Source: Candidatus Bathyarchaeota archaeon (GTDB lineage: Archaea; Thermoproteota; Bathyarchaeia; Bathyarchaeales; Bathycorpusculaceae). From it: a stretch of 64,000 bases of DNA. Position 1 is the first letter of the stretch. Each line of letters begins with the position of its first letter. A program made the position numbers and the translations under genes. Below, in pieces: positions 1-64,000 of this stretch. The stretch is taken from positions 160,001 through 224,000 of the forward strand of contig CAWHXY010000007.1 of NCBI GenBank assembly GCA_963833575.1, read 5' to 3'. Under the pieces are notes generated by a model that saw nothing but the letters and a program-made list of their open reading frames with translations, ran no database searches and was not told the DNA's origin.

Positions 1-194
1 ACTCCCGGTGCAGAAATAGAAATGATAGATGTAGAGATGCCGTTTTTATTCATAATCTGGAGGGTCTTTTTTACATTCCAATCCGGAAATTGCACTCCGA
101 GAGATTTTTTTATACCCTTCTGTGATAGGCTTTCCACGTATTCTTTAGGAATAATGTGATGATGGACATCTATTAGTTCAGATATTTCAGTCAT
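1..194 (-). CDS. Amidohydrolase family 2 protein (5' part only, runs off window)
   Basis: Hand translation from ATG at 194: MTEISELIDVHHHIIPKEY...TSIISISAPG; IDxHxH metal motif and SISAPG are typical of amidohydro_2 decarboxylases. Confidence 0.8.
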   Translation of the reverse strand, partial: MTEISELIDVHHHIIPKEYVESLSQKGIKKSLGVQFPDWNVKKTLQIMNKNGISTSIISISAPG

Positions 195-273
195 TATATC
201 GCCTCTTTGGTTCTTTAAATTAGCAATTATTTACAGTTTAATGCGCTAGTAACACAAACGCTACAATTTGCGT

Positions 274-600
274 TTATAAATCAATGTAGACTTGATTGTC
301 TTTCACTGATATCTTGTATGTCTGCATATCCTTTGCTCCACCTACTATCAGTCTTTTTGCACTAGAAACGTCCTTGCTTACTTTTCCACTTGTGACATCA
401 AATTGGGCATGATGTACTGGACAAATTACAACATTTTTCTCAAGTGTTCCAACTGGCAAGTAACCATGCATATGAGAACAGATGGCATCCATAGCATAGA
501 AATTTCCATCAACATTAGCTACGAGAATTTGTTTATCCTTAACAGTAAATCCTTTCATAGTACCCTTTGCTACGTCAGAGATTTCACAAACTTTTTCCAT
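274..600 (-). CDS. Rieske [2Fe-2S] ferredoxin
   Basis: CSH...CPVH Rieske motifs. Confidence 0.9.
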   Translation of the reverse strand: MEKVCEISDVAKGTMKGFTVKDKQILVANVDGNFYAMDAICSHMHGYLPVGTLEKNVVICPVHHAQFDVTSGKVSKDVSSAKRLIVGGAKDMQTYKISVKDNQVYIDL

Positions 601-1036
601 GTTTTCTATTTCGTCTATTGGGCATTAACCCTACTTGTTGCAGAAATGAAACATTGTCATAGTAATTTGATTCCCGGCTAAACTTGCCATTACGTACCTG
701 ATATATTGAGGTTCCGCGTACTGCAAAGGTCTTGCAGGTGGCGGGTACTGCGTTTTTGCTCATGGTGTTATTGGCAAAAGTGCCAGTCATGACCCACTCA
801 TCACCCGCCCAGTCGCCAGCCCCAAAAAAGGACTTTAGCTCAAAATTTATGTCAGGAAAATCAACCAACATGGTCTTTGTGTACGCGGTTATTTCTGCTT
901 TGCCACGATTGGCGATTCCAAGAGGAACATTCTCTAAAACACCGTCATCCGCAAAGTAAGCGATGATTTTGTCTGCGTCATGAGAATTGACTATTTTTAT
1001 GAATTCCTCAACCATCTTTTTTGTATCCGTTACCAT
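584..1036 (-). CDS. SnoaL-like / NTF2-fold ester cyclase
   Basis: FPD..., EWVMTGT, RG.SIY..RNGK...E.NYYD..LQQVG pattern. Confidence 0.85.
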   Translation of the reverse strand: MVTDTKKMVEEFIKIVNSHDADKIIAYFADDGVLENVPLGIANRGKAEITAYTKTMLVDFPDINFELKSFFGAGDWAGDEWVMTGTFANNTMSKNAVPATCKTFAVRGTSIYQVRNGKFSRESNYYDNVSFLQQVGLMPNRRNRKHGKSL

Positions 1037-1170
1037 CTAAAACTCACCTATTTTTTTCTTCTTAAAACTATATTCGTTTTAATAGTAATGGAAAACCTAG
1101 GGATTAGTTTTGTGGCGGATGCGTCCGTCTTTTCAACAACTTTATTTGATCTGAGGGCTTAGTTTAGCTT

Positions 1171-1824
1171 ATGCGTCGGCTTATTTTGGAGTTTAACAAA
1201 GACGAAAGCTATGGAGATAGTACACCACAACTTAAAAATGTAAAAACCTTAGAGCAGTTGCAGCTTCTCAGGCAGGACCAAGAAGAAATCGCAATGGTGT
1301 GTAGGGTGGAGTTTGAGGGGGCTGTTTCCAACGTTGAAGATTACTTCAAGCTTATCAATGATAATGTTTTTGAGGTCAAGCTTCTTGAACAAGAAAAAAC
1401 AGGATCATACATAATCTTCGTCAAAATAAGACTTACAAAATCGCCAAGCTCGAGTTTTAGTTTTGTGCGAAACGAAGGCAAGTATTTTGTCTCTCGCGAA
1501 GTTCGCGAGGGGAAAGTCAAGTTGACTTTTCTGGGAAGTGTAGGAGAAATTAGAAAAATTCTTGAAGAAGTTAAACGATGGGGGCGACGCTACAGGATTG
1601 TCTCGTTGACAGATGCGAAGTTTTCGCTTGATTCCCCACTTAATGTTTTGACGGAGCAGCAAAGAAAGGTTTTGATTGCCTGCTATAAATTGGGCTACTA
1701 TAACTTGCCGAGAAAAATCAGTTCTGAAGAGTTAGCGAAAAAACTCCGTCTTCACAAATCTGCTTTGGCGGCGCACCGCAGAAAAGCAGAATTACGCATA
1801 CTCACTCAGATGCTAAAGGAATAA
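1171..1824 (+). CDS. Bat-like (HTH_10) transcriptional regulator
   Basis: C-terminal LTEQQRKVL...GYYNLPRKISSEELA..L....HRRKAE motif; divergent from the catabolic genes. Confidence 0.9.
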   Translation: MRRLILEFNKDESYGDSTPQLKNVKTLEQLQLLRQDQEEIAMVCRVEFEGAVSNVEDYFKLINDNVFEVKLLEQEKTGSYIIFVKIRLTKSPSSSFSFVRNEGKYFVSREVREGKVKLTFLGSVGEIRKILEEVKRWGRRYRIVSLTDAKFSLDSPLNVLTEQQRKVLIACYKLGYYNLPRKISSEELAKKLRLHKSALAAHRRKAELRILTQMLKE

Positions 1825-2128
1825 AGGGCGTTGTTAGTTTTAGAGCACACTTAAACCGCTCTCCCAATTTCTGGGTGAAGGGGACAAACAAGAAAAGGAG
1901 CATAGAGCGATTGCTCGCTTAAATTTCAGCGCAGAGGATATAGCCTCTATCTTAAAAAACTATCAATGTTTGTTTGAAGGTTAGTTTATTGTTAATTTCT
2001 TGGGTCGAAGTAAACGTATAATGAAAAGGGCTCCTTTGCCTTCTTTGGCTCTCCCAAGCAAAGCGTTGATTTCATGGCAGAACTCGAAGCTTGAAACGGT
2101 TGGGTCTCTACCGGGCTTACCCCCGAAA

Positions 2129-2141
2129 TGGTCTGAGTCCC
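2129..2141 (+). repeat. 13-bp sequence TGGTCTGAGTCCC, inverted copy at 7961-7973
   Basis: Exact reverse complement GGGACTCAGACCA lies between the integrase start and the tRNA-Val 3' end. Confidence 0.6.
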
Positions 2142-2247
2142 TACGCTAAAAATTATTGAATAAGCTTTTTTCATGAATTTTGACCTAATTATAATCTGCA
2201 CCGCTCAAGTGTCTTTTTTTCTACGAAAATTCTATGCGTTATGTCAC

Positions 2248-2997
2248 TTAACCGTCGTATTTCTGTGCGACAGCGTAAAGCAAGCCCATTTTTGCCGTTA
2301 TTGAAACGTTGACGAATCCGATTTTCTCCAAAACAGCCCTTAACTTCTCTGGGCATAATCCCGGCGGTTCTTTTAATCCGAAAACGTCTTCGAAGAGAAT
2401 CTGGCTAAACATGCTATCGGTTTTCTCAGTTTCAATTGCCAAAAGCATCCCATCTTTTTTCAAGCTCAAATAGAGCTGGTTTACGTAGTTGACAATATCA
2501 GATGTTTCATTCCCGATTAAGCATCCGACTCCTAAAAAGCTCAAAGCCTTATCAAATGTGTTGGCGGAAACTTTCAAATCACTCGAATATGTTACGTCGG
2601 CACCTTTTAGAAAACGTTTCAACTCGTCATGGTCCAATGTGGAGAGCACTTTCTCTTTGCGGTTGATTTCTATAAGTCCCTTCACAATCCCCAAAATTCT
2701 GTTGACATGCTCAGAGGTGTCACAGCAAAATTTGACCGAACTAGTCAGATGATCATGCGTCTTTTGGGTGCCAACTTCTGTTAAAAAGTAGACTTTCTTG
2801 CGTGTTGCACCGTTGGTTTCAACTTTAAAGTCGATTAGGCCTTTTGTTTTGAGTACGTCAAGGACGGGGTAGATTGTGCCGGGGCTTCTGACTCTAAGAC
2901 GTTTCATCAGGTCTACTCCGCAGAGTTGCTCGTCTCTTAGAAGCATCATTATTTTGGCTTGCAGGGTGCCTGCGATTTCAGGTGAGGGTGTCCGCAT
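2248..2997 (-). CDS. PadR-family regulator fused to a degenerate methyltransferase-like domain
   Basis: SPGTIYPVL..L...GLI...RKKVYFLTE.G PadR motif; CC in linker; C-terminal TFD...LKKDG.L...LEKIGF resembles the back half of a class I MTase. Confidence 0.8.
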   Translation of the reverse strand: MRTPSPEIAGTLQAKIMMLLRDEQLCGVDLMKRLRVRSPGTIYPVLDVLKTKGLIDFKVETNGATRKKVYFLTEVGTQKTHDHLTSSVKFCCDTSEHVNRILGIVKGLIEINRKEKVLSTLDHDELKRFLKGADVTYSSDLKVSANTFDKALSFLGVGCLIGNETSDIVNYVNQLYLSLKKDGMLLAIETEKTDSMFSQILFEDVFGLKEPPGLCPEKLRAVLEKIGFVNVSITAKMGLLYAVAQKYDG

Positions 2998-3010
2998 GTT
3001 GATTGTCCAC

Positions 3011-3073
3011 TATCGGATACCAATACGAAATCTTATAAGCTTATCGGTATTTCCGATATTGGTGTGACCGATA
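3011..3073. promoter_or_regulatory. Divergent promoter with three TATYGG-N3/5-CCRATA palindromes around a palindromic CTTATAAG box
   Basis: Sites at 3011-3025, 3042-3058 and 3057-3073; CTTATAAG at 3032-3039. Confidence 0.7.
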
Positions 3074-3074
3074 C

Positions 3075-3989
3075 ATGACACAAGAAATGAAAAAACTAAT
3101 CGAAAACAGAAAATTCCTATTCTTCGGCGGAAAAGGAGGCGTAGGAAAAACAACAATTGCAGCCGCAACAGCCACATGGTTAGCCGACCAAGGCTGTAAC
3201 ACATTAATCGTCGCCACTGACCCAACAGTTAGCCTCTCAGCAACATACGAACAAAAAATAGGCGAAACCGAAATCACCAAAATCGACAAAATCGAAAACC
3301 TCTGCGGATTAAACATCAACCCCAAAAAGGCAACAGGCGTCTTCCAAACCAGACTACAAGGAATGATGCAAAACTTCGACCAAATCCTTGGAAAAGACGC
3401 CATCAGCAGTCCATGCGCAGAAGAAATGGCAGCTTTTGACCAATTCGTAACCTATCTTGGAGACAAAAAATACGACCACGTAGTATTCGACACAGCGCCC
3501 ACAGGCCATACACTCAGGGAGCTTTCGATGCCTTTTGATTGGTCGGGATACATGACCAACCAAATCAAGAACCGAAAAGAACTATCCGAAGCATTAGGCG
3601 GCGTGGATGAAAGCACGATAGAGGGTCTAAAGAAAGAGAAACAGCGATACGACCAAGCAGTAAGAAGCCTCTCAGACGAAAGCATATCTGCATTCAACCT
3701 AGTGATGTTGCCCGAAAAGCTGCCCATTGAGGAAACCGCTAGAGCCATGGCGGATTTGTCCAAGTTTGGCATAAACGTAGCAGCTTTAATTGTGAACGAG
3801 GTTATTCCCAAGGAGGTTCTAAATGGCAACTGGTTCCTTGAAAGACGAAGAGCAACACAAGAGAAGTACTTCCGAGAAATCGAGATTAGATTTAAGGATG
3901 TACTAAGAAAGGATGTCCCTCTCTTCGACACGGACATTTACGGTATTCAAAGCCTCAGAAAGGTTGGGAAGCACCTCTATGACCAATAA
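3075..3989 (+). CDS. arsA: ArsA/GET3-family anion-transporting ATPase (single domain)
   Basis: GKGGVGKTT, TDP, DTAPTGHTLR motifs; arsenic gene context. Confidence 0.9.
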   Translation: MTQEMKKLIENRKFLFFGGKGGVGKTTIAAATATWLADQGCNTLIVATDPTVSLSATYEQKIGETEITKIDKIENLCGLNINPKKATGVFQTRLQGMMQNFDQILGKDAISSPCAEEMAAFDQFVTYLGDKKYDHVVFDTAPTGHTLRELSMPFDWSGYMTNQIKNRKELSEALGGVDESTIEGLKKEKQRYDQAVRSLSDESISAFNLVMLPEKLPIEETARAMADLSKFGINVAALIVNEVIPKEVLNGNWFLERRRATQEKYFREIEIRFKDVLRKDVPLFDTDIYGIQSLRKVGKHLYDQ

Positions 3990-4323
3990 AATGTAAATCT
4001 CAATCCTTACTTTTTCTTGCTGTAATCCAGCTCTTAAGCCGATGGATGAACAGTATGTTTCAAAAGTAAAGGAAGTGCTGAGCAAAATAAACATCGAAGC
4101 GAAAGTTGAAATTGTAACTGCCACTGAAGTTCGTTATGGTCGGGAAGTCGGCGATATGAGTAAACTTGGGTCCTTGTTCAACAAATATGGCATGGAAGCA
4201 GCTCCGGCTTTGTTCATAAACGGCGAATTAATGCTCTATGGCGGTGTGCCTTCCACTGAAAAGCTATCTGAAGTAATTCAGAAGGCTGGTCAAGACGCAT
4301 CAAAAAAGTCGTCTTTTGTTTAA
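3979..4323 (+). pseudogene. ArsD-like thioredoxin-fold metallochaperone interrupted by in-frame TAA at 3994-3996 (93-aa ORF 4042-4323 remains)
   Basis: ATG 3979 overlaps the arsA stop and is in frame with 4042: MTNKM*ISILTFSCCNP...; C-terminal YGMEAAPALFINGELMLYGGVPSTEKL resembles ArsD. Confidence 0.65.
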
Positions 4324-4435
4324 ATGCTATTTTTCCCTCCATTTTTCTTTTAACCGTGCTGCGGAAAAAAATCCTCTCTGACCTAAAAGCAACTATCAGG
4401 AGACAAAAAAACTACAGTTTTTAAACAAAAGCAGT

Positions 4436-4747
4436 ATGCTTACTTATCAAGATGATCAAGCTGTGCCAAAGTTAGCTAAACCCACATGGTTTTACATTTT
4501 AGAAGCAGCAGAAGAGTTTAAGGGAAAACCATTCACTGTACCACAAATTATAGACAAGGTTCGTGAGAGGGCTCCAAGATCAAAACCATACACCATCCGT
4601 TGCAACATCTATGGATTGACTCCAAACCACCACTCAAGCAAAAATTATCCATCCCTTAAGAAACATGCCTCTTTCAAATACATTGGAAACGGGCAATTTC
4701 AAACACTGGAAAAAACAAGTATAACTAGTAAAACAGAAACAGAATGA
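4436..4747 (+). CDS. Small winged-helix-like hypothetical protein
   Basis: ILEAAEE..KPFTVPQIIDKV...TIRC...F...GNGQF wHTH-like pattern. Confidence 0.55.
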   Translation: MLTYQDDQAVPKLAKPTWFYILEAAEEFKGKPFTVPQIIDKVRERAPRSKPYTIRCNIYGLTPNHHSSKNYPSLKKHASFKYIGNGQFQTLEKTSITSKTETE

Positions 4748-4848
4748 TTTTAAGCACTTTATATGCCCGAGAATATTACCGGTTGGTCTACCCATAACAA
4801 AATTTAAATGTATTTATGGTTAAACTAACGTTAAGCAGGTGCTTGTTT

Positions 4849-5442
4849 ATGGGCCAAGAATGGAAAAAATGGACAAAAAACGATCTGATCTTTGGAATTA
4901 TCCTTCCCACAATCGCAGTTTTTGTCATTGTGTTAATTTCAAAACTCCCCTCCCTATTTGGGGGAGGCTTCGGAATCGTTACTGGACTTACAATGGAAAT
5001 ACTGGAACTTGTTGTCATAGTTGGTGTTCCCTTAGCTCTTGGTCTGCTTTGGAATCAATGGGCAGGCGGAGCCTCAGGATTCTTAATGGGTACATTCTAT
5101 GCGTTGTATTGGGCAAACAGTTTTCACGGAATTTCAGGTTCGGGCACAGTCCTGCTGGCTTATATCGTAAGCCCGATGTTAATCGGCTATATGGCTGGAG
5201 CATTAAATAAGCGGTCAGACAATTTCAGGAGATTATTAATTTCTGCCATTGTCGCTGCTACAATTGGAGGCATAGTAATGTTTAGTGTATTCCAAATGTC
5301 TCGTGCAAACGTTGTCACAGGGGTAACAGGATTTGCATTGACTGTCTTGGCACGTATGCTAGCAGCTGTGCTAACCGCTGTTGTGGTCAAAGTTTTCTGC
5401 TGGTATGGCATGGGCGCCAAAAAAGACCCAAATATTACTTAA
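4849..5442 (+). CDS. Integral membrane protein (~6 TM), function unknown
   Basis: Hydrophobic ORF; ATG 4849 follows GCAGGTG RBS-like sequence (track start 4816). Confidence 0.75.
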   Translation: MGQEWKKWTKNDLIFGIILPTIAVFVIVLISKLPSLFGGGFGIVTGLTMEILELVVIVGVPLALGLLWNQWAGGASGFLMGTFYALYWANSFHGISGSGTVLLAYIVSPMLIGYMAGALNKRSDNFRRLLISAIVAATIGGIVMFSVFQMSRANVVTGVTGFALTVLARMLAAVLTAVVVKVFCWYGMGAKKDPNIT

Positions 5443-5465
5443 CCCACTTTTTTTGGGGGCCTTCT

Positions 5466-5627
5466 ATGAGTCATGTTTATTGTGATAAAAAAAATTGCAT
5501 AAACTACAAAGAAGGACAATGTTCCCTTACTAACCCTGAAAAAATAGGGAACGATTGTCTTGATTTTGAAGATGCAATGGATGCTCTAAGACTTAGGGCA
5601 GACGCCATCAAAGGAACCCTCGGCTAA
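5466..5627 (+). CDS. 53-aa four-Cys protein (DUF1540-like)
   Basis: Hand translation MSHVYCDKKNCINYKEGQCSLTNPEKIGNDCLDFEDAMDALRLRADAIKGTLG. Confidence 0.65.
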   Translation: MSHVYCDKKNCINYKEGQCSLTNPEKIGNDCLDFEDAMDALRLRADAIKGTLG

Positions 5628-5639
5628 AAAATTGGGCTT

Positions 5640-6074
5640 TCAACTTTCTGTGAGGTCTCTTTCTTTCAACCATGCTTTCGTCTTTTCGTTGATTTGATCT
5701 CTTACTTCTCGGAATTTAGCTAATTTTTCTTCTTCTGTTCCTTGAAACGCTGCGGGGTCTTCGAAGGGCCAGTACAATCTTGTGGATACGCCTGGTATGG
5801 TGGGACACGCCTCTTCTGCTTTTACACAAACCGTTATGACTATCCCAAAATGTATCTTTCCAAGATACTCCGACAAAGCCTTAGAATGCTGATTACTTAG
5901 GTCATATCCTAATTCTCTCATTACCTTGACAGTGTAGGGGTGAATGGGCCGAGGATCGAAACCTGCACTATAAACTTCAAAATAATCACCAGCATATTTC
6001 CTCAAGAATGCCTCAGCTATTTGGCTCCGCGCCGAATTTCCTGTACAAAGAAAAATGACTTTGGTCTTTCCCAA
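5640..6074 (-). CDS. arsC: Arsenate reductase, thioredoxin-coupled LMW-PTP type
   Basis: CTGNSARSQ P-loop, VC...ACP, WPFEDP, FREVRDQI. Confidence 0.9.
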   Translation of the reverse strand: MGKTKVIFLCTGNSARSQIAEAFLRKYAGDYFEVYSAGFDPRPIHPYTVKVMRELGYDLSNQHSKALSEYLGKIHFGIVITVCVKAEEACPTIPGVSTRLYWPFEDPAAFQGTEEEKLAKFREVRDQINEKTKAWLKERDLTES

Positions 6075-6149
6075 ATCCTAATCAAAACCTCACTTAAGTA
6101 TTGGGGTACGCAAATTAATTTCTTTTCTCACTTACCATCAAGGAACCGC

Positions 6150-6491
6150 TTATGTTGTCCAAAATGAGTAGACTTCAACGTTATCTTTTTCAAATTGTTT
6201 CTTCAGAATGGCCTTGACCTCGTCCTCATCTAGGTTCAGAATCCCTCTCTTGTCTTTGTGCAATGGTATGCCAGTCTCCCTTAATGCGCCATCTTTTGGG
6301 AAGTCAAAGAACATAAAATATCGTTTATCATGCAACATTATGATTCTCAGGGTTGAAAGTTCTCTGTTTGGAGAGAGACCATTTTGCTCAAGGATAAAAG
6401 TTATTGAACGTGGTTTCTTTTCACTGACTAATCGTTTGTATGTTTCCCAATCTCTTATTCTTACATGACCGTCATTCGTCTCATTAGTCAT
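6150..6491 (-). CDS. Hypothetical protein in ars operon
   Basis: 113-aa ORF, co-oriented and tightly packed. Confidence 0.7.
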   Translation of the reverse strand: MTNETNDGHVRIRDWETYKRLVSEKKPRSITFILEQNGLSPNRELSTLRIIMLHDKRYFMFFDFPKDGALRETGIPLHKDKRGILNLDEDEVKAILKKQFEKDNVEVYSFWTT

Positions 6492-6497
6492 CAGTTG

Positions 6498-6677
6498 TTA
6501 ACCCTCGCTGCAAGCAACCCCTTGATCCATAGCGTTGACGTATTTTTCAACGTCTTCTCTGCTTTTAAATGGACCATAAATAATGTCGTATTGAGGATAT
6601 GTTTCCTTGCCGGATTCTCTTTCGCTCTCGAATATTGTTGGTTTAGCCTTTTCTCTTAATCCAACGTACAATTTCAT
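6498..6677 (-). CDS. 59-aa hypothetical protein ending in ACSEG
   Basis: Hand translation MKLYVGLREK...YDIIYGPFKSREDVEKYVNAMDQGVACSEG; AGGAG RBS; fills the gap in the operon. Confidence 0.7.
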   Translation of the reverse strand: MKLYVGLREKAKPTIFESERESGKETYPQYDIIYGPFKSREDVEKYVNAMDQGVACSEG

Positions 6678-6682
6678 TCTAA

Positions 6683-7081
6683 TTACTCCTTTAGTCCCGC
6701 AATCAGCTCCTGGACTAGGCGGTCAATTTGGTCTCTGATTTCCCGAACTTTTTGTACGGGTTTACCTTTTGGGTCTTCAAGGTGCCATTCGACTGTCGGC
6801 TTAAAGAAGGGCCCAGGGCAAACGCCTTGGTCATTGCAGCCCATGGTGACAATCAAGTCTGAATTCATTGCCATTTTTGCCGTTATCAGTTTTGGCTGGT
6901 TTGCTGAGATGCCGATGCCTTTTTCCTTCAAAACATCGACAACCAGCGGGTTAACCCTCTCGGCTGGCTTATTGCCGGCACTAGAAGCGATAACTTTTCC
7001 TTTTCCATGTTTTTTAGCAAAAGCCTCTGCCATTTGGCTTCTACCTGCATTCTCCACACATACAAATAAAATTCTCTTCAA
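6683..7081 (-). CDS. arsC: Second arsenate reductase, LMW-PTP type
   Basis: CVENAGRSQMAE, TMGC...VCP, WHLEDP, VREIRDQI. Confidence 0.9.
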   Translation of the reverse strand: MKRILFVCVENAGRSQMAEAFAKKHGKGKVIASSAGNKPAERVNPLVVDVLKEKGIGISANQPKLITAKMAMNSDLIVTMGCNDQGVCPGPFFKPTVEWHLEDPKGKPVQKVREIRDQIDRLVQELIAGLKE

Positions 7082-7407
7082 TGCTGATCTACCCCTATTT
7101 TAGTTCTTTTTTCAATCTTTACGCTGTAGGTATTTCTTAGCGACTTGATGATTTCATGCGTCTCTTTTTTTGATTGATGCTTAATGGCGCCTGCTGGACA
7201 TATTCCGTCGCATCCTGTGCATAATACTACGCAAGAGTTTGGGTTTTTTACAACTGACTTCTTTTTGTCTTCGCGTTCTTCCAGTTCGTACACACCCAGC
7301 TTGCAGTAATCTGCGCATTTTCCACAGTTGATGCACTTTTGGTAGTCTATCGTGGGGTACCAGGGTATTTTGTTTCGGGGGATTCCATGCCAAGTTTCTT
7401 CAGACAT
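7078..7407 (-). CDS. 2x[4Fe-4S] ferredoxin
   Basis: CINCGKCADYC and CVVLCTGCDGICP motifs; GGTGA RBS. Confidence 0.9.
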   Translation of the reverse strand: MSEETWHGIPRNKIPWYPTIDYQKCINCGKCADYCKLGVYELEEREDKKKSVVKNPNSCVVLCTGCDGICPAGAIKHQSKKETHEIIKSLRNTYSVKIEKRTKIGVDQH

Positions 7408-7922
7408 CTCTTCACCTTTGCTGCATATTGTTTTGAGTTACCTAAGACTTCAATGCGAACGCCAGAATGTGCTACAAATACGCTTGCAACTCGCATTTTT
7501 TTGTCTCCCGAAAGAAATATTCGCTTGAGTTCCTCCTTTGTGGGAACTCGCTCATCCCTAAGTGAAGGAGCATCCCCCGCGCCTCTTATCTTGATTTTTC
7601 TACGAATATCTTTTCCATTATGAGAAAGCCAAGATCTAATCGCCTTAAACACAGATTCCGTGTAACTTCCTGCATGACCAGCCTTCTCCATCGACGAGAC
7701 AAGATCGAGCAGCAGATTATACACTTCGACCTCATTTAGGGCAATCAATCCTTTCGGGGTGGTGCCATGATTCTCACAGAAAAAGCCAAGCCTTCTCAAG
7801 TACACGTCAGCTGTTACAGATGAGCCCCTAGAAACGTTATTATGCCAACGTTTCACGTCCACGTCCTCTAACAAGAATTGGTACTTTCGTTTTGGTGGAA
7901 AAGACTTTGCGGCTGGCGCCAT
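7347..7922 (-). pseudogene. Truncated tyrosine integrase (N-terminal domain to first catalytic Arg)
   Basis: TADVYLRRLGFFC...AIRSWL...RVPTKEELKRIF...HSGVRIEVLGN then similarity ends; no HxxR or Tyr; starts 60 bp from tRNA 3' end. Confidence 0.8.
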
Positions 7923-7982
7923 AACTAATTATTTAGAGCGGTTGCCATAAAAGCGTTGTGGGGACTCAGACCAGAGATGGAG

Positions 7983-8057
7983 TGGGCCGGACCGGATTCG
8001 GACCGGCGACCTTCTGCACGTCAAGCAGATGTCCTAACCAGGCTAGACGACCGGCCC
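7983..8057 (-). tRNA. tRNA-Val(GAC)
   Basis: GGGCCGG acceptor, TCTGC-TTGACGT-GCAGA anticodon arm; T-loop reads TCCGAAT. Confidence 0.93.
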
Positions 8058-8255
8058 ACAAATGCTTATCTTTTTTACAGTATTTTCCTATATAGATGCT
8101 TAGTCTAATAGGCTGTAATGCAATATCAAAATTCCCACTTCTATTAATCTATTTCCATGTTTAAAAAAACTGTAGACACTTGTTGAATCATATTTTGTTA
8201 TGATAGCAGTTTTAAGGTACATTATGTATATAGTGAGATTCAGGGCAAAAGGGCT

Positions 8256-9506
8256 ATGGCAACTGACGAAGTGCTCAGTTTACTAGTTGATTTCATAAAT
8301 AAAAATTCGAACGTAGCTGACATACAATGGGACCGACGCATGAGTCCACGGTTGCTTTTTAATCCGTACTCAGAAAAATATGAAGAGCGCAAAACGATTG
8401 CCCACTACTTTCTATTGGCTGCATCAATACTTGACGATACAGTCGTAGGTTACCCTGAAAATGCTCGCATGCTTCTTGGTTATCTTCATGAAGCCTTCGG
8501 AACGAGCCTTTTCGAAATAAAAAAAGGGCATATATTCGAAGAAGAAATCGTAAAATGCGATTTTTATCATGACTTGGGGCCAAACAAGAAAGCAGCATCA
8601 GAAATTTTAGCTTCAGTTAACTTATTTGTTAAGAATAATGCTGAAAGAAACTTGCTAAAATACGCCCAAAAATTCAGCAAGCCAAAAATTTTCGTTGATG
8701 ATATTTCGCAAAATATCAAAGCATTGGGTGGACCGCATGTTGATAAAGCATGGATTTATCTACGTTGGATGGTTCGGCCTCAACCTGACCTGCAAATCTA
8801 TGATCATCTGTTACCGGAAGACCTTTATGTTCCCTTAACAAAGGAAAATGCAAACGTCGCCGCCAGCTTAAGTTTAATACCTTCAGCTTCGCCGTCTTTG
8901 TGGCGAGATGAAAAAACAGCTGCTGATGGCAGGCAAAAAATAACTGATTTTGCAAAACGACTCTTTCCCTTAGACCCCGCAAAGGTTGACTATCCATTTT
9001 TCCTCTTAGGCAGATGGCTTAAACAAAAAACACTCAACCGCTACACATTGAAAACAGCGCTGGATTTTCTTGATCGCATGCAGACAATAACTGGTCAATC
9101 CCAAGCTTATTACCAAAAAATGAGCCGCTACAAAAGTGGATGGGAGAAAAAAACTGCTCTTACCCTTTTAAAAATGCATATTCCATACGGCTATGAAACT
9201 ATAAGCTTCCCATTACCTAACAATGAGGTTTATACCCCTGATTTCATTTTGGAAAAAAAACTCAATGGAAGAAAAATTGTACTTGAACCTCATTTTGAAA
9301 TGACTAAAACACAGGCTCGCAAATACGCGTTGTTCAAACGAACTTATGGTCACGAATTCATTCTGATACTTTTACTTAAAAACGATCTAATTCCGCTGTA
9401 TCATCAAAGAAAAATATTAACTGATGATGTTTGCGATGATGTTTGGCCAATTGAGTTTATTCATTTGTTAGCTGAAAAAATTAGAAGAGGAACCTACGGC
9501 GAGTAG
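8256..9506 (+). CDS. DUF2400/TIGR02757-like (HhH-GPD-related) domain fused to a T7 endonuclease I-like PD-(D/E)xK domain
   Basis: YLRWMVR.PDL...LYVPL...LFPLDPAKVDYPFFLLG; C-terminal YKSGWE...YGYE...YTPDFIL...LEPH. Confidence 0.75.
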   Translation: MATDEVLSLLVDFINKNSNVADIQWDRRMSPRLLFNPYSEKYEERKTIAHYFLLAASILDDTVVGYPENARMLLGYLHEAFGTSLFEIKKGHIFEEEIVKCDFYHDLGPNKKAASEILASVNLFVKNNAERNLLKYAQKFSKPKIFVDDISQNIKALGGPHVDKAWIYLRWMVRPQPDLQIYDHLLPEDLYVPLTKENANVAASLSLIPSASPSLWRDEKTAADGRQKITDFAKRLFPLDPAKVDYPFFLLGRWLKQKTLNRYTLKTALDFLDRMQTITGQSQAYYQKMSRYKSGWEKKTALTLLKMHIPYGYETISFPLPNNEVYTPDFILEKKLNGRKIVLEPHFEMTKTQARKYALFKRTYGHEFILILLLKNDLIPLYHQRKILTDDVCDDVWPIEFIHLLAEKIRRGTYGE

Positions 9507-9564
9507 CCATGTCTTTTCAGAGGCTGTTAATTAAGCAGCACGACCCAATGTTGCTGATGAAAGG

Positions 9565-9927
9565 ATGACGCAGGACAGTTTCAAACCAATAGTAGTATGG
9601 CTCGTTCTTAACGGAAAAACCGAAGAAGCACTCACACTGTTAGCAAAAAACTACAAAGTCAATGTTCCTGAACTCAAAGTCGGTTTACCAAAAGGGCACA
9701 AAATAAAAGCGTTCGGCTGCTATACGGCAAAAAATCAAACTATATCAGTTTTAAACAGCGACATATTGGTAAATCCATTTGTTATCGTGCATGAGTTTTA
9801 TCATCATTTGCGCAGTAAAGGGGTTGACGGAGTGCATCGTGGAACGGAAGGTAACGCTGACAAATTTGCTCTTGACTTCCTGAGGGAATATGAAGCAGCT
9901 GTAAAAAAAGCTCAGGAAGTTACTTAG
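9565..9927 (+). CDS. Small HExxH zinc metallopeptidase-like protein (ImmA/IrrE-like)
   Basis: VHEFYHH plus downstream E..AD.FA motif. Confidence 0.7.
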   Translation: MTQDSFKPIVVWLVLNGKTEEALTLLAKNYKVNVPELKVGLPKGHKIKAFGCYTAKNQTISVLNSDILVNPFVIVHEFYHHLRSKGVDGVHRGTEGNADKFALDFLREYEAAVKKAQEVT

Positions 9928-10331
9928 AAATCTTTTCCTAAGGCGGCAATTACCTCAATAGGTAATCTGTCAGCGTTGGAATCGTATGCTGCAACGCTGT
10001 TTAGACCTTCAAATGGGTACCCCACGATCATTAGGATTCGACCAAAAAAATAGTTCATATCCACATGGCTGGGTGAAATGTTGCCTGAAGGGTGGGAATG
10101 TACTGTGCCTACTAACGAAAAGTCTCCAGAAAACATGTAAGGGTTAAAGTGAGCAAATCCCTGCCCGTGAACGGCGAAGGGTGCTAGAACAAGATCTGTT
10201 ATTTTGATAATTCCTTTGTTCTTTTTGCCTCTTAACAATAGGAAGCTTTCTCTGGGGTAAAGTTGTTTGGCTCCATCGTAAATAGCGTCAAGTATATCTT
10301 TTGGAACCTGAACGAGGGTTGCTGTTGCCAT
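9924..10331 (-). CDS. JAB/MPN (JAMM) domain metalloprotease
   Basis: PRE...VGTVHSHPSG..SPSHVD. Confidence 0.9.
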   Translation of the reverse strand: MATATLVQVPKDILDAIYDGAKQLYPRESFLLLRGKKNKGIIKITDLVLAPFAVHGQGFAHFNPYMFSGDFSLVGTVHSHPSGNISPSHVDMNYFFGRILMIVGYPFEGLNSVAAYDSNADRLPIEVIAALGKDF

Positions 10332-10483
10332 GCAAAAAAGATGCCTGTGTTGGTTAATTACTTTTGCTTAACACTTTTTTATAAAGATATTGGGGAATTA
10401 TGTTTAAAACAAAAAGCCTGATTTACAGGACCAGTCGGTAAACATTTTAAGCGCGAGCGAAGTAGAAGTGTTGATTTGTCTGT

Positions 10484-10571
10484 GCCGAGGTGGCAGAGTG
10501 GTTAACGCGCGGGCCTTGAGAGCCCGTGGACTCTCGAGTCCGCATGGGTTCGAATCCCATCCTCGGCGCCA
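10484..10571 (+). tRNA. tRNA-Ser(TGA), encoded CCA
   Basis: GCCGAGG acceptor, CGGGC-CTTGAGA-GCCCG, long variable arm, TTCGAAT, G discriminator. Confidence 0.95.
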
Positions 10572-10666
10572 ACAGTTCTTTCTGGAGTTAAGGAAGTTTC
10601 AAGGTAAATTCTTCTTAGAAATGTGTGCTAAAAGAAAAAGGGATGAGGGAAAGGGGGATTTTGTGG

Positions 10667-11236
10667 TTATTCTACGGGACCAATGGGTAAAACTGTTTTT
10701 GCGTGTGCTTCGTTTAGGACTTCTGCTATTCCTAGGTAGACTGCGCTTGCGCCGCATATGACGCCTTCGATGCCAACGAATGTGTTGAATGTTATCGATC
10801 CAGACAATACGGGGTTGTTTGTTAACTCTCTAGTTGCCAGCATAAAGAACAGTACGGTTAGGCTGCCAAAGACGAATTGCAAGGCGCGGTTAGCTTTAAG
10901 GGTGCCAAAGAACATGCCAAACGTAAAGATGCCCCACATAATGAAGTACGCCGCCAACGAAGACGATGAAGGACCTGCGAATCCAGTGAATTTCGGCAGA
11001 ATCAGAAGCAGAACTAGACTCCACCAGAACAAGCCGTATGATAGGAATGCTACAGTGCCAAATGTGTTGCCTTTCTTAAACTCCATTATGCCAACGATTA
11101 TTTGGGCTATGCCGCCGTAAGCTATGCCCATTGCCAGAATGACTGTGTCGAGAGGAAAAACGCCCGCATTGACTAAGTTGAGAAGAACAGTAGTTACGCC
11201 AAAGCCAAGAAGCCCAAGAGGTGCAGGATTAGCCAA
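10667..11236 (-). CDS. Acetate/succinate uptake channel, GPR1/FUN34/YaaH (SatP) family
   Basis: [25 protein letters not shown] motifs. Confidence 0.92.
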
Positions 11237-11309
11237 TTTTTGTATTATACTCGTTTTTATTTGCTCCTTTTTTTGTTGGATAGTGTTTTGTATGATTCAC
11301 ATAAATGGA

Positions 11310-11414
11310 TTATGAATTCTGAATCAGAGTCGGATTTAGAATAAGCGTTTATTTTACAGATTGCTCTTGAACTTATTCATATTCAGACTTAGAATCTGAT
11401 TCCAAAATTCATAA
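11310..11414. promoter_or_regulatory. Dyad-symmetric divergent promoter region
   Basis: TTATGAATTCTGAATCAGA (11310-11328) versus reverse complement of 11395-11414, TTATGAATTTTGGAATCAGA. Confidence 0.6.
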
Positions 11415-11457
11415 TTCATTTATATACAAACCGCAAGACTACGAACAAAAATAGACA

Positions 11458-12981
11458 ATGGAGAAAAAAATTATGGTAGACGACCCCCAAAAAAAGAACA
11501 CTGATTATGAAAAAACGATCGAAAACTTAGAAAAAGAAATTAAGAAACTAAAAATTACAAATACTGAACTCTTAAAATCGCAAGCCAAAGTGCTTGAAGA
11601 CGCAATTAAAGGCGCCAAAGATATCGTTAAGAGCAACGAAGAAACAATCAAGACAGGCCGCAAAATGGCAGAATTATCAAATACAGTAAACCAATCAGCA
11701 GGTGTTGTCGCAAAACTAGCTACAGAAACCACCTTAACTATAGAAAAAGTCGCAAGCGCAGCCAAAAACGTAGGAGATGTCGCTGGAAAGCTTACATCTA
11801 ATGCAGAAAACGCAACAAAAGCAAGCGGGCGTGTCCTAGAAATGGGCAGACAAGTCTCAAATGTTTCAAACCAAATGGCAATCGGCATGCAGCAAGTCAG
11901 CACCGCATCGCAGCAGGTATCTACTGGCGCTCAGAAACTTGCAGACTTATCACAAGGTGCAGCAAGAAACACTGAATCATTAAAAAAAGTTATGGACGAA
12001 GCAGGATTAATCGCACGCGAAGCAACAACTGTAACTGGCGAAGCTCTAAGGAAATCGAGAGAAGCTAATGAAAAAAGCCAAAAAGGCTTAAAGGCAATTG
12101 AAAACATCAAAACCGATATAACCAAAGTTTCCGATGCTGTCACTTCAATGGTTAATTCTGTAGAGCAAGTAGGTCAGATGGCTAATTCTGTATCGGATAT
12201 CGCTGGACAAACTAACATGCTAGCGTTAAACGCAGCAATTGAAGCAGCTAGGGCTGGCGAGGCAGGCAGAGGCTTCGCGGTAGTCGCTGATGCAGTTAAG
12301 GGCTTAGCCGGTCAATCAAAGGTCGCAGCTGGATCAGCTATAAATCTAGTGAAAAACATTAAAGACGCAGGCAACCAGACAAGCAGCATTTCTAAGCAGT
12401 CTCAACTAGGTGCCGAAGAAGGAGCCAACATAGTTCTAGGTGCTATCAAAGAATCTGAAGGCATCGCAACAATCATGGGCGACATGAATGACAAAGTAAA
12501 TAACCTGACAAATGGCGTTGAACGCGGACTTGATGCTATAAGTTCTGTTAGCAAAACTATTGAAGAAGTGGCAAGCATAGCTGAGGAAAGTTCCTCTGCC
12601 TCCGAAGAAGCATCATCAGCAGTAGAAGAGCAGACAGCAGCAGCACAACAAATGGCGGAAATCGCAAAAGATGTTTCGGACACGGCAGAAAACCTTGAAA
12701 ATATGTCCAAAACAGTCGCCTCAAATGCGCAAGAAATGTCTAAATTGGCAATCGGAGTAAGCGGCGATGCTGCAACGGTTGAAAAATCAGCTAAGGAAAT
12801 TGGCATGCAGATAGAAAAAGTTGCGGCTGCAACTCAAGCAGTTCGAGAGGAAGCATTGGCCTCAATTCAGGCAGGCGAAAAAACAAACGTTGATCTTCAG
12901 AAACTGATTGATTACCGCACAGGATTACTTAACGAAATTCTCACGAAATATAATGTCAAAAACAACAGTGAAGAACAATGA
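11458..12981 (+). CDS. Soluble methyl-accepting chemotaxis protein (no TM, no evident sensor domain)
   Basis: [30 protein letters not shown] hairpin tip; QQ/EE methylation heptads. Confidence 0.93.
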
Positions 12982-13451
12982 TGCAAAACGTAACCCAAAC
13001 TGGGGACATACAAATCGTAAACTTCAACGTAGACTCAGTTGACTATGGTGTACCAGTAGAGCAAGTTCGTGAAGTCAGGGACATGCAATCCGTAACCCCA
13101 GTTCCAGGCTCCCCCATTTTCGTGGAAGGCGTCACAAACCTCAGAGGACAAATAATAACAGTGATGGATCTTCGGAAACGTTTAGGGCTGCCTCAGAAAA
13201 CTGGAGCAGGCGAAAAAATAATAATCATTGACATGGGCAAACACGCTGTCGGAATCATAGTAGACTCTGTTACCGAAGTTTCGACCATAAAAGACCCAGA
13301 TATCGAAAGAAATTCAGAAGTAACCTCATCACTAGACGGATCCATAATAGGCGTTGGAAAGCAAGGAAACCGTCTAACCATCATTCTTGACCTAGTCAAA
13401 ACAATCACAAAAGTAAAAGATCAACTGCCAGAAACACAAATACCTCAATAA
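12978..13451 (+). CDS. cheW: Chemotaxis adaptor CheW
   Basis: VREV...TPVPG...[15 protein letters not shown]...GIIVDSV; overlaps MCP stop. Confidence 0.93.
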
Positions 13452-13537
13452 GAAGCTTAAAAGATTAAGTCATGCCAAGGAGAGGCCAAGACTTAACTCT
13501 TTATTCTTTTTTATTTCAACTAAAAAAATTTTGAGAA

Positions 13538-13921
13538 TTAAATCATTAAAAACTTTTGGGCAAATTCTCCCATGGCCTTGTTAAAGTTCGCCATCATTTG
13601 TGTTATAACTTCTCGTCCTTCATCCGTTAACTTGTAGACAGTTTTTCTTCCTTCTGGTACGCCTTTTATGAGCCCTTTGCGCTCAATCGAGTAAAGGGTT
13701 GCATATACAGTGCCTGGGCTCAACATTCCGCCAAAAGTTTCATTGACAAAGCCAATTACATCATATCCGCTTAAACCACTTTGCTTCTTCATTTCGGTCA
13801 AGATTAGTATGTCGAGAAAGTTTTTGACGACACGGATTTCAATCTCTCTTTGTGAATAACCTTTAATCCTTTTAGTTGCAGGTTCTTCGCTTTTTTTACG
13901 TGCGCCCAATTTTTTCCTCAC
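13538..13921 (-). CDS. PadR-family regulator
   Basis: SGYD...LSPGTVYATLYSIERKGLI...RKTVYKLTDEG. Confidence 0.9.
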   Translation of the reverse strand: MRKKLGARKKSEEPATKRIKGYSQREIEIRVVKNFLDILILTEMKKQSGLSGYDVIGFVNETFGGMLSPGTVYATLYSIERKGLIKGVPEGRKTVYKLTDEGREVITQMMANFNKAMGEFAQKFLMI

Positions 13922-14391
13922 GCTTTAGCAGTTTAGTACTTTATACATTATTAAACATTTCAAGTAAAGATTTTTGCTCTGAAAGTAGACATTTTTCCGC
14001 AGATACGTTGTAAATTTTCCATATTTTCAACAAATTATCTAAACTAACTCATTTATAGCTCTATTCTGAGATTGATAATCAAGCCAAATGGCTTAATCAT
14101 GTGCTTGCTCTTTTAACCAATTAGTTATAGCAAGGGCTTGATTTTGAGAGATTTGTAGTAAAGCTTTTAAGAATTGTAAAGATAGAAAGACCTGAACAGT
14201 GACAGAGAAGGTTAAACGGTGAGGATGGACTTTATTGGATGTGACATTATAGATTGCGCGCAGCAGCTGCTGTTGATAAAGTTAAGTCATGAAGTCCACG
14301 TCCATATGTTTGCTAACTTCAAGAGCCAAGAGAAACAGGTTAGCTTTATGTCTCAAAGCAAACTATATAGTTTAAGGATCAAGAAAATAGT

Positions 14392-15582
14392 ATGATAATA
14401 CTTGATTATGTAATTTCACTTATTTGGTTTTCTCCGTTTCTATACATTGTTGTTTTACTTTTTGGGAAAATATTTAACAAGACAAGAAAATCAACTCTTT
14501 TAAAACAAAAAGGTCAGTCTGAGAAAAAAATTGAAAACATTATCTTTCAGATACCCACGATAGGTAATGTTAAATCAGTAAATAAAATATTTGAAACGGT
14601 AAAAAACTATAATTTGCCTATCCCTTTAGAAACCTGGGTAATTGTTGAAGAATGGGATACACACAAGACTGAATATTTATGCGACAAGGTCGTTGTTGTT
14701 CCCAAAGACTTTGAATGCGAGGATTTGTACAAGGGTCGTGCATTAGAATACGCACGCAGATTAAGACAGAAATTAGTTGACGATAATAAACTGGGCTCAA
14801 ACTACATATTGCTTCAAGGCGACGACGATGCAGTGCCTAGTCTAGAATTCATAAAAGAATGTATAACCGTACAAGCTGACATACTGATTGGAACGATTAC
14901 CCCTCAAGTAAACGGCGTATGGAACACCATTCTTGATTATGAACGAAGTGTAGCCTGCGGAATCTTCTGCAATTTCTTCACAAACCTCGGTCAACCACTT
15001 TGGGCTCATGGCGAAGGCACCTGCATGAGTAGCCAAGTAGACAGGAACGTTTCATATGACATAAGCACCTTCACACATAATACTAAGCACAAATTAATAC
15101 TCAACGAAGACTCTTTTTACTTCCACAAAGCCGCATTAATGGGCTACAGCATCTTTAATTCAGAAGAAAAAATTTTCATACTCCCGCCATTCACTTTCAG
15201 CGATGCAGTGAAACAAAGACGCAGATGGCTTTGGGGGCAAGTAACAATTCTAAGTCAAAAAATGCTTCCTCTCCCAAACAGACTTAGGTTGAGCATAATA
15301 GGGTTTTCAGGATTATGGTTATTCTCACTTGGAACCATAGGATTACCATTATACTACTTGCGAATCGTAAATATCCCGTCTGTTCTCTTGCCATGGACAT
15401 TTATCAGTCTAGGCGTATGGCTTGCAACTAGAGCTTATACCATTGGCGTGTGTATGGGTTGGAAACATGCCCTTGCAGGTACCGCAGCAAGCTACCTGAC
15501 TGTCGCGTTAAACTTTATCACTCATTTAATAGGATTCCTAAAAGGGAACCCGCGAAAATTCGAAGTAATCCGCAAGGAATAA
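14392..15582 (+). CDS. Membrane GT2 glycosyltransferase (egghead/BRE-3-like)
   Basis: KGRAL, DDD, ED and QRRRW motifs with C-terminal TM helices. Confidence 0.85.
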   Translation: MIILDYVISLIWFSPFLYIVVLLFGKIFNKTRKSTLLKQKGQSEKKIENIIFQIPTIGNVKSVNKIFETVKNYNLPIPLETWVIVEEWDTHKTEYLCDKVVVVPKDFECEDLYKGRALEYARRLRQKLVDDNKLGSNYILLQGDDDAVPSLEFIKECITVQADILIGTITPQVNGVWNTILDYERSVACGIFCNFFTNLGQPLWAHGEGTCMSSQVDRNVSYDISTFTHNTKHKLILNEDSFYFHKAALMGYSIFNSEEKIFILPPFTFSDAVKQRRRWLWGQVTILSQKMLPLPNRLRLSIIGFSGLWLFSLGTIGLPLYYLRIVNIPSVLLPWTFISLGVWLATRAYTIGVCMGWKHALAGTAASYLTVALNFITHLIGFLKGNPRKFEVIRKE

Positions 15583-15639
15583 TCAGCTCTTATTCTGCTC
15601 TTCATAAAAACGACATGATTTCTCATACAAACTTATTTA

Positions 15640-16584
15640 CTATGAAGTTTCTGTTTTTCTTTTTAGCGTAAAACTCCGTTTTGTATTTGTAGCGGTATTG
15701 ACTATCTCGTTTACACTTAATGCAATAACAGCATATATTGGAATCCAATCATAGGGATAACTCTGCGAGATAACGAACCCGCTCGTTTCACTGCGCAAAA
15801 ATGTAAGACCAATGTTGTGGTAAAAGAAAAAAGGCAAATTTGTAATGGCAAGAAACGAGACAGTGCCTGCAATAAACGGGATCATCTGTTTTCTGTTGTA
15901 CCATAAAAGTAGCGGAAGCGCGAGAAGCGAAGCACGCGGATCGAATGCACTAAATGCAAATAGCAAAGAAGATACCCATGGTCTTTTGGTAAACCCAAAG
16001 TATAACGCTCCTACTAAGATGGTTGTTTGAAGCACGTGGGCATTCGCTAATGCATAACCTACATAGTAAGCTGGAGAGAACGACTGTGCATTCAAGCTAA
16101 AGAATCTGTACTGAATTAGGTTAAGAGCGGCCTGATTTATGGGCGGAGTCGGTAGGGGTTCTAACAAAATAATAATAGCTGCTGCAGCTGCAAAACCTAA
16201 GGTTTTGTCCTTAACAATTTTGTAAACAAAAAAAGCTAGAGCGGGAATCAAAGCAACTTGCATTATGTCAAAAACAGTAAGTGCATTCTGATAACTTAAG
16301 GCTAGGAAGGGTGCAAAAAGAATCAAAAAGGAAGGAGTGTACTTGAACGTTTGTGGTGCCGGTAGAATTTGGTAATCTCCCGGCTGAACGCCGCCCCAGT
16401 AGATTGCAGTTGGATTGTGGAACAAGCGCCATTCTCCTATGTAGTAAGCCGAGAAATCTCTTGCCCAAGAGGTCGATTCTGGTTTAGGTGTTTCAGGGAA
16501 AGCAAGGCAAAACGTGAACGCGTTTAACGCCACAGCTACTAAGATTGCTGATATAATTTTCTCATTTTTTGTGAGCGTTCTCAT
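15640..16584 (-). CDS. GT-C type membrane glycosyltransferase (GT87/DUF2029-like)
   Basis: DFSAYY...FKYTP.F..LFAPF..L pattern, polytopic. Confidence 0.7.
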   Translation of the reverse strand: MRTLTKNEKIISAILVAVALNAFTFCLAFPETPKPESTSWARDFSAYYIGEWRLFHNPTAIYWGGVQPGDYQILPAPQTFKYTPSFLILFAPFLALSYQNALTVFDIMQVALIPALAFFVYKIVKDKTLGFAAAAAIIILLEPLPTPPINQAALNLIQYRFFSLNAQSFSPAYYVGYALANAHVLQTTILVGALYFGFTKRPWVSSLLFAFSAFDPRASLLALPLLLWYNRKQMIPFIAGTVSFLAITNLPFFFYHNIGLTFLRSETSGFVISQSYPYDWIPIYAVIALSVNEIVNTATNTKRSFTLKRKTETS

Positions 16585-16745
16585 TTTTGCTTTACATCGC
16601 TTTATCCAGGTCTTATCCTATTTAATGGATAACCTTGAACCTTTTTTACAAGCAATATCAAAGAGGGTAATTAGTGCAAAATTGTTTACTAGATTAATTT
16701 ATTTTTTTGTCCAAATAACTTGAGAAGTTTGCATTCCATCCTTCC

Positions 16746-17192
16746 CTAGTATCTCACACTTAGATACAATAATATCGATAATGCAAAGAACTCAAATAAG
16801 CCTGGCAGAAACTCGAATGGTCCAAGTCCGTATGCTCGAAATCTAAAGAATGATATTATGAATGGGTTAGAGGTCAGGTCTTTCATCAGGAAAGCTAGCG
16901 CGAAAATTACGAGTCCTATAGTGAAATGTGAATGAGTTTTACGATAGACATCTATGTAAATCAAAGTCAAAACAATTAAGAGCGCTATGTTGATTGATGA
17001 GAGTATTGTATATCCCGCATAGAAAAATTCAAAGTCTCCTGGAAGAGAATTGACAGGGGCTATTCTCGTCTGAAACCCTGGAAACTGAGGTCTACTTTCA
17101 ATAAATACCCAAATAGTGGCAAGAATAGCTACTACTACCAAAATAGTAAAAATTATGCCAACTTTTAATCTCTTGTCCATTTGTCTCACCAT
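16746..17192 (-). CDS. Four-TM membrane protein co-transcribed with wHTH gene
   Basis: Hydrophobic ORF with Y..T.S.FTIGL..F. Confidence 0.75.
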   Translation of the reverse strand: MVRQMDKRLKVGIIFTILVVVAILATIWVFIESRPQFPGFQTRIAPVNSLPGDFEFFYAGYTILSSINIALLIVLTLIYIDVYRKTHSHFTIGLVIFALAFLMKDLTSNPFIISFFRFRAYGLGPFEFLPGLFEFFALSILLYLSVRY

Positions 17193-17210
17193 CTTCTCCT
17201 ACCCCTTTTT

Positions 17211-17513
17211 CTACTTTTTCCCGATTTTCTTCATAATCTCCTCAAACATCACGTAGTTCTCTTCCATAGTTTGTGAGAGAAAGTAGGTTGCACCATACCT
17301 ATCTCCGATGGATGTAATTATCTTGTTTTTTTCAAGAACTTCAAGATGATGCCGCATCGTTTTATAGTCCATTTTAAGCAAGGTTGCTAATTGATTTGCG
17401 TTTTGCGGAGTCTCTTTTAATGCCTCAATAATTTTTGCACGAGTTGGCCCGCCTCGGGTACCTGCTATTAACCACCCAAGCAAGTATTTTAGTGAACGGG
17501 CATTTGAAGACAT
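17211..17513 (-). CDS. ArsR-like winged-helix regulator
   Basis: GTRGGPTR.KII..L...P.NANQLA..L.MDYKT.RHHL.VL. Confidence 0.9.
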   Translation of the reverse strand: MSSNARSLKYLLGWLIAGTRGGPTRAKIIEALKETPQNANQLATLLKMDYKTMRHHLEVLEKNKIITSIGDRYGATYFLSQTMEENYVMFEEIMKKIGKK

Positions 17514-17633
17514 TTATAGGACTCCTTATTGGCAGAGATTCTTTCTCATTGTTAATCTTTGTCAAGTAATAAATGTGTTCTTCAAGACCATAGTTGTTGA
17601 AACTTACGTTGGCAACTTATCCATTAACAGGCT

Positions 17634-17982
17634 ATGGGATTTGGAAAACTTAGACGGTCACATAGGATGGGCATGAACAGAAGATTCAGAGGACCAGAAG
17701 CTTTTGGTTCTATCCAAGTAAGCTCTGACTTTACCCAAAACGTACCGAATATTGCAAAAAATGACACTGACGTTCCAAATCTTCTAAACCAAGGTTACAA
17801 CATAACTTCAGTTAGACCAGTAATCAACACAGTAATTGATGGAAACGGCCACATAGCTACCAAAGCCTTTAGCGCAGATTTAACCTTATAAAGGAGCAAT
17901 GGTAGAATTTGTGGTGGTTGACCTAACTCAAGCTAAAGTTACAAAGATTGTTAATCTGACAAGGACAGAAATCGACAAGTAA
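17634..17982 (+). pseudogene. Degraded gene remnant
   Basis: ORF stops at 17891 but protein-like reading (VVDLTQAKVTKIVNLTRTEIDK*) resumes in another frame to 17982, followed by a T-tract. Confidence 0.55.
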
Positions 17983-18240
17983 GCTTCACAATTTTTTCTT
18001 TTTCTTAATTATTCGCTACTTTTAACATGTCAAAAAAATGTACTTTTGCTTCTCGTTTCATGTTCACAAGATAAGGTGAGTGATTGTAGAATTCCTGACA
18101 AATCTTTCTCCTCAAGGCCAAAATGGAAAAACGACAAATTGATTTATTGTCAAGTGATAATAAAGAAACATTTGAAATATCATTTCTTAATAAAATAATT
18201 TGTTGTGCAATCAAATTAAGAAAAAGAGAAGGAGACCTAT

Positions 18241-19020
18241 TTAGTTTACCTCGTTATTCTCTATCTTTCTTGCCATTTCAGCCAGAATTTTTGTGAATGG
18301 ATGGTCCGCTTTGTCTTGAACGAAAATTAGGTTGCCTTCAGCTCTTAAAATTTCGCAGAAACATGGCACGATTCCTAACATTGGCACTTGATACGCTATT
18401 TTTACTTTGTTGCTCATTTCAGATTTTTTGGCAGTTGCGGACGCATCAAGCACCTTGTTTAGAACTAGGCCTGTCTTTTTCTCAAATAAGCTATATAGTT
18501 CTTTTAGCATGCGTTTTGTTCCGTCGACATCTGACCTGTCTCCAGTTGTTGCAACGACCACGAAGTCAGCAGCTACGATAGCGTTTATGGATGAGTATTG
18601 TAATCCTGGGCTGGTGTCGAGAAATATATAATCAAAATTTTGATCTGTAAGTAACGATTCCCTTAGTGCCAAAAGTCGGCCTAAAGCGCGCATTTCCCAT
18701 TTTCGATCCTTTGATGACATGTCTCTAATTGCTTCAGTTGCAGGATTTGCTAAGCCGGCAAAGAACTTGCCGTTTCCCGATATTTTGTCGCTTAAATCCA
18801 CAAGGACCTTATCTATATCGACCGTGTTGTTTAGGTAATCGTTGAACCAGTATTCGGAGTTCTCTGCTTTCAATATGGCAAATAAACTGGGTGCTCGGAA
18901 GTCAAGATCAAAAATGCACACTTTTTTACCGTTTTTTGCAAAAGTAGCAGCTAAATTGACCGATAGGAGTGTTTTTCCTGTTCCGCCTTTATATGAATGT
19001 ACAGCGATTATTTTACTCAT
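18241..19020 (-). CDS. MinD/ParA-family ATPase
   Basis: KGGTGKT deviant Walker A, DLD, DTSPG. Confidence 0.92.
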   Translation of the reverse strand: MSKIIAVHSYKGGTGKTLLSVNLAATFAKNGKKVCIFDLDFRAPSLFAILKAENSEYWFNDYLNNTVDIDKVLVDLSDKISGNGKFFAGLANPATEAIRDMSSKDRKWEMRALGRLLALRESLLTDQNFDYIFLDTSPGLQYSSINAIVAADFVVVATTGDRSDVDGTKRMLKELYSLFEKKTGLVLNKVLDASATAKKSEMSNKVKIAYQVPMLGIVPCFCEILRAEGNLIFVQDKADHPFTKILAEMARKIENNEVN

Positions 19021-19024
19021 AATC

Positions 19025-19408
19025 TCACCCTTGTGTTTCCTTGTCTATGTAAAAATAGGCTTTTCTTCCCTTGCGTTCTTTTTTGAGGTAACCCATAATT
19101 ACCAGCTGATTAAGATATGCGCTTTCTACTGCCCTTGCTCTTTTTGTTTGCTCAGCTATTTCTTCAGCAGTTGCTCGGCTACATCTGCATATTGACATGG
19201 CTGTTTTTCTCAAGTGATCAGGCATAGAAAGGAGCGTCATAACATCTAATGAAGCATCAGGTAACGATGCTGTAGATTTATGATTGTCACTACCATTCTT
19301 TTGAATTTCAATCATAACCTCAATCTTGTCATTTAACCTCTCGAGGCTTTCCTCAATTTTTTCAAGGATATTCAACGGTCTTTTAGTTAATATTTGGTCT
19401 TTAATCAC
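19025..19408 (-). CDS. Coiled-coil plus winged-helix protein, coupled to MinD gene
   Basis: ATAEEIAEQTKRARAVESAYLNQLV.MGYL...RKGRKAYF. Confidence 0.85.
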   Translation of the reverse strand: MIKDQILTKRPLNILEKIEESLERLNDKIEVMIEIQKNGSDNHKSTASLPDASLDVMTLLSMPDHLRKTAMSICRCSRATAEEIAEQTKRARAVESAYLNQLVIMGYLKKERKGRKAYFYIDKETQG

Positions 19409-19569
19409 AGCTACCCCCGAGTTGTTTTGCGTGTGTACAGATGTAAACCCTGATGTGTTTATTAAGTATTACGATACAATGATATTGATTTGAAAATAAG
19501 AAAAAACTATATCGATTTAAGTTGTTTAAAATTATTATTTTATGTTTTATGAGAGATAGGAAAAGGGGT

Positions 19570-19863
19570 TTAGTAGGGAATCATTGCTTGGTTACGTGCT
19601 TCCTCTACTATAGGTAAGACTTGTCTAAGTTCCTTGAAGTACTTTAGAACAGTTATACCACGTTGTGTAACGGCGTAGACAACTCGTCTTTTTCCAACGG
19701 TTCGCTCTTCAACCAAACCTTGTTTTATGAGGAAATCAAGGTATTCTTTTAGGACGCTGCAGTTAACGTTTGCTTTGTACATTACATGTGTTAGCTTTAG
19801 CGGTCCTCTGTGGGCTAGAACCGTTAGGATGTCAACATACATTTCTAGTTTTGAACGGCGCAC
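19570..19863 (-). CDS. Winged-helix regulator (HTH_45-like)
   Basis: RRSKLE...IL...T.VMYKAN.N...LKEYL..L...GL; GTG 19863 with GAGGAG RBS (track start 19914). Confidence 0.88.
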   Translation of the reverse strand: MRRSKLEMYVDILTVLAHRGPLKLTHVMYKANVNCSVLKEYLDFLIKQGLVEERTVGKRRVVYAVTQRGITVLKYFKELRQVLPIVEEARNQAMIPY

Positions 19864-19953
19864 TTTATACGACTCCTCTTTTTTGCCATTATTCAGGTTT
19901 TTAATATAAATCATTTATGTATTAGTAATCAATATTGAGTCCATGTTATTTTA

Positions 19954-20133
19954 CTAGTTGTCATGTTTTTCGGTTGCTTTGTTTAACACATTTAATCTAT
20001 TTTCGAATGCTGTAACCATGTCATCTAGCAATATTTTGCGCAATTCTGTCGTTAATCCATTGATTTCCGCTTGGAAGACATTTCCTAATTTAGCTTCCAG
20101 TTCTTTTCTATCTCTTTCTGCAATTTGTTTCAA
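19954..20133 (-). CDS. 59-aa helical hypothetical protein
   Basis: Hand translation MKQIAERDRKELEAKLGNVFQAEINGLTTELRKILLDDMVTAFENRLNVLNKATEKHDN; TTG start with GGGAGG RBS. Confidence 0.7.
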   Translation of the reverse strand: MKQIAERDRKELEAKLGNVFQAEINGLTTELRKILLDDMVTAFENRLNVLNKATEKHDN

Positions 20134-20706
20134 TTACTTTCCTCCCAAATATTCCATAGCAAACAAATAGCAAAAGCTATTTAACTAACTTATGAAAGCA
20201 ACCTATGTATCCAAAATTAAGACCTAAGAACAAAAACCCCTCTAACTTTATTATTACTGTTCCGCTTTTTTGCTCGCGTTCAGCTTTTTCTTAATTTTTT
20301 ACGGTTTCCGCTCAATCGGCTTAGTTATTTATTGTTATTGATAAACGATAAAAAATTATTAAGCATTAGTGCGGACAATAAGAGACAGATACGTAGCTTG
20401 TGTTTTTAGAAAAATATGTTAATTCTATTTGTTATGCCCTGCATCAGTAATTTTGTAGGCTTTCTTTTGTTAGCTATGTTACTAACTTTGTGTATTCTAA
20501 TTTTGGTTTTGGAATTTGTTGCAAACCCGCCAAATGGCTGCTAGATGGTTTGCTTTGGACAAATGATTGGATTAATCATAAATCGTTTTGAAAAGAGTTG
20601 TTGTTATTTCACAGTCACAAACTAATTTAAACATCAATTACTATGAATTATAAGGCAAGAAAAGCCTTAATCAACAATTTAACGTAGGTTTGGAAGTATT
20701 CTTTTT

Positions 20707-20943
20707 ATGTTAATTCCTGTAAAGGAGAAATCTTGGAAAGTTTTGCTTATTGAAGGGCACGTTTTTAATGATCAAGTTAGAGCCGAAAAATGTGAAAACT
20801 GTAAATCAACAAGTGAGGTATTAACAACTAACCATAGCAACCCTAACTTGCTGCTTTACGGTTGCAGAAACAGCAAATGTAGACACAATCTCTTGCGTTT
20901 GGATTTTAACTCAGAAATACCTCAGACAATAAGTAGTTCTTAG
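20707..20943 (+). CDS. Small putative zinc-binding protein
   Basis: CENC...CRNSKC. Confidence 0.5.
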   Translation: MLIPVKEKSWKVLLIEGHVFNDQVRAEKCENCKSTSEVLTTNHSNPNLLLYGCRNSKCRHNLLRLDFNSEIPQTISSS

Positions 20944-21087
20944 AACGACAAAAAAAAGGTCTATCTTGTATTATTAGCCTTCTAAATATGCTTGAATCTA
21001 CGTTATTGGTTTGTAGCAATCTGAATTAGACGCATTATTTGCATAAAGCAAATTTGAAAATGCGAAAGAAAAGAGAATGTATAACTT

Positions 21088-21339
21088 TTAGGTTTTGCCA
21101 AACCACTTCTCAAGCCATAGTTCAAACGATGAAAGACATTCTTTGCGCCAAGCCGTTTCTGATTCTTCTTTCAAACAACTCGCAAACTCCAACAGATTAG
21201 TAATTTCTGCCTTTGCCTCTAAAAGCAACGCTTCAACGTCATCAAGCATATCGTTTCCGCCAGCAGAATAATCTTTCACAGATGCTTTCAAAAAAGCTCT
21301 TTTTTGCTTAATTAACTGCTCAATTTTACCTTCAGACAT
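21088..21339 (-). CDS. Hypothetical protein
   Basis: 83-aa ORF with GGTGTGA-like RBS upstream. Confidence 0.6.
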   Translation of the reverse strand: MSEGKIEQLIKQKRAFLKASVKDYSAGGNDMLDDVEALLLEAKAEITNLLEFASCLKEESETAWRKECLSSFELWLEKWFGKT

Positions 21340-21548
21340 ACCAACTTCACACCTTATTCTAAACCATTAGATAATATTTCTAAAATAGTTGTTTCTTTTA
21401 AGAGTTAAAGATTGTTCTATCTATTCTTTATCTCTTATTTTGTCGATAGTCAGATTAAAATATGTAGTTCTGCTGTCATTTTTGTTCAGTCCATTTCAGG
21501 TTGCGTTTTTGATTTGGGCTATGAGTTGGTTGCAGGTTGATACTTTTT

Positions 21549-21595
21549 TTGACATTATTTGACATGATTTGACATTTTTAGACATTATTAGACAA
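21549..21595. repeat. Five direct repeats of TWGACA at exact 10-bp period
   Basis: GACA at 21551, 21561, 21571, 21581, 21591. Confidence 0.85.
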
Positions 21596-21871
21596 TGGAG
21601 TAACAAAGTGAAAATATGGTCTCTAAAATTATATTTTTTTATCAGTTTGCTAACAGTTGTTTTGTTGATTTAGGACTTGAACTATAGAGTTTTCGTTATT
21701 GTTTGTCAGAATTGATTAAAAAAATCATTTTAAAAATGAATAGCTGAAAAATCTTTGTCCACATGAAATTATGGCGCGGTCTTCAGGTTTAAACTGGATT
21801 TTTAGTTAGCATTCAGTGTCCTTGACAAAACTTTCACGACAAATTTGTCTCATAGAGTTTGGGGGTAGCGT

Positions 21872-23749
21872 CTATTTTGGTTTGTCGAGGAGGTAGGTCT
21901 CTTGAACGGAAGCTAATTTCCTTATGATTTCTCTTTCTCTGATTGTAGCTATTAGTTTTCCGTTGTCGTTTACAATTGCAAGTATAGGCAAGCAGGTTTG
22001 TCGAAAGACTTCTGCGAGGTTTAAAACTAATTCATTTCCTGCAACGGTTGCGACCTGATTTGAAGCGTATTCCTTTGCAGTACATGTGTTTAGTTCATCT
22101 TCACTCAACGCTATAATGTCACGAAGAAATATTGTTCCAGTTGGGATAGTATCATTATTTACAACTATGGCGGCCGAAGCGTCTAAATCAAGACATTTTT
22201 TCAAAACGACTTTCAGGGGATCATTCGTCTTCACTACTACATCTGGTAACTCAGTACTGATTTCAATTGCAGTCAAGTTACTTATCCTCTGCCATCCCAT
22301 ACTTGCAGGCTTTGTAGCCTTTGCGCGGGTTGTTGGAATCTGAAATGCTATTTCTTTAACGTCTGAAAGAAGATAACCAACAACAATCCATCCTAAGAAA
22401 AAAGATACGTAGAGCAGCACAGCGGAAAGCAACGAGAAAACAAGAACAAATGCAGTTATTACAACAGAGGAGAGAGCGAGGGCGATTTCTCCAAACGGAT
22501 AAAGTATCGTTCGTAACGAACTGAAACCACCAAACAGTTTCCTCTTCACTCTACGTACGCTAACTCTTAACAGGGAAAAGTTCGCAGCTAAATGAATGAA
22601 CAACTCGCCGAAGATCGATGTTGTTCCAAGAGCAATAAACGCAACAGATGGTTGGAATGGAATTAATAGTAACGTTGAAATTAGTAAAGACGCCATCCCA
22701 GCGGACAGGTTAGCGACGATTGGTTGTCCACCACGTTGTTTAGACAAGAAGCTTGGGAGAGCATGGTCTAAACTCATCTTGAATATCGTCCGCGAAGCTG
22801 CTGCAGAAAGGGAAAGAACTGCCAGTACCCCATCGTTTATTGCGGCAACTGCTAGGATGAAGACAAAGTATTTTCCAAAATTGCCAAAATACGTGTTTAC
22901 TAAATTGATAACTACAAGACCGCTTCCGGATGAAACGCTGTAAATATTAACTCCATTTGCAACAAGCAGGTTAATGAGCCCGTATATGAAAATCGCAGCA
23001 AGAGAACCGCCGATGATTATGACGGATATCATAGTCCTGCCTACCACCTTTTCAGCGCTGATGACTTCTCCCGAGATAGGAGCAATAGCACTATATCCCA
23101 AGGGTATACCCATTGCGAATACAATAGCTAGAGCCAGTTGTCCCGTCGATATGCTCGTTGCTCCAGGAAAGGATATTGGTGAGTAAAACGAGAAGTGAGA
23201 AAAGTAAATTGAAAACAAGAAGAAGCCTATCAAAACAATTATTTCAATTACTCCTGCAAGGACAGCATACATCGCTGAAGGTTTTATTCCGAAAATCAGG
23301 AAAATAAACGCTGGAATCGTTATTGCAAGAGCAACAATGACAGGTGATATTCCGAACACGTAGTTGATGACATATACCGCTCCTATAACGTAGGCTGATC
23401 CGAAAAGGATAGAGAAATAAAGATACATCCATCCAGTCTGGAAGCCGAAACGCTCTGACAGCAAATGAATGGCATAAGTGTAATAGCCACCGAAAGATGT
23501 AAAACGCTTAGAAAGTCTCTGAACTACCAATCCATTTACAAGAACAACCGCTGCCCCTATTAGAATAATTATTGGAGCGAAGTATCCTCCTAAACTTAAC
23601 GCCACTGCACCATAAGTCAACAAGCTGAGAAGCGGCGATTGCCCTCCAAAAGAGAGGAAAAAAGCATCGCGGAATGAAAGCTGCCGCTTGAGATCTTTGC
23701 TCGGTTTGTTGTCTACTGATTTCGTATCCGCCGTTGACTCGTTTACCAA
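21872..23749 (-). CDS. APC-family amino acid permease with C-terminal CBS pair
   Basis: LKRQLS..., GGYYTY, GY......GE, SR.IF.M..D..LP; soluble CBS-like tail. Confidence 0.88.
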   Translation of the reverse strand: MVNESTADTKSVDNKPSKDLKRQLSFRDAFFLSFGGQSPLLSLLTYGAVALSLGGYFAPIIILIGAAVVLVNGLVVQRLSKRFTSFGGYYTYAIHLLSERFGFQTGWMYLYFSILFGSAYVIGAVYVINYVFGISPVIVALAITIPAFIFLIFGIKPSAMYAVLAGVIEIIVLIGFFLFSIYFSHFSFYSPISFPGATSISTGQLALAIVFAMGIPLGYSAIAPISGEVISAEKVVGRTMISVIIIGGSLAAIFIYGLINLLVANGVNIYSVSSGSGLVVINLVNTYFGNFGKYFVFILAVAAINDGVLAVLSLSAAASRTIFKMSLDHALPSFLSKQRGGQPIVANLSAGMASLLISTLLLIPFQPSVAFIALGTTSIFGELFIHLAANFSLLRVSVRRVKRKLFGGFSSLRTILYPFGEIALALSSVVITAFVLVFSLLSAVLLYVSFFLGWIVVGYLLSDVKEIAFQIPTTRAKATKPASMGWQRISNLTAIEISTELPDVVVKTNDPLKVVLKKCLDLDASAAIVVNNDTIPTGTIFLRDIIALSEDELNTCTAKEYASNQVATVAGNELVLNLAEVFRQTCLPILAIVNDNGKLIATIREREIIRKLASVQETYLLDKPK

Positions 23750-24048
23750 ATTCGGAATTCACCGACACAAGTTGTTCTCTTAGGGTCTCAAAAATACCTA
23801 TAACAACCAAATCTTTATACCATTTTAATATTTCTCTTAAAACGATTTTTGACTAGCCTTTCCGTCTTCATTGTCAATCTAAAGTTTTGACCATCGATCA
23901 TTGATTTCATTTCTTTTAGCCATTGCAAAGCCATTTGTTAATGAATTTCGTTGAACTGCCAAAATCAATCTTAGAGAGCTAAAACTTATTTCTAGAGTGG
24001 CTATACTCCTTGAAAAACTTGAATTGGAATAAAACAGTGCAATTACAA

Positions 24049-24122
24049 TGCGGTAACCGGGATTTGAACCCGGGTCCTAGACTTGGCAAGCCTATGTACT
24101 AACCAAGCTGTACTATTACCGC
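24049..24122 (-). tRNA. tRNA-Gly(GCC)
   Basis: GCGGTAA acceptor, TAGGC-TTGCCAA-GTCTA, TTCAAAT. Confidence 0.95.
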
Positions 24123-24624
24123 ATCTAGTGGCTTTACGCAACAATTCTGAATACTTCCTAATAAACTATGGTTTTCGTCTTGGCATTACTCAATCTCTTT
24201 TGTCGTGCCGTTGCTTTTGCATCTATCAAATTAGGTATTGAAATACTTGGAGATCTCTATTTGGACTGGAATAAAATAAGCTAAGTTTATTGTTTTCAGA
24301 TTGGTTAGATTTCGAATTATATTCAACAGATAACCTTTTTTTGGGCTGACATAAAGAGTTGAAGATGATTAAAATGGGCAAAAAACCGAAAGAGCAGGCG
24401 GTCTTATTGTTTGCTGTTTGAGCTTTGGGGCAAGAGTTAGACCCGACCCAAGCAACCATATATTGAATATACTGTTTTCTTGCCAACACAAGCCATTTGA
24501 TATCTTTGCTTTTGAAGCTTTATTATGTGAACTAACAACGAAACTTGCTCCAAGATTCTTTATAAAATCTTCATAGATTTTAAAAAGGTATGGAATAACT
24601 ATCAATAAAGCAGCAGGTTTGACA

Positions 24625-25217
24625 ATGGATTTCTTGAAAAAATTCACAGACAAATTTACAGCCTCAGAAGCCACAGTTCAGTTGAAACTTACCAATTACT
24701 CTGTCTCCCTAGGCGAAAACCTTCAAGGAACACTCAACGTAGCTTCAAGAGAAGACTTTGACACAACAGAAGTACGATGCGAAATTGTGTGCACTGAACA
24801 AGCAAAAGTCATAAAAAACGTCTACGACCCCGCACTCAAAACATCAATCCAAAATTGGTAGATGAAACAGCCACAATATTCAACATAAAACCCTTACTTT
24901 CAGTACCAACGCATTTTGCAAACGGAGAAAGCCGCGACTTTCCAATCAACATTAACATTCCAGCGGGTTGAACTCCAACATCCCAAAACATAGACCGCAG
25001 GGTCACATGGACAATGAAAGACGTGCTCGCTGTCGACGGAAGACCGGACCGCACTAGCCAAGCTACCGAAATTCAAGTAATCGCTCCTACTTTGCAACCG
25101 ACAATACAAAGAGAAGTCATCCGAACCGTGGTTGTGATTCCCTGTAAATACTGCCAAGGTCTCATGGACCAAACACTTACTGTTTGCCCCAACTGCGGAG
25201 CAAAAAGAACAATATAA
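24625..25217 (+). pseudogene. Arrestin-N/Spo0M-like protein with C-terminal zinc ribbon, disrupted
   Basis: GENLQGTLNV..VRCEI; frameshift near 24850; in-frame TGA 24969-24971; ends CKYC...CPNCGA. Confidence 0.7.
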
Positions 25218-25238
25218 AAGAAAAAATGTTGGGTGTCC

Positions 25239-27044
25239 CTATATTTCGATTGATTTGCCATATTTAGGCAAAATAACCTTGCCAGCAAACATGCTCTCAA
25301 ACAGGTTAGGTTTAGTGGTATGGATAGGAATTATTGTCTTGGGATTTATTTTCTCTATCAGCTCTTTAAGTTCACTTTGTGATGCGTGACCTGAAACATG
25401 TCGGCGAACAAAGATTTTCTGTCCTTTTTCAATTTGATAGTCATATGAAATTTTAAAGAAACCAAGCCAATTAACCATTTTTGTTTCGTCGATTTCCATC
25501 TCTTCATTGAAGGGCTCGGTTGAAGCAGAAATATACCGAGTTTTATGTTGATTATCAAGAGGAATTAAGTCGAAAAGCTCGTTAGCATCCCAATAACTGA
25601 ACATTAATACATATTTTTCAGGGTTCGCTCGAATCTGATACGCTCTAACCCCATTGTCTAAATGATGAGTAGCCAACTGGTAGAGTTCCTTGTAATCATA
25701 AGCTTCATGAGCGCAAGACTTAGGCAGCGGATTTTTGGGATTATCCGGGTTGCCCCCTATACCTAACCTTTCAGCAACTCGAACAATGTTGACATCATCT
25801 TGTGCAATGTTTCTACCGTGAAAGTGCAGATAACCCATCTTATACTTATCATAATCAGCTTTCGAATAAAGAAGGTCACCTTCCCGCTTCAAATAAACCT
25901 TAAGATGTTCCATTGATCTTGGATCGGCATATTCATTTGGAAAGTTGTAGAACATTTCAAAAAGAAGATATGCCAGCTTAGAAGAAATAACCAGAGTCCG
26001 ACCATTTTCTTTTGCTGCCAAATAAACAGTGTTGAAACGGGTCAAATCTTTCCAACCAAAATTTATCAAGACTAACCCTTCACATCGGTTAATATCAGCA
26101 CTTATGTCTCTGCCAATTTTTTCCTCCGTCAAAACATCAGCACTATCGATTCTGGTTCCCTCCGTAATCAAAATATCTACTGAACCACCAACCAAACCAA
26201 CATATTCCTCGATCGAAATCTCACCTGCACCGTGAAACCTCACATCCCCCGTATACAGAATACGTTTTCCTTTTGGAAGAGTAAAGAGCACTGAACAGGC
26301 ACCTGGCACTGAATGCCCAACTGGAATCAATTTGTACTTAATTCCCTTAATCTGTCCTTCAGAAACCGTGTTAAACATCCGATACTTAGGCGCAATATCA
26401 TATGTAAAACGGAACCTAGTTTTAGGATCATAAACAATCGGATGTTCAGCTTCTTTCTCTTCACAGCAAGAATACTCGCCAGGACAAAGCGTCTTAAAAC
26501 CTTGCTCCTTCGGTTTTATCATAAAAGTTTTAGCAACCTTGTAATACTGATCATCAACCCCGGAAACTGAAACATCCGTCATCGCTTTGGCTAAAACCTT
26601 TGTTTTTTCAGTGCAGAAAACTGGAATACATGGATCAAGAAAACTGACATCTTGAATATGGTCAAAATGAGCATGCGAAACAAAGACAGCATCAACAGCT
26701 GGATGCTCTGAGTTACATGGACAAACATCTGTGGTTTTCCAATAATCCAATGCATCGTCTAATGGCACTTTTTCTTTAGCTTGATCGCTTTCAAACATAA
26801 CAGTCATATCAATGAGGTGGGGCGAATAGATACCGTCAATTTTAGGCAAAATGCCCAGTCGAAGCATGTCGCGCAGGGCGTTTTTGGAACGGGCCATCAG
26901 GAACTCTGAAAAGAATTTGCTATATTCACCCATTCTTCTGCCAAAATCTAAAAGAGCTGCTCCATCTTCAGTTTGGAGCAAGATTTTATTGCCGCCAATT
27001 TCATCTACTCCACCATAAAAAGTGAGTTTAGCAGTCATGACCAT
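25239..27044 (-). CDS. MBL-fold beta-CASP ribonuclease (RNase J-like) with insertions
   Basis: GG.DEIGGN, LDFG, SHAHFDH, GHS, YTGD, EGT, HVSGHAS, IPIH. Confidence 0.88.
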   Translation of the reverse strand: MVMTAKLTFYGGVDEIGGNKILLQTEDGAALLDFGRRMGEYSKFFSEFLMARSKNALRDMLRLGILPKIDGIYSPHLIDMTVMFESDQAKEKVPLDDALDYWKTTDVCPCNSEHPAVDAVFVSHAHFDHIQDVSFLDPCIPVFCTEKTKVLAKAMTDVSVSGVDDQYYKVAKTFMIKPKEQGFKTLCPGEYSCCEEKEAEHPIVYDPKTRFRFTYDIAPKYRMFNTVSEGQIKGIKYKLIPVGHSVPGACSVLFTLPKGKRILYTGDVRFHGAGEISIEEYVGLVGGSVDILITEGTRIDSADVLTEEKIGRDISADINRCEGLVLINFGWKDLTRFNTVYLAAKENGRTLVISSKLAYLLFEMFYNFPNEYADPRSMEHLKVYLKREGDLLYSKADYDKYKMGYLHFHGRNIAQDDVNIVRVAERLGIGGNPDNPKNPLPKSCAHEAYDYKELYQLATHHLDNGVRAYQIRANPEKYVLMFSYWDANELFDLIPLDNQHKTRYISASTEPFNEEMEIDETKMVNWLGFFKISYDYQIEKGQKIFVRRHVSGHASQSELKELIEKINPKTIIPIHTTKPNLFESMFAGKVILPKYGKSIEI

Positions 27045-27120
27045 TTCCAGAAGGCCAGTTACAGGTTAACTTACTTTAATAATTTGCCTATTAAGTTAGA
27101 ATCTGTTTGTTTCTCGAAAG

Positions 27121-27488
27121 CTAAATTTGTGCAGACTCATATTTTGGCTTTGGAGACATTTCGCTCATTTTTTTTACATTGGCAATTTGTTTTTTCACAT
27201 CTTCGATTCCAGATCGGAATGTCTGTAGAGGAATCACTTCCAACTGTTTTGTGCCCAAAATGGCAAACTTTATAGTAAACTGCTTAGTTCTTCTGCAGAT
27301 TGTGCTTCAATTATTATTAATCCCGCTCTTTGAGCTGCGAACAATTCTCCTACAACCTTCTGTTTTTCTTCCCAATCCTTTATCATTTCAATGCTAGGCA
27401 ACAAAGTCTTTTCAGAAACCATTACAAAATTCGCGGGATCAATTGGACCACTATAATCAATACTTTTTCCAATAACCAAAAACTTCAA
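27121..27488 (-). pseudogene. DUF3303/muconolactone-isomerase-like gene, disrupted
   Basis: ...AGLIIIEAQSAEELSSLL*SLPFWAQNSW then frameshift to VIPLQTF...ESAQI*. Confidence 0.6.
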
Positions 27489-27708
27489 AATATTCACCGT
27501 AAAATTTAAAGATTCTCTGATCTTTAAGAATATTTGATTTAGATACAACACCAACATTACTTTCTTTGCTAATGTTTTTTCCATAGGGTATCATTTTATA
27601 ACAAAAAGATTACGAATGAATTCACTCTGTGACTAGTTCATTAGGTCGTCTTACCTAACATAATCACGGAAGCAGAAAGACTGTGATTCGCAGGAGATCG
27701 CGACAGAT

Positions 27709-28071
27709 ATGAACCCAGTTGACACGGGGAAAGACGCTGAGAAAGCGCCGTTTTGTGAATATGCCACAGCTGTGACTGGGATAGGCGAATTTGAATTAAG
27801 TATTCGTGAGTGCGGCAATCAAACTTGTCCCAAATCTATTTTCTCTAATCCGTCCATCTACGAAGGATGCCCCCAGCGGTTGAAGAACAAAAGAGAGGGC
27901 GTGGTTTTAAATCAAAGTGAACCGAAAAAAGTTTTCGTTCGCGTTCATTCGAAACAAGAGTCTGTAGCTAAATTCACCGGAATTGGCTGTAACGGCTGTC
28001 AATACAAAGCAGGTTCTTATTGTTGGGGACAATGTACATTCAACATTTGGAAGAGAAAATCTGATTGGTAG
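27709..28071 (+). CDS. Cys-rich hypothetical protein
   Basis: Eight Cys in two clusters; AGGAG RBS. Confidence 0.6.
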   Translation: MNPVDTGKDAEKAPFCEYATAVTGIGEFELSIRECGNQTCPKSIFSNPSIYEGCPQRLKNKREGVVLNQSEPKKVFVRVHSKQESVAKFTGIGCNGCQYKAGSYCWGQCTFNIWKRKSDW

Positions 28072-28729
28072 TGCTTTAAGTAGGGTTTTTGAAAAAACGT
28101 GAATGCTGCTTAACCATCAGACCGTTAGGAGAACACTAATAATCTTGATCCTTTATTTCAGATAGCTAGGTCGATTCATTTTTGTTCAGTTTCTATCGTA
28201 ATTGAATTAACATTCTCGAAAAATTAAGAACTGACCAATCTAAGACAGTTTCTGTTTAGAGTGCAATAAGAAAATATTGGGTGAGGCTTAAGAAACAGAA
28301 AGAATGTTTCTTTTCCGTAGCCTTTGGATAGCGTCTGGGGTTTCAATGCCGAATTTGGCGGTCAGCTCTTTCAAGGTAGAATTGTTTTTCTTGAGCAATT
28401 GTTTAATGATACTCTTTTGGAAGCTTCCTCAATGAAACCTGGTTCGTCTTAATAGGGAAACTCTTTGTTCAATCATATCCGCTCAGATTGAACTATGCAT
28501 AGTTTAAACTTTTGTTTTTAAACATCAGCTGGCAACTCCTTGTGGTCCGACCAATAAACTTTCGAAGAATGCTTTTTAATTTTTATATCAACAAGCAACA
28601 ATTAATCATTGTCGTTTTTCCGGTTATATTGGAAATTCTAATCTTGACTTTTCGCTTTCTTGCTGTTGTAGCTAGCTAGCAGTCACATAAGGTTATTTTA
28701 TCAAATGCAAAAGTAGGTATAGAACGCTT

Positions 28730-29728
28730 ATGACAGACATCATTACTGTAAAGAACCTTGTTGAAGTCTATTCTGATGGAACCAAAGCCGTTGACGACAT
28801 CACTTTTAATGTAAGCGAAGGAGAGTTTTTCGGTTTTCTGGGCCCAAACGGAGCTGGAAAAAGCACAACAATCAAAATTCTAACGACGCTCCTGAAAAAA
28901 ACATCAGGCACCGTCTCAATCGCAGGATTCGACGTTGATAAGCAAGCACCTGAAATCCGCAAAATCATCGGCGTTCAAAGTCAAGAAACCTCCATCGACG
29001 GCGACTTGACAGGCAGAGAAAATATAACTCTTCAAGGTCATTACCACCAAATGGACAGCGGCGACATCAAAAAACGTGTAAATGAACTTATTGCCTTGGT
29101 AGGTTTAGAAGCAGCCGCCGATAGACGCGCAAGAAACTACTCTGGCGGGATGAAAAAACGCCTCGACCTTGCCACCGCTCTTGTCCACAAACCCAAAATG
29201 TTGTTTTTGGATGAGCCTACAACGGGTTTGGACCCTCAATCGCGGTCAGCTATATGGAGCTATCTGGAAAAATTAAACAAAGAAGAACAGATAACAATAT
29301 TCTTAACGACCCAGTATCTGGAAGAAGCTGACAAATTATGTAAAAGACTTTCGATAATTGATGTTGGAAAAATAGTTGCGAGCGGCTCTCCAGTAGAGTT
29401 GAAACATGAAATTGGTGCTGATTCCATCAGAATTTCGCTTGAGAACTGCCAAAGAGACAACAATAAAGCAAAAGAACTCATAAAAACCCTTACAGGAGTC
29501 AACGAAATTATAGATTCTGAAGAATGCCTAACAGTATACGCCAAAAACGCTGGACTGTTAATAGCGGATATTGTGCGAGCCTTAGACAGCACCGACATTC
29601 GGATTGGGTCAGTAATATTTTCTTCGCCATCTCTGGATGACGTCTTTATGAAGCACACCGGCAAAAGAATACGAACGGAAGAACTAGTTAAGGCCCCAAG
29701 CGCCATGTGGGGCGGTGCAAGGAGATGA
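28730..29728 (+). CDS. ABC-2 exporter ATP-binding subunit (DrrA-like)
   Basis: GPNGAGKST, YSGGM, LDEPT, TTQY. Confidence 0.95.
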   Translation: MTDIITVKNLVEVYSDGTKAVDDITFNVSEGEFFGFLGPNGAGKSTTIKILTTLLKKTSGTVSIAGFDVDKQAPEIRKIIGVQSQETSIDGDLTGRENITLQGHYHQMDSGDIKKRVNELIALVGLEAAADRRARNYSGGMKKRLDLATALVHKPKMLFLDEPTTGLDPQSRSAIWSYLEKLNKEEQITIFLTTQYLEEADKLCKRLSIIDVGKIVASGSPVELKHEIGADSIRISLENCQRDNNKAKELIKTLTGVNEIIDSEECLTVYAKNAGLLIADIVRALDSTDIRIGSVIFSSPSLDDVFMKHTGKRIRTEELVKAPSAMWGGARR

Positions 29729-29734
29729 ATAAAA

Positions 29735-30526
29735 ATGACTTTACTTTCTGATACCCGATACATATTCATAAGATACCTAACTAAACTTATCCGAACCCCA
29801 ATCCTGCTATTCTTCTCTCTCTTCCAACCTATCTTATTCCTGGTTCTGTTTACGCAGCTGTTAGGCAAACTTTCCAATTTTCCAGGAGTATTACCCGCTG
29901 GTGTAGCTTATCTTGAGTTTGCAGCTGCCGGAATTGTGATGCAAAACGCCTTTGGAAGCGCATTGCAGTCAGGAAACTCAATTGTGGCTGACATCGATTC
30001 GGGGTATTTGCAGAAAATGCTCGTGACGCCAGTGAGTCGTCCTGCAATTCTGCTCGGCAGATTAGCCAGTGATGCGTTCAGGGTTGTTGTCCAAACAGCT
30101 ATAATTCTTGGGTTAGGATACGCTTTAGGTGTTGCCGAAAACAAGCCCTTCTACGTTACCACTGGTGTTGTCGGAATTTTGCTTATTTTTTTCACGCTTG
30201 CCTTCTTTGGGCTTGCGTGGTCAGGGATTTCTTTAGCGTTAGGTATGAAGACGAGGAGTTCTGAGACGGTTTTTGCGATCGGCGGAGTCATCACTTTCCC
30301 GTTGCTGTTCCTGAGTCCAGCATTGTTTCCTCTTAGTTTCCTGCCTGGTTGGGTGCAAACGGTCTCGATGTTTAACCCTGTAAGTTACTGTGTCACCGCC
30401 ACCCGCGCACTTATGATCAACGGCTACCAATGGAGCACGATTCTTCCAGCTTGGGGTGTAATAGGCTTAGTCGCCGTTATTACGATGAGCGCAACACTTT
30501 ATCAGTTCAGAAAAGTCGTGAGCTAA
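29735..30526 (+). CDS. ABC-2 exporter permease
   Basis: LVTPVSR..ILLG, LPGW......NPVSY. Confidence 0.93.
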   Translation: MTLLSDTRYIFIRYLTKLIRTPILLFFSLFQPILFLVLFTQLLGKLSNFPGVLPAGVAYLEFAAAGIVMQNAFGSALQSGNSIVADIDSGYLQKMLVTPVSRPAILLGRLASDAFRVVVQTAIILGLGYALGVAENKPFYVTTGVVGILLIFFTLAFFGLAWSGISLALGMKTRSSETVFAIGGVITFPLLFLSPALFPLSFLPGWVQTVSMFNPVSYCVTATRALMINGYQWSTILPAWGVIGLVAVITMSATLYQFRKVVS

Positions 30527-30730
30527 GGGTAAATATGAGTGTCAACATCGAGCGGTTAATTTAACCGCTAGATTTTTTCTTCAATCAATTCAGACTCAAC
30601 GTCAAGCCCTTTTAGCGATTTAGAAAACCCAGCCATAATGTTTCCGATTGTTTTCTGAACAAAATTGTTCAAAGGCAACTCTTTTCCAGCAACAAACATT
30701 TTGGTTTCAAAAGTTTTTTCATTAGTCTAT
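30525..30730 (-). pseudogene. Remnant of a small protein resembling the MobB C-terminal domain
   Basis: TKMFVAGKELPLNNFVQKTIGNIMAGFSKSLKG...KI*RLN*PLDVDTHIYP*; damaged start; coordinates approximate. Confidence 0.5.
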
Positions 30731-31156
30731 GTTTTTCTTTCATAAATTCACCAATTAATTTTTTTTTTAAAACTGATAATGGCTTCTGTCATGTGTTCTA
30801 TCCTGACTCATGACCGCAAACCAGTTTGTGAATGTACTTCTAACTTACAATTTAATCATGGAATTTGCATTTTTTTTGTTCTTAATATTTAAATCTAAGA
30901 GAATCGCTTTATTGAAAACCAGCTCGGGGTAGTATGGGAGAAGACAAAGCTGCACGGGAGAGCATAGCCTGCAATAAGTTTGCAGAGATTAATTTTCAAG
31001 TAGAAGACAGTCTGCATCTCGTAGTTGACACTGTGCAATTGCGCAGTTTACGTGCAGATAAACTTATATGCGTTCAAAGCAACGCTTCTGAATATAACAA
31101 TTGCCTAAAAGTCCATACCCTTTGGGAAGCTTTGACGATGAAATGTAAAGACATTA

Positions 31157-31501
31157 ATGGAGAGATGTCGATTGCTTCTTGAAGCCCTTATAGCCTTTGT
31201 ATTAATTTTTATTTCAACATACGCAATTTACGTAATAGGCAAAAGGTCAGCGCCTAAAACCACTATAAGCGACAACGAACAGGCATCATACGCTTGTGGC
31301 GAAAAAGCGACCTTCCTTGGTTTAAAAATTAATGTGTCTTTATACAAATATCTAATTTACTTTGTAATCTTTGACTCAGCCGTACTTGTGCTTGCTTTTG
31401 CTTCTTTTGCATTAGCAGGGACAAATCCACTTTTCTTAATTCTTTACCTCGGCATAATTCTTGCTGCAGGTTTGATTCTTTTAGAAGGAGGCAAAGAATA
31501 A
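31157..31501 (+). CDS. NuoA-like membrane subunit of complex-I-like hydrogenase
   Basis: YACGE, YLIYFVIFD, 3 TM; true start possibly TTG 31172. Confidence 0.85.
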   Translation: MERCRLLLEALIAFVLIFISTYAIYVIGKRSAPKTTISDNEQASYACGEKATFLGLKINVSLYKYLIYFVIFDSAVLVLAFASFALAGTNPLFLILYLGIILAAGLILLEGGKE

Positions 31502-32059
31502 ATGACAAATACAGTAACCTGGTCACGCGTCAAATCGCCATGGGTCTTGCATTTTAACTCGGGCGCCTGCAACGGATGCGACATAGAAATAGTTGCTTTA
31601 CTAACACCAAAATACGACGTTGAACGTTTTGGCATAAAGCTTGAGCCCTCACCAAGACACGCTGATGTTTTGTTAGTAACTGGTTGTGTAACTCAACAAT
31701 GTGCGGAACGACTAAAACGTGTCTATGACCAAATGCCCCAACCCAAATTTGTTGTAGCTATTGGTGCTTGCGCATGCAGTGGCGGAGTATTTGCAGGCAA
31801 TTATAATGTAGTTGGTGGAGTAGACAAAGTGATTCCAGTTACCGCTTACATACCTGGATGCCCACCCCGTCCAGAAGCAATGATAGATGGCGTTGTTAAA
31901 CTCTTAAACGCATTAAATCCGCCTAAACCAAAAAAACTATCAAAACAAGAAAAGCAAGAAGAAGAACGTAAGGCAAAAGAAGCAAAACATGCAGTTGCCT
32001 TACCAGAATTAACGATTAAACCTGAAATTGAGGAGTCAAAACCAAATGTCAAACAATAA
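31502..32059 (+). CDS. Hydrogenase small subunit (NuoB/EchC/MbhJ-like)
   Basis: GACNGCDIE, SPRHAD, GAC..SGG, PGCPPRP. Confidence 0.93.
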   Translation: MTNTVTWSRVKSPWVLHFNSGACNGCDIEIVALLTPKYDVERFGIKLEPSPRHADVLLVTGCVTQQCAERLKRVYDQMPQPKFVVAIGACACSGGVFAGNYNVVGGVDKVIPVTAYIPGCPPRPEAMIDGVVKLLNALNPPKPKKLSKQEKQEEERKAKEAKHAVALPELTIKPEIEESKPNVKQ

Positions 32060-33617
32060 GATAGACATCATTAGTGTAATACAATCTAAACTTAAAGATA
32101 AAGTTCAGATTCAATTAGGTGAGTTGGGAACAGCCGCCATTAACACTAGTAATGGCTTGCATAGAGCTGTTCTCAAAGCGATGATTGATGCTGATGAAAA
32201 AACTGGTATTACCGCAATAACTGGTCTTGACCTCGGAGCTAACCTAGGTATTTTATATCATACACATACCTCAAATGCTTTCATAACAATAAGAGCCGAA
32301 GTACCAAAAGATAACCCGAAGATTCAAACAATAGTTGACCTTATTCCTGGCGCAGCATTTCATGAACTTGAAGTTTCAGACCTTTTTGGTGTTATCTTCG
32401 AGGGCAATGAACTCAAAGGACATCTTGTACTTTCTGAAAACTGGCCTGAAGGCATTTACCCATTAAGAAAGGATGTTAAGGCGAACGAAATAAAACTTGT
32501 TCCAGCACCCGAAGAGCAAAAGCCTCCTGAAATGGGGAAACTTGTCAAAATCATCATAGGTCCACAGCATCCAGCGTTACTAGAGCCGGAAAAATTTGCT
32601 GTAACAGTCGATGGGGAAACTGTAACAAAGGTTGAACCTAGAATCGGTTACGTTCACAGAGGCATAGAGAAAGCATCTGAAACTCGAACTTACGTCCAAG
32701 ATGTTTACTTAGTTGAACGAATCTGCGGAATATGCAACGCTTGCCATGCTTATGGTTTAGTTGCAGCAACAGAAAAAATATTAAAAACTCAAGTTCCAGA
32801 ACGAGCCAAATACTTACGTGTAATAGATCTTGAGTTTAACCGATTACACAGTCACTTGTTAACTTTAGGACATGCAGGATTAGAAATCGGTTACGAAACA
32901 TTATTCCAATATTTCTGGAGAGACCGAGAACCGATTATGGATCTCATCGAGTTAATTAGCGGTAACCGCGTTTATGCGTCCCTTATGACAATTGGTGGGG
33001 TTAGAAGAGACTTAAAAGAAACTGATTTCCCAAAAATTAAGACAACTTTAGAGGAATTACGAAAGAAGATACCGTTCTATAGACAAATTTACGAAAATGA
33101 ACCGTCAATAAAAGCTCGTATGAAAAACGTTGGCACACTCTCAAGAGAAGACGCAATAAAACTATGTGTTGTGGGTCCAGTAGCGAGAGGATCAGGATAC
33201 GATATCGATGTACGCAAAGATGATCCTTACGAAGCATACGGCGAAATTCCATTCAATAAGATAGTTTACACTGAAGGGGATACATGGGCTCGAATGAATG
33301 TTCGAATGGATGAAGTTGAGGAAAGCATCAACATAGTCCTTTTTGCGCTTGATCATATGCCAACAGGACCATTCCGAGTTGATGTACCTCGAAATGTGCT
33401 CGTAGGAGAAGCGGTAAGTCGTAACGAAGCACCAAGAGGCGAACTATTTTATTACGTTAAAAGTAACGGTACCGCGTTCCCAGAACGTGTTAAAGTCCGC
33501 ACTCCAACATTCGCTAACATCCCGTCATTTCTTAAAACAGCAATTGGCGAAAACATAGCTGATGTTCCACCGAACTTTGTAAGCTTAGACCCCTGCTTCT
33601 CATGCACTGACAGGTGA
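32046..33617 (+). CDS. Group 4 [NiFe]-hydrogenase large subunit fused to NuoC-like domain
   Basis: N-terminal E..DLFG..F...YPLRKD; GPQHP, GYVHRG; L1 ERICGIC..CH; L2 DPCFSCTDR at C-terminus; ATG 32046. Confidence 0.93.
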   Translation: MSNNKIDIISVIQSKLKDKVQIQLGELGTAAINTSNGLHRAVLKAMIDADEKTGITAITGLDLGANLGILYHTHTSNAFITIRAEVPKDNPKIQTIVDLIPGAAFHELEVSDLFGVIFEGNELKGHLVLSENWPEGIYPLRKDVKANEIKLVPAPEEQKPPEMGKLVKIIIGPQHPALLEPEKFAVTVDGETVTKVEPRIGYVHRGIEKASETRTYVQDVYLVERICGICNACHAYGLVAATEKILKTQVPERAKYLRVIDLEFNRLHSHLLTLGHAGLEIGYETLFQYFWRDREPIMDLIELISGNRVYASLMTIGGVRRDLKETDFPKIKTTLEELRKKIPFYRQIYENEPSIKARMKNVGTLSREDAIKLCVVGPVARGSGYDIDVRKDDPYEAYGEIPFNKIVYTEGDTWARMNVRMDEVEESINIVLFALDHMPTGPFRVDVPRNVLVGEAVSRNEAPRGELFYYVKSNGTAFPERVKVRTPTFANIPSFLKTAIGENIADVPPNFVSLDPCFSCTDR

Positions 33618-33621
33618 CATA

Positions 33622-34626
33622 ATGATTGACATTTGGCTAATCCTACGAATTCTAATTTTCCCAGGTTTCGCATTCATACTAATATTAACTTTGTTTTGCG
33701 ATTGGGTTGAACGAAAATTTGAGGCACGTATACAAAACCGTGTAGGTCCCATGGTAGCAGGACCCGCGGGAATCCTTCAACCATTAGCAGACTTCATAAA
33801 ACTACTTACAAAAGAAGATATTGAACCAAGAGATTCAAAGAGAATCGTTTTCAAATTTGCACCTCTTGTTGCTTTCACAATTATGGTTTTTGCAATATGC
33901 TTTTTGCCTATTGATGGAGCCAGCGTTCTGTCTACAGGAGGCTTTAACGGCGATTTAATTATTATTTTAGCGTTTTCAACAATTGCAAGTTTTCTGCTCT
34001 TTCTCTCAGGATGGGCATCCTGCAATCCTTATGGAACTATCAGCGCAGCTAGAGTCCTAACTCAATTCATGGGTTACGATATACCGCTTTTTCTTATTGC
34101 GTTAACTCCTGCATTTATAGTAGGAAGTTTAAGCATATTCACAATTGCCTCAGGAGTAACTTTAGCTTCAGGTCAAACTATTCCCATTATACTTTTAGCG
34201 CCATGGGCTTTCGTTTTATTCATTATAACAATGCAAGCAGAACTGGAAAAAGATCCCTTTGACGTCCCAGATGCAGAAAGCGAGTTGGTTGGAGGCTTAG
34301 AAACGGAATTCACAGGCGCAAAATTAGCGTTCCTTCATTTGACACGTGATGTGCAAATAGTTTTTGGTTCTGCGTTAGTAGTAGAATTGTTCCTCGGCGG
34401 TCCTTATGGTCCAGTATTCTTTGGGATACCGGCATTCTGGTATTCTTTGTGGTTTGTACTAAAACTCTTAGCAGTCGTAATTATTACAGAATATATAACA
34501 ACTCTTTTTGCAAGGTTACGAATTGATCAGGTGTTATCAGCAAACTGGAGAATACTACTGCCCGCAGCAATATTGTCGTTGATGCTAACTGTTGCATTAG
34601 TAACATGGGTTTATCCGTTGGTGTAA
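33622..34626 (+). CDS. NuoH-like membrane subunit
   Basis: ERK..ARIQNRVGP, QPLAD.IKLL.KE, PFD.PDAESELV.G..TE. Confidence 0.93.
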   Translation: MIDIWLILRILIFPGFAFILILTLFCDWVERKFEARIQNRVGPMVAGPAGILQPLADFIKLLTKEDIEPRDSKRIVFKFAPLVAFTIMVFAICFLPIDGASVLSTGGFNGDLIIILAFSTIASFLLFLSGWASCNPYGTISAARVLTQFMGYDIPLFLIALTPAFIVGSLSIFTIASGVTLASGQTIPIILLAPWAFVLFIITMQAELEKDPFDVPDAESELVGGLETEFTGAKLAFLHLTRDVQIVFGSALVVELFLGGPYGPVFFGIPAFWYSLWFVLKLLAVVIITEYITTLFARLRIDQVLSANWRILLPAAILSLMLTVALVTWVYPLV

Positions 34627-34630
34627 AACA

Positions 34631-35089
34631 ATGGCGAAGACAAAACCAAAGAAATCACGTATATCTCCAATGTTCAAACGAACCTTCTCTCACCTCTTCA
34701 CCAAACCCTATACTACCAAATATCCCTTCGTAAAGCCCAAACTTCCGGAAGGTTACCGAGGTAAACCAGAATACACCATTAAAGCGTGTAACATGATTGA
34801 ACTCTGCGGAAACAAAGGCGAGTTGTGTTTTGATGTAAAGTCATTAGTCAACACAAATTGCACCGTGTGCTGTCGAGATTGTCCAGCAGATGCAATTGAA
34901 ATAGTTGAAGTTGACGGCAAGAAACGTCCACAGTTTGATCTGAACAAATGCATCTTCTGCAATCAATGTGTTGAGAGCTGTCCCAGAAATGCAATAACTG
35001 GTACTGATAACTATGAGTTAGCAACGACGGATAAAGCGTCTTTAGTTAAAAAACCACAACCGAACGCAAAGGAAGGTACAAAACAATGA
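34631..35089 (+). CDS. NuoI-like 2x[4Fe-4S] subunit
   Basis: T.KYP...RG; CTVCCRDCP; CIFCNQCVESCP. Confidence 0.9.
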   Translation: MAKTKPKKSRISPMFKRTFSHLFTKPYTTKYPFVKPKLPEGYRGKPEYTIKACNMIELCGNKGELCFDVKSLVNTNCTVCCRDCPADAIEIVEVDGKKRPQFDLNKCIFCNQCVESCPRNAITGTDNYELATTDKASLVKKPQPNAKEGTKQ

Positions 35090-35547
35090 TTCTTGAAATT
35101 ATCTCAATAGGACTAATAATCTCCGCTTGTTTGGCATTGTTTCTTGATGAAATGGTTTATTCCGTTGCTGCTTTAGCAGGGACTTTTCTTTTCACATCAT
35201 TGTTATACATTGTAAACGGCTCTGATTTTGCAGCTATTTTCCAGTTTGTGGTCGGTGTTGGCACATTGGCCATCTTGTTCTTGTCAGGAGAAATGTTGGG
35301 CAATAAACCGACGAAGAAAGCTTCATCCAAGAAGACCTTTGCATTGATTGGTTTGGGCGGTGTTTTATCTTTGCCCGCTATTTTTCTTTCAGTTTCTGGT
35401 TCAACAGGAACAACATCCGACACATTTTTTGGTGACGCATTATGGAACCTAAGAGGCGTCGACGTTGTTATACAATCTTTAGTTGTTTTAACGGTGGCAT
35501 TAGGAATTGCCATCATATTATATGAACGGAGGAGCGGTGAGAAGTAA
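35086..35547 (+). CDS. NuoJ-like membrane subunit
   Basis: Five TM, A..Q..V.VG; position in operon. Confidence 0.85.
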   Translation: MILEIISIGLIISACLALFLDEMVYSVAALAGTFLFTSLLYIVNGSDFAAIFQFVVGVGTLAILFLSGEMLGNKPTKKASSKKTFALIGLGGVLSLPAIFLSVSGSTGTTSDTFFGDALWNLRGVDVVIQSLVVLTVALGIAIILYERRSGEK

Positions 35548-35864
35548 TGGACTTTGTAATCCTATCTCTTGTAATGCTGGCACTCGGAATCTATGGTTTG
35601 CTGACTAATCGCCAGCTCCTTAAAGTGTTCATTTCAGTTGAGTTAATCGCTACAGCTGCCACTTTAAACTTCGTAATGCTTGTTTCTTCTACGGGTCAAG
35701 GTTTAGGACAGGCGATTCTGATTTTGGCGTTTTCAACAGATACCGCTGTTAGCGCAGTAATTTTGGCGTTACTTGTTATTGTATCAAAAAAGTATGGAAC
35801 AAGTAACATTAGTGAAATATTAAAAATGCAGGGAAAAGTCGAAAGTGAGGCTGAAGCACAATGA
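35547..35864 (+). CDS. NuoK-like membrane subunit
   Basis: GIYGLL.R.LLK..ISVEL, 3 TM. Confidence 0.88.
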   Translation: MDFVILSLVMLALGIYGLLTNRQLLKVFISVELIATAATLNFVMLVSSTGQGLGQAILILAFSTDTAVSAVILALLVIVSKKYGTSNISEILKMQGKVESEAEAQ

Positions 35865-37792
35865 CGTATGACAGTGTTGCTGCGTGGCTTGTTTGGGTAA
35901 TTCCACTCATTGCCTGCCTTTTCGTACCAGTTGTAGCGAAGAAAGGTGATAAAGTAAGAAATTACTTCGTGATTGCAATTGCTGTAGTTGTAGCATTTTT
36001 GGCATTTTCAATGGTGCCTGGCGTATTTTTCGGCAACGGACAGGTTGAGCCTTCATCATACGTGAGTTGGATTCAAGGCCTCAACGCTGGAGTATTTATT
36101 GACCCACTTAGCGTATTATTCACTTGTCTTATTGCGTTCTTCGGATTAATCATAGCCGTTTATTCTTGGGGCTACATGAAGGGCGAAGAAGGACTAACAC
36201 GATACTACTTCTTACTTATGCTCTTCATCGGCTCAATGATAGGTCTTGTAATTTCAGATAACATGCTTCAACTGTTTATTTTCTGGGAAATGGTGGGCTT
36301 ATGCTCGTACGCTTTAATTGCGTTCTGGTATAAGCGTCCCGAATCAATTAACGCAGGCGTAAAAGTTTTCATCATGACGCGCATCGGCGACATATCATTG
36401 CTTGCAGCCATTGGCTTACTCTACGCAGGTCCACTCATCAATGGGCAAGCTATCGGATCATTTAGCTTCCGAGATGTAATGCAAGCACTTTCAACGGCCG
36501 CAAGCAATGGGACCTTGAACCTGAACCTAATGGTTGTGGTTTTCTTCTTGGTTTTAGGCGGAGCAATTGCAAAGTCCGCTCAGCTTCCATTGTTCACTTG
36601 GCTCTATAGCGCAATGGAGGCACCCACCTCAGTCAGCGCCCTCTTACACGCTGCGACAATGGTTAAGGCAGGAATCTACCTTCTTGCAAGATTTATTCTA
36701 ATTGCCTCAGTTGCAATGCCATTAATTACGGCTTTGGGCACACAATACTGGTTTGCAACGGTTACATGGATAGGTGTTTTGACCGCGCTTGTCGGTGCAA
36801 CTTTAGCCATAACTACAACTGACATCAAAGGAGTTTTGGCGTATTCCACTGTTAGCCAAATAGGTTTTATGATGGCTGGTTTGGGCACTGCTGTTGCTGG
36901 AGCTTCATCAGTTGGTTGGTTTGCCAGCTTATTCCATATGGTAAGCCATGCTTTCTTCGAAGGTTTGGGATTCCTCCTAGCAGGTGGTATCATACATGCC
37001 ATTGGTACTCGTGACATGCGTTTGATGGGTGGCTTAAGAAAAGCTATGCCAGTCACTTTCATTTTGATGGCAATAATGGTTATAACAACAAGCGGTTTGC
37101 CGCCGTTTGCCGCATTCTTTAGCAAAGGTCTAATCATAACAAGTGTAACTGACGTAAACCTGATACAGGCAGTTCTGCTTTATGCCACTGCGGCAATAAC
37201 GTTTGCCTATGTCATAAGAATGTTAAGTTTAGTTTTTATGGGCAAAGAATCAGAGCACTTACAGAAACAGCATGTGCATGAAGCACCTAAAGTCATGTTA
37301 ATCCCTGCTGCAATTCTCGCAGGATTATGCATTGTGTGGGGCTTGTCAATGACTTTGGTCGCGAACTTTATGCATCTAAATAGCCTTGGGCTCTCACTGC
37401 TGGGTTCATTAACTGACATAGAAACTCCAATCTTCTTAGCACTTCTAGTGCCTACCGGTCTGCTCGTTTACTGGGCTTACTACAAGAATACCATGAGCAT
37501 AAGAAGCCTTGGCGGTGGGTCAAACCCAATTGCAACAATGCTAAAGCACGCTTACTTCTTTGACGACTTCTACGGCATCTTAGTTAAAGGACTTACCAGG
37601 CTTTCTGACGGCGTCAAATATGTCGAAGATTCAGCAAATCAACTGACAACCAGCTTTGCAACGGGAGTAGTTGTCGCTGCTTCCAAACTGAAGAAAGTGC
37701 CATCCACAACAGTGCAAAACTACATCGCTGCATCAGTGGTTGGTTTCATCCTGATCGTAGTTCTGATAATACTAACCATCGGAGGACTTTAA
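35861..37792 (+). CDS. NuoL-like antiporter subunit
   Basis: FWE, KSAQLP..WL..AMEAPT.VSALLHAATMVKAG, LAYST.SQ.G. Confidence 0.93.
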   Translation: MTYDSVAAWLVWVIPLIACLFVPVVAKKGDKVRNYFVIAIAVVVAFLAFSMVPGVFFGNGQVEPSSYVSWIQGLNAGVFIDPLSVLFTCLIAFFGLIIAVYSWGYMKGEEGLTRYYFLLMLFIGSMIGLVISDNMLQLFIFWEMVGLCSYALIAFWYKRPESINAGVKVFIMTRIGDISLLAAIGLLYAGPLINGQAIGSFSFRDVMQALSTAASNGTLNLNLMVVVFFLVLGGAIAKSAQLPLFTWLYSAMEAPTSVSALLHAATMVKAGIYLLARFILIASVAMPLITALGTQYWFATVTWIGVLTALVGATLAITTTDIKGVLAYSTVSQIGFMMAGLGTAVAGASSVGWFASLFHMVSHAFFEGLGFLLAGGIIHAIGTRDMRLMGGLRKAMPVTFILMAIMVITTSGLPPFAAFFSKGLIITSVTDVNLIQAVLLYATAAITFAYVIRMLSLVFMGKESEHLQKQHVHEAPKVMLIPAAILAGLCIVWGLSMTLVANFMHLNSLGLSLLGSLTDIETPIFLALLVPTGLLVYWAYYKNTMSIRSLGGGSNPIATMLKHAYFFDDFYGILVKGLTRLSDGVKYVEDSANQLTTSFATGVVVAASKLKKVPSTTVQNYIAASVVGFILIVVLIILTIGGL

Positions 37793-37796
37793 CAAA

Positions 37797-39374
37797 ATGT
37801 TTCCAGCTCTTTTAGCAGTATTTGCTATTCCAACCATAAGCATACCATTTGTCTACTTAACAGGAAAGAAATCGCCTAAAGCAGCCGCCATCTTTGTAGC
37901 TTTAATCGCATTAGTCAACATCATCTTAATTTTAACCACGGTACCAACAGTGCTCAATGGAACAATAATCAACGGTACGCTTCAGCACCGATATATTGAA
38001 TCCTACTCGTGGATTAGCGTCATAAACACATCATTCACGCTATTTACTGATGGCATTAGCGCTTCCGTGGCCTTAATCAGTCTTGCTTTAGTTCTAGTAG
38101 CATCTCTTTTCTCAATAACTTATATGGCTGGCAAAAAGCATCTAGCCGCATATTATGCGCTGTTATGCATGCTTTCCGTTGGGATGGTGGGTGTTTTCTT
38201 AACATCTAACCTGATTTTATTCTATTTCTGCTGGGAACTAATGCTTGTTCCAGCTTACTTTATAGTTGGTGAGTGGGGATATAGAGACTCCTACAAACAA
38301 GCCTTCAAACTTTTTATATGGACGCATGCAGGCGCAGTTTTCGTTCTCCTAGGCATCGGAGCGGTTTATGTTGCAACAGGTGGACAAACCGATATGTTTG
38401 CTGCCCAAACCGCTTTGGCGGGTGTTGGTGTTGCAGGCTCAGCCATTGTGAAATGGACTCTTATCGCGTTGACAGCGGGATTCGCGGTTAAAATGGCCGT
38501 TCTCCCCGTTCACTTTTGGCTTCCTGATGCTCACTCAGAAGCTCCAGCACCAATGTCCGCGCTCCTAAGCGGTGTCATAATCAGTGCAGGAGCTTACGCA
38601 ATTCTACGCCTTTCGCTCGGCATGGTTTTTCCCGCAGTGGGAATAACATTTGGAACAAACTTCCTATACGCATTAGCTATTGTGGGTGTACTGTCTGCTT
38701 TCTTTGGATCACTAATCGCCTTGGTTTCCACAGACATAAAGCGACTTATCGCATACTCAAGCATCGCCCACATGGGCTATATTATGTTCGGCCTTTCACT
38801 CTTCCCAGCAAATGTTGCTGCTGGAACAGCAGTAATCTTGGTTTCCTCTCTCGCAATTACGGGAACGGTACTTCATATTGTCAGTCACGCTGTAAGCAAA
38901 GGACTTCTCTTCCTTACCGCTGGAGGGGTCATGCATCAAACAGAAAAACGTGATATCCGCAAAATGGGTGGATTAGCAAGCAAAATGCCGTTCACTGCAG
39001 TATCATCAACAATAGCAGCGTTAAGCATTGCAGGAGCACCACCATTCGCGTGCTTCATCAGTGAATTTCTAATCTTCGTAGGCGCTTTTCAGGTAATAAA
39101 AACTGACAGCTTCTACATCATTCCCACTGCCCTCATGCTAATAGCAACAGTAATTTCACTCGCGTATATGCTAAGATTCACATCAAAAATTTATCTTGGT
39201 CAACCGGCAGCTGAAGAAGTTGTAGAAGGCCAAGAGCCACATAAAATCGTTGATGTATCTAACTGGATGAAACTATCCCTAGCAATATTGGTAGTTCTAG
39301 TGGTGCTTGTAGGGATCTACCCGACGTTCTTCCTGAACCTAATTCAAACTGTCACTTTCGGGGGTACAATCTAA
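37797..39374 (+). CDS. NuoM-like antiporter subunit
   Basis: WE, K....P.HFWLPDAHSEAP, IAYSSIAH. Confidence 0.93.
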   Translation: MFPALLAVFAIPTISIPFVYLTGKKSPKAAAIFVALIALVNIILILTTVPTVLNGTIINGTLQHRYIESYSWISVINTSFTLFTDGISASVALISLALVLVASLFSITYMAGKKHLAAYYALLCMLSVGMVGVFLTSNLILFYFCWELMLVPAYFIVGEWGYRDSYKQAFKLFIWTHAGAVFVLLGIGAVYVATGGQTDMFAAQTALAGVGVAGSAIVKWTLIALTAGFAVKMAVLPVHFWLPDAHSEAPAPMSALLSGVIISAGAYAILRLSLGMVFPAVGITFGTNFLYALAIVGVLSAFFGSLIALVSTDIKRLIAYSSIAHMGYIMFGLSLFPANVAAGTAVILVSSLAITGTVLHIVSHAVSKGLLFLTAGGVMHQTEKRDIRKMGGLASKMPFTAVSSTIAALSIAGAPPFACFISEFLIFVGAFQVIKTDSFYIIPTALMLIATVISLAYMLRFTSKIYLGQPAAEEVVEGQEPHKIVDVSNWMKLSLAILVVLVVLVGIYPTFFLNLIQTVTFGGTI

Positions 39375-40891
39375 TGGTTGAACTGATAGACGTCATATTA
39401 CCGATAATAACTTTAGTAATTGGAGCATTGCTAACTGTCCCAGTTTTCAGATTTATAAGAAAAAGTACAAACAAGACTGCATTGACCCTTGGGTGGTTCA
39501 TAGCAGTATTTGCAATTGCTGGCGCAGCCGTCGCCAACTTGGCACTAAACTATTACAGCACAACAAATCCCGGCATTCTAAGTTTAGGCTTAACTAACGC
39601 TTCTTCGGCAATGTTCTCAAGCGCCTTCATGATAGACGCAATCTCCATTTACATGTCAATAATCATTGTAGCCATCAGCGCCGTAGTCGTAATCTACACA
39701 GTATTCGCACTTGGCTCAAATGAGCGACCATCAGAACGATACTTAGCCATAATGCTGATGACTACTGCAGGGCTACTTGGTGCCGTCCTAGCAGGTGACC
39801 TCTTAACATTCTTCATATTCTGGGAAGCAGCAACGGCAGGGGCAGCATTCTTAATGCTCTATAAGAAAAATGCTTTCTCGATCAATGCCACCTTAAAGTA
39901 TCTTATTATGGTCATCATTGCTTCTGCATTCATAATTTTTGGGTATTCACTTGTTTATGGGTTAACAGGAACTCTAAACTACTTGGCAGTTGGAAGCGCT
40001 TTAACACATTTAACTGGTAACAACCTGCTGATCATAGCTTTCATATTCATTGCTGCTGGATATGCCATTGAAGCCGCAATCGTGCCCTTCCACTTCTGGC
40101 TACCTGACGCTTACACTGCAGCTCCAGGACCATCAGCAGCTTTCCTCTCAGCTCTCGTTGACCAAGGCAGCTACTACATTCTCATTAGAATACTACTGTA
40201 CATCGTAGTTCCAAAGGGTTCGGGCGCAGTGTTAGATTGGACTTTGATGTTAGCGGCCTTAGCAGCAGTATCAATGATAGTTGGCAACTTATTTGCCCTT
40301 ATACAAAGTGACGTAAAACGTTTAATCGCGTACATTTGTGTTGCAGACGTCGGCTACAACCTTGTAGCAATATCAAGCGTATCTTCACTTGGTTTACTTG
40401 GCAACCTTTACTTTTTCCTAATCGGCGGGATCACTACTGGGCTTGCCTTCATGGCAGTCGGTATCCTAAATAGTCATGGATTTAAAAGCATGGATGATTT
40501 AGCGGGCGTAGGCAAGAAAATGCCGCTTGTATGCTTAGCACTAGTAATGGCTGGGCTATCCTTTGCGGGTGTTCCACCCTTCGGCGGATTCATAGGTAAA
40601 TATTTAGTCTTTACAGCCGCGATCGAAGCGAACCTGAGTTGGCTAGCAGTTATAGGTGTTTTGACAAGCGTCCTGCAAACCGCTTACATATTCAGGTTAA
40701 TCTATGTAATGTACGGCAAAAACCCCAAAGACGAAACTAGCATAAAAGAATCAAAACGCATTCTGATTCCCGTCTTTATCTTAGCTTTCACGTTGATAGT
40801 CTTAGGCTTGTTCCCAAACATCGTTCTGAACCTAATCCACCCGGTCGTTGGGCAACTTCAGACAATTATTCCAACGCTACCATCAATCTAA
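39374..40891 (+). CDS. NuoN-like antiporter subunit
   Basis: FWE, VPFHFWLPDAYTAAP, KRLIAY, AGVPPFGGF.GK. Confidence 0.92.
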   Translation: MVELIDVILPIITLVIGALLTVPVFRFIRKSTNKTALTLGWFIAVFAIAGAAVANLALNYYSTTNPGILSLGLTNASSAMFSSAFMIDAISIYMSIIIVAISAVVVIYTVFALGSNERPSERYLAIMLMTTAGLLGAVLAGDLLTFFIFWEAATAGAAFLMLYKKNAFSINATLKYLIMVIIASAFIIFGYSLVYGLTGTLNYLAVGSALTHLTGNNLLIIAFIFIAAGYAIEAAIVPFHFWLPDAYTAAPGPSAAFLSALVDQGSYYILIRILLYIVVPKGSGAVLDWTLMLAALAAVSMIVGNLFALIQSDVKRLIAYICVADVGYNLVAISSVSSLGLLGNLYFFLIGGITTGLAFMAVGILNSHGFKSMDDLAGVGKKMPLVCLALVMAGLSFAGVPPFGGFIGKYLVFTAAIEANLSWLAVIGVLTSVLQTAYIFRLIYVMYGKNPKDETSIKESKRILIPVFILAFTLIVLGLFPNIVLNLIHPVVGQLQTIIPTLPSI

Positions 40892-41018
40892 GAAATAGAC
40901 TACGCCAAAAAAAGACAAACCCTTTTTCATTTTTCTTTCTATTTTCAGAATAAATAAAATTGGAAACTAGAATGGGGAAAAAAAGAGAGTTTGTTGTTGT
41001 CTACTCGTATCTTTTTTG

Positions 41019-41672
41019 CTAGACTTCTATGCTTGTTTTTTTGTTTGCTGCGATTCCAGTGGATACTTCGGGAAATTGGTCCCTAATTCTTTTTTCTGCA
41101 GCTACTTCTGCTTCCTCCAAGATTGCTAGTGCATCCTCGTTAACCACGCCAAGATTTACTGGTGATTCTGATGATTGACTAGTCGATGTGCAGATGTCTC
41201 CTAGTAGGCTTCCGATGCTTTCAAGTTCTTGGCTTGCCTGTGGCAAAATGCCTGACATCCCTGAACGGACGGTGTTTAGTACACTTTTTGCGGGAGCTAA
41301 TACTGCAACTAAGTCGCCGACTTCTGAGACGGTTCTAAGACGCATCGAAACACTTTCTAAAGCGAGGGATTCTTGAATCAACATTTTTTCTACTTTGCGT
41401 ATTTCCCCAAGTTCGTTGGCATATATGTTTGCCCGTGCAGTATCTCGGTTTGCGATTGATTTAACTACAGATTGGAATATGACTGCATCGCGGTTCTGAA
41501 ATCTTTGTACCGCTGCATCTATTGTTTTGGTTTGAACATCTAAGCGTTGAATAACCATGTTGATTTGATCTTTTACGTTTTCGACCGGCTTGCCAATGCT
41601 TTTGATTTTTGATTTTAATGATGGTTCATCCTGCTCTTTACTTTTCCATCCTTTGATGAATCGGTTACCCAA
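41019..41672 (-). CDS. ESCRT-III (Snf7-fold) CdvB-family protein
   Basis: RANIYANEL.EIRK......LALE.V..RL.TV...GD; archaeal CdvB pattern, no C-terminal wH extension. Confidence 0.85.
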   Translation of the reverse strand: MGNRFIKGWKSKEQDEPSLKSKIKSIGKPVENVKDQINMVIQRLDVQTKTIDAAVQRFQNRDAVIFQSVVKSIANRDTARANIYANELGEIRKVEKMLIQESLALESVSMRLRTVSEVGDLVAVLAPAKSVLNTVRSGMSGILPQASQELESIGSLLGDICTSTSQSSESPVNLGVVNEDALAILEEAEVAAEKRIRDQFPEVSTGIAANKKTSIEV

Positions 41673-42002
41673 GTTAATTTCTCCTAAGTTTAATTCAAGC
41701 TCACCTGTGACTGAGAATATAAAAAATTGTTTGAAACAATAAGTTAAAACCGAACACTCTGAAAACCCTATTTTTAATTTTACTTCTAAACAATCAACCG
41801 CTTGAGAGGCTTTTTTCGGTGAATTTATTCGAAAGTTAAGGTAAACTAGGAAAAATCTGTATTTATAGGATGTAAAATTATTGTTTGGGCGTCATCTTTT
41901 TGAATCTTATTTAGCGAAACAATGCCTGAACTTCATGCATAATTTTGTTCAATATTGTCAATTTGGACTTTTTGAACAAAGGATTGTGGTGCTTTTTTGT
42001 TG

Positions 42003-42142
42003 ATTTTCTTATTTTCTTATTTTCTTATTTTCTTATTTTCTTATTTTCTTATTTTCTTATTTTCTTATTTTCTTATTTTCTTATTTTCTTATTTTCTTAT
42101 TTTCTTATTTTCTTATTTTCTTATTTTCTTATTTTCTTATTT
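42003..42142. repeat. Perfect tandem octamer (ATTTTCTT) x17.5
   Basis: Counted 17 full units from 42003 plus ATTT; overlaps the proA stop codon. Confidence 0.97.
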
Positions 42143-43370
42143 GTCCATTGCCTAAAATAATATATTTTGTCGTTGTTAGGTGTTGTACGCTCATGGGTCC
42201 TCTTGCGTGTAGTTTTTGGGTGCTGATTCCAATTTCTGCACCTAGGCCGAATTGGTTGCCGTCGGTGAATCGTGTGGATGCGTTCCAGTAGACTGCGGCG
42301 GAATCTATTTCATGTATAAACTTCATAGCTTTGTCGAAGTCTGCTGTGAGAATGGAGTCGGAATGCTTCGTGCCGTATTTGTTAATGTGGGCTATAGCTT
42401 CGTCCAGGTTTTTGACGACTTTTACACCTATGATTAGGTCTAGGTATTCGGTGTACCAGTCTTGTTCTGTTGCAAGCTTAACGTCGGAAACGATTTTTCG
42501 GGTTTCTTCGTCGCCTCTAACTTCGACGCCTTCCTTTCGTAGAGCTGCGACTACAAGGGGCAGGTAATATTTAGCGATTTTTTTGTGGACGAGGAGTTTT
42601 TCTGCTGCATTGCATGTTCCAGGTCTTTGGCATTTGGAGTTTATCACTATGAGTGTTGCTTTTTCTAAGTCTGCATCTTCTTCAATGTAAATGTGGCAGT
42701 TGCCTGTTCCTGTTTCAATAACGGGGATTCTTGAAGTTTCAACTACTGTTTTGATTAAATCTGCACCACCTCGGGGAATAAGTACATCGATGTACTGGCG
42801 CATACGCATCAACTCTTCCGCCACTTTACGATCAGGAGAATTCACTACTTGGACAGCGTCGACGGGGACATTTGTTGTAGACAAAGCATCTCGGAGAACT
42901 TCACCTATGGCTACGTTTGAATTTAATGCGTCTGAGCCGCCCCTAAGGATTACTGCGTTGCCTGATTTGATGCAGATGCTTGCAGAATCAGAGGTTACGT
43001 TAGGTCGTGACTCATAAATTACGCCTACAACGCCTAATGGTACGCGAACCTGGCTGATGATCAAGCCGTTTGGTCTTGTCCAAGTGTTTAAGATCGTGCC
43101 GATTGGATCTGCTAAGGTAGAAACTTCCCGCATATCCTTTGCCATACTCTGAATTTTCTTTTGGTCAAGCGATAAACGGTCAAGCAATGCGGCCTTGAGC
43201 CCTTTAGCTTTAGCAGCTTCTACATCTGCATTGTTTGCAGCCAAAATTTTTTCAGCGTTCGCTTCAAGGGCATTTGCCATTCTGCAGAGTGCCGTGTTTT
43301 TTGCTTCGGCTGAGATTTTTGCGATTTCAACTGAAGCCGCTTTGGCTCTTTGGCATATTTCGGTTATCAT
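42129..43370 (-). CDS. proA: Gamma-glutamyl phosphate reductase
   Basis: VPLGV..VIYESRPNV, LRGGS, PRGG, CNA.E, NASTRF.DG..FGLGAEIGIST.KLHARGP. Confidence 0.97.
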   Translation of the reverse strand: MITEICQRAKAASVEIAKISAEAKNTALCRMANALEANAEKILAANNADVEAAKAKGLKAALLDRLSLDQKKIQSMAKDMREVSTLADPIGTILNTWTRPNGLIISQVRVPLGVVGVIYESRPNVTSDSASICIKSGNAVILRGGSDALNSNVAIGEVLRDALSTTNVPVDAVQVVNSPDRKVAEELMRMRQYIDVLIPRGGADLIKTVVETSRIPVIETGTGNCHIYIEEDADLEKATLIVINSKCQRPGTCNAAEKLLVHKKIAKYYLPLVVAALRKEGVEVRGDEETRKIVSDVKLATEQDWYTEYLDLIIGVKVVKNLDEAIAHINKYGTKHSDSILTADFDKAMKFIHEIDSAAVYWNASTRFTDGNQFGLGAEIGISTQKLHARGPMSVQHLTTTKYIILGNGQIRK

Positions 43371-44497
43371 CTTTCTTCCCCGATTAAGTGGATATTTCTA
43401 TGGTCAACAACTTCTTTAGGTTTGTCGCTACCAAGTTCTTTTTGAACTTCTGATGCTTGTAAGCCTTTTATTAGATTTAATTCGCCGCTTGTGAAGTTGG
43501 GGTTGGCTTTTGCAAACTCAACCTTGTTTTCGTCAACTAGATTTACGACGTCGCCAACATTGAAATTTCCAACAACTCGCGTTACTCCAACAGGCAACAA
43601 GCTTGAGCCTTCAAGAATTGCTTTCTTTGCACCATTATTCACGTGGATTTGCCCCTTAACAGCAGCTCCATAAGCTATCCAACGCTTCACAAAAGGCATT
43701 GTTTTCTGTGGCTTAAAATAAGTGCCCACACTTTTTCCCGATAGAATGTCAAGCAGCACGTTTTCTCTTCTGCTGTTGGCAATCACAACAGTGATGCCAC
43801 AGGAAGTTGCTATTTCAGCAGCCTTAATCTTGCTCTGGATTCCGCCTCGTCCCAATTTACTTTTTCCGTTTAGAGAGGCTTTCAATTGGGGTGTTATGGT
43901 GTCTACTGTTTTGATTAGTTTTGCGTCCGCTTCTTGGGGGTCAGCGGTGAATAAGCCATCAACGTCAGAGAGAATTATGGCCATATCGGCGCCTATTGCT
44001 CCAGCGACTAAAACAGACAGAATATCGTTGTCGCTGAAGTTTAGTTTGTAGCCTTCGGTTCGTTTGAGTTCTGTTACCGAGGTTACGTCGTTTTCGTTTA
44101 TAATGGGGATGACGCCTGATTTTATTAACATCATTAACACGTTGCAGATGTGCATGTATGACGCACGATTGGAAAGGTCCTCGGCAGTAAGCAGGATTTG
44201 TGCAACTTTTAGTTCGTGTTCTTTGAAAAGCTCCCGATACTTAGCCATCAAAACGCTTTGGCCTGTTGCGGCTGCGGCTTGTTGAAAGACTACATCATTA
44301 GGTTTTGGGGGTATACCAAGTTCAGCTATGCCTGCGGCTACTGCTCCCGATGTTACAAGTACGACTTTGTCGCCCTGTTTGGTTACAGCGGCTATTTGAC
44401 CAGTCAGTTTTCGCATTTCTTCTTCATCAAGAGTTCCTTCACTCTTTGTTATGCCGCTTGTTCCAACCTTTACAACAATTAATCTTGAAGTCATCAC
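43367..44497 (-). CDS. proB: Glutamate 5-kinase with PUA domain
   Basis: VVKVGTS, SGAVAAG, PIINEND, DND.LS, LLPVGV. Confidence 0.97.
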   Translation of the reverse strand: MMTSRLIVVKVGTSGITKSEGTLDEEEMRKLTGQIAAVTKQGDKVVLVTSGAVAAGIAELGIPPKPNDVVFQQAAAATGQSVLMAKYRELFKEHELKVAQILLTAEDLSNRASYMHICNVLMMLIKSGVIPIINENDVTSVTELKRTEGYKLNFSDNDILSVLVAGAIGADMAIILSDVDGLFTADPQEADAKLIKTVDTITPQLKASLNGKSKLGRGGIQSKIKAAEIATSCGITVVIANSRRENVLLDILSGKSVGTYFKPQKTMPFVKRWIAYGAAVKGQIHVNNGAKKAILEGSSLLPVGVTRVVGNFNVGDVVNLVDENKVEFAKANPNFTSGELNLIKGLQASEVQKELGSDKPKEVVDHRNIHLIGEER

Positions 44498-44669
44498 TTA
44501 ATCACTTTAGGCATAGACTTATTGAGATATGTTTGCAACTTCCTTAAAAATGCAACCAAATTTACAAAACTAAAAATTCATTTTATTGGTTTAAAATCCA
44601 GCTTTGTACATTACAGCGCCTAAATCTTTTAGAAAAACATATATAGAAAATGGTTGTGGCTTGTTAAAC

Positions 44670-46901
44670 ATGTACATACCCATTCAAGCATTAGCAACAT
44701 CTGTTAATTCACCATCCCCACTAGTATTTTGGATTGCACCAATCGCTGGTGTTATCGCCGTTCTGGCTTCACTTTTGCTTATGCGCCATATAGGCAAAAT
44801 GAGCCCCGGTGGTCCAAAAGCACAGGAAGTAGGAAATGCCATTCGTGAAGGCGCATATGCCTTTTTGAAAAGGCAGTATAAAACAATCGCAATAATCACA
44901 GTAGTCGTTTTCGTGTTGCTGTGGGTTGCCCTACCAAGTGGATATCTTGGCGTAGGAACGGCTGCGGCCTTTTTAGTAGGAGCAGTCGCGTCGTTGGCTG
45001 CTGGCTACATAGCCATGGACAACGCAACCAAAGCAAACGTTCGCACGGTTGCAGCGGCAAAAGATGGCGCTGAAAAAGCTCTTAAAACCGCATTTTACGG
45101 CGGCGCCACGATGGGTATGGCTGTTGTTGGTTTATCTCTTTTGGGTGTAAGTTTTCTATTCTTGCTTTACGGTGGCTACAACGCCATGTTTGGCACATTA
45201 AGTGTTTCTGATGCTGCAACTTTGGGCAGGCAAGCTGCAAGCGGCATCGTCGGTATGGGTTTTGGTGCCTCATTAATCGCTTTGTTCGCCCAGCTTGGAG
45301 GCGGAATTTACACAAAAGCCGCAGACGTTGGAGCAGACTTGGTGGGTAAAGTTGAAGCAGGTATTCCTGAAGATGATCCACGCAATCCCGCAGTGATCGC
45401 TGATAACGTTGGAGATAACGTTGGTGACTCGGCTGGACGTGGCGCAGACTTGTTTGAATCTGCCACTGGGGAAAACATCGGGGGAATGATTATCGGTGGC
45501 TTAATTAGCATCGCTACTGGAAACCTGTTGTTCTTGGTTTTCCCGCTTATTGCTAGGGCTCTTGGAATTTTTGCAACTTTAATTGGCATGCCTTTCGTTA
45601 AGCTTAATGAAGCAGAAGCGAAGCATCCAATGAAAGCATTAAGAAAAGGCCTCATGGTAACCACAATAATTTCAGGCATTCTGTTCCTCTTTGCAACAAT
45701 TTTCCTCTTAGGCAACGGCGATTTCTCAATGACCTTCTTCTACCTATACTTCTGTTTACTCTCAGGCTTAGCTGCAAGCGTAGCGATCGACTACATTACT
45801 GACTACTATACAGGAAGTGACCGAGGTCCAGTTGGAAGAATCGCTAAAGCTAGCCAAACAGGAGCAGCAACCAACATAATCACGGGGTTCGCAGTAGGAC
45901 TCGAAACAACGGCGTTACCTGTAGTCTCGCTAGTTATTGCGCTTGTGACATCTTACTACTTTGGCACACAATTCGCAATTTCATGGAACGCTACACACGC
46001 GGCACAAATTACGCCCTTCATAGGTGGAATTTACGGAACCACACTTGCAACCATGGGCATGCTTGCAGTCATGGGCATGGTACTGGCACTTGACGGCTTT
46101 GGCCCAATCGCTGACAACGCAGCAGGCATAGCTGAAATGTCCGGAGAAGGCGGCGCAGAAGCAACCATGGAAGCCTTAGACGCAGTTGGAAACACAACGA
46201 AAGCTTTAACCAAAGGATTTGCACTTGGCTCAGCTCTGCTCGCGGCTCAACTGCTATTCCAAACATACTCTTCAGAAGTCACAACATACGCAACGACTCA
46301 CGCTGGCTATTTAAGCACTGCGACATTTGCCGTAGACATCTCAAACCCTGCAGTTCTAATAGCTGGTTTCATCGGTGCAATGTTGCCCTTCTTCTTCTCT
46401 TCGCAAGCTATCAGCGCAGTAGGAAAAGCAGCTGCAGAAATGGTTGATGAAGTGAGACGGCAATTCAGAGAAATCCCTGGTATCATGGAAGGAACCGGTA
46501 AACCTGACTACGGTAAAGCCGTAGACATTAGTACAAAAGCAGCGCTAAAAGGCATGGTGCTTCCTGGCCTAATCCTTGTGATTGTTCCAATAATTGTCGG
46601 TGTCCTCTTAGGACCTGAAGCAGTAGGAGCATTCGTGATCGGCGCAACACTATCAGCTGTTCCACTAGCACTGTTCATGAATACTGGTGGAGGCGCATGG
46701 GACAACGCAAAGAAATTCATTGAAACAGGCAAATACGGTGGCAAAGGCTCACCAGCGCACGCAGCAGCAGTAGTTGGCGACACAGTTGGAGACCCATTAA
46801 AAGACACAGCAGGACCAAGCCTACACGTACTCATAAAACTGCTAAGCACACTATCAATCGTCTTCATCCCGCTGTTTCTAAACCTGCTGCACCTCATATA
46901 A
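44670..46901 (+). CDS. hppA: Membrane-bound pyrophosphatase, predicted K+-independent H+ pump
   Basis: GGGIYTKAADVGADLVGKVE, DNVGDNVGD, GNTTKA (Lys variant), GDTVGDPLKD; ATG 44670 (track start 44604). Confidence 0.95.
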   Translation: MYIPIQALATSVNSPSPLVFWIAPIAGVIAVLASLLLMRHIGKMSPGGPKAQEVGNAIREGAYAFLKRQYKTIAIITVVVFVLLWVALPSGYLGVGTAAAFLVGAVASLAAGYIAMDNATKANVRTVAAAKDGAEKALKTAFYGGATMGMAVVGLSLLGVSFLFLLYGGYNAMFGTLSVSDAATLGRQAASGIVGMGFGASLIALFAQLGGGIYTKAADVGADLVGKVEAGIPEDDPRNPAVIADNVGDNVGDSAGRGADLFESATGENIGGMIIGGLISIATGNLLFLVFPLIARALGIFATLIGMPFVKLNEAEAKHPMKALRKGLMVTTIISGILFLFATIFLLGNGDFSMTFFYLYFCLLSGLAASVAIDYITDYYTGSDRGPVGRIAKASQTGAATNIITGFAVGLETTALPVVSLVIALVTSYYFGTQFAISWNATHAAQITPFIGGIYGTTLATMGMLAVMGMVLALDGFGPIADNAAGIAEMSGEGGAEATMEALDAVGNTTKALTKGFALGSALLAAQLLFQTYSSEVTTYATTHAGYLSTATFAVDISNPAVLIAGFIGAMLPFFFSSQAISAVGKAAAEMVDEVRRQFREIPGIMEGTGKPDYGKAVDISTKAALKGMVLPGLILVIVPIIVGVLLGPEAVGAFVIGATLSAVPLALFMNTGGGAWDNAKKFIETGKYGGKGSPAHAAAVVGDTVGDPLKDTAGPSLHVLIKLLSTLSIVFIPLFLNLLHLI

Positions 46902-47020
46902 GAGGACTTTTTTTCTTCCTCTTCCATTTTTTGAGATTTTTTTGTTTTATTTTTTCGTTTTGTAGAAATTAATTTTGAAACTATTGTCTAATGAGTAAAT
47001 TTCTGAAAAATATTCTTTCT

Positions 47021-47249
47021 AAGGAGAACAACAACAGTTGGTGGTAGCACTGGGTGTTGTTCTTCTCTTGAGAGAAGAAGGAGGACAAACGCAGGGGACG
47101 TTGTGTCCTCCTTCTACCAGGCGTAACCAAAGAAGAAGAAGAAACTTGCAGGGTGCGCACTTCTTCTTCTTTCACTTTTGAATTAACTTGAGTTTCGGAA
47201 GGGTTGAAAAGGAGGATTTCAAATTTGGTCTGTTCTTAAACTTCCTTTT
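47021..47249. other. Array of 3-4 adjacent hairpins, candidate structured RNA
   Basis: Stems 47025-33/47055-63, 47076-87/47104-15, 47129-41/47160-72, weaker 47207-15/47241-49. Confidence 0.6.
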
Positions 47250-47304
47250 TGGTGTAGTATGTTTTTATTTCTTAGTGCCGCAATTAGTTAAAGAAGTGTA
47301 AATC

Positions 47305-48393
47305 GTGAAAATTGTTCAGAAAAATATAGAGCAAGATTTCGTTAAAGTGGTTCCTGATTCACCAGATGACCTTTGGCATCTCTACAACGTTATCTATGCT
47401 GGCGATGAGGTTTACGCTTACAGTTCAAGAGCGATAAAAAGTGATACTGAAGCCTCGCGTCCCAAAAGTGGCGAGCGGGTTTCGGCGTTCATGGGGGTAA
47501 AAGTGATTTCAGTTAGTTGGGACAAATTTCTTGGGAAACTGCGGGTTCATGGTTTAATTTGTCATGCGCCCGACATAATTCCAACAGGAGCTCATCACAC
47601 TCTTAGCATAGCGTTGAATCAGCAAGTAACAATTGTAAAGAAACAATGGCCCAAACACATCTTAGACAGGCTTGAGCGGGCAAGCGAAACTGAAAAACCA
47701 ATGATTATCGTTTCTATAGACGACGAAGGATTCGCGATTGCGGAAACCAAACAATACGGCGTAGAAACCCGAGTTGAACAACGAACTAGATTGCCGGGAA
47801 AACAAGATGCTGATAAACGAGAAGAAGCCACAAAAGGATACTTTCGTCTCGCAGTCAATAGTCTGGAAAAATTATGGAGCCAAAACCATAATCCAATTGT
47901 TATTATCGGCGCTGGCTTTGTCAAAAATGACTTTGTAAAATATTTGAATGAAGAAGCGCCCCAGATGGCTAAATCTGTTGCTGATGTAAAAAGTGTTAAC
48001 AACGGTGGCACAGCAGGAATCGACGAAGCCTTACGAGCTGGCATTTTACTGAAAGCCTCTCATCGACTTCGAGTAGTAGATGAAACGGAAACCATGGAGG
48101 AAGTTATGAAACGACTCGGAAAGGGCGAAGGAACAGTCACCTATGGTTTGGACGCAGTTGAGAATGCCGCCAATATGGGCGCTATTGAAAAACTGGTTGT
48201 TGCTGATACAATGCTTCGAGACGCCGATGAAACGCAACGATTGAAACTCGAGGGACTAATGCGAGAAGTTGAGAAGCGGCGTGCAAGCGTAACCGTGGTT
48301 AGCACCGAGCACGAAGCGGGCGCAAAACTGTTGAGCTTAGGCGGTATCGTGGCTTTACTTAGGTTTCCACTTTACCGAGAGGCAACAAGTTAA
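47305..48393 (+). CDS. pelA: mRNA surveillance protein pelota
   Basis: DDLWHLYN.I..GD, G.HHTL, GAGF.K, V.YG, EH.AG..L..LGGI.ALLRF. Confidence 0.95.
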   Translation: MKIVQKNIEQDFVKVVPDSPDDLWHLYNVIYAGDEVYAYSSRAIKSDTEASRPKSGERVSAFMGVKVISVSWDKFLGKLRVHGLICHAPDIIPTGAHHTLSIALNQQVTIVKKQWPKHILDRLERASETEKPMIIVSIDDEGFAIAETKQYGVETRVEQRTRLPGKQDADKREEATKGYFRLAVNSLEKLWSQNHNPIVIIGAGFVKNDFVKYLNEEAPQMAKSVADVKSVNNGGTAGIDEALRAGILLKASHRLRVVDETETMEEVMKRLGKGEGTVTYGLDAVENAANMGAIEKLVVADTMLRDADETQRLKLEGLMREVEKRRASVTVVSTEHEAGAKLLSLGGIVALLRFPLYREATS

Positions 48394-48552
48394 CCAATTC
48401 TTCTCAGGTTTTCACTCTCTCTCAAAATCGGATTCTTAACTTAATCATCTTCTTGGTAAACATTTTTTAACCTGACGAGCGGTTGAGAAGTCTTTATAAA
48501 GATGCTTTATATACCCCCTATTAGTATTTAAATGCTCAACGCGTGAGTTGAC

Positions 48553-49119
48553 ATGAGTAAACGAAAACCAATTATTAATATCCAAAACATTGTAGCTTCA
48601 GTCTCACTTAATCAAAAGATCGACTTACAAAAAATCGTAGAAAAATTTCCTCAAACTGAATACAACCCAAGCGTATTTCCAGGCTTAGTTTTCAGATTAA
48701 AAAAACCAAAAACAGCTACATTAATTTTCGGCACAGGCAAAATGGTTTGCACAGGCGCTAAATCAGAAAAGGAATCTCGAAGCGCAGTAGAGAAAGTTGT
48801 TAAAGAGCTTCGAAGTGAAGGAATCCAAATTACAGAAAAACCTGTCGTAATGATCCAAAACATTGTTGCATCAGCAGAACTCGGCGGAGAAATTGACCTT
48901 GAAAGCCTAGTCTACAAACTTGAGCGCGTCATGTACGAACCAGAGCAGTTCCCTGGAGCAGTATTCCGAATGGCTGAACCTAAAGTAGTCTTTCTAATCT
49001 TCTCGGCTGGAAAACTCGTCTGCGTAGGCGCTAAAAAAGAAGAACAAGTTTACGAAGCAGTCGACAAAATACAGGCACTACTTGAAGAAAAAGAACTCAT
49101 CTACTACCCCGCTCCTTAA
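48553..49119 (+). CDS. tbp: TATA-box binding protein
   Basis: Two repeats IQNIVAS...YxP..FPG..FR...LIF..GK.VC.GAK. Confidence 0.98.
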   Translation: MSKRKPIINIQNIVASVSLNQKIDLQKIVEKFPQTEYNPSVFPGLVFRLKKPKTATLIFGTGKMVCTGAKSEKESRSAVEKVVKELRSEGIQITEKPVVMIQNIVASAELGGEIDLESLVYKLERVMYEPEQFPGAVFRMAEPKVVFLIFSAGKLVCVGAKKEEQVYEAVDKIQALLEEKELIYYPAP

Positions 49120-49841
49120 GCCTTTTTTTCATTTCTTCTGCGAACCGCAGGATTGTTTTCTGAGATTTTTTTTAGAGTTAATTCAAAAGTCTCTTCCGGC
49201 AATAATTCCTTTTTTATGAAAACTCCCGTTCTCCCGACTAAGTCCCTCTTCATAAGAGTATGAACTCTGTCTAAGACAGTTTCTGCAGAAATGCCCAAGA
49301 TTTTAGCCGTATATTCTTCTTTGCCTATTATGCTATTTTCCAAATGACCTTTTTCGGTGGGTTCGATAAGCATGAGCCGTTTATCCACACCTGAAACGCG
49401 GATCCCCGCCTTAAGTTGGCTGATGTTTGTTTCTCCGCCGAAGCAGTAAAATTCTCTCTCAACTCTACGCATCTGCATCAGAGGATATGAAACCGTGACT
49501 TGTTCGTTAACTTCGATGTGTGCTTTCATGGCATAGTTTGGGGTGGCTTGAATAACTAAGCGGTTACTGATGGGTATGTGTGCTTTTTCAAGTGCGGTTT
49601 CTACGAGGAAACTGTTCTGAACCTCAGCAATGAAAACATCGATGTCACTTGTCTTCTTCACGTCGCCTCTCGCGATGCTTCCATGTACAACTGATTGGAG
49701 ATGAAATCCCTCTAAGGCAGCCATAACATCCATTGCTTTGCTTCTTAAATCAGTAAGCAGTTGCCAGTGAGCCTTGGTGTATGTTACTTCTTTGTAGTCT
49801 GAGGGTTTTGTAGGCTTGACAGCCATCTTTTCTCCAGCCAT
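49116..49841 (-). CDS. Predicted archaeal nucleotidyltransferase (Pol-beta fold)
   Basis: HGSIARGDV...SDIDV; R.EREFY.FGG; GVDKRL; R...GRTGVF. Confidence 0.88.
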   Translation of the reverse strand: MAGEKMAVKPTKPSDYKEVTYTKAHWQLLTDLRSKAMDVMAALEGFHLQSVVHGSIARGDVKKTSDIDVFIAEVQNSFLVETALEKAHIPISNRLVIQATPNYAMKAHIEVNEQVTVSYPLMQMRRVEREFYCFGGETNISQLKAGIRVSGVDKRLMLIEPTEKGHLENSIIGKEEYTAKILGISAETVLDRVHTLMKRDLVGRTGVFIKKELLPEETFELTLKKISENNPAVRRRNEKKA

Positions 49842-49909
49842 TTTAATGAGTTAGTAAGCATTGTTTATTTAGTTTAACAATTAATCAAATCTTTAACTGT
49901 GAAACAATA

Positions 49910-50848
49910 ATGACTGCTCCCGTTTGCAGCTCTTGCAAAACCAAAGAAGCCTTCTTTCATAGACAATATTCAGGTGAAACGCTTTGCAAAAAATGTTTCA
50001 CCCAATCTATCGAAGCCAAAGTAAGAGCAACCATAACCCGATACCACATGCTCAATTATGATGACCGATTAGCCGTGGCAGTTTCAGGTGGCAAAGACAG
50101 CCTAAGCCTACTGCACATTTTAGCGAAGACCAAGCGGGTTCGACCCAAAACCATGCTCATTGCAGTTACAGTAGATGAGGGCATTGAAGGCTACAGAAAT
50201 GAGGCTTTAGAAATTGCAGCGACTAACTGCAAGCAACTTGAAATCCCTCATCACATAGTCTCATTCAAAGACCTCTATGGTTACACGCTGGATGAAATAA
50301 TCCAAAGGGCACGAAGCCGAGGCGAGACAGAGTTAACTGCTTGCGCTTACTGCGGTGTTCTTAGGAGAAAAGCTATCAATGCTGGAGCAAGGCAAGTCCA
50401 CGCAAACAAGGTTGCAACAGCCCACACATTAGATGACGAAGTTCAAACAGCTGTCATGAATATTTTCCGTGGAGACATCGCACGGTTGTCTAAAGAAAAA
50501 CCAATCACCAGCGAAGCGCATCCGCTATTAGTGCAGAAGATAAAGCCTTTCTGCGAGATTCCCGAGAAAGAAAGCGCCTTATACGCTTATGTAAAAAAAA
50601 TTCAGTTCCAAGATACCCCATGTCCCTATGCTTCTGAAGCCCTCCGAAATGACATCCGCGGCATGATTAACATGATGGAGCAGAAGCATGCTGGAACAAA
50701 ATTTACTGTCTTCAAAGCCATGGAACGTCTAAGACCTGCTTTAGAGGAAACAGCTAAGAAAGAAAAGTTTCGAACATGCACAGAATGTGGCGAGCCCTCA
50801 GCATTGGATCTATGTAAAACTTGCGAGATGCTTCGGCATGTACGTTAG
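49910..50848 (+). CDS. tRNA 2-thiolation protein, TtuA/NcsA/Ctu1 family
   Basis: Zn fingers at both ends, SGGKDS PP-loop, CAYCGV.RR, H..DD, CPY. Confidence 0.92.
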   Translation: MTAPVCSSCKTKEAFFHRQYSGETLCKKCFTQSIEAKVRATITRYHMLNYDDRLAVAVSGGKDSLSLLHILAKTKRVRPKTMLIAVTVDEGIEGYRNEALEIAATNCKQLEIPHHIVSFKDLYGYTLDEIIQRARSRGETELTACAYCGVLRRKAINAGARQVHANKVATAHTLDDEVQTAVMNIFRGDIARLSKEKPITSEAHPLLVQKIKPFCEIPEKESALYAYVKKIQFQDTPCPYASEALRNDIRGMINMMEQKHAGTKFTVFKAMERLRPALEETAKKEKFRTCTECGEPSALDLCKTCEMLRHVR

Positions 50849-51084
50849 GTTTTGCAGCTAAACCCTTGTTCTCTTTTCAGTTTCCGAAGCATTTCTGAGG
50901 CTTCAATCGCATTAGCTGCTGAAACCACTTTTTGTGCACTCAAAAGATCGACGTGCGCTCCGCAGTAAGGGCAGATTTTGGTTTTTTGTCCCTTCGCCGT
51001 TAACATTAAACCTCCGCATTTACTGCATTTCATAATCAATGTCGCAGTCATCTGCTTTTGCTTCCGAAAGCCTTTTCCATACAC
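50845..51084 (-). CDS. DUF1922-like zinc-ribbon protein
   Basis: CSKCG...KTK.CPYCG; true start probably ATG 51051. Confidence 0.75.
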   Translation of the reverse strand: MYGKGFRKQKQMTATLIMKCSKCGGLMLTAKGQKTKICPYCGAHVDLLSAQKVVSAANAIEASEMLRKLKREQGFSCKT

Positions 51085-51119
51085 AGGTTCATAACTGTTT
51101 AGTTAGAGAAGAGCGTGTT

Positions 51120-51482
51120 ATGAATATGGTTGAAGAACAAGCTAAGCCAAGATCCCATTTGTTGGATTTGGCAGTTCAGTACTTTAAGAAGGAAGGTTAC
51201 AAAGTAAATTGTGAAAACGCGGCGCTGGAAGGCCACAGTGGTGTAACAAGAAAATTTGATCTCATCGTCCAGAAAGGGCGTTATGAGCAAGGTGTTTGGG
51301 TTAGAGATTGGAATAGAACTATCGGCGTAAACTTGATTATTGCATTGGATACTTCATCCGAAGATGTTGACTTAGGCAGTCCAATTATGATTGCTGAAAA
51401 ATTCAGCGACCACGCCAAATCCTACAGCAATAGACGCAAGTTAACGCTGCTAACAAGGCAGAAATTAGGCAGCTTCAGGTAA
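51120..51482 (+). CDS. Mrr-like restriction endonuclease-fold protein
   Basis: YF..EGYKV, LEG.SG...FD, FS..A..Y; catalytic lysine not evident (track start 51039). Confidence 0.75.
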   Translation: MNMVEEQAKPRSHLLDLAVQYFKKEGYKVNCENAALEGHSGVTRKFDLIVQKGRYEQGVWVRDWNRTIGVNLIIALDTSSEDVDLGSPIMIAEKFSDHAKSYSNRRKLTLLTRQKLGSFR

Positions 51483-51533
51483 TTAACTCAAGCCTTTAAG
51501 TTCGTATATAATTAGAATTCTTCAGTTTAGACT

Positions 51534-52118
51534 TCATGCTTTAAGATACTGATCAGTAATTCCTTCCCGTTCTAGCATGCCCAGCCAATCCACGATGCCG
51601 CTGTAGCATTTTTTACCTTTTTCTAAAACATCCATGATTTCGTCTGCAACTTCTTCAACGGGTTTGCCTGTAATGTCTAATTCGCAGACTTTTCCCTGTT
51701 GCACTTGCATAGCTTCGATGAGGCAAACGTCGAGGATTTCAGCTGACAAGTTTTCCCACATTTTAGTGCCAATATAACCGCATTTCTCCATGAACTTTTT
51801 AAGTTCTTTGGGGTTTCGGCGTAAAACAAAAACTTTTGTGACAAGCTCGGTTAGAGTTACGGAGCTAGCGTAATGTCCATCAATAATTATGTTGGTTTTG
51901 TTTGCTGCATTTATGGTTTCTGCGAGTTTGGTGCGCATTTTTTCTTCGTTTATTATTATGGTTTTTCTTTCCTTGTCTTCACCTGAAGTTAAGCAATAGG
52001 TTTTGGCGTAGTCCGTGAGGTTGATGTATTCTGCGTTAAGTCTCGCAGTTAAGGTTTTGGCGGTTGTCGTTTTGCCGGTGCAAGGTGTGCCAGTGATGAG
52101 AATGACGCGTTTCTTCAT
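51534..52118 (-). CDS. Archaeal adenylate kinase, Fap7/AK6 family
   Basis: ITGTP.TGKTT, IIDGH, VLR..P, EN..AE. Confidence 0.9.
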   Translation of the reverse strand: MKKRVILITGTPCTGKTTTAKTLTARLNAEYINLTDYAKTYCLTSGEDKERKTIIINEEKMRTKLAETINAANKTNIIIDGHYASSVTLTELVTKVFVLRRNPKELKKFMEKCGYIGTKMWENLSAEILDVCLIEAMQVQQGKVCELDITGKPVEEVADEIMDVLEKGKKCYSGIVDWLGMLEREGITDQYLKA

Positions 52119-52198
52119 GGCACAATGTTGAGGTGGAGAAGGTTTTATCCATTCCGTAAGAATAACGCTTGGTTGTGTGGTTAATTTAATAAATTCGG

Positions 52199-53113
52199 TT
52201 GATGAGTCATTTGAAGAGGAAGAGACTGATTAGCTTGAGCGATTTGACGTTTTACTTGGTTGATGTGTTTGCCCAAAAAAAGTACGCTGGGAACCAGCTT
52301 GCCGTAATAACCAACGCCTCTAAGCTGTCAACGGAAGAAATGCAATCAATAGCTAATGAAATGCATTTTTCCGAAACCACATTCATACTATCAAACGAAA
52401 AACACAACGACGGCTACGCTGTGCGCATTTTTACTCCGTTTATAGAGGTACCTTTTGCTGGGCACCCGACTCTTGGCACGGCATATATAATTAAACATTT
52501 TATAGACCGTGATGCCGTAGAAGTGGTTCTTAACTTAAGGGTTGGTCAAATAACAGTAAGATTTGAAAAAAATGCGGATCAAGAAATTCTGTGGATGAGA
52601 CAGGTTCCCCCAGTTTTCGGAAAAATTTTTGAGATGGAACGGCTTGCGAATGTTTTGCAGTTAAATCCGGAGGCCTTTGACGTTGGGTTCCCTATACAGG
52701 AAGTGTCCACCGGTATGCCTTTCATTATTGTGCCGCTGAAGACATTGGATGACGTAAGACGCGCTCAGATCAATATGAGCAACCTGCTTGAAATGTCAAG
52801 TGAAGTGCGCGGAGGCATCTTGGTATTTTGCCCACAAACCATACGCACGGAAAATAACCTGCACGTGAGAGTGTTCGTCGATTTGGGCGGCATCCCCGAG
52901 GATCCAGCAACTGGATCAGGAAACGGCTGCCTTGCAGGATACCTATCTCATTACCGCTATTTTGGCACAGAAAGAGTTGATGTTAGGGTTGAACAAGGGT
53001 ATGAAGTAAGGCGACCTTCATTGCTTTTGCTTAAAGCAAAAAAAGAAGCTGGGATCATTCAGGTTGAAGTCGGCGGAACAGTTATCTTGGTCGGTGAAGG
53101 CAAACTCGCCTAG
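52199..53113 (+). CDS. PhzF-family isomerase
   Basis: VDVF....GNQLAV, FSETTF, RIFTP..EVPFAGHPT, EDPATGS. Confidence 0.93.
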   Translation: MMSHLKRKRLISLSDLTFYLVDVFAQKKYAGNQLAVITNASKLSTEEMQSIANEMHFSETTFILSNEKHNDGYAVRIFTPFIEVPFAGHPTLGTAYIIKHFIDRDAVEVVLNLRVGQITVRFEKNADQEILWMRQVPPVFGKIFEMERLANVLQLNPEAFDVGFPIQEVSTGMPFIIVPLKTLDDVRRAQINMSNLLEMSSEVRGGILVFCPQTIRTENNLHVRVFVDLGGIPEDPATGSGNGCLAGYLSHYRYFGTERVDVRVEQGYEVRRPSLLLLKAKKEAGIIQVEVGGTVILVGEGKLA

Positions 53114-53162
53114 TCTTCATTCTTGCTCGAAATTCTTATTGCTTCCGACGTGCATGTGCATG

Positions 53163-53480
53163 TTGGGCTGGCGAGTTGGTGTGTGGCTTTCGGACCCAAA
53201 TTGCTGGGTCTGAGGAAACTCCGCCCACGTGTAGAATTGCAGCTCTATGATGGAGCAGCGCGAGAGCGTTGGCAACGGAGCAGAAACGAAACGTCAAACT
53301 GGACCGGCAATGAGACATTTGTGATGTCGAGTGCGCCAGTTTAGAAACGATGAAACGGCCGTCCTGCAAGTGGAAAGGGCAAACAGTCGCTGATGAAGTC
53401 TCTACCTGAAGGCGCGGGTAGCCCGATTAGCCGAATGCCACAATAACAGAAGGCGGGTTACAGCCAGCACACCAGCCCAA
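53163..53480 (+). ncRNA. rnpB: RNase P RNA
   Basis: GAGGAAACTCCGCCC and AACAGAAGGCGGGTTA (P4), CAGAAA, TGAAAC, terminal TTGGGCTGG/CCAGCCCAA helix; ends approximate. Confidence 0.93.
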
Positions 53481-53721
53481 ATCAACTGTACCCCACTAGA
53501 ATTTAGAATTTCCTTGTCCAATGGAAAGCAACAACTGTAGCGACTATGAGTTAGAAAGTTGCAAAAGATGAATGAACCATTCAAATTCTCTATAGATTTT
53601 GAGCTATTAAAGCGCACCCAGAAATAGTCTAAACAACTTAATAATGAAAGTCTGTCTCAGCTACTTTTCCGATAGACAAAAATCCTGTGATTGAATAAGA
53701 AAAAAGAAGAAGAGATAACTA

Positions 53722-54237
53722 ATGTGGAAGGCGAAACTGAAAGACGGAAAAGAGGTCTTGCTTAGATTTCGCAGAATTGACGATACAAATAAGCTCTTTC
53801 AGATGTTTTCCTCAATGTCCGAGAAGTCGCTTGAATGGAGTATGGCTCCATACACAATAGATGTTATAGAGCGATGGATACAAGACACTCCAAACCTAAT
53901 TCCCATTGTGTCTGAATACCAGGAAAAAATTGTTGGTCAAGCGGTCATCCATAAGTATCCTCATCAAAACAAGAAGGGAATTGGAGAGCTTTCCATTTAC
54001 GTACATGACGATTTCCAAAATATTGGGTTGGGAACTGCACTAACCAAAAAGATTCTCGAACTCGCAAAAAAAGAAAAGATGCATAGAATAGAATTAGGTG
54101 TTGTCGCGGAAAACGAGATTGCGCTACATCTTTATGAGAAATGCGGTTTCCAAATTGAAGGTTTAAGCAAAGATAATTTCTATGGTCGAGACGGAAAGTA
54201 TCATGATGCTATCAAAATGGGATTAATATTTGATTGA
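53722..54237 (+). CDS. GNAT acetyltransferase
   Basis: V..DFQN.GLGT.L; N..A..LYEK.GF..EG. Confidence 0.92.
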   Translation: MWKAKLKDGKEVLLRFRRIDDTNKLFQMFSSMSEKSLEWSMAPYTIDVIERWIQDTPNLIPIVSEYQEKIVGQAVIHKYPHQNKKGIGELSIYVHDDFQNIGLGTALTKKILELAKKEKMHRIELGVVAENEIALHLYEKCGFQIEGLSKDNFYGRDGKYHDAIKMGLIFD

Positions 54238-54408
54238 CCTCTAGAAAAGCGCACCAAAAAAAATCGAAAAGCAAAAACGAAACAATAATTCATTATGAAA
54301 AACAATGCGTGCTATAATGCAGGAACAAAATAAAATAATTAAAATGGTAAAACAAAAACAGCGCGGCGCATTAATGAAATAAAAAATGGGTGAGTCCTTA
54401 AAGACCCA

Positions 54409-54618
54409 TTATGCACGCTTATAATAGAACCTTAGGAACGCAATAACCAGCAACAAGAAACCTAATACGGTAAAGATGGTACCGAAACCTGAGCCTCGCA
54501 GTGGAGCACCGTGAATAGTGATTATTGATAGCCCAACGATCGCCAATATTATTCCTAGCACACTCAGAATGATAGCATGCATGTTACGGTTGCTAGTAGT
54601 TTTTCCTTGTTCTCCCAT
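54409..54618 (-). CDS. Small two-TM protein
   Basis: Two hydrophobic segments; GAGGAG RBS. Confidence 0.65.
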   Translation of the reverse strand: MGEQGKTTSNRNMHAIILSVLGIILAIVGLSIITIHGAPLRGSGFGTIFTVLGFLLLVIAFLRFYYKRA

Positions 54619-54962
54619 TCAAATCTCCTCATCCTCCATCATTTCTTTTAATATATAAGCTTATAACGAAAAACTATCTGACTTTTCTACATTCTATATA
54701 AGCAGAAGAAAACCAGAAATCAGTTTTTGGCAACCCCAAGAACCAAAAAAACCAACAATTATGCCCACCTTACAATGCTATATCCGAAAACAATTCAGGT
54801 CGCGAACAACTTTTTACAAAGCACTACCTTTCGCACTGAGGACTCTGTTTTGTACAACAAAACCTGAAAACAAAAAATGCTGTCATATTCTGCTTAATCA
54901 TTCTTATATGATCCCAAATTCCTAATTGTTTAAACTTGCTTCTACGAGCCAAATATAAAACG

Positions 54963-55301
54963 TCAACTACGTCTTATCAATCGCCCTAACTTTTCCCTTA
55001 AGAAGAACATGGTAAGCAAACTTCCAAAAGAAATTGCATAATACAGCAGCATCAATAATGGAAAGATTATTATCATGACGACCAACCCGTAAAATGGAGT
55101 GAGCATTAGAATCCATAACAAATTAATCAAGCTACCAGCAGAAACAAGGGGATAAAAGAATGGACCTATTAGAATTAGAAAAGCAACAACTCCGAACCGA
55201 TGATACTTAAAAGATTTTATTAACCACCAAGACATAGCGATGTAAATTACACAGTCAGCTAACACAAAAATTAAGTAAGCGACTAAAATAGTAATTGACA
55301 C
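54963..55301 (-). CDS. Small membrane protein
   Basis: Hydrophobic 112-aa ORF. Confidence 0.55.
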   Translation of the reverse strand: MSITILVAYLIFVLADCVIYIAMSWWLIKSFKYHRFGVVAFLILIGPFFYPLVSAGSLINLLWILMLTPFYGLVVMIIIFPLLMLLYYAISFGSLLTMFFLREKLGRLIRRS

Positions 55302-55708
55302 ACGTCGTCCCTATTGCTTTATTATATGAAAGATCTTTAAGCTTTTCATAATTCTGTTTAAAAATAAATGCGCACAGATCCGAGAAAATAAGCTTCTAAA
55401 AGCTTATAACTAGACAGCAAAAATAAGAACAAAGGGATTGGAAATGAATGAAGCAAGTAGCAAAAAACTGCTAGCCCTAAGGCGGTTTACTGCCAACAAA
55501 CCAGCCTACAAAATAACAGAAACTTTTTGTAAAAAAAACATAAGCACTTTACATTAATGTTGCGAGCACTCCAGTATTACAAAGCAAAATTTCCATTAAG
55601 GGAGACCCAACACAAGAAATCATAACTGGCTAGCAATCGGCTGAGTCATTGATGGACAAAGCCTTAAGCCCATTAACCATATTCATTTAGAAAACATTTG
55701 AGGGTTAG

Positions 55709-55891
55709 CTATGTGTTGTTTAAGACTAATTTTGCTTTGGATGCCTCATTTCTAACTAGATTAACCTCGTTTTCGCAGTCAGATCTGTTGAAGTAACCTT
55801 CGTTGCATTCAGCAATAATGCGGTTGTCGCTTGCCCTTAATCGCCATCTAAACAATCGAGCATTATCTTTGTACACTTCAAACTGTGCCAT
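55709..55891 (-). CDS. YegP/DUF1508-family protein
   Basis: FEVYKD....FRWRL.A.....IA...EGY.....C. Confidence 0.85.
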   Translation of the reverse strand: MAQFEVYKDNARLFRWRLRASDNRIIAECNEGYFNRSDCENEVNLVRNEASKAKLVLNNT

Positions 55892-55992
55892 AAGAACACC
55901 TGCATCTTAATTATAAAATGCTACAAGTTGCATATAAGGGTAAAACTCTCACTTTGAGTTGTTGTTTCTCTTTATTCTTCTCGGGTCAACTG

Positions 55993-56607
55993 CTACTCTA
56001 AATCGAGAGCTTTCTTCATTCCTTCCAAAACACTTTGTACAATTGTGGGACTTAACCAACTTGCTTTTTTCTTTAGATCTGCCCAATCTTTTTGAATTGT
56101 TCCTAAATCAGCTTTTTTGGTTTTTTGGAGTTCTTTTTCCAAAGCCTTTAATTGTTTTTCTATTTTTTCTTCCTCAGAACGAGTTAGCTTTGCAGCGCGA
56201 ACTTGGTCGCGGGCTTGCCTGAAAGCGTCTGTTACTTGTAGGGAAAAACTAGCTTCCGGCTCTACTGTCTTAACAACATTTTCATGATCTTCATCGTGAA
56301 TTTGACTTGTTGCAACTTGGGTAAAAGAGAACTTGTCTGCATAGCGCTCTTTATTCTCAATGACATCGATGCCGTCAGACGTAATCTTGGCAAAAGTCCA
56401 TTGAGTCCCAAAGGTCATACTGAGAGTAACAAGAGATTTTTCTTCTAAATATGAAATGTTGATGTCCATTTGTTTCTCAGACAATTTCAGAGTGCCCTGT
56501 ATTATGGCTCTATCCACTCCAGAACGCGTAGCATTATCCACTCGATGCTTATAGAGCAATTCTAAAATATCAAGACGCACTTGGTCATCAGATACAGACA
56601 CGGACAC
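55993..56607 (-). CDS. Winged-helix plus helical domain hypothetical protein
   Basis: R..ILE.LY...YLEEK.LV...AKIT.DGID.IE. Confidence 0.75.
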   Translation of the reverse strand: MSVSVSDDQVRLDILELLYKHRVDNATRSGVDRAIIQGTLKLSEKQMDINISYLEEKSLVTLSMTFGTQWTFAKITSDGIDVIENKERYADKFSFTQVATSQIHDEDHENVVKTVEPEASFSLQVTDAFRQARDQVRAAKLTRSEEEKIEKQLKALEKELQKTKKADLGTIQKDWADLKKKASWLSPTIVQSVLEGMKKALDLE

Positions 56608-56766
56608 TCCCTCTCTCTTCTCTAGTTAATTGCTAGCTAACGATTTAATATTTGTGGAAAGAATAATCACACAAATTATTCATTCACGCAGGAAATTGTA
56701 CTACAAAATTAACATTTAGCCAAAATTATTATAGTTAATGCCTTAGACTAGTTTTGGGGGCTTGAA

Positions 56767-56967
56767 ATGTACAAGAAAATGCAAGCTGGAAAAATTTTCA
56801 AAATTATCTGGATCACTATTTCAGTAGCTTTTTTTTCAACACTAATTCTATTTTTGACGCTGAATTTCATTTTCAGTATCCAAATCTATTATCTTGGGAT
56901 AGCTACGTTAGTGCTGTTTTTACCTTTTCTTTTATCACTTGCTTACCTTATTGGCTGTTGGTGCTAA
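56767..56967 (+). CDS. Small two-TM protein
   Basis: Hydrophobic 66-aa ORF with G-rich RBS. Confidence 0.45.
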   Translation: MYKKMQAGKIFKIIWITISVAFFSTLILFLTLNFIFSIQIYYLGIATLVLFLPFLLSLAYLIGCWC

Positions 56968-57103
56968 ACGGACGATAGATAAAAAAATCGAAAAAGAAGA
57001 AGAGCCAAAACGGCGACTTCCAGAAACGATGCCCAAAGATAAAAATAATGGCGTCTAAGATGGAATAAATGCATTCTATATGCTTCTGTAAACTCAAAAA
57101 TAG

Positions 57104-57313
57104 TTAGAGGCTTACTCTTCCAATTTTTCTAAATAGAAAATTTGCTACTAAAGCCACAGCCAAATCCGCAATAATCCAAACTAATAACGGAATATACTGC
57201 AATATCGCTAAGACAGTAAAAATCAACAAAAGAACTACTGCAACTACTCCAACTACTCTCTTTCTTCTGCGAACTCCGTAAGAAGTTAATGTGTCGGCGG
57301 GCATGTCAACCAC
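57104..57313 (-). CDS. Small two-TM protein
   Basis: RRRKR followed by two TM segments. Confidence 0.6.
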   Translation of the reverse strand: MVDMPADTLTSYGVRRRKRVVGVVAVVLLLIFTVLAILQYIPLLVWIIADLAVALVANFLFRKIGRVSL

Positions 57314-57466
57314 TTTTAACTTAACGATTACGAAGTCATTAAAATATGAATCTTAACTTTTTAACGTATTATAAGAACAGATAGCCTTCAAATAAAAGAT
57401 TACAAGCACACACAGACATCAAACGTAATTCAATAACAGACAACCATGAGTTCTTTACAAATGACA

Positions 57467-57715
57467 TCATTCTTTATGTTTTGAATCCTTCAATTTAAGA
57501 CACCATTTTAGTTTAACTTGAACTCTTTGAATTAATCCTTCTTGCTCTAAAGAACGTAAACTGCGACTGATGGAGGAATATTCTTTTGATCGATATTCTA
57601 CAATTCTGCCAAAAACAATCTCAGCAATCTCTTTGGTTGTCATTTCTGGTTTCAATTCAAGAAATTTCAATATTAATTGCTGATTCTTAGACAAATGCGT
57701 CGTTGTGTACCACAA
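57467..57715 (-). CDS. Small winged-helix protein
   Basis: LS..Q..IL..L....MT.KEIA...SISRSL..L...GLI. Confidence 0.75.
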   Translation of the reverse strand: MWYTTTHLSKNQQLILKFLELKPEMTTKEIAEIVFGRIVEYRSKEYSSISRSLRSLEQEGLIQRVQVKLKWCLKLKDSKHKE

Positions 57716-57851
57716 AAAATAGTTAATTTAGTAGTTAATAGCATTTTTCTATTTTCAAAATAAGGACCCGATTCGTATTGTAATGAAAATATTTTAATGA
57801 AACAGACTTCATAATATAGTTCAGGTATCAGTAGCATAGAGAGGCTAAATT

Positions 57852-58061
57852 ATGGCCGTTCTTGAATGCCCTTCCTGCAATGAAATCCTTGAAGCTGATC
57901 CGCCAGATAAACTCCATTCAGCATTCTCTTCAGCTAAGCCAATACCTAGTAGTTTTCATGGTAAAATTATTAGAAAGAAAGTAAGGTGCCAAAACCAAGC
58001 TTGCAAAAAAACAGTCACGGTTTACTGGTATGCTCCCTTGGAATACTTCAACCGAATGTAA
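57852..58061 (+). CDS. Small zinc-ribbon-like protein
   Basis: CPSC...CQNQAC; GAGG RBS. Confidence 0.7.
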   Translation: MAVLECPSCNEILEADPPDKLHSAFSSAKPIPSSFHGKIIRKKVRCQNQACKKTVTVYWYAPLEYFNRM

Positions 58062-58233
58062 TGTGCTTCAAACTTAATTTAGTAATTAAATAGCGTTAGC
58101 TCTATGTGTTGATAGTGCTCTTCTTACTCGTTTATATGCGGTGATTTATTTAAGAAATAACGTAAGAAACCAAAAACTATCGAGTTTCCTCAAATGCCAA
58201 TGCTGGAGACTGGTTTTTCGGAGGCTAAACATC

Positions 58234-58434
58234 TTACCGCCGATATTCAATTACGCGTTTGTGAAAAGCTTTGCATTCTTTAATAACTCTCATGAGTTGT
58301 TCCGGATAGCCGAAACCCATTCCAGATAGCCAAATCAGCTGGTCCAACTGGTCTTGCCGTGATTCTTGGTATTCCGGACAGTCGGTACATTGGTCGGGGA
58401 ACTCATTGAAGCAAGCTCGCTGCATTTCCAACAT
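58234..58434 (-). CDS. Small four-Cys hypothetical protein
   Basis: C...CTDC...C; GGGGA RBS. Confidence 0.55.
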   Translation of the reverse strand: MLEMQRACFNEFPDQCTDCPEYQESRQDQLDQLIWLSGMGFGYPEQLMRVIKECKAFHKRVIEYRR

Positions 58435-58723
58435 TTATCCCCAAAATAACTAAGGAAGCTTCAGGTATTTAAGACACACTCGATAGAACAAACTCAATTT
58501 TAAACAGAATCTACAAATATGCAATCAGCAGTTAACATTCACATTTCTCTTGACGTTTTGCAGTTTCTGAACAAATGTACAGTTATTTGGGTTGTATAAC
58601 TTATTTTTTGGAAATTTTACTCCTTTATCAGCATTTATTTTAACAAATAGGTATTTTTTTAAGTAGCTTCTTACATTACATATTAGGGAAGAATAGCTGA
58701 AAGAAAGATAGCTGGGGAATAAG

Positions 58724-59026
58724 ATGAAAATTCAAGAACCAATTCCTCATTGGAATAACTTCAGTGTTCCTGAGCTGAAAGAGATTCTGAAACATTGTGA
58801 AGCGTTAGAAAGACTTGGTATTGCACAAGATGGAAAAATGATCATTTCTATTGAAAGAGACATTACCTTACGTGAAAAACAATATGTGCATTCTAATTCT
58901 AAACTCACAAAAATAACGCAACAAACAACAAGACCAAACCTCGGCAAAATAAACAAAACTTCAAGAAAGACGATACAACAAGAAAAACAAAAACCACAAG
59001 ACTACTTATTGGAACAGACTATCTAA
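58724..59026 (+). CDS. Hypothetical protein
   Basis: 100-aa ORF with GGGGA RBS. Confidence 0.55.
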   Translation: MKIQEPIPHWNNFSVPELKEILKHCEALERLGIAQDGKMIISIERDITLREKQYVHSNSKLTKITQQTTRPNLGKINKTSRKTIQQEKQKPQDYLLEQTI

Positions 59027-59156
59027 ATATTTTCAAATCATACAGTACTTTGAGAAAAGCGATAATTCAGATTAGTCGCTCTTAAATGCTTTAATGGTTA
59101 CGCAAAGCTGATATTAGATTTTGACAAAAGAAAGAGTCTACAGGTGAAAAGCCGCT

Positions 59157-59864
59157 ATGACAAGAGCACTGTTCTTAATTGATAGTTACCTCAAGGAATC
59201 TGACGGTACCGTAGTTTCTGTTAAAGATGGAAAATACGTAGTTTTGGACCAAACCATTTTCTATGCCAAGGGCGGAGGCCAGCCACATGATACTGGTGTG
59301 ATATTTAGAGGAAAAGACACATTTAATGTCGTTTATGTTGGTAAGTTTTCAGGTGAAATCTCTCATGAAATTGATCATGTTGGTCTTCAGCCAGGCGACA
59401 AGGTTCAATGCGTTCTGAACTGGGAAAGGCGGTATAAATTCATGCGCAGTCATACCGCTGCCCACGTTCTCGCATCGCTGCTTAACAAAGGTACGGGAGC
59501 ACTTATCACGGGCAACCAGCTTGAAGAAGACTATGTACGTTTTGACTTTAGCATTGAGAAATTTGACAAGGCACTTCTGGAAGAATATCTTGCAAAAGCG
59601 AACAATTTATTCGGTACAGACGTTCTTGTGAAATGGTATGAATTGCCTCGGAAGGAAGCCCTAGAGATTCCCGGAATCATCAAGATGGCTGAAGCTTTTC
59701 CACCAAATCTCCCGATGCTTAGAATTGTTGAAATAGAAGGTTTAGACAAGCAGGCAGACGGAGGTACTCACGTAAGAAACCTTAAAGAAATTGGAAAAGT
59801 GGAACTTATTAAAACTGAAAACAAGGGCAAGAATAATAGACGTATTTATTTCAAGCTAAATTGA
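59157..59864 (+). CDS. alaX: Alanyl-tRNA editing protein AlaX-M
   Basis: LDQT.FY..GGGQP.DTG, MR.HTA.H, R.DF, ADGGTHV. Confidence 0.92.
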   Translation: MTRALFLIDSYLKESDGTVVSVKDGKYVVLDQTIFYAKGGGQPHDTGVIFRGKDTFNVVYVGKFSGEISHEIDHVGLQPGDKVQCVLNWERRYKFMRSHTAAHVLASLLNKGTGALITGNQLEEDYVRFDFSIEKFDKALLEEYLAKANNLFGTDVLVKWYELPRKEALEIPGIIKMAEAFPPNLPMLRIVEIEGLDKQADGGTHVRNLKEIGKVELIKTENKGKNNRRIYFKLN

Positions 59865-60027
59865 TCAATGCATTAGTCTCTTAATTCGATCGAAAAATCT
59901 GCTTAATACGTTTTTCAATAGGTTTCATGAAATTTAAAAGAGAATCATATGGAATAACAATAGTAATTGTTATGAAGCGCGATGCATAATTTTAGTTTGC
60001 TTTGCACCGTTATTTGAGGGAAACTAT

Positions 60028-60186
60028 TTGACGACTAAAAATTTGCTTTGCGGATGTGTCTACGAAGAGAACGAATGGATGCTTGTCCGTATAAAAGAAT
60101 CCGAAAAGCACCATAAAGAGCGAACTAAAAAAGTTGAATATCGGCCAAAATCAGAATGCTGCAGAAACGATACAAGAGGCGAATAA
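60028..60186 (+). CDS. Possible 52-aa Cys-containing protein
   Basis: TTG start with GAGGG RBS; MTTKNLLCGCVYEE...SECCRNDTRGE. Confidence 0.35.
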   Translation: MTTKNLLCGCVYEENEWMLVRIKESEKHHKERTKKVEYRPKSECCRNDTRGE

Positions 60187-60296
60187 AGTCATACGCCAAA
60201 GGGCGCTATCCTCAACAGATAAGCTTTATAACAAGTTCCACATCAATCAAGCTGCAACGAAGTTGCAAAGTAATTAAACAGGAAGTGAAAATAGAA

Positions 60297-60440
60297 ATGT
60301 CATATGGAAACAAAGAGATGCATAAGGCAACCTGTGCTGACTGCGGAAAAGAATGCGATGTTCCTTTCAAGCCAGACGGTACAAGGCCAGTTTATTGCCG
60401 AGAATGCTACAGCAAACGCAGACCACCAAGAAGATATTAA
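60297..60440 (+). CDS. CxxC-x17-CxxC domain protein
   Basis: MHKATCADCGKECDVPFKPDGTRPVYCRECY; ATG 60297. Confidence 0.9.
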   Translation: MSYGNKEMHKATCADCGKECDVPFKPDGTRPVYCRECYSKRRPPRRY

Positions 60441-60645
60441 GCTTTTAAGCTAACATCTTTACTTGTTTAACAATATTCTTTTTCTTTTTTATTTATTCTG
60501 TTTTGAACCAGAAATATTATCTCTGTAATTATTCTATAGTAAAATAAAGTCAAGTCCTTTGTATTATTAAGATATCATTTAATAACCGAAGCACATTTTT
60601 TTCAAATGGTCACCCGAATTAGAAAATTTTTGCTGAAAATCTAAG

Positions 60646-60960
60646 CTATTTCGTTTGGTACTTTGCTCGTTTGGATTCTCTTATCCAAAATTGCGGATCA
60701 TCGACCCTAATAATCTGTACTTCAACAACATTTCGCGGATCAGTTATTACTACTCGAAATTTAGGAGATAAATCAGGCTTGCTCAAAAACTCCACTCTTG
60801 ACGTTTCCAACTCTTCCGCGATACGTTCACACTTTTTGTTGGCGTATCCATGGTACTTTACGCTTTTTCCTGATAAAATGGCTTTGTCAAAATCGCCTTT
60901 GCTGCATTGAACTAGTTTTTCGCCGTCTCGAATGAACCAGAATGGAGATATCTTGGGCAT
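60646..60960 (-). CDS. Hypothetical protein
   Basis: 104-aa ATG-initiated ORF. Confidence 0.55.
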   Translation of the reverse strand: MPKISPFWFIRDGEKLVQCSKGDFDKAILSGKSVKYHGYANKKCERIAEELETSRVEFLSKPDLSPKFRVVITDPRNVVEVQIIRVDDPQFWIRESKRAKYQTK

Positions 60961-61203
60961 TACAATCGGGCAATAGGGTTAATTGATCGTTAATTAACAT
61001 TGTCGTGCTTAGTTCGGAATTGTGCCTCAGATACCGATTTATTTTTTTTCCAGTCAACTTGGAGGAACAGAGTAACTGAAGCTCCAATATTTTCGTGCAA
61101 TTCTCTTCATTGGCACAACAATAATTTCTTATCGTTAAGAAATAGATTATTTAATAAAATAAAAACTATGAGGGAGGAGCAAAGAACCTTAGGTTTTATG
61201 TTC

Positions 61204-61296
61204 CTAAGACGTTTGTGTTTTACTCTGCTTTTCCTTTTTTGCTTTTCTTTTTGCGTCTCTTTCTTTCTTAGTTAATGGTTTTTCTTTTTTCGGCAT
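61204..61296 (-). CDS. 30-aa lysine-rich microprotein
   Basis: MPKKEKPLTKKERDAKRKAKKEKQSKTQTS; GGAG RBS; downstream of tfs. Confidence 0.5.
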   Translation of the reverse strand: MPKKEKPLTKKERDAKRKAKKEKQSKTQTS

Positions 61297-61365
61297 TCGG
61301 GATTTACTCCGAGTGTAACTTTATAGCTATCTATGCTTTAATAACTTTCGAAAAAAACAATCAAG

Positions 61366-61707
61366 TTATGTGTATTCTCTAAAGGTGTGGCCACATTTTG
61401 TGCAGCGCATAAACTGAGTCGATGCTTCATCGCCGCCTCGAGTCTGCACTTGCCATACATAAACCATGTTGTTTTCACATTTCTCGCATTTCATGCGGAT
61501 TGTAGGCATTGTCTTGATTTTTTGTTCTTCCTCGCTAATAACCGTCATGAACGGTTGAGCGTTAGGCTGAATGACCTTGACTATCGTTGCCTGTGCCCGA
61601 CTGTTTTTAGGCTGTTTAATATAACTGCATTTCGTGCAAGCAAGTACTACTCCGTCTTGAGCTTTTTTAGGTTCAAGCCGACAACCGCAATCCGGGCAAA
61701 ACTCCAT
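61366..61707 (-). CDS. tfs: Transcription factor S (TFS/RpoM)
   Basis: FCPDCG...CTKC; CEKC...WQVQTRGGDE..T.F..CTKCG. Confidence 0.93.
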   Translation of the reverse strand: MEFCPDCGCRLEPKKAQDGVVLACTKCSYIKQPKNSRAQATIVKVIQPNAQPFMTVISEEEQKIKTMPTIRMKCEKCENNMVYVWQVQTRGGDEASTQFMRCTKCGHTFREYT

Positions 61708-61867
61708 AAGTCTAGAAAACTCCTCTGATAATGTCTGTCAAATTAATCAGATTATAGATATAAGCATTCTTTTAATATCAATGAAAATTCGGGCAAGAAA
61801 CGAACTTCTGCCTAAATAAAAGGGCAAACTAAATACGGTAGCCTTTCTTTGAGCAAGGGGATGAAAA

Positions 61868-62518
61868 ATGGGTGCTGAAAACCAACCCCTAAGCGAATGG
61901 CAAACAATTGACCACGCACTTGCGTACCTCGCAAGAGCAGATAAACTTCCACACAGAACAGAAGGTGAAAAGGCGTTGCTCGACCAAATCCCGCAAAACA
62001 TAAAACGCGTTCTTGATTTAGGAACAGGAGACGGAAGACTACTAGCACTCGTTAAAGTAAACAGGCCAAATGTTGAAGGGGTTGCACTCGATTTTTCGGA
62101 GCCTATGATTGAACAAGCTAAAAAACGCTTCGGAAAAGACAAACATGTAACCATTGTCAAACATGATTTTGCTTCTCCATTGCTGTCCAATCAACTTGGT
62201 CGTTTTGACGCTGTTATCTCAAGTTTAGCTATTCATCATTTGAATCATCCAAGAAAAAAACAACTATACAAAGAAATATTCGACCTGTTAAATCCAAAAG
62301 GCATATTCTGCAATCTAGAACATGTTTCGTCTCCAACATGGAATGTGCATCTCAAGTTTCTATCTGCAACTGGCTTTACTCTAAAGACAGAAGACCCGTC
62401 AAACAAGCTTTTAGATGTTGAAACACAACTACAGTGGCTAAGAGAAATAGGATTTACAGACGTAGACTGCTACTGGAAATGGCTAGAAATAGCGCTAATT
62501 GCCGGCTTTAAACCCTAA
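61868..62518 (+). CDS. Class I SAM-dependent methyltransferase
   Basis: [27 protein letters not shown]. Confidence 0.93.
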
Positions 62519-62606
62519 AATCTCTCTTTTGTCTTAACGCTTAATTGCTTGAATAGAAAACGATAATAAGCACTAAAACAAGAAGTTACTGAGGGTTTTT
62601 AAAAAA

Positions 62607-63143
62607 ATGACAAATAGCAGTAGTAGTGGACAAACTAGTGGACAACTTGACTTATCTCTTTGGCTAATACGGTTAATTGCTTACATCATTGACGGCATCA
62701 TAATCTTTGTAGTAACAGTCATACTAGGTATTATAGCGGCAATAGCATTGGTCACAACGGGTTCCCTGTTTCTCTTCGGTGGACTTTGGATTACTTTTGG
62801 ACTTTTTGGCTTGCTTTCAATACTATACTTTATCGTATTAGACGTTGTTTGGGGTGCTACAATAGGCAAAAGAGTCATGGGTTTACAAGTTCAAACAGTA
62901 CAAGGCGCCAGAATAGATTTTGTAAAATCAATTATCCGCAACATCAGCAAGATTAACCCGCTTTTAGTGTTTCTTGACTGGTTGATAGCAATTGTGACAG
63001 CAGGACCTGACAAACGTCAAAAATTAACCGATCGCTGGGCAGGAACTACAGTTGCTCAAGCAGGAAAATCACCAATCACCTTTAATGAACCGGCACCTTC
63101 GTCACCGCCTCCAGCTTCAACACCGCCTCCGACAGCAACCTAA
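62607..63143 (+). CDS. RDD-family membrane protein
   Basis: R.IAY.ID, G.TIGK..MGL.V, IRN, Q...D..AGT.V. Confidence 0.92.
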   Translation: MTNSSSSGQTSGQLDLSLWLIRLIAYIIDGIIIFVVTVILGIIAAIALVTTGSLFLFGGLWITFGLFGLLSILYFIVLDVVWGATIGKRVMGLQVQTVQGARIDFVKSIIRNISKINPLLVFLDWLIAIVTAGPDKRQKLTDRWAGTTVAQAGKSPITFNEPAPSSPPPASTPPPTAT

Positions 63144-63233
63144 AAAACAAAATCCTTTTTTCTTTTTTTATGAAGCGTTTTTTTATGAACGATAAAAAAG
63201 AAAATAAAATATTTAACTCTGATAGCGCTCAGC

Positions 63234-63566
63234 TTATGGAACTTTAAACTCTTTCAACCAAACATTAAGTTGTTCTTCTTTTAAGCCTGCTCCAAATCTT
63301 CCATCAAGCCGCTTACTAACAATACCATTTTCAAAAAATAAAACAGTTGGCACAGCATCAATTTCGTAGTCATCCCATAGTGGGTTATCGTAGTCGTCGA
63401 GGAGCACGTGAATGACGTTTCCATTGTTGAAATCGCGTATTTTTTCGTCGAAAACTGGAACAAAACGCATACAGTATGGGCACCATGAAGCGTAAAATAG
63501 GACTAGAACCTTTTCGGTTTTGTATAATATGGCATTTAGATCTTGGCTATTTTCAACTTCTATCAT
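63234..63566 (-). CDS. Thioredoxin-family protein
   Basis: FYASWCPYC, I..VPT...F..G. Confidence 0.92.
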   Translation of the reverse strand: MIEVENSQDLNAILYKTEKVLVLFYASWCPYCMRFVPVFDEKIRDFNNGNVIHVLLDDYDNPLWDDYEIDAVPTVLFFENGIVSKRLDGRFGAGLKEEQLNVWLKEFKVP

Positions 63567-63685
63567 GTATTATCAGGTTAATTCTGTTTTTCGCTTTCAT
63601 AAACATGCCGTTCTTAAACAATTTTTATGGAAATTGATGCGAAGCATAAATACTGTAAATCACTAATTCAGTAAATGAAGGTAAC

Positions 63686-64000
63686 ATGTCGCGGAAATCT
63701 TACAAACGCGGGTATCCTGTTGCGGTTCTCGTCGGAATAGAGCAAAATCATGCAGCGCTATGGCAAGTTTTCAGCCATGTTGCTAAACATCAACAAAATA
63801 TTTCTTTAAACCGTGACAGAAGCGACTCCAAAGTGCTCTATAACTTTCATGAATCCATCATAAACGCATTAAGGCCAATACTGAAAGAAGGAATAAGGAG
63901 TATAATAGTTGCTTCTCCACCAAAAACCGATTATTCACAACAGTTCCTAAATCACATCAAAGGCCATCATAATTGGTTAAATCAAGGATCCAGTAAAGCA
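63686..64000 (+). CDS. Partial gene, possibly eRF1/pelota middle-domain-like
   Basis: Open to window end: MSRKSYKRGYPVAVLVGIE...LYNFHESIINAL...SIIVASP...FLNHI. Confidence 0.6.
   Translation, partial: MSRKSYKRGYPVAVLVGIEQNHAALWQVFSHVAKHQQNISLNRDRSDSKVLYNFHESIINALRPILKEGIRSIIVASPPKTDYSQQFLNHIKGHHNWLNQGSSKA

Follow-up and report, generated by a model that had tools for sequence, protein, structure and literature searches.

A DUF2400 Domain Lacking the Glycosylase Residue Pair Is Fused to an Endonuclease I-Like Domain in Bathyarchaeia: a Candidate Reader-Cutter of Non-Canonical Bases in DNA

Gene Layout and Locus

In the window, i.e., the whole stretch of 64,000 nucleotides analyzed, a single open reading frame on the forward strand (8256..9506, +) encodes 416 aa plus stop and combines a DUF2400 domain, predicted to be an inactivated reader, with a linker helix and an endonuclease I-like nuclease. 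The frame, which an earlier note had proposed from the letters of the sequence, is real, as 587 relatives are found at E ≤ 1e-3 and orthologs occur across the genus. The fusion is covalent, with both parts lying in one ORF and 15 full-length fusions aligning end to end. PF09674, the AF2 model and VIA-align delimit the N-terminal domain (aa 1–255; 8256..9020, +), for which the HhH-GPD glycosylase fold but no catalytic activity is predicted. It is followed by a linker (aa 256–289; 9021..9122, +), largely a single long helix (residues 262–279 in the N-domain model) with a mean identity of 0.905 among orthologs, and by the C-terminal domain (aa 290–416; 9123..9503, +), which profile, AF2 model and fold matches assign to the PD-(D/E)xK nucleases of the T7 endonuclease I lineage.

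All motifs highlighted in the earlier note (LRWMVR, VPL, DP.K.D..F, SG.E, YE, YTPDF, and EPH) are present where it had seen them, in the N-domain as YLRWMVR (168–174), VPLT (192–195) and DPAKVDYPFF (240–249), and in the C-domain as SGWE (294–297), (G)YE (312–314), YTPDF (326–330) and LEPH (343–346). At loci of the window type, synteny is strict in the order tRNA-Val, fusion gene, a 120-aa HExxH ORF, a JAB protein gene and tRNA-Ser, with the HExxH ORF present in 59 and JAB in 58 of 62 loci at at least 73% identity.

The DUF2400 Domain Is Modeled With a Glycosylase Fold

PF09674 (DUF2400) is the sole Pfam match of the N-domain, with 38.1 bits versus a cut-off of 25 (E 2.3e-9) but covering only model positions 136–223 of 225. 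By this cut-off, the DUF2400 membership claimed previously holds, while the stricter equivalog cut-off of TIGR02757 is missed (38.2 versus 139.2 bits). Comparison of an N-domain profile with PDB sequences did not give any significant match (best E 0.17), and the fold therefore had to be deduced from structure comparison. The AF2 model of aa 1–280 (pLDDT 96.7) predicts with high confidence a two-lobe HhH-GPD glycosylase fold, and all 50 VIA-align entries listed belong to the HhH glycosylase superfamily, MutY among them. The top match is DNA-bound archaeal Ogg (MjOgg, Z 16.5), and DUF2419/Qng1 (Z 16.1 over 235 residues), SsOgg (15.9), EndoIII (14.3) and Pa-AGOG (12.0) are likewise retrieved, with sequence identities of 8–14% in the rows of archaeal Ogg, AGOG and Qng1.

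With DUF2400/TIGR02757 proteins, the fusions share this fold as well as three motifs, RWMVR, P-L-x and DPxKVDYPFFLLGR. Their HhH motif retains its Gly-rich hairpin and its basic helix, the hairpin being 2–4 residues shorter than in the DUF2400 family. Among the residues lining the pocket, R170, W171, D178, D240 and D245 show no variation in 199/199 unique orthologs, and R174 is kept in 198 of them. D240 and D245, invariant also in alignment sets A3 and A4, bracket the conserved pocket motif D240-P-A-K-V-D245 (8973..8990, +) common to fused and non-fused DUF2400, and D245 is aligned by hhalign with the Asp of AGOG ‘IDTLLWLAGR’.

Non-fused DUF2400 proteins occur fused or adjacent to DUF6884/YaaA-like proteins, which are DNA-lesion-binding according to the available part of PMC11701544. 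By eye, some non-fused members also carry Cys-rich tails resembling the EndoIII/MutY Fe-S loop.

The best Foldseek match of the N-domain is DUF2419/Qng1 (E 3.8e-4, TM 0.60), which, of the structural relatives having an enclosed pocket, is the nearest and binds a free nucleotide. This would suit a ligand-gated nuclease, in which the DUF2400 domain binds a small signal, either a nucleotide or a nucleobase, and switches the nuclease on in the way CARF does for Can2; Can2 itself is among the fold matches of the C-domain, and two paralog loci adjoin QueT or QueC+QueT. Nevertheless, the chance of this explanation appears slim, with DNA-bound archaeal Ogg scoring as high as Qng1, the Gly-rich hairpin and basic helix being kept, EndoIII-like tails occurring in some non-fused relatives and both Que loci stemming from one genus, possibly from one event.

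Both Glycosylase Residues Are Replaced in the Fusion Clade

Non-fused DUF2400 proteins are marked by a residue pair, the Lys in R-K-K-x-W and the Asp in P-[LV]-D. At the latter position, corresponding to the catalytic Asp of HhH-GPD glycosylases, the window protein has T195 (codon 8838..8840, +) and thus reads VPL-T, not VPL-D. The substitution of PLT for PLD, already noticed in the initial inspection, extends to the complete clade, as position 195 is Thr or Ser in 17/17 fusion-clade sequences versus Asp in 29/29 other DUF2400 proteins, and Thr is kept in 199/199 orthologs. The invariant Lys of non-fused DUF2400, 32 residues before position 195, corresponds to D163 of the window protein (codon 8742..8744, +); Lys is present here in 0/15 full-length fusions, which have Asp or Glu, versus 29/29 non-fused proteins. 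K164 is retained in 15/17 fusion-clade sequences.

The 32-residue spacing of non-fused DUF2400 equals that of AGOG K140/D172 (numbering reproduced in L021) and of StQng1 K199/D231 (PMC9881137), and this Asp and Lys are described in the available part of the latter source as the sole invariant, catalysis-critical residues across HhH glycosylases. In local hhalign comparison, AGOG ‘PIPVD’ is placed on ‘VPL[D/T]’ (E 1.2e-4) with a probability of only 55%, and globally the probability against AGOG is just 17.7%. Hence, the mapping of the Asp leans also on the spacing and on the location of T195 at the N-terminus of helix 196–204 in the AF2 model rather than on a superposition, and for the Lys the spacing was used in place of an unreliable hhalign mapping.

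It would be conceivable, although very unlikely, that the N-domain is still active as an Asp-independent glycosylase, acting for example on labile cationic lesions, and that the nuclease cleaves the resulting abasic site. Conservation of the pocket residues between fused and non-fused forms and of K164 agrees with such an activity, and E. coli TAG is a HhH glycosylase functioning without the Asp. On the other hand, in 15/15 fusions the replacement affects Lys163 as well as Asp195, the pair is called critical for catalysis in the superfamily (PMC9881137, available part), and Thr and Ser as helix N-cap residues would fit a purely structural replacement. Judging from these residue states, the glycosylase activity of the N-domain has probably been lost. 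The idea of a glycosylase-fold reader put forward in the earlier note is strengthened by the combination of a HhH-GPD fold (Z 12–16.5) with loss of both the Asp and the conserved HhH Lys.

The C-Terminal Domain Belongs to the T7 Endonuclease I Lineage

Taken alone, the window protein misses the gathering score of PF05367 (Phage_endo_I; 17.3 versus 29.1 bits) and matches the T7 endonuclease I structure 2pfj weakly (E 0.16). Homology to T7 endonuclease I holds nonetheless, since a profile built from 27 C-domain relatives matches T7 endonuclease I structures at E-values from 2.4e-15 (1m0d) to 2e-12, with the SG-E, YTPDF and E-x-[K/H]-G motifs in register. Moreover, the relative P0258 passes PF05367 with 32.7 bits, and phage profiles are matched as well (phrog_945 ‘endonuclease’ at E 7.5e-10 and phrog_9019 ‘Holliday junction resolvase’ at E 5.5e-5). 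The AF2 model of the domain (pLDDT 91.7) retrieves R2 endonuclease, Can2, PspGI, Bax1, FokI and Hjc in Foldseek, besides phage ‘Endonuclease I’ and phage resolvase models. Model, fold matches and profile thus bear out a PD-(D/E)xK fold, the absence of which the earlier note had named as fatal to its proposal. T7 endonuclease I chains are absent among the Foldseek PDB matches listed, which can be expected when a monomer model is compared with a swapped dimer; such domain swapping is a feature of the T7 enzyme. The C-domain described here differs from that enzyme in its attachment to a 290-aa N-terminal region.

In the alignment to 1m0d, E297 (codon 9144..9146, +) of SGWE falls on T7 ‘SGLE’ and D329 (codon 9240..9242, +) of YTPDF on T7 ‘YTPDF’, while in the profile alignment the E344-P345-H346 stretch (9285..9293, +) sits on T7 ‘ETK’, with ‘lEpHg’ on ‘vETKG’. 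E297, D329 and E344 thereby take the places of E20, D55 and E65, the acidic triad of T7 endonuclease I. All three are invariant in 199/199 orthologs, and among 40 C-domain relatives (alignment set A2) Glu is found at positions 297 and 344 in 40/40 and Asp at position 329 in 39/40. The catalytic Lys of E-x-K (T7 K67), however, is replaced by His346, and the E-P-H noted previously in place of E-x-K turns out to be the rule: E, P and H are invariant in 15/15 fusions and 199/199 orthologs, and position 346 is occupied by H in 36, K in 3 and Q in 1 of the 40 relatives and by H in 23, K in 3 and Q in 1 of the 27 used for the profile. Among these relatives, His and Lys can thus take each other's place in the alignment. 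From this sequence pattern, nuclease activity with His346 is presumably retained, and the nuclease is the more conserved half of the protein (mean identity among orthologs 0.90 versus 0.83 in the other half).

NucS and Vsr also have the PD-(D/E)xK fold, and the active site of Vsr uses His. A figure legend of the PD-(D/E)XK survey PMC3424549 includes Vsr among the active-site variants, while an E-x-H variant is absent from the passages covered of this survey, the supplements of which might hold one.

Homology to T7 endonuclease I, the phrog_9019 match and the retrieval of phage resolvase models by fold may also be read as signs of a junction- or structure-specific resolvase using the glycosylase-like domain as generic DNA-binding handle. 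Among all explanations considered here, this is the least probable one, as the invariance of the pocket residues suggests that a specific ligand pocket has been preserved, which a mere handle would not need.

Distribution and Genomic Neighborhoods

In its Bathyarchaeia genus, 38/39 species genomes carry the gene, the locus being syntenic, and it has become a fixed chromosomal gene there. Across the class, distribution is patchy, with the fusion found in 62/401 genomes and 15/131 genera and with pseudogenized copies occurring; uniqueness to this assembly, the other outcome that the earlier note had named as fatal to its proposal, is thereby excluded. Divergent fusions are encoded in other Bathyarchaeia and in Nitrososphaerales. 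From named records, 80 loci were kept, 73 of which are titled Bathyarchaeia- or Bathyarchaeota-type.

The ortholog group of the window behaves like a housekeeping gene. In the same loci, it is conserved at 85–93% versus 56–89% for JAB and 74–82% for the HExxH ORF. No defense or mobile neighbors were detected at the window-type locus, a repeat of tRNA-Val of at least 14 nt, as expected for an att site, was not found in positions 1..7900 of the window, and neither the window protein nor its paralog was matched by a PADLOC 2.0 model (0 families at E ≤ 0.1). In the clade of 63–69% identity, the neighbors are, by eye, housekeeping genes. The HExxH ORF and the JAB protein were considered as functional partners and rejected, as they are syntenic solely within the clade of at least 73% identity and were detected neither in 18 loci of the 63–69% clade nor beside 9 divergent fusions.

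Core status, strict synteny without mobile or defense neighbors and slow evolution favor a housekeeping, lesion-directed repair endonuclease, in which the dead domain recognizes a damaged, probably guanine-derived base of the host and the nuclease nicks beside it. Like Endo V, EndoQ and EndoMS/NucS, such an enzyme would serve alternative excision repair without removing the base. The parent HhH-GPD fold being a repair fold and the association of non-fused DUF2400 with lesion-binding proteins (PMC11701544, available part) point in the same direction, as do paralogs of the fusion, one adjoining XPB-Bax1, a repair-type pair, and another adjoining HerA and DinB-family genes. Still, this explanation is rather doubtful. 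An obvious repair gap that the fusion could fill is not apparent, because the genome is already equipped with Nth, a second EndoIII-like, an AlkA/Ogg-like, an Ogg-like and a Fpg-family protein. Moreover, divergent members are patchy, sometimes pseudogenized and adjoin defense genes, and the only proteins of this design tested experimentally are, according to the available part of PMC12191111, antiviral. A more specific proposal, namely that the gene fills in for a missing 8-oxoG glycosylase, was rejected in view of the Ogg-like and Fpg-family genes. Searches of the genome with PF09171 (AGOG) and PF05367 were blank, but so were those of control genomes, and these results carry no weight.

Defense-type neighbors were found at 4/9 divergent-fusion loci examined, comprising a MkoA/DpdJ-like helicase-nuclease (L112), BrxL plus HmaC/DUF499 (L116), PDC-S02 (L117) and HerA/mad8 plus PDC-S07 (L110), with the reservation that PADLOC helicase/ATPase models can cross-match housekeeping proteins. 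The other 5/9 loci do not show clear defense genes.

A Parallel to END Nucleases and the Proposed Function

According to the available part of a 2025 bioRxiv preprint (PMC12191111), END nucleases combine a catalytically inactive HhH sensor of EndoIII/Ogg type with either a PLD nuclease, a PD-DExK nuclease of NucS-like type or McrB, and they restrict phages whose DNA is hypermodified. The fusion shares with END-PaCF1 and END-Mag the single-gene linkage of a nuclease to a HhH glycosylase domain lacking its catalytic residues. END-Mag in particular combines a PD-DExK nuclease with a sensor resembling archaeal Ogg, also the top structural match here, and targets modified-G phages. In contrast, the sensor described here is DUF2400, related to Ogg and EndoIII at the fold level only, and lies N-terminal instead of C-terminal to the nuclease. 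The nuclease carries E-P-H and belongs to the T7 endonuclease I lineage, as opposed to the PLD and ‘NucS-like’ enzymes of END. Moreover, the fusions are found in archaea, while bacteria are listed for END, and within its genus the gene is a syntenic core gene. Direct kinship with END-Mag (MDV2503288) is conceivable. By analogy, the fusion appears to parallel END nucleases while differing from them in the families of both sensor and nuclease, in the order of the domains and in the domain of life of its hosts, and its glycosylase-like domain may likewise serve as sensor of non-canonical bases. No relevant literature on DUF2400 or TIGR02757 was found, and the earlier statement that the fusion is not described thus stands for a DUF2400-endonuclease combination but not for the design principle, which is in print as END nucleases. 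Conceptually, incision beside an aberrant base without excision is shared with Endo V, EndoQ, EndoMS/NucS and Vsr, but none of these has a glycosylase-fold reader, and homology to them beyond the shared nuclease superfamily was not detected.

We tentatively favor a single-chain reader-cutter endonuclease of END type, whose most likely role, at somewhat less than even odds, is restriction of invading DNA with modified bases. The reader, keeping the HhH-GPD fold, the Gly-rich hairpin and the pocket residues R170, W171, R174, D178, D240 and D245, would still bind to DNA and take up a flipped, non-canonical base in the pocket. As Lys163 (now Asp/Glu) and Asp195 (now Thr) are lost, the base should be flipped but not excised, and it is probably guanine-derived, given that D245 falls on the Asp motif with which AGOG anchors its base. 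The cutter, with E297, D329 and E344 as predicted metal ligands and His346 for the catalytic Lys, would then cleave the backbone close to the flipped base. We infer this base specificity and the antiviral role, and prefer restriction of modified viral DNA as first choice over incision of damaged host DNA. The END precedent, the loss of both residues confined to the fused clade, the 4/9 defense loci and the class-level patchiness speak for restriction, whereas the presence in 38/39 genomes, strict synteny, housekeeping neighbors, the lack of a PADLOC match and 5/9 loci without defense genes speak against it.

Loss of the pair exactly where a nuclease was gained, in one clade, suggests an independent archaeal reinvention of the inactive-glycosylase sensor plus nuclease design, and that this design is general and modular. 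DUF2400/TIGR02757 also gains a testable identity, as it would be a HhH-GPD glycosylase lineage with an AGOG/Qng1-like Lys…Asp pair. Should the less probable repair role apply, the fusion might represent the first member of a novel repair route in archaea, in which an inactivated glycosylase serves as lesion reader for an E-P-H nickase encoded by a genus-wide core gene, and the END-type architecture would represent a general conversion of base excision to incision for genome maintenance and immunity alike. Unchanged in hundreds of sequences, the E-P-H form of the endonuclease I active site offers a clean case for studying the role of Lys in PD-(D/E)xK catalysis, and an enzyme reading a defined modified or damaged base could possibly be used as reagent for mapping that base. 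In public databases, named members are annotated as ‘DUF2400 family protein’ or hypothetical and nothing more, which is why the nuclease half is currently invisible.

Architecture and distribution of the fusion protein

The 416-aa ORF at window positions 8256..9506 (+) bears every motif named in the earlier note at its position, namely YLRWMVR (residues 168-174), VPLT (192-195) and DPAKVDYPFF (240-249) in the N-terminal half as well as SGWE (294-297), YE (313-314), YTPDF (326-330) and LEPH (343-346) in the C-terminal part. The window protein alone reaches 38.1 bits against Pfam DUF2400 (cut-off 25), with the match confined to the last third of the model, and 17.3 bits against Phage_endo_I, which is under the cut-off of 29.1; its TIGR02757 score is far under the cut-off, and a single-sequence search of PDB sequences gave T7 endonuclease I (E 0.16) as sole match. 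A word-indexed search yielded 587 relatives, the 120 listed being 388-442 aa long, 85-99% identical and with PF09674 as sole precomputed domain. Searched exhaustively, a set of 1.84 billion representatives gave 169 proteins at E<=1e-3, comprising full-length fusions (identity down to 30%), non-fused DUF2400 proteins (~250-300 aa), free-standing C-domains (~110-200 aa) and other architectures with the C-domain joined to zinc-ribbon or NUMOD3 modules.

In a first draw, the gene was present in 24/24 sampled genomes of the genus and in 0/16 genomes from the order's other genera. A class-wide draw found it in 38 of 39 genomes of the genus, 47 of 103 of the family and 62 of 401 of the class (15 of 131 genera), which, together with the 587 relatives, establishes that the fusion is real and widespread, not unique to this assembly. 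The genus itself and four sister genera of its family hold the orthologs of at least 59% identity, whilst fusions sharing 35-38% identity come mostly from one further family (f24, five genomes). Several pseudogenised pieces were also recovered. Divergent copies in genomes G392 (contig C92) and G097 (C7) contain several in-frame stops and hence are decayed genes. The ortholog of genome G022 is split by an assembly break (C33:16940-17707 and C67:5207-5734). The window's own genome harbors a second fused paralog of 449 aa and 35% identity (G000:C4:401368-402657, minus strand; L014:964-2313), which retains VPLT, YKPDF and LEPH and lies between two AsnC-type regulators; this paralog type is restricted to a subset of the genus's genomes, with a broken copy in G010. 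Non-fused DUF2400 was not found in the window's genome.

Among named records, 164 loci were confirmed and 80 kept, 73 of them with Bathyarchaeia/Bathyarchaeota-type titles, including 'Bathy6' isolates and Ca. Bathycorpusculum, and the others titled uncultured archaeon (4), Crenarchaeota (1), Nitrososphaerota (1) and Limnocylindrales bacterium (1). The last of these (L066, Candidatus Limnocylindrales bacterium) bears an 86%-identical ortholog in full archaeal synteny (tRNA-Val, HExxH ORF, JAB, tRNA-Ser) and is most likely a mis-binned archaeal contig. Named members of distant clusters are assigned to Bathyarchaeota/Ca. Termiticorpusculum, Nitrososphaerales and, in one partial record, Parcubacteria, and are annotated only as 'DUF2400 family protein' or hypothetical. 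Across 199 unique orthologs (63-99% identity), T195, D240, D245, E297, E314, D329, E344, P345, H346 and K356 are invariant, and identity to the window protein averages 0.83 in the reader, 0.90 in the linker and 0.90 in the nuclease; both halves are under purifying selection.

The C-terminal nuclease domain

A profile of 27 C-domain relatives matches the four PDB sequences of T7 endonuclease I with E values between 2.4e-15 and 2e-12, with SG-E, YTPDF and 'lEpHg'/'vETKG' in register, thus placing His346 at the position of T7 K67. Moreover, relative P0258 clears the Pfam threshold for Phage_endo_I (32.7 bits), and phrog_945 'endonuclease' is matched at E 7.5e-10. The AlphaFold model of the domain (pLDDT 91.7, 40-row alignment) gives PD-(D/E)xK matches in the PDB by Foldseek (R2 endonuclease domain, Can2, PspGI, Bax1, FokI, XisH, Hjc), so that model and profile bear out the T7 endonuclease I-like PD-(D/E)xK fold previously proposed. 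Predicted models of phage proteins named 'Endonuclease I' and 'Holliday junction resolvase' are similar to it as well, with E values starting at 1.5e-5 and TM of at most 0.63; a function of the fusion as junction resolvase is the least probable of the roles considered here. T7 endonuclease I is missing from the Foldseek PDB list for the monomer model, as could be expected of a domain-swapped dimer (accessible text of PMC3424549), on which such a model would not superpose.

In the 40 aligned C-domain relatives, E297 and E344 are invariant, D329 is found in 39, and the third position of the E-x-K motif carries His in 36 relatives, Lys in 3 and Gln in 1. E-x-H, noticed earlier in the window protein, is thus a genuine variant of the homologous site. 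Free-standing nucleases have it too, beyond the fusions, and it is not listed in the accessible text of a PD-(D/E)XK survey (PMC3424549).

The N-terminal domain, a probable reader

The sequence profile of the N-domain has no significant match among solved structures. Its model (pLDDT 96.7, pTM 0.93, 46-row alignment) is all-helical, and the best Foldseek match in the PDB is the queuine-salvage enzyme DUF2419/Qng1 (E 3.8e-4, TM 0.60), followed by AGOG, Ogg, MutY and EndoIII. A second structural aligner gave MjOgg (Z 16.5, 196 residues), DUF2419 (Z 16.1, 235 residues), SsOgg (Z 15.9), EndoIII (Z 14.3), MutY (Z 12.5) and AGOG (Z 12.0); chance values for helical models extend up to about 13, the top scores are higher, and the list is homogeneous, as all 50 entries listed are HhH-superfamily glycosylases.

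A local profile-profile alignment of DUF2400 with AGOG (ten genes from genomes of the same phylum) covers the domain in full at E 1.2e-4 and 55% probability, the blocks aligned with most confidence placing 'PIPVD' on 'VPL[D/T]' and 'IDTLLWLAGR' on 'VDYPFFLLGR'. The HhH-GPD aspartate is located at a helix N-terminus of the kind found in the N-domain model, where T195 immediately precedes helix 196-204. When the 46-row alignment is divided by the residue at position 195, T or S is found in 17 rows (all 15 full-length fusions and two shorter entries) and D in the other 29/29, in agreement with the earlier reading of PLT at the expected PLD site. Position 163 is likewise Lys throughout the Asp group (29/29), and none of the 15 fusions of full length has Lys there (D, N, D, E, E, E, E, G, D, A, G, E, E, E, I), a pattern and not a statistic since the sequences are mutually related; in the fusions, the neighboring hairpin is shortened by 2-4 residues. 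The distance of 32 residues between positions 163 and 195 equals that of K199/D231 in StQng1 and of K140/D172 in AGOG, the latter being Pa-AGOG numbering, reproduced by AGOG gene L021. According to the accessible text of PMC9881137, this Lys and Asp are the sole two invariant residues across HhH glycosylases, both critical for catalysis. A still-active glycosylase combined with an AP-site nuclease is regarded as very improbable.

The pocket and scaffold residues R170, W171, R174, D178, P193, D240 and D245 are invariant in both fused and non-fused groups. As D298 of Qng1 anchors the guanine-like ring and discriminates against adenine (accessible text of PMC9881137), and D245 is aligned to the Asp of the corresponding AGOG motif, a guanine-type ligand is weakly suggested for the reader pocket. 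A ligand-gated nuclease is regarded as very improbable. The fusion protein is probably, and with good support, a DNA-binding, base-flipping reader without excision, joined to an active metal-dependent nuclease.

Several non-fused DUF2400 proteins (P0183, P0201, P0205, P0206, P0240) have Cys-rich tails (columns ~700-760 of alignment A3) that by eye resemble the loop around the iron-sulfur cluster in EndoIII/MutY and, if so, would argue for the DUF2400 family working on DNA and not on free nucleotides.

Relation to END nucleases

Searching the literature for DUF2400 and TIGR02757 by family name returned nothing relevant. According to the accessible text of a preprint on END nucleases from bacteria and metagenomes (PMC12191111), a PLD nuclease fused to an EndoIII/Ogg domain that lacks catalytic activity ('iEndoIII') restricts phages carrying hypermodified DNA, and swapping the sensor domain changed the preferred phage modification, suggesting to its authors that the sensor sets specificity. 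The same sensor is also paired with a 'NucS-like' PD-DExK nuclease and with McrB, and END-Mag, the PD-DExK form with a sensor like archaeal Ogg, targets modified-G phages (PMC12191111). The design principle of inactive glycosylase sensor plus nuclease is thus shared and already known, whereas a DUF2400 sensor with an endonuclease I-type E-P-H nuclease, the sensor-first order, archaeal hosts and core-gene behaviour are not described in that text. The comparison with END-Mag is based on its published description.

Genomic neighborhood and possible role

The fusion gene is followed after 59 nt by a 120-aa HExxH-motif ORF (9565..9927, +), which converges with a Prok-JAB gene (9924..10331, -) in a 4-nt overlap. 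The former matches phrog_87 'metallo-protease' (E 8.3e-7) with a faint Peptidase_M78 lead, and this putative protease is an orphan confined to Bathyarchaeota clusters. In 11 orthologous loci (1.5-kb flanks), the HExxH ORF is found in 11, JAB in 10, tRNA-Val in 10, tRNA-Ser in 9 and the window's integrase fragment in none. Likewise, the 62 of 80 named loci at >=73% identity show the HExxH ORF (59), JAB (58), tRNA-Val (54) and tRNA-Ser (54), the three loci without HExxH ORF and JAB being contig ends. None of these four neighbors was detected in the 18 loci at 63-69% identity, hence the fusion gene is a self-contained unit without fixed partner. In 12 of the 18, which were clustered, recurrent neighbors are housekeeping-like as judged by eye (a 441-aa synthase, a radical-SAM-like and an aspartate carbamoyltransferase-like protein).

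Upstream, a 191-aa ORF (7347..7922, -) lies directly beside tRNA-Val (7982..8057, -). It has no Pfam, NCBIfam, PADLOC or PHROG match and resembles integrase N-terminal (SAM-like) fragments by language-model features, with one match to a Bathyarchaeota 'Integrase/recombinase (Fragment)' cluster (score 0.98). The ORF adjoins tRNA-Val in only 3/80 related loci, the distance from tRNA-Val to the fusion gene ranges between about 230 and 2,770 bp, and an att repeat of >=14 nt was not found; the site looks like an integration hotspot with decayed integrase. To the left, 4042..7407 encodes a thioredoxin-like ORF, DUF7669 (by Pfam) and, named by eye, a membrane protein, two ArsC/LMW-phosphatase-like proteins and a ferredoxin-like ORF. 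The seven ORFs from here used as queries had no match in any of the 80 related loci apart from ArsC-like ones in L084, there on the opposite side of the fusion gene; the stretch is probably an island specific to this strain that was inserted at tRNA-Val.

For divergent copies, 10 loci at 35-43% identity (9 fusions, 1 non-fused DUF2400) were hand-picked from the genome-draw matches and 147 ORFs called, 99 of which, within about 5 kb, were scanned against Pfam and 55 of these against PADLOC, leaving aside the fusion proteins and any ORF whose domains were clearly housekeeping. Defence-type neighbors occur at 4/9 fusion loci: in L112 a helicase-nuclease of 1450 aa, encoded 37 nt upstream on the strand of the fusion (MkoA E 1.2e-47, DpdJ E 5e-24), BrxL (E 6e-111) and HmaC/DUF499 (E 1e-57) with a PIN protein near in L116, PDC-S02 directly upstream in L117 (E 7.8e-37), and HerA/mad8 (E 9e-17) with a NUDIX protein (PDC-S07, E 5e-16) in L110; PADLOC ATPase/helicase models match housekeeping proteins too, such as ClpB of L109 (PDC-M37B). 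Neither window protein nor paralog matches a PADLOC model. Given these neighbors, the tested END precedent, the patchy class-wide spread with decayed copies and the Nth, Ogg-like, AlkA/Ogg-like and Fpg-family enzymes already encoded in the window's genome, antiviral restriction is tentatively ranked first among possible roles. Counting against defence, XPB and DUF790 (Bax1) directly follow the fusion in L114, which also has a QueT gene, QueC and QueT are near it in L115, and nothing telling was seen within about 5 kb in L109, L111 and L113. Some relatives stand in repair-type company, and the window's ortholog group is near-universal, syntenic and slowly evolving, both favoring housekeeping repair by lesion-directed incision, which ranks second and appears rather unlikely.

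QueT and QueC serve 7-deazaguanine precursor transport and synthesis. Their position within about 1.2 kb of the fusion (QueT, L114:6255-6752; QueC and QueT, L115:5953-7171) is noteworthy because one of the best structural matches, Qng1, is a glycosylase of 7-deazaguanine nucleotides; both are paralog loci of the same genus and may represent a single inherited arrangement. In L118, a non-fused, Asp-bearing DUF2400 gene adjoins a DUF6884/YaaA-like gene (7234-7941 and 7953-8759, both minus strand), and DUF6884-DUF2400 fusions are found in library proteins P0150 and P0159. Adjacency and fusion point to a module of two parts that handles lesions; L118 also has a terminase-large-subunit-like ORF about 3.5 kb away. 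Pfam curators tie DUF6884 to DNA-lesion binding (accessible text of PMC11701544).
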